Shown here: piece by piece, positions 1 through 20,000 of the stretch
Layout of the letters: every line of letters starts with the position of its first letter
How positions within the stretch are numbered: position 1 is the stretch's first letter
Source of the DNA: Thelocarpon superellum
Lineage: Eukaryota
Direction: 5' to 3'
DNA: 20,000 nt
NCBI GenBank assembly: GCA_026025795.1
Contig: JAPEUG010000049.1
Span: forward strand, 47,558 to 67,557
The notes under the pieces: generated by a model
Database searches by the model: none
Told to the model about the DNA's origin: nothing
The model's input: only the letters and a program-made list of their open reading frames with translations
Made by a program: the position numbers and the translations under genes

Positions 1-2
1 GC

Positions 3-819
3 TTGAAGCTCGCCGAGGAAGAGCAAAAGATCCTCAAGGAGGATCCCAACGGCGCCATTCAAAACATCGGCATTCTCAATGCCCTCCGCACCGCCAGCGA
101 GATCGATGTGCCCCGCGCCTCTACCGCACTCAAGCCCCGCAATCCGAAACGGACCAAGATCGACACGGATGTGGCCATCGAGTCACCCGCACCCTCGCCC
201 AGCATCGCCTCCACGGCGAGTCACCCCCGTCTCAAGGGCTCCGTCGGCCGCAGCGGGTCGGTATCGTCGATCGCCAAGGACGGCAAGGACACGGCGGTCA
301 AGATCGAAGAGGGTCTAAACGCCAGCGGCGTCGAAGGCGTCAAAGGTACCTCGGCCGAGAAGGCCGGCTTGCTGGTCAAGAATGCCGAGGTGGCGTATAA
401 GCAGAGCAAGGTGAAGGATTTCGAGGGCGAGTGGATCCAATGTATCATCATTTCCGTGACCGGGGAAGGAAAACAGAAGCGGTAGGTCTCACTGCACGCA
501 CGCTTCCTCCTCCTCCGTGCTCATGCGTGGCAGGTACGAGGTCCAGGATCCTGAACCCGACGAGAATGGCGCGCCAGGGAGGATCTACAAGACCACGGCG
601 TCCACGCTCATCCCCGTCCCGCCGGCGGGGGCGTCGCTGCCTGACTTTCCCAAGGGCAAGCAGGTCCTGGCCAAGTACCCCGAGACCACCACCTTCTACC
701 GCGCCGAGGTGATGGGCATGAAGCGCGAGAGCTATCGCCTACGCTTTGAGGGGGAAGACGAGATTGGAAAGGAACAAGATGTAGATAGACGATACGTCTT
801 GGACTACGGCGCCAAATGA
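3..819 (+). CDS. SGF29: SAGA complex subunit Sgf29 (tandem Tudor, H3K4me reader), 5'-truncated by the window edge; exons <3..481, 534..819
   Basis: Intron 482..533 (GTAGGT...GCTCAT...CAG) joins the two ORFs in frame. The spliced protein has Sgf29 Tudor motifs EWIQCII, RYEVQDPEPD, FPKGKQVLAKYPETTTFYRAEV and YRLRFEGE. Confidence 0.92.
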
Positions 820-1429
820 AGCACCGGCCCCGCTCCACCAGTGATCCTCATCCATGTCCTGCTGGCGGCGAGATGGTGATCTGGGCACGTCGTGGTAGGG
901 ACATCCGACATCGCACTGGCTCCCGTTCCCATCCCTCCATCCTTCCATTCATCCGGCTATCCGCCTACGAGCGCCAAGTGCCGAGTGCCAAGCGGGCCGG
1001 GAGTGAGTGGTGCACGGCGCTCGGTGCTCGGTGGCTCGCTTACATAAGCCCGCTTAAGGGGGTCCTGTGGTTTCGTTTCAGGCAAATTGCGGACTCGTGA
1101 TCTCGTCCTATCGAGAATTCGGATACACAAATCCGTGGACCGGAGCTTCCTCGCATCTCGTCTCCACACGCCGCCTCCTCTCCCCGGCTTCGTCGCAACC
1201 GCACCCACCACGTCCTGATCACGCGCCAGTCACTCCTTAGATCCCCATACCTCCCGCGCATCAGAGTCCTTCCTCTTCTCCCGCTACTCTCCATCAATCG
1301 AGCTCCATTGCCCCCCGATCTGCGCCGCACCCGATCAATTCGGCCCCCATCCCACCTCGAGCGGCGTACACGCACGCCGCGATCTCGTCGCCGCAAAGCC
1401 TCTTTGAGCGAGTGCGCACGGCCGCCGCT

Positions 1430-2237
<808 letters not shown>

Positions 2238-2637
2238 AGCCTCTTCTCCTTCCTGGTTCTTCTTCATTTTCAGCGCCCAGGCTCCGGTGTTACCGCGCCG
2301 GACTGTCTTCCTCGGTCGCTTTCCGCACATAGATATATCGCCCTGTGATGTCTCCGCGCCCCACGCAACTTGTATTCTAGACCTCCTAATACCCTCTTGT
2401 CCTGTCCTCGCTCACTCCACCGTTCCTCTCGCGTCGGCTGGCAACATCGCCGATATCCTCCGTCGACGATGCCGCTCTCTGAAGGATGTATGCTCGGATC
2501 TTGGCGTGTACGATATCTGTTCGAGCTAGATTCGGTTGCGTGGAGCCCGATGTGGCGCGGCGTGCGGCCCATGTGGCGAAAGGGCTGCCTGTGTTGGGCG
2601 TCCATACCGATCTGCCAGTAGTCTGACGCGATACTTC

Positions 2638-3307
2638 TCACACCTTGCGGTACGCCTCACGCAGATCCCAACCGTCCAAGCCCCCGACGGGAACTTCCCC
2701 CACCACTCGCGCCGGCCGTCCTCCGACCACGGAGAAACTTGGCACCACCATGCCCGGCGGTACGACACTGCCATCCAGCACCTTGACGTAATCCTTCAAG
2801 ATGGCAAAGCGACCGATCACCGCCCCACGTCCCACGTGCACATAGCTGCCGAGCACCGCGGCCTCGACCACGGCATCCGCGCCAATAAAAACATGCTCGC
2901 CGATCTTCAGCGGGTAATACGCGTAGGCTCCACGTTGCAGCTTGCTCGGGGGGCGCAACAAGGCCGACGTCGCCAGGTAGGAGTAGCGGCCGATGGAGAG
3001 CGCGATGTTGGAACTACTGCTGCTGCCGCCACCACCGCTGCCGGTAGCACCACCCGCCGCCCCGGACGTGGCGGTCGCGGGCGCGGCGGTACGATGCAAG
3101 TCGCCACGGATGGCGCACTCGGCTTGTATTACCGTCTTCCCGCCCAGGATGATGTTTTGCGTGCCCTGGAGCTGCGAACGACGCGAGATCTTGTTCCCCG
3201 TCTCCTGTTCGGGACATCAGCTGCATCTCTGTGACGTCGACGGCCATGTGACTCGGGAGGGCCCTCACCGTCTCTATATATTCGCCCTTGACATTCTTGG
3301 GCGGCAT
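2638..3307 (-). CDS. DCTN5: Dynactin subunit 5 (p25; left-handed beta-helix); exons 3307..3269, 3204..2638
   Basis: Intron 3268..3205 (GTGAGG...GCTGAT...CAG). Protein [49 protein letters not shown]...YYPLKIGEHVFIG...LKDYVKVLDGSVVPPGMVVPSFSVVGGRPA matches p25 hexapeptide-repeat motifs. Confidence 0.93.
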
Positions 3308-4315
3308 GTTGGCGGGTCGATAGAATGGCCAGACTGCCCTGCGGCCGAGGCCTGGTGGGAAGAGTGCATTCGGCGAAGCCAGTCCATCGCCCATTTCTAG
3401 TGATCGCGCGGAGGTCAATCTACGGTTCCAAAGGCGGTGTGGAGGGGCAGAATCAACGGCGATCCGCCACACAGGAGACGCGTGAACCACCGAGTATGTC
3501 GAGTCGTTGACCGGTGGGGATGAATATTGATTGATAACAATGAAGATTAGTAATTGATCGCAGAGCCTGAGACAATATCTTCAACTATGGCCCAACTCTC
3601 AATAGATTCACTGCAGTTTTCAGAAAGCTCTGCTACGATCGCCAAGGACCACGCACAGGGTGGGTTAATCCCACTGCTCACGCATGCTCTCCGCAACATT
3701 GTTCTTCAAGGCGGTGACTCTCCCTCCACCCAGAGTCGTTCGCGGTATGACCAGCTGAGCCAGGCAGGCAGAAAGATATCAAGAATACGTCAAACTGCAT
3801 CTCCGCCGCTCACTTTGAGCGGGGTCGAGTCCGGCATTGCCATAGTTGTGCCCCTGCTCCAACGCGTAGAATAGAGGGGCGGCTTGGGGCCCGGAGAGCC
3901 AAGCGAGCGAGGTAGACTCCCACAGGCAGACTGCATGGTGCGCCCGCTAGCCCCAGGCAGCAGTCATGGTCCGCCCGGCCAGGCTCAGGATCGTGCACGC
4001 ATCACCTCCTGTGACGGGCTCTTGCTCGGTGGGGACCGTGCTTGACGGTCGATGGGTGCGCTCTCGAGGAAGATGAGGTGACCTCCGTCGTTTATCATCT
4101 CATCTCGCCCCTCTCGTCTCCTCTCTCTCCATCACGGCCGTGTTCCACTTTCCCTTTGGATTCAGAGAGGGCCAGGTCTCACGCACCTTCTCCCACGATG
4201 ATGATACGTAACATCTGAGCGTTATAGCCCAGACGGACAAGCACCGTGAAGATACCGGTAGCTATCCATCCATCGTCCTCGTGTCCGAGGCTACGAGAGC
4301 CTGCGCGTTTCGACG

Positions 4316-5539
4316 ATGGAGATGGAAATCCAGCGACAGCGTCGGCATTCGGGGCGATGCTTCAATCTTGGAGACCTACCGTTGGATATCTTTCATATGG
4401 TTTGCGATCGGCTAGACGAGGACGATCCTCCGAGCGTGCGAATCTTGCGTGAGGCGGAAGTTACATCGGATAAGATCCGATGTGAGTCCAATCCGCTCAA
4501 GAATCTCTCGTGCGTCTCCAAGATGTGGCGCGCGCTCGTCCTCCCCCATCTCTTCAAATACACGCGCCTGGAGGTGCGGTGGTCGACGCGCCAGTGCGCA
4601 CAGTACTACGTCTACCACCGCGCCCAGTCTCTGCTTCGCTTCCTCGAGGCGAACGACTTGAAGGGTGAGGTCGGGAGCCTGGTCATCTACTGCTCGCATT
4701 CGCCGTCGTCGCCGCCGTATGAAAGCAAGGGGGTGTACAGCGGCTTGAGCTCGAGCCAATTCTTCGCCCGGTCGCTGTGGTGGCATCTCTTTCCCGCCCT
4801 CAATCCGCCGCGCATCACCCTGGTGGGACCACCGGTGCTACTGTCTGATCTCGCTGGCGTCGGGCCGGCAATGGACGTGAGACAGTATGTGATCGTCCCC
4901 CCGGCGATAGAGGGGAAGGTCTTCTTCGTCCTCTGTCTGGAGCAGTCGGATCGGGGTCCCCTAGAGAGCGACTCTTCCTTTGGTTTCGACACGGCCGTGG
5001 GTTTGCTCTACGCGGGTCGATGGACTAGGCTCTCTTTGAACGAGGGCACCACGTGGGGTCCACCGAAACACCGAATCTATTACCAATTCGCCAGCCCGAC
5101 GTCGAGGTCCTTGCTCGAGCTACTGGAATTTCGCATGGCCATCTCCGAGCTCCGATCCGTGAGCTACACAAGCGTGTACCCCCTCAGCCGCGTCGCCATA
5201 GCCCTCGCCTCGTTCGCCAACCGCTGTATTCGCCTCGAGACGCTGGAGGTTCGATTCACAGCCAACGGCATGAAGCTGGATGTTGCACCAGAGGTCGCCA
5301 ACGCTGGCATGTCCCTCGACCCGCTGAAATTTGCAAGGGAGGCGTTAAGCGCCGACGTATGTTCCACGCTCGCCACCAGGGTGCCTGGTCGATCGCCCCT
5401 GACCTTGATCTGCCACGATGTGCAAGAAGGTGGCCTACTAGAGAATCTGGACGAGGATCTCGAGAGTAGTCTCGTGGGCTGGACTCGAGAACGCCAGGGC
5501 GTGTGGGTGTCGGGTGACCCACCCGGCGCAGATGACTGA
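4316..5539 (+). CDS. Putative F-box domain protein (407 aa, single ORF; start uncertain)
   Basis: Long uninterrupted ORF. The N-terminal LGDLPLDIFHMVCDRL...LKNLSCVSKMWRALVLPHLF resembles a fungal F-box motif split by an insertion. The C-terminal region is not recognised. Confidence 0.7.
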   Translation: MEMEIQRQRRHSGRCFNLGDLPLDIFHMVCDRLDEDDPPSVRILREAEVTSDKIRCESNPLKNLSCVSKMWRALVLPHLFKYTRLEVRWSTRQCAQYYVYHRAQSLLRFLEANDLKGEVGSLVIYCSHSPSSPPYESKGVYSGLSSSQFFARSLWWHLFPALNPPRITLVGPPVLLSDLAGVGPAMDVRQYVIVPPAIEGKVFFVLCLEQSDRGPLESDSSFGFDTAVGLLYAGRWTRLSLNEGTTWGPPKHRIYYQFASPTSRSLLELLEFRMAISELRSVSYTSVYPLSRVAIALASFANRCIRLETLEVRFTANGMKLDVAPEVANAGMSLDPLKFAREALSADVCSTLATRVPGRSPLTLICHDVQEGGLLENLDEDLESSLVGWTRERQGVWVSGDPPGADD

Positions 5540-5708
5540 GCGCACGACGAGGGAGCTTACGTGTTCACACGTCTACTCCACCACCCCTCCGCATCGAGCC
5601 TGTCAGTTGGGGCTGCATGACGGATCAAGGACGGTCTTGGAGCGTTGGAGAATTGGTGTTACAAAGGCCGTTGCCCAGCACGAGTCGCTAGTCGCTCGTG
5701 CCTCATCG

Positions 5709-7322
5709 CTAGTCCACTCTCCTTTCCCGACCCCAGACCTCATCCGCATCCCGCTTGCCCTTGGTCTCGGGCACCAACCACCAGACAAAGGCGAAGAAGA
5801 AGGCGGCCAGGCCTGCAAACACATAGTAAACCCGTCCTCGACCGAGAGCCGTGTTGAGCACGGGGAAGAACTGGGCGACCAGGAAGGTGGCGGACCAGTT
5901 GGCCACCAGGGCCCAGCTCTGGGTCGCGCCAACAGCCTCCTGGCCTACCAGTTCACTCGCTAGGATGAACGGCACCGGACCCAGTCCGACGGCAAACGAG
6001 GCGACAAACAGCACGGTGGCGATGGCGGAGAGGATGGGAATGGCGAGGAAGATGGAGATGGCGAGGAGCAACGCGTTCAACCCCATGCCGGCGATGGACA
6101 GGAGGAGACAGACCTTCCGGCCGAGACGGTCCGCCAACGGCGCACAGATGATCGTCGTCACCAGGTTCATGGCCGAGACGAAGACGGTTAGGAGGGCAGA
6201 GGTGGTGGGAAGGAGCTCGGACAGCAGATCGACCGAGTACATGACGATGCTGTTGATCCCGCAGAGCTGCTGCGCCAGCATGACCCCGACCACGGCGATG
6301 ATGGCCGGGCGGTAGAGGGGGATGCGGAGGACGTCGAGGACGCCCACGTGGCCGGTAGCGGCAGAGGCGCTGTCCATGTTCTCGCTCCCCCGACGCGACG
6401 TGCCCGGCTGCGGGGCTAAGAGGGCCTCTTCTTCGACTGCGGCGAATCAGCATGTGTTCCCCTAGCGCACAGGGTCAGTCCACTCACTTGGATCATCTCC
6501 AGTCGCTCCGATACCCCCTCCCCACGCTTGCACCTCCGCCTCAATATTGCCTCGCTCCCCACGAATCCTCTTCAAGAGACGCCGGGCCGCGAGCGCCTTG
6601 CCATGTGCGCCGAGCCACTGCGGGCTCTCCGACGCCCCGAAGAGGCCGAGGAACTGCGCGAAACCGATGAAGCCACCCACGGCGAGCACGATCCGCCAGA
6701 GCTGGCCTCGGCTCAGAAAGTAGCCCAGCAGCTGGGCGATCAAGATGCCGACGTTGATCATGACCTGGGTCAGGGCGCCGAAGAGACCTTTTCCGTCGGG
6801 TGGGGCGATCTCGGACACGTAGACGGGGACGATGACCAGGGCTGCGCCGGAGCCGATGCCCGACAGCACGCGACCCAGAGCAAGAACGGGGATGTTGGGC
6901 GCGAAGGCCTCGAACACGGGACCGAGGGTGTGGAAGACGGTGGTCAGTCGCATCGTCTGGAGACGTCCGTAACGGGTGGAACATGGTCCGGCGGCCAAGG
7001 CGCCCAGCACGCCGCCCAAGGTATAGATGGACGACACTAAGCCGAATTCCGCCGGGGTCATGGAAATGCACTGCGGCAAGAAGGAGAGTCCATAGGTCAC
7101 AATCTCCCTCTTCTTGCACGTAATGACGGCTTGGGGGGCGTTGAGCTCAGCCTGAGCATCGCGACGTCAGTGGACGAGCGTGAACTGGGCAGTCATGTGT
7201 GGGCCACCGACCAAATGGTAGCCAAACTGCAGTGGCCCGGTCGTGGCGACCAGGACGAGAAAGAGGAGATATGCCGTGATGCCCTTCGTCGTGGTGTCGC
7301 CGCTGTCCCTCCGAGTGACCAT
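5709..7322 (-). CDS. MFS sugar-porter family transporter (resembles vacuolar Vps73/YBR241C-type); exons 7322..7212, 7151..6488, 6436..5709
   Basis: Introns 7211..7152 (GTCGGT...CTGAC...CAG) and 6487..6437 (GTGAGT...CTGAT...CAG) keep the frame. Motifs include GPLQFGYHLAELNAPQ, RYGR, GRVLSGIGSG, VPVYVSEIAP, ESPQWL, QQLCGINSIVMYS, DRLGRK, GLGPVPF and VPETKG. Confidence 0.92.
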
Positions 7323-7663
7323 TGTGGCCGCGGAGGGCGTGGCTAGGCCACGAGTTTCTGGACTTCAGCGTCCGTCTCTCGTCGCCGTGTCGCAATCGAG
7401 AATGATGCGGACGGAATCAGGTCATCATCGGCTTAGACTGCAGATCATATCGTCTCGTGTGCGAGGGACGTTGTCTCAGGCACATCGGCAGGACGATGGG
7501 GCACCATGGTGTAGTTCCTCCGTACGTTGGTGGTTGGTCCGTGAGCGGCGGCGGTGCCTGCAGCAAGGAACCAGGCTGTTGTGCCATGGGTGGCCAAGCC
7601 ACATTCCCGCCCACGCAGCTCCGTCGACGGCACCCCACAATCTATCTCCTTTTCGTAGAGCGG

Positions 7664-7679
7664 GCGAGCGAGCGAGCGA
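7664..7679 (+). repeat. (GCGA)4 microsatellite in the divergent MFS/SSN3 promoter
   Basis: gcgagcgagcgagcga read directly, flanked by degenerate copies. Confidence 0.7.
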
Positions 7680-7992
7680 GTGATCCATACAAGATCATTC
7701 GTTTTACACCGTGCCATTTACATCTCGACGAAGCCTCCCTGGGGCTCTTCCACTTCTTCCGTACTCCCGTCTCCCGCGCCGATGGCATGAGCGGCGGGCA
7801 AATCGCTCAGCTCAGCCCACGCGGCCTCTCCCTCTAGCCTCGGACCCCTCCACGGCTTCAGACCGGACCGATCGTACTCGGATTCATGCGGCTTGCGACT
7901 TAGGGCATGGCTAGGATGCGTGTCGACGTCGACGATTGGTATCCCACTCTGACATAAGCTCGCACGACTGCCGCCTGCCGCCCGCCGCCGCC

Positions 7993-9516
7993 ATGAGCTT
8001 GACCAACCCGCCGTCGGCGGCGGCCAGCGGGCCTCCGTCCGCGGGCAACAACACCTCCAAGGTCGCCGCGGCTTCTTCGGCGTCTACTCGCGACCTGAAG
8101 CGTAGCGTGCAGGCTGCCTTTGATGGTAGGTGCTCCTCTCTTACCTCGGCGTTTCGGCGTGCGCACCACCCTGCAATGTCGACGCCTGGCTGACCTCGGC
8201 GGCAGACCCTTACGACGGCAAGAAGATGCCGGGCAATGGCTACATGAGCAAGGTCCGGGTGAATGAGCGCTACAAGGTGATTGGATTCATCAGCAGTGGC
8301 ACCTATGGACGCGTGTACAAGGCCGTGGGCCGTAATGGGCAGACGGGGGAATTCGCGATCAAAAAGTGAGGCCCGTCCGCGGTGAGGGTGCACGTCGTGG
8401 CTTCGGTGCCGGCGTGGCTGTACCGGTGGCTGATGCTTGTCGCGACGCAGATTCAAGCCGGACAAAGAGGGCGAGGTGATTCAGTACACGGGCATCTCAC
8501 AGTCGGCGTGTCGGGAGATGGCGCTCTGTTCGGAGCTGTCGCATTGCAACATCATCCACCTGGTGGAAATCATCCTGGAAGACAAATGCATCTTCATGGT
8601 GTTTGAGTACGCCGAGTACGATCTCCTACAGATCATCCACCACCACACGCAGCCGACGCGACACCCGATCCCGGCGCCGACGGTCAAGAGCATGCTCTAT
8701 CAACTGCTCAATGGCCTGCTGTACCTGCACAGCAACTGGGTGCTCCACCGCGACTTGAAGCCGGCCAACATCATGGTGACGAGCAGCGGGGAGGTGAAGA
8801 TTGGGGATCTGGGGTTGGCGCGTCTGTTCTGGAAGCCGCTGCATTCGCTGTACAACGGCGACAAGGTGGTGGTGACGATCTGGTATCGGGCGCCGGAGCT
8901 GCTGCTGGGGAGCAAGCATTACACGCCGGCCGTGGATCTGTGGGCGGTGGGATGCATCTTTGCGGAGCTGCTGAGCCTTCGGCCCATCTTCAAGGGCGAG
9001 GAGGCGAAGATGGATAGCCACAAGAAGACGGTGCCCTTTCAGCGGCATCAGGTGCAAAAGATCGTGGATATTTTGGGCATGCCGACCAAGGACCGCTGGC
9101 CCAACCTGATCTCCCAGCCGGAGTACGGGCAACTGCAGGGGTTGAGTACGTCGGCCACGGCGCGGGCGTCGCTGGAGAGTTGGTACAAGTCCACACTGCA
9201 GAACAACCAGTACACCTCGTCCGACCCCGAGGCCTCGCCGGGTCCGGAGGGCTATCATCTGTTGGCCGGGCTGCTCGAGTACGATCCGGAGAAACGATTG
9301 ACTGCGAGCCAGGCCCTGCAACACCCATACTTCACGGCCAACGGCGACAAGGTCAGTGGCAATTGTTTTGAGGGGATGAAGATGGAGTATCCCAAGCGAC
9401 GAGTCAGTCAGGACGACAATGGCATTGGGACGGGAAGTCTGCCGGGGACCAAACGATCTGGGCTGCCTGATGATTCTATGGCTGGCCGGCCAACGAAGCG
9501 ACTCAAGGAGGGGTAG
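7993..9516 (+). CDS. SSN3: Mediator kinase Ssn3/Srb10/CDK8; exons 7993..8125, 8206..8365, 8451..9516
   Basis: Introns 8126..8205 and 8366..8450 (GT-AG with GCTGAC/GCTGAT branch sites). CDK8-specific motifs [53 protein letters not shown] and [17 protein letters not shown] are present. The first exon is less certain than the rest. Confidence 0.95.
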
Positions 9517-10476
9517 CACCGTGAGGGGGTCGGGAGACTGGTGATGATACGAGGGACTCGAGACGCGCTCAGCATGTTGCAGACGGCGTTGCATGGCGGG
9601 AGGCATGAGATGAGAAAGGGACTTGTCAGAAGATCATATTTGTGCGTATGGAGTTCGGCAAGAAGTGGAAAGCGAGCGAAGACCTATGCTCCTGGCGCAC
9701 CCCCGTTAGTCGAAGACCAACAATACCAAATGCTCCAGGAGTGAGATGCTCCCAAAATACGGATATCCTTAGCAAACTTCCATTTCTCAGATAGGTGTAG
9801 CCACCGCAAGGGCCTCTCTTGAGCCCTGATGCACCTCGTGAAGGCTGGACGAATTGCATATTCTTCGTTCTCTTGTGGCGTTGATCGCTGGTCCCCCAAC
9901 TATACGGTCGCGAGCTATGTGCGGGCCAGGTGGATCAAGCGAGGGGTGAGCGAGCCGAGGCATCGCGCCCCACGGAGCCGCTTAGCAGTCCCGTCCACCA
10001 GGGAAGGGAGATTCAGTGCAGGGGGGTTCTAGTTCTAGTAGAATCACGACAGACCCACTCTCAGTCGACGTCATTCGAGCGTGGGTAATCAATTGGCCCC
10101 AGGCTCTCTGCCGACTTTGTCCGTGATAACCACGGACGGCCGGAAAGGCTATTCACAGTATATAACAGGATGGTATCTCTGCTTCCATCGCGGAAGCTCG
10201 GTGACCCATACGTCATCGACCTCCAGATGCCGGAGTTGCACCAAGCCGGCTAGTGTCGTGATGCACGACCGAAAAATGCTTGATTGCCGTCGAGGACGCG
10301 GCGGATCTAGCAGCCTCGATGTCAGGCCGCTCGACTCTTTGCCCATATACGTAGGCGTCATTTCCTCCACGTCTCACCGTGTCTCGCTGTGTCTTTTGGG
10401 CCCGTGACCTCGTGCCAACAACCATCTCCATTTCCAACTCACCCCCGCATGTCAATCGCTTGCACACCCATCCACC

Positions 10477-11866
10477 ATGGCCAGCCCACGATATGAATCC
10501 GATGACGTCGACGTCTCGCCCTTGGGCCAGCCGTTGCCCTTTCCCTTCTCTGGACAAACGGCGAAGAACCGCTTCCTCAAGGCGGCCATGACGGAGCGTC
10601 TGTCGTCGTGGGACCCGCAGAAGCTCGAGGCGCGCGGAATCCCATCCAAGGGCCTCATCAACGCCTTCAAGCGATGGGGCGAGGGCGGATTCGGCGTGAT
10701 CCTGACCGGCAACACGATGATCGAGTACGACCAGCTGGAGGCCCCGGGCAACCCCATCATTCCACGAGGTGCCCCCTTTTCCGGCGAGCGATTCGAGGCC
10801 TTTGCCGAGCTGGCCCGCCAGTCCAAGAAGCATGGCTCCTTGATCATCTCGCAGATCAGCCATCCCGGCCGACAGGTACAAGACGCCGTGCAGCCGGATC
10901 CCGTCAGCGCGTCGGATGTGCGGTTGGAAGGTACGCTGGTGAGGGACGGGCCTGGACTTTGACCCTGCTAACTAGACAGGCAACGTGATGGGCATGACCT
11001 TTGCCAAACCCCACGCGGCCACGTCGGAAGAGATCAAGAACATCATCGAAGGATTTGCCCACGCGGCCGAGTATCTGCACCGGGCCGGATATGACGGCAT
11101 CGAGCTGCACGGCGCGCACGGGTACCTCCTCTCGCAGTTCCTCTCGCCCACCACGAACCAGCGAACGGACCAATACGGCGGGTCGCTGGCGAACCGATCA
11201 CGGCTCATCATGGAGATCGCGCAAGCAATCCGAGAACGCGTGCCGCAGAGCTTCATCCTCTCGATCAAGATCAACTCGGTCGAGTTCCAAGACAAGGGCT
11301 TCAACCCGGAGGAATGCCGCGAGCTGTGCCGCGAACTCGAAGCTAACCGGTTCGACTTCGTCGAACTCTCAGGCGGCACGTACGAATCGCTCGCCTTTGC
11401 GCACAAGCGCGAATCGACTAAAAAGCGCGAGGCTTTCTTCCTCGACTTTGCCGAGACCATCGCGCCCGCGCTCAAGGAGACCAAAATCTACATCACTGGC
11501 GGCTTCAAGACGGCCGGCGCGATGGTGCACGCGCTGCAGACCGTGCACGGTGTCGGGCTCGCGCGGCCGTCCACGCTCGAGCCAAGCTTCCCCAATGATA
11601 TCTTGGCGGGGACCGTGACAGGCGCCATCAAGCAGCGCCTGGACGAGAACAACTTTGGCTTGACCAACGTCGCGGCGGGCACGCAGATTCGCCAACTTGC
11701 ACGAGACCAGCAGCCGGTCGATCTGTCGAACGAGGAGAATGTGAAGGGATTCATGGACGATATGGGTAAATGGGGTGAGGCAATGGGTAAGGACAAGGAG
11801 CATAAGATGTATGGATATGTGGATTTGTCCGCCCAGCCGGTGCCTTACCGAGTGGCTACGTCGTAG
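10477..11866 (+). CDS. NADH:flavin oxidoreductase (Old Yellow Enzyme family); exons 10477..10930, 10980..11866
   Basis: Intron 10931..10979 (GTACGC...GCTAAC...CAG). Motifs include KNRFLKAAMTE, QISHPGRQ, AGYDGIELHGAHGYLLSQFLSPTTNQRTDQYGGSLANRSR and DFVELSGGTYE. Confidence 0.94.
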
Positions 11867-11965
11867 CTTGACGCTGCGTTAGACTTAATATAGAAGACGA
11901 AGAGAAGACGAGAAGATGGAAGAAGATGGGAAGATAATGGGACGGACAGGTTGGATCTTAGCGGA

Positions 11966-13143
11966 TCAGCCCAAGGCAATCAACCCCCTCAGCAGGGCAA
12001 CACCGGCCAGGACGGGATCCACGACACGAATCCGTTGTGCCCCTTCCAGCCCCAGCACGGCCACACACCCCTCTCGCACCGCTTCTTGCATCCCGCTCAT
12101 GCCTGCACAGCCAAGATTGATGACCGTGAGGGTGTCGTCAACATTGTCCCCTGTAGAGATGGTATCGGGGTCGGTGTCGGCGAAGGCTCCATCAGTGCTG
12201 CTGGCCTTGGTAGGTGTCCTCGTGAGGAGTCGAACCGTAGCATCCCTCAACCTCCGTCGCACCTCAGCAGATGGTAAACTGTGCAACTCCGCTGCCGAGA
12301 GGCCCGTGGTCGACACACCCGCGAAGACGGCGCTCGGTCCCGTTCTTACAGTAGCCGCAGCAGGGTCAATGGTGGTGCTGGTGCTCGTGGGGGTAGCAGT
12401 GGACGCGGACGTGGACGTGGACGTGGACACGGTGGCGCTTAGCTCCGTCCCAAGCATCCCCCCCACGCCCTTCGTCAGCAACGCCTCCCACACCCTCCCC
12501 GTCGAGACGATTCCGAATCTCTCGCCGGGAAGGAGGCAGTGCAGACTCGTGGTCACGCTCGCTTCGAAGATGCCCATCACGACAGGGACGGGACTCGTCA
12601 CCTTCACCTCTTCTCCTTCCCCCTCCCCTTCTCCCTTCCTCTTTTCCTCGATGGATCGATCCTTGTACTCTCTCAGGTAGCGCCGTAGCGACACAACAAG
12701 CGGGTGGACGGAATAACACGCGATCAAGACGCCCTGGTGAAAACGGAGCAGCGGGAGTAAGAGCGGGTAGCACACTGCTGCGCTCCGTGCTGCGTCGGTG
12801 TCGTCGTCGATGCTGACGGGTGATGCGGGCGGTGCCGTGAAATAGGTGTAGGCTGTCTAGTAATTTGAAGGGAGATGATTAATTCCAGTTGGTACGGGCT
12901 GCACTGACTACACGTGTGTGCCCAATTGCGACAGTATACCATGAGACTGGTTCGTACGAATAAAGGGTAGGAGATGGCGCAAGCACGGGAAGAAAGAACA
13001 GAGAAAGAACGAGAGAGAAGGAAACTCACGTCTGAATATCCAAGACCGGATATCAACGGTTTCAATGCTTCTGTCATTGACTGAGACGAGTTGGGATTCA
13101 CAATGAGAATGTTATACCTGGGGGGATCTTTTGAAGGTGTCAT
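11966..13143 (-). CDS. DCG1-like Asp/Glu/hydantoin racemase family protein; exons 13143..13030, 12856..11966
   Basis: Intron 13029..12857 (GTGAGT...TAG) joins ILIVNPNSSQSMT to YFTAP...VLIACYSVHPLV...GIFEASV...FGIVSTGRVWE...LGCAGMSGM...VVDPV. Both racemase Cys motifs (ACY, GCAGM) are present. Confidence 0.88.
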
Positions 13144-13491
13144 GTTTCTGACCGAGAGGGTCGATGTGTTGCGTCTAGATCCTCCTACTCGTTACCAAAT
13201 GTATACCCTTTCAAATGTGGTGGGTAGCTCTTCGGTTACAGATATTTCCTGACTTTTGGCCTGGCGCCCTACCAATTGGCACAAACGCGAAAAATAAATA
13301 GGCAAGGTAAAGAGCTGTTCGAAATATCCATTCTCAGCTAAGAACAGGGCACAAAAGAAAATCCCATACGTTGGATCAGCGTGTGCCATCATCATGCCCA
13401 GCGACCAACATCTCCTCCTATCGGTCCCTCGGTTCATGAGCTAAGGACAGAATGAGACACGGCCAGCACTCGGGCCTCTGATTGTCTCTCT

Positions 13492-14028
13492 TCACATCAA
13501 CACCTTTGGCGCCAGTGGAACAAGCAGTGCCACGGCCACGGCCACGGCCTCGAGCTGAGCTGCGATGATACGCGAGACAGCGGTTTTGTTGGTAGTGGCT
13601 GGCGTGGTTGTGCCTCCACTGGCGAAGGCAATACTCCATATGCTCGGGGCCGACGGAGCGGCGACTGAAGTCATGATAGGCGTCATCGAAGGTGAGATGG
13701 CGGAAGATGACGTCATGGACGTCATGGATGACGTGGTGGACGACGTGGACGACTTGATAGAGGACAACGTTGTGGTCGGGGTCGTGAATATGGTGCTGAA
13801 AAGTGTGGGAAACACGGTGGGAATCGTAAGGAAGGTAATGGGGATTGATAAGGATAGAGTTGGGAAGGCGTGGAAAGGATCTGTGGGAGGAGAAACGTAG
13901 GTAGAGTCTGTGACGGTGGTCTCTATTAGTTGGATGTGATGCTGTAGCCTCCTTCACCAGCGCATTCTTCTCCGTTGGGGCAGCACCCGAATCAACGCAA
14001 TAGGATCCACGCGGACATCCTCCTGGCC
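13492..14028 (-). pseudogene. Probable frameshifted remnant of a Cys-rich, Ser/Thr-rich GPI-type cell-wall protein
   Basis: Three consecutive reading frames give GGCPRGSYCVD / GCCPNGEECAGEGGYSITS / TTVTDST...TTPTTTLSSIKSSTSSTTSSMTSMTSSS...AVAVAVALLVPLAPKVLM*. Frame breaks lie near 13989 and 13921-13928. A candidate splice acceptor (CTGAT...CAG) sits at 14043..14029. No start or signal peptide was identified. Confidence 0.55.
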
Positions 14029-15480
14029 CTGCTCCATGATCAGAATGGCCGCGAAAGGTGTCATGGACGGAATCAAGAAGTGCGAAGGCCTTGGAAGAGC
14101 GCTGGACAGGATAAGAACAGTCAGAGGGGGTTGAGAGGCCGAATGAAGTGCGAGGTGCCTTGGAGTTCAGGGAGAGTTCATAGCTGGAGGTCGCTGTATC
14201 TCATCACCCGTGCAGCCAGAGAGGGTTAAGGGTCAAGGGTCGTCCGTATGGAGGACCAGGACTTCTGAAGACATCGGGCACCACAGTGGGCGATCGACTT
14301 TTCCATAACGTAGGTGCCAAGGAAATATGCAAGAGCAGCTCCCATCAAGACGGCTGCATTGGCTCGCCTTCCCTGCGGTGTCTGGCCCGAGAGCGAAAGA
14401 AGCAAGAGACCTGCCTCGATTACCTGCCTATCGGCAAGGTGGGTAGGTGGAGACGGCAGGGAAAAGCAAAGAATGCAGGGCCTACACGCTGGAAGGGATG
14501 TCTGATGCTTGCAGGAAAATATCTGTACGACCACATCACTGCTCTAGCTGGGAAACAGACGAGGCTGTACATTCAGCCGGCACTGGTCGACGTGCCCCGG
14601 TTGCGAGCAGGAGCAGGATGTCCAAATAGCTCCATGTGCCAAGAGACGCCTCTGGCAACCAAGGACGATCGCTCCTTGTTTCGTCAATCCACATGGCGCT
14701 CCAAGTTTGCGTGCAACATGGGAGCAAGAACAATGGTGGGGCTGTGCGCGCCTGGTCCGGTCGATGGGGCCAAGTCTCGTTGTGTCGCGCGTGTCTGGAG
14801 CCTGGAGTGGGAGGTACATGGTGCACACTGTATTCTAGTCGATACGCCACCTGCGGATCGACCATGCGGCCCATGGTTTGCGTCCTCGCTGCCGTCTTGG
14901 CACTCTCTCAACCGTTGGGGAAGGAGCGTTCCCTTGATGAGTGGCTGCAGAGAGCGAGAAGTTGTTATTAGCATGTTTCACAGAAGGCCTGCATCCTGGA
15001 GAAATACGATTGGTTTTCCGCCTTACTTTCACCCGTTGAAGGTTCAGGTAGGGTTCCCTCTTGGATTCAGCTAATTGGACCAATCACAATGGAGGGTGAA
15101 GATGGTGAATTGAGCTATCTGTTAGACGACCCTTTTTATAGTAGTTAGTAGTTAATTAGGTAAGAGAACACGTGATCGCCCATATCCTCCACAGCGTCTA
15201 CGACCGCTGCCAGTCAGCGGGCCAGCCACTGTGGCGTTCAGCTGCACTGCAGCTTGCCTCATGGTGCCACTGGGTGGCATACCCCGCTGATGCATGATAG
15301 GCACGGATACAATGGACAGAGGGCATTGTTTGCAGAAGAGCACCAACGTACGAGACGCGAGACCAAGCCCTGCAGACAGTCATGTTTGTGAGGCGGCCAG
15401 CAAAAATCTATGCCAGAGTTTTGGTATGTGAACGTAACAGAGTGCCAGCAGCTCCCGGCTGGCACAGACTTCTGCTGCCC

Positions 15481-15525
15481 GCCTCGCGCCTCGCGCCTCG
15501 CGCCTCGCTCCTCGCTCCACCTCGC
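15481..15525 (+). repeat. Tandem 7-mer (GCCTCGC)4 plus degenerate copies
   Basis: gcctcgc x4, then tcctcgc and tccacctcgc, read directly. Confidence 0.8.
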
Positions 15526-16154
15526 CTAGTCATGAGCTCTGCTCGTGACCAGTCTCTCTTCTCTTCTCCAAGAATCAATGTTGCTAGTACAAGCGACCTC
15601 AGTTAATGAGCAATCCCATCAAGCATGTCATATGTCTAATCTCTAATCTCTACTTATACATCAGAAGGGTGAATACTTTCGCTACATGCTATGATCAAGT
15701 TTGACAAGCTTTGTGGGGACAGCACCATATCCCGCTCTAATTCGTCGTTCCACCAACACACCACAACCGCATTGCGTCCTATCTATTCACGCCTTGGAGC
15801 CCACACTCTTGGGCGACATGCTGGTCCTCGCTAGCGATGGCTTCGGCACGGATCAGGACCTCACGGGGGACATCGACGTCAGTCCGCTTGCCCCGCTACG
15901 ATACCAGTTCGCTAGCTCCGGCTTGTCGTATCTTTGCTGAAAGCGATTGGGAGCGTTGGGGCATGTTGCGCTGCGCTGTGCTGCGATTACCCTTCGTTGG
16001 TAGTGCACCGCGGCTGGGCTGGATATATCGGCGCTTGCATTGCATCCGAGCTTGTGACGGCGTTTTGGCGGCGGTGGGATACCAAGGCCCGCACACTGTC
16101 CACTGGTTTTAGGGGGACGATCGAAAAAAGCGTCTTAGATGTCAGATAGTTATA

Positions 16155-16196
16155 AGATATCAGATATCAGATATGGATGGATGAATGTATGAATGG
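16155..16196 (+). repeat. Short tandem repeats (AGATATC)~3 and (ATGN)6 downstream of INO1
   Basis: agatatcagatatcagatat overlapping atggatggatgaatgtatgaatgg. Confidence 0.65.
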
Positions 16197-16414
16197 ACGG
16201 AGCAAGATGCTTGTTCTCAAATGAACTGCCTTGGTAGTCGTACTAGCACTAGCACTGGCTACCTCACGTCGCACGAGTTGAATCGCCGACGGCGCGACAC
16301 CACCCTCCTTCATCAGGGGCAGACCGGGTTAAAACTGGCCTCATCCCCTTGCCACCTGCCCTCCTACACCTGTGCCTGCACCGCTTCATCTCACTCCGAA
16401 GCTTACTCCGAAGC

Positions 16415-18239
16415 TCACGGGAACAGCTTGTGCTCGAGCGTCATGTCGGATTCCGGCTGCAGTCCGACGCAGGCGCGGAAGATGTTCGTCAGTGCGTTCC
16501 GCTGCTTGGCCAGGGCGTTGACGACCGGCGTGCCCGGCGGAGTCAGGGGGGCCTGGGGAGGAGCGTCAGAAGGGAAGGAGAGAGAGGGGTTGACGGAGGA
16601 AAAGCGAAGGAGGGTCGATTGCCCACCTTCAGCATGTAGCTGAGGATGCTAAGGACGCTGTGGAACCCCTTGTAGCCCTTGGAAGGCACGCCGTCCGTCG
16701 CGCTGACTTTCCACGAGATACGCGTCATCATCTCCGCGATGAGCACCAGGTCGATGATCAGTGGCGAGGCCAGGAGAGAGTCCTCGCACACGTTGAAGAG
16801 CCTAACGACCGTCAGCGGTGCGGGCCAGGCCCCGGCGAGCTCAAGACGTACGAGATGGTCTGGTGCCCGCCCATGAAGATCTCGGCGTAGTACTCGTCCA
16901 GCGCCCGCTTGTTGTCGCCCACCGCCGGCATGTACTTGATGACGACGGTGTGGTCCGGGTGTTCGCCCTTCTGGTACAGGACCGAGTTGGCCTCGACCAT
17001 GTCGTCGACCACGTTGGACTTGGAGATCTCCTTGGACCGGAATTGCCGGTGCGAGCTCAGGTTCTTGCCGTCGTTGTTGCCCAGATGGTTGTAGCTGGCG
17101 ATCGACGTGAGCTTGATGCCGGCGTTGATGAGAAAGTCCACCAGGGCCGACTTCATCTTCGTCTGGCCCGACTTGAAGTCATCGCCGCCGATAAAGGCGC
17201 CGTGTTGCTCCGCCAGCTGGATCGCCCCAGGCACAAAGGTGTTCTGCGGAGACCCGTTGATGTACGGAGCGCCTTCAAGGATGCACGCCACCGCGAAGAC
17301 GGTCGACGGCGCAATCTCGGCGTGGCCTTCGCGGATCGCCTTCAAGAGGTGGTCGGCGGTGTCGTTGACGCCGTCAATGAGATCCGCGTAACGCTCGGTG
17401 TTGGCCGTCCATTGCACAATGACCTTGTCGAGACCGTGCTGCGCCTGGAAGTTGCTGTGACCAATCATGAGCATCTCAGCCGTCTGCAGCCGGAAGAGGG
17501 GGGGACCCGCCCCCACCTACCGAATGTCCTCGCGAATCTGCTCGACGTGCTGCCACGACGCCGACTGACCCTCCAGCACATTGTCCGCACGATCCTCCTG
17601 GTTGGCGGCGATGAAGTCGGGATAGTACGGACTGGGAAGGGGTTTCATCTGTGCCATCTCCGCCCACACCAGCTTCTTCAGCGTCGGCTCCAAGACCATG
17701 GCGCGGTCCATGGCCTCGGCGAGGTTCATGCTGCTGATGTCCCACCCCCCAATGACCAGGTCATTCGGGTGGACCATGGGCAGGACGTCATGGAAGGGGA
17801 TGTTGATCTCCTGCTCCGTCTCCACGTCCGTGCCGAGCTTCATCGTCGAGCCCATGACCACGGAGCCGTAGTAGTTGGCCGCGCGCGGCCCCTCGCGCGT
17901 GTCCCAGGTCAGCTTCTGCCGGTTGGCAATGATGCCGGCCGTGACCGTCGTGCCGTTGTTTCCCCCCAGACCCACCAGCATCATCCCGACCTTGCCCACC
18001 CTACGGTCTACTTTGAAGTCGAACACGCTCTCCTTCGGGGTGGCTACATATTTGCCGTCGGCACCGAGACGCACCGAGGTCGTGCGATAGGTGTATTTGC
18101 TCTGGATCTCCTCCGCCGTATAGACCACATTCGGCGAATCTACGGTGAAGAGCGACGGCGTGCCGGTCGAAGGCGAGGTCGAGGTCGGAGGTTTGTGATC
18201 ATTCGCGGAGGAGTGGTCCGTTTGCGCGTGCGGAGCCAT
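16415..18239 (-). CDS. INO1: myo-Inositol-1-phosphate (inositol-3-phosphate) synthase; exons 18239..17521, 17454..16852, 16801..16627, 16552..16415
   Basis: Three GT-AG introns (17520..17455, 16851..16802, 16626..16553) give a continuous protein. MIPS motifs include [68 protein letters not shown] and a C-terminal LEHKLFP. Confidence 0.97.
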
Positions 18240-18266
18240 AGTGTCGGTATCGGTGACGTGAATCCC

Positions 18267-18495
18267 TTATCGCGTGAACGGTGCGTCAGATGCCCCTCCT
18301 CGAGCGGAAGACCGGCGGCCTCCAGCGAAGGGATGGTGGACGCTGTACAAGAAGGGGCAGCGTCAGTAGATGGCATCGACAGGTGCAAGACTGCAGGTTT
18401 CCAGCCGGCTGTCGACAGAAGAAGTGAGGGGCAGCTATAGTGGGGCAGCTAGTGTGGGGCATCAGGTCTTACGAGTTGAGAAGATTGGAAAACGT
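18267..18495 (-). CDS. Spliced, non-AUG (ACG) upstream ORF in the INO1 leader, 32 aa: MFSNLLNSVHHPFAGGRRSSARGGASDAPFTR; exons 18495..18473, 18342..18267
   Basis: The ACG has A at -3 (TTCAAG-ACG). The frame is continuous across the leader intron (TC|C) and ends at TAA 18269..18267, 27 nt before the INO1 ATG. Translation is inferred, not shown. Confidence 0.62.
18343..18472 (-). other. 130-nt spliceosomal intron in the INO1 5' leader
   Basis: Donor GTAAGA at 18472, branch TACTGAC at 18368..18362, pyrimidine tract and TACAG acceptor ending at 18343. Confidence 0.8.
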
Positions 18496-20000
18496 CTTGA
18501 AGGCTTGGGTGACCGTGGCACGACCCACGATCTGGCTATGGTATGTAGGTGGAGTAAGAATGAATTCGTGGTGTGACGATCAAGGGTCGACTGATGGCTA
18601 GAACGACTTCCGATTCGATTCAAATCAATGTCGAGTGATACCAAAGGCGGAGGGTTTAGTGGGATCCCTGGGCAGGATCTTGGTGGGGGCTCGCCGCCTA
18701 GACCCAACTCATCCCCCTAGAAACGGACTAGGCGCGTGGCTGACACGAGCCATTTCTTAGCCTTGGGACTGCGTTTAGTCTCAAGTCCCATGCCGGAGCG
18801 CCTCTAGCGACCAGGCCCATATCGTGATCGGCCGTGGACGAACCATGAAAGTGTTCTGTTGTGAAGCTGCTCCATAGACAATCCATTTTGATATCTACAT
18901 CTAGCTGTTCGTCTGCATCAAAATACCTCAACCTGTTATCTTTTACGCCACCTGACCGATTTGTTCATGCTCACTGTCACACGACGGAGTGGGGCCTCTA
19001 CAGATCTCCCCACATCTGCCGCCTGACATGCTCTCAGAAGACTCCGGCCTGCTTCGAGATTTCGAGGAAGAACTGATATTCGCCCTGGGGCCCCCCACAA
19101 TGTGCTATCATGTGGCTGGTACTGGTTCTGCATGGCTGGGCGGAGCACATTGGCATTCAACTGGTAGCGGTAATAGTAGAGGGGCCATCCTGCCTCTCGC
19201 AGGAGGCCATAAGTGTCGGCTTCGGCACGTAGAATGGAGCTGATGAGCAGCGGTCTATGAGCTCTCAAAGGCTTCCATGCGGCGCAATACATAGCCGGGC
19301 GGAGTGGCGTCAAGTGCGAGCGGGTCCGTCCAGAAGCGCACACGCCGCCGTATCGATCATCGCAGCCACAGCGGAGCGCGTCCTCGGCGGCCGAAACGCG
19401 TTGAGGGCTTCCCCGGGTAGTTTCGGTAAGGCAGCACGCGAGCACCAGCATCTGCACCAGCCCCTCCCGGCATTATTATGCAAGGTGCCGGCAGGGGTGC
19501 CATGTCATCCCGTTCGCGGCCTCGACGGAGCACGCATACTCGCAGGAGATTGGAGACACTTCCGCGTATTGGCACTAGCAACCACACGGTCGCATTGCTC
19601 CCTTCGACTTATCCGCTGTAGCCGTTTGCGCCTCCCCTCAAGGTCAAATATTTCCATTTTGATGAAGTTCAATGGCCAGGGAACAATTGCGACTCTTCAG
19701 ACGAGCAGCATTACGACTCAGATCATCAGCTCTTCCATCCTTCCTTTGTCCTGTCAAGTCACTCCGATTGGAGCGCTCCGCACCACGTCCGGCAGGAGTC
19801 TCAATCAGTTCACTGTTCTCAGGTAGATTTAGATGTGGTAACGGCAAGCCGCACCGTCGGTGACGCGATCCACTCGTCTGAGCACGACCGTGCCTTGTCC
19901 CGATCGCAACTTTCCAGACCGCCCGCTCCAACATGTCAAGTTCGTCTCGTGCAGATTCTGACACAAACGCAAGTACTCCTTGTTAGCTAGGTGCAGGTAC

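Follow-up and report, generated by a model that had tools for sequence, protein, structure and literature searches.

The leader of INO1, the myo-inositol-1-phosphate synthase gene, of Thelocarpon superellum carries a short upstream open reading frame (uORF) that begins at a near-cognate ACG codon and is divided by an intron, and comparison with other fungi supports the conclusion that this is a real, conserved coding frame whose peptide is under purifying selection. This comparative evidence makes a role of the uORF in translational control very likely, and the uORF probably acts as a translated, peptide-dependent cis-regulator of INO1. With moderate confidence, we further interpret it as a conserved-peptide uORF (an 'upstream conserved coding region') that would control INO1 through its nascent peptide, with inositol or a close derivative as the most likely signal; the narrower proposition that inositol itself is the signal is put forward tentatively.

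The uORF in the INO1 leader of T. superellum

INO1 carries out the committed step of inositol synthesis, which leads to phosphatidylinositol, sphingolipids, GPI anchors and inositol phosphates. In the window, that is, the whole stretch of 20,000 nt of T. superellum DNA that was analysed, its start codon lies at 18239 on the minus strand. The product matched Pfam PF07994 (E 2.8e-61) and PF01658, and a 240-aa exon-1 query was 100% identical to the 544-aa 'MAG: Myo-inositol-1-phosphate synthase [Thelocarpon superellum]' (P0001), which was also compared with the window by tblastn in delimiting the coding sequence. The features of the locus are as follows.

16415..18239, minus strand: INO1 (myo-inositol-1-phosphate synthase) coding sequence, from Pfam, protein identity, tblastn and sequence
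17455-17520, 16802-16851 and 16553-16626, minus strand: the three INO1 introns, read by eye
18240..18266, minus strand: spacer from the uORF stop to the INO1 AUG, 27 nt
18267..18342, minus strand: uORF exon 2, 76 nt, with the third base of the Ser-8 codon, codons 9-32 and the stop TAA (18269-18267)
18343..18472, minus strand: leader intron, 130 nt, phase 2 within the Ser-8 codon, with the 5' splice site GTAAGA from 18472, the branch-like CTACTGAC near 18368 and the 3' CAG ending at 18343
18473..18495, minus strand: uORF exon 1, 23 nt, in which the start codon is followed by six complete codons and by bases 1 and 2 of the Ser-8 codon
18493..18495, minus strand: near-cognate uORF start codon ACG, preceded by AAG, with A at -3
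18496..18503, minus strand: initiation context from -8 to -1, conserved (C at -4, A at -3, A at -2), from the entropy profile
18514..18516, minus strand: second in-frame ACG, in the context GCC-ACG-G, seven codons upstream, from the sequence

The original prediction had described a 130-nt leader intron and, across it, a 32-codon frame from the ACG at 18495. Both were confirmed: the intron has GT..AG ends on the minus strand, and its removal leaves 32 sense codons followed by TAA, encoding the peptide exactly as first written, in which residue 1 would be Met and not Thr were the ACG read by initiator tRNA. The spliced leader was likewise found to be free of AUG as claimed, and the ATG-free stretch reaches beyond the limit of ~18600 first given, the nearest ATG 5' of INO1 being at 18712, which in the spliced leader is 343 nt from the INO1 start codon. 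The ATGs at 18462 and 18376 both lie within the intron. Homology suggests that in T. superellum the leader intron is spliced and the uORF is part of the INO1 mRNA, and it likewise points to the probable position of the transcription start. The second ACG is present and in frame as predicted but is not conserved in other loci: there is no peptide conservation 5' of the start position, and in seven other sequences an in-frame stop confines any upstream extension to 0-8 codons. The codon was therefore rejected as a conserved start, and we consider its use as a functional start improbable.

Conservation of the peptide, its start codon and its intron

A 32-codon frame in GC-rich DNA is not significant alone; the significance of the uORF comes from comparison with other loci. 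A scan with a 24-protein alignment yielded a set of 80 metagenome loci, and the same frame was present upstream of INO1 in 27 of them, namely in 25 of the 31 whose INO1 match starts from residue 1 and in two more, L030 and L043, the latter with an INO1 no more than 67% identical to any among the 120 proteins listed. In one further residue-1 locus (L041) the uORF is partial at the contig edge. When the plus strand of all 80 loci was scanned for the peptide motif, matches were found only directly upstream of INO1. The uORF is dispensable in some fungi, being absent or remodelled in some lineages: three loci (L032, L033 and L034), each with 800 nt of upstream sequence, lack the motif, and the uORF is remodelled in L003, whose INO1 is 95-96% identical to a Podospora-like INO1. 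The original prediction had called for a comparison of orthologous INO1 leaders, and in that comparison the amino acid sequence, the near-cognate start and the place and phase of the intron proved to be conserved. The length of the uORF is also kept within narrow bounds (14 sequences have 32 codons, 12 have 31 and one has 27), and the spacer between its stop and the INO1 AUG measures 18-85 nt (median 48, 27 sequences), with all three relative frames represented.

Substitutions in the uORF are frame-specific. Over the whole uORF, pN was 0.317 and pS 0.655 (ratio 0.48), with pN below pS in 276 of 276 pairs, compared with pN/pS values of 1.17 and 1.44 in the shifted frames of the same alignment. 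Within the core, codons 2-15, pN/pS fell to 0.277 (pN below pS in 348 of 351 pairs; shifted frames, 1.46 and 1.58), and the last third is under weak constraint (0.67); the pairs in these counts are phylogenetically non-independent, and pN is biased downward at motif positions by the gathering of part of the sequences with a peptide-motif regex. The entropy is three-periodic within the uORF frame, and stops interrupt the other two frames of the stretch in 11 of 24 and 19 of 24 sequences. Conservation is strongest at the N-terminal and middle residues (2-15), among which Leu-6, Ser-8 and His-10 are invariant. The peptide motif of exon 1 is conserved, with synonymous variation, and exon 2 contains two conserved blocks, His-His/Asn-Pro-Phe/Tyr and Gly-Gly-Ala-Ser-Asp.

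At the start position, the 27 non-redundant sequences have ACG in 22 cases, CTG in two, ATT in two and ATG in one, and never ACA, ACC or ACT; other conserved codons show free variation at their four-fold sites, with Ser-8 written by five codons and Pro-12 by four. The context of the start is conserved as well (of the 27 sequences, all have C at -4, 26 have A at -3 and 22 have A at -2), the single AUG-start version having T at -3, and upstream of -14 the entropy columns are near random, most at 1.7-2.0 bits. A near-cognate start in good context thus stands at the 5' edge of conservation, as in a conserved-peptide uORF (CPuORF) of the near-cognate type. The ATT starts belong to L011 and L029, in which, with the start placed at an ATT three codons upstream, the sequences again align without gaps and the junction is again 23 nt away; a start at the ACG/ACA three codons further in was rejected, since L029 has ACA there. 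Spliced leaders contain one ATG in 6210 nt, which is the start of the AUG-type uORF itself, and leader introns contain 44 in 2420 nt, with at least one in 18 of the 23 introns.

The leader intron occupies an identical place and phase in 23 of 23 intron-bearing non-redundant sequences, measures 48-168 nt, and in all 23 starts with GT and ends with AG. Together with the branch-like motif, the conserved position and the absence from transcript-like contigs, these are the properties of a spliceosomal intron. Four contigs (L002, L011, L014 and L043) are intron-less and cDNA-like; each carries an uninterrupted uORF and INO1 together, with an AUG-free leader reaching 57-114 nt upstream of the start, and their missing introns and mRNA-like sizes suggest that they are cDNA. 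Compared with genomic L029, cDNA-like L011 differs by ~54 nt exactly at the intron place, as does cDNA-like L014 from genomic L017 by ~59 nt. The Ser-8 codon that spans the intron reads AG/C in L030 and TC/N in the others (the slash marking the intron). Retention of the intron would produce an in-frame stop right after codon 8 in 16 of the 23 introns and not in the other seven; we rejected this stop as a designed feature, as it follows from the GTAAG/GTGAG splice consensus.

In an independent search, a profile built from the four cDNA-like peptides was run against 1.84 billion proteins, giving 44 matches at E<=1e-3, 35 of them with the full motif. In these 35 the C-terminus falls exactly at the uORF stop, in 34 of them at 31-32 residues past the start position, and all matched models share one stop, 27-32 residues beyond that position. 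The peptide forms the C-terminus of 'hypothetical proteins' in Aspergillus, Penicillium, Fusarium, Trichoderma, Podospora, Alternaria, a truffle and Lobosporangium, with Verticillium and Talaromyces also among the named matches; we take the named matches to represent Eurotiomycetes, Sordariomycetes, Leotiomycetes, Dothideomycetes and Pezizomycetes, together with Lobosporangium, a relative of Mortierella. The Lobosporangium match is a 27-residue form, which in L043 stands upstream of INO1. Ile occupies the start position in six of the 35 full-motif matches, five of them from named Eurotiales species. When 30 matches were looked up, 29 were annotated as an AUG-initiated 'hypothetical protein' of 44-178 aa, and 28 were NCBI entries with species names. 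The N-terminal parts of the annotated models share no conservation, and similarity begins at the near-cognate position.

Proposed mechanism and competing explanations

We propose that most ribosomes scanning the spliced leader would miss the weak ACG and go on to translate INO1, while a minority would initiate there with Met and make the 32-residue peptide. Residues 2-15 of the nascent chain may then act inside the ribosome and cause slowing or arrest, either partway through the uORF or once the stop codon is reached, and the arrested ribosome would block those scanning behind it. Judged by its length, the uORF would hold about three ribosomes, so that a queue could put one ribosome over the ACG and thereby increase uORF initiation. 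The short spacer would make reinitiation at INO1 inefficient, and the net effect would be repression of INO1 synthesis. The effector would most likely be myo-inositol, which the pathway produces, or a compound closely derived from it, in which case INO1 would be under feedback control by its end product. Unlike arrest peptides whose critical residues adjoin the stall site, the INO1 uORF has its best-kept residues in the N-terminal and middle parts, which is compatible with more than one stall position.

The closest competing explanation retains a cis-acting uORF peptide but assigns it a signal other than inositol, such as glucose-6-phosphate, NAD, a phospholipid precursor, polyamines via eIF5A, or global start-codon stringency and eIF2 activity. 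The comparative evidence for a peptide-dependent uORF fits such a signal equally, the sequence names no ligand, and near-cognate starts are inherently sensitive to initiation-factor levels. However, even in very distant fungi the element accompanies a single gene, INO1, a pattern typical of pathway-specific feedback (as in GGP and AZIN1, discussed below), and a sensor of purely global conditions would have no need of a conserved peptide. We regard a non-inositol signal as unlikely, though it is the strongest of the alternatives. [quoted passage not shown]

It is considerably less probable that the peptide is released and then functions in trans as a micropeptide that might, for instance, bind to the synthase or to a regulator, with its site upstream of INO1 serving co-expression. 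Selection at the peptide level would be compatible with this, as would conservation of the N-terminal half, which is the first to leave the ribosome. Nevertheless, a weak near-cognate start is poorly suited to a stoichiometric product, 32 residues without obvious structure would be an improbable stable ligand, and the strict length, the depletion of AUG and the fixed site just 5' of the INO1 AUG suit cis control better.

Given that 29 of the 30 looked-up database matches are annotated in this way, the conserved block could also be read as belonging to an ordinary gene upstream of INO1, one that encodes a small protein starting at AUG and ends with this block as its C-terminal exon. This is very improbable: the unconserved N-termini of the models give way to similarity at the near-cognate position, every model ends at the same stop, seven loci have an in-frame stop just before the start position (0-8 codons), and the cDNA-like leaders are without any AUG upstream of INO1.

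We give still less credence to a non-coding element (a promoter or UAS site, a splicing enhancer or an RNA structure) in which the open frame is incidental. Conservation at the nucleotide level of the 8 nt before the start and of the exon around the 5' splice site would fit such an element, as would folding z-scores below -2 in six of 27 sequences; yet the mean z was -0.74 and that of the window 0.05, RNAalifold gave no consensus structure, and there was no Rfam match at E<=1. The substitution pattern (pN/pS 0.28-0.48 in frame against 1.2-1.6 in shifted frames), the three-periodic entropy, the TCN/AGY serine switch in L030 and the keeping of length despite a variable C-terminal sequence all argue for coding. 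Finally, although stop-free stretches of 32 codons are common in GC-rich DNA, a chance open frame is refuted by the profile search and by the comparative results, all of which, including the stops in the other two frames (11/24 and 19/24 sequences), are contrary to it.

Relation to known uORFs and significance

Among known systems, the CPuORF of plant GDP-L-galactose phosphorylase (GGP) is thought to be ACG-initiated, and changing this ACG to AUG strongly lowers main-ORF output, according to PMC6380273. Like that of GGP, the INO1 element encodes a conserved peptide ahead of an enzyme committed to a biosynthetic pathway, and its weak start would let most ribosomes pass. It differs in kingdom, gene and peptide and in the conserved intron that splits it; moreover, the GGP effector, ascorbate, has been established experimentally, whereas that of the INO1 uORF is a candidate. 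For the AZIN1 upstream conserved coding region, PMC11058473 describes an AUU start with rare initiation, a metabolite-dependent pause and a ribosome queue that raises uORF initiation. The AZIN1/ODC elements resemble the INO1 uORF in having a near-cognate start in a conserved coding uORF, and the ATT of L011 and L029 and the Ile matches belong to the same codon class. In contrast, INO1 is not of the ODC family, polyamines lie outside its pathway, and its uORF is short (31-32 codons) and most conserved in its N-terminal half; the AZIN1 pause motif Pro-Pro-Trp, which stands near the end of its conserved region, is absent from all 28 INO1 uORF peptides examined.

The arginine attenuator peptide (AAP) causes arginine-dependent stalling at its uORF stop. 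Like the AAP of Neurospora arg-2 and yeast CPA1, which is pathway-specific, the present element is a fungal uORF peptide upstream of a biosynthetic gene, but INO1 is not the small subunit of the arginine-specific carbamoyl-phosphate synthetase, the start is ACG rather than AUG, and the peptide is different; membership in the AAP family is excluded by the gene context alone. Within the inositol regulon itself, the yeast activator gene INO2 has an AUG-initiated uORF. That uORF sits in a transcription-factor mRNA, unlike the present one, which lies in the leader of INO1. The INO1 uORF is best classed as founding a new family of conserved-peptide uORFs that initiate at a near-cognate codon.

The original prediction had mentioned a possible earlier description of a conserved non-AUG uORF in fungal inl/INO1 leaders. 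This was not supported: no paper on a fungal INO1/inl uORF was found among the full texts searched, a collection with few subscription journals. The word 'inositol' does not occur in PMC5487733, which treats non-AUG initiation in Neurospora and names arg-2 as a uORF-containing transcript, or in PMC11550727 and PMC6380273.

These findings bear on both annotation and regulation. In current annotation the uORF is either overlooked or made part of spurious 'hypothetical proteins' whose N-termini are invented. In budding yeast, INO1 is controlled transcriptionally, and its regulation is a textbook case there; to our knowledge, little is understood about it in filamentous fungi. A bolder reading, which we consider doubtful, is that the leader encodes an ancient nascent-chain sensor, older than the Mucoromycota/Ascomycota split, which arrests the ribosome at high levels of inositol or of a lipid precursor derived from it, its signal being amplified by initiation at a near-cognate codon and by a queue of about three ribosomes; this peptide would then be the main control of inositol synthesis in filamentous fungi, replacing the Ino2/Ino4/Opi1 transcriptional circuit of budding yeast, and, if so, the first ribosome-arrest peptide sensing a polyol. 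Overall, the INO1 uORF would extend the short list of metabolite-linked non-AUG conserved-peptide uORFs by one family, and this deeply conserved near-cognate peptide uORF, found across model, industrial and plant- or human-associated moulds, provides a concrete candidate mechanism for the control of INO1 in filamentous fungi.

The INO1 leader in the window

On the minus strand of the window, INO1 starts with the ATG at 18239; its exon 1 matches Pfam PF07994 (E 2.8e-61), and the second exon has matches to PF07994 and PF01658. In a protein database search, the exon-1 translation was 100% identical to the 544-aa 'MAG: Myo-inositol-1-phosphate synthase [Thelocarpon superellum]', after which the best matches were ~76% identical. 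The genes and the elements of the leader are as follows.

Features of the window
5709-7166 (-): two neighbouring open frames of the sugar-transporter family (PF00083, E 1e-45 and 2e-40)
8434-9516 (+): protein kinase domain gene (PF00069)
10976-11866 (+): NADH:flavin oxidoreductase gene (PF00724)
11966-12856 (-): Asp/Glu/hydantoin racemase gene (PF01177)
16415-18239 (-): INO1 coding region with three introns (tblastn of the 544-aa T. superellum protein)
18269-18267 (-): TAA stop of the uORF, 27 nt from the INO1 ATG
18472-18343 (-): leader intron, 130 nt, with GTAAGA at its start, CTACTGAC near 18368 and a terminal CAG
18495-18493 (-): ACG start of the uORF, preceded by AAG

The sequence details of the leader described in the original prediction are all present: with the intron removed, the ACG opens a frame of 32 sense codons. 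The two ATGs closest to the INO1 start (18376 and 18462) both lie within the leader intron and the next one upstream is at 18712, so that the spliced leader is AUG-free for 343 nt. The second ACG that had been pointed out, at 18516, is also present in the window but has no counterpart in other loci. In GC-rich DNA, an open frame of 32 codons is no evidence when taken alone.

Upstream of INO1, the open frames at 18936-19472 (-) and 19233-19826 (+) had no Pfam matches and are probably not genes. The PF00083 family includes inositol transporters, and the sugar-transporter frames lie ~9 kb away from INO1. INO1 coding intron 2 (16802-16851, minus strand) begins GTACGT and is a phase 2 intron, inserted behind the TC of a Ser codon; that it shares this junction type with the leader intron is probably a coincidence.

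A conserved peptide upstream of INO1

When metagenomes were scanned using 24 aligned fungal INO1 proteins, 80 loci were obtained, in 31 of which the INO1 match starts at residue 1, with the common start Met-Ala-Pro-His-Ala. In genomic loci, upstream ATGs usually occur at a distance of 110-230 nt and are then missing over several hundred nt further out, and four short contigs have no upstream ATG. BLASTN revealed that locus L011 equals the genomic L029 minus ~54 nt, the gap lying 125-180 nt upstream of the ATG, and that L014 similarly lacks ~59 nt relative to L017. These differences make L011 and L014 look like assembled transcripts from which the leader intron has been removed; L002 and L043, judged by their mRNA-like length, also look like transcript assemblies. 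When the AUG-free leaders of L011, L014 and L002 were translated, each contained a frame with the peptide pattern of the window's spliced frame.

Using motif searches and splice reconstruction, we found a complete uORF in 25 of the 31 loci; in L041 the copy is cut by the contig edge, and no copy was found in L012 (58 nt of upstream sequence) or L019 (117 nt). A plus-strand scan of all 80 loci gave uORF matches only immediately upstream of INO1 and added two carriers, L030 and L043, the INO1 of the latter having a best identity of 67% among 120 listed proteins. Including the window, the comparison set comprises 28 sequences, of which 27 are non-redundant.

Across the 27 non-redundant sequences the uORF is 32 (14), 31 (12) or 27 (1) codons long and ends in TAA (23) or TAG (4). 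In 23/23 intron-bearing sequences the leader intron separates bases 2 and 3 of codon 8 (Ser-8) and comes after 23 nt of uORF; its length varies from 48 to 168 nt, with GT at every 5' end and CAG (18), TAG (4) or AAG (1) at the 3' end. The spacer from the uORF stop to the INO1 AUG measures 18-85 nt (median 48), and the uORFs take every one of the three possible frames with respect to INO1, which means that the uORF is not an N-terminal extension of INO1. The spliced leaders (last 270 nt or fewer) contain a single ATG in 6210 nt, which is the uORF start of L001, compared with 44 in 2420 nt of leader intron, where 18 of the 23 introns have at least one.

At its 5' edge the conserved block opens with ACG (22 sequences), CTG (two), ATT (two) or ATG (one); each of these codons is AUG or a single-base neighbour of AUG. 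No Thr codon other than ACG occurs at this position, though synonymous sites elsewhere are near saturation. The start is preceded by C at -4 in 27/27 sequences, A at -3 in 26/27 and A at -2 in 22/27; L001, the sole AUG version, has the sole T at -3 and a stop codon directly before its start. Seven sequences have an in-frame stop 0-8 codons before the start position. Five of these have no near-cognate codon in between, and hence no alternative start, and the other two have near-cognates only 6-7 codons upstream. This weak start, together with the depletion of AUG and the fixed position, fits poorly with a peptide that is released as a micropeptide and acts in trans.

Nei-Gojobori counts on the peptide alignment of 24 sequences gave, for the whole uORF, a pN of 0.317 and a pS of 0.655 (ratio 0.48), with pN below pS in 276/276 pairs, although the pairs are non-independent and pN is lowered at the positions of a peptide regex that helped to identify the loci. 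The shifted frames gave ratios of 1.17 (pN below pS in 65/276 pairs) and 1.44 (24/276); neither this control nor the independent profile search described below depends on the regex. Over codons 2-15, whose alignment is gap-free in all 27 sequences, the ratio was 0.277 (348/351 pairs), against 1.46 and 1.58 in the shifted frames, and in the C-terminal part, where the alignment contains gaps, it was 0.67. The best-conserved residues lie far from the stop codon. Upstream of -14 the column entropy is close to random (most columns 1.7-2.0 bits), and it is three-periodic from the start codon onward. Conserved residues are encoded by varied codons (five each for Leu-6 and Ser-8, four for Pro-12, three for Gly-15), and Ser-8 of L030 is AG|C across the intron versus TC|N in other sequences.

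A non-coding element, as an explanation of the conservation, is hard to reconcile with this frame-specific substitution pattern. Folding z-scores averaged -0.74 over the 27 sequences, with 6/27 below -2 and the window at 0.05; RNAalifold found no consensus structure, and Rfam gave no match at E<=1. Overall, the conservation of the peptide, the ACG and the intron's place and phase on which the original prediction had hinged is found among these leaders.

The exceptions indicate that the uORF can be lost. The INO1 of L003, 95-96% identical to Podospora-like proteins, has neither leader intron nor any coding intron, and upstream of its start (L003:2850-3010) lies a recognisable but altered uORF copy with ACA at the start position and two bases missing; another frame, ATT-started, overlaps the INO1 AUG. 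The locus resembles an intron-less gene copy that arose from spliced mRNA and in which the uORF has decayed or been remodelled. L034 keeps ACC-ACG, but a GTAAGT leader intron begins only 8 nt later and the conserved peptide is gone, a pattern suggesting that the peptide was lost secondarily while the intron stayed. Nothing recognisable was found in L032 and L033; for each of these last three loci, 800 nt of upstream sequence was searched.

Breadth among fungi

A profile of four uninterrupted peptides, searched against 1.84 billion representative proteins, gave 44 matches at E<=1e-3, six of them at E<=1e-10. The full motif is present in 35, every one of which ends exactly at the uORF stop; from start position to end they span 32 residues (23), 31 (11) or 27 (1), with Thr (29) or Ile (6) at the start position. 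Five further matches hold the exon 2 part only, behind different upstream sequence, and look like mis-spliced or intron-retained gene models; the remaining four are long repetitive proteins and look unrelated. Among 30 matches whose names were looked up, 28 are 'hypothetical' or 'uncharacterized' at NCBI, another is a 'hypothetical protein' at JGI, and the last is unnamed.

The matches P0121-P0159 and P0163 are 'hypothetical proteins' of 44-178 aa, in Aspergillus niger, Penicillium roqueforti, Fusarium oxysporum and Trichoderma asperellum, for example, in which the last 27-32 residues alone, the uORF, are conserved. They appear to be gene-model artefacts starting at unrelated upstream ATGs. 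Two observations contradict the view that the block belongs to an ordinary AUG-initiated small gene: the transcript-like leaders are AUG-free, and the database models have N-termini that are mutually dissimilar upstream of the start position.

The species named among the matches are A. niger, A. tubingensis, P. roqueforti, P. subrubescens, Thermoascus crustaceus, Paecilomyces variotii, Thermomyces lanuginosus, Talaromyces marneffei, two Claviceps species, Colletotrichum plurivorum, Podospora species, two Trichoderma species, Thermocarpiscus, Thermothelomyces, Humicola, F. oxysporum, Verticillium, Purpureocillium, Xylaria, Hyaloscypha, two Pseudogymnoascus isolates, Alternaria dauci, Plenodomus, the truffle relative Choiromyces venosus and Lobosporangium transversale, a Mortierella-group fungus. 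The Lobosporangium protein (P0146) has the 27-residue form and resembles L043:58-141, where 18 nt separate the peptide frame from an INO1 start; both have the N-terminal 13 residues found elsewhere and a lysine-rich tail. The occurrence of this short form in that fungus and in L043, with an INO1 at most 67% identical to the ascomycete proteins listed, hints that the uORF is older than the filamentous ascomycetes.

A proposed mechanism and its precedents

The comparison shows the anatomy of the uORF and the selection on it; its mechanism we infer from known systems. The uORF of plant GDP-L-galactose phosphorylase (GGP), which like the INO1 uORF lies upstream of a biosynthetic gene, is reported to start at ACG, and exchanging this ACG for AUG strongly lowers GGP output (PMC6380273). 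The upstream conserved coding region of antizyme inhibitor (AZIN1) starts at AUU and is rarely translated, and at high polyamines a ribosome pauses within it and the queue behind raises initiation at the weak start (PMC11058473).

We posit that most ribosomes would pass the ACG and go on to translate INO1, and that initiation at the ACG by the remaining few would yield the peptide. Its conserved residues 2-15 would then halt the ribosome from within the exit tunnel or from the tunnel mouth. The arrest would probably be triggered by the pathway product, inositol being the natural guess for the effector; together with the short spacer, the arrested ribosome would keep others off the INO1 AUG. 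Because 31-32 codons are fixed despite the variable C-terminal sequence, the start-to-stop distance is suggested to matter: if each ribosome covers ~10 codons, stalling at the stop with a queue behind it would, by arithmetic only, put the P site of a following ribosome at about codon 1-2.

We found no description of a uORF in fungal INO1 in the full-text literature, mostly without subscription journals, nor of the conserved non-AUG uORF that the original prediction mentioned for fungal inl/INO1 leaders; the word 'inositol' is absent from a Neurospora non-AUG study (PMC5487733) and from a 2024 review of microbial uORFs (PMC11550727). On present evidence, the INO1 uORF is a new family among the near-cognate-initiated, conserved-peptide uORFs upstream of biosynthetic genes, and one that annotation pipelines appear to have turned into spurious small proteins.
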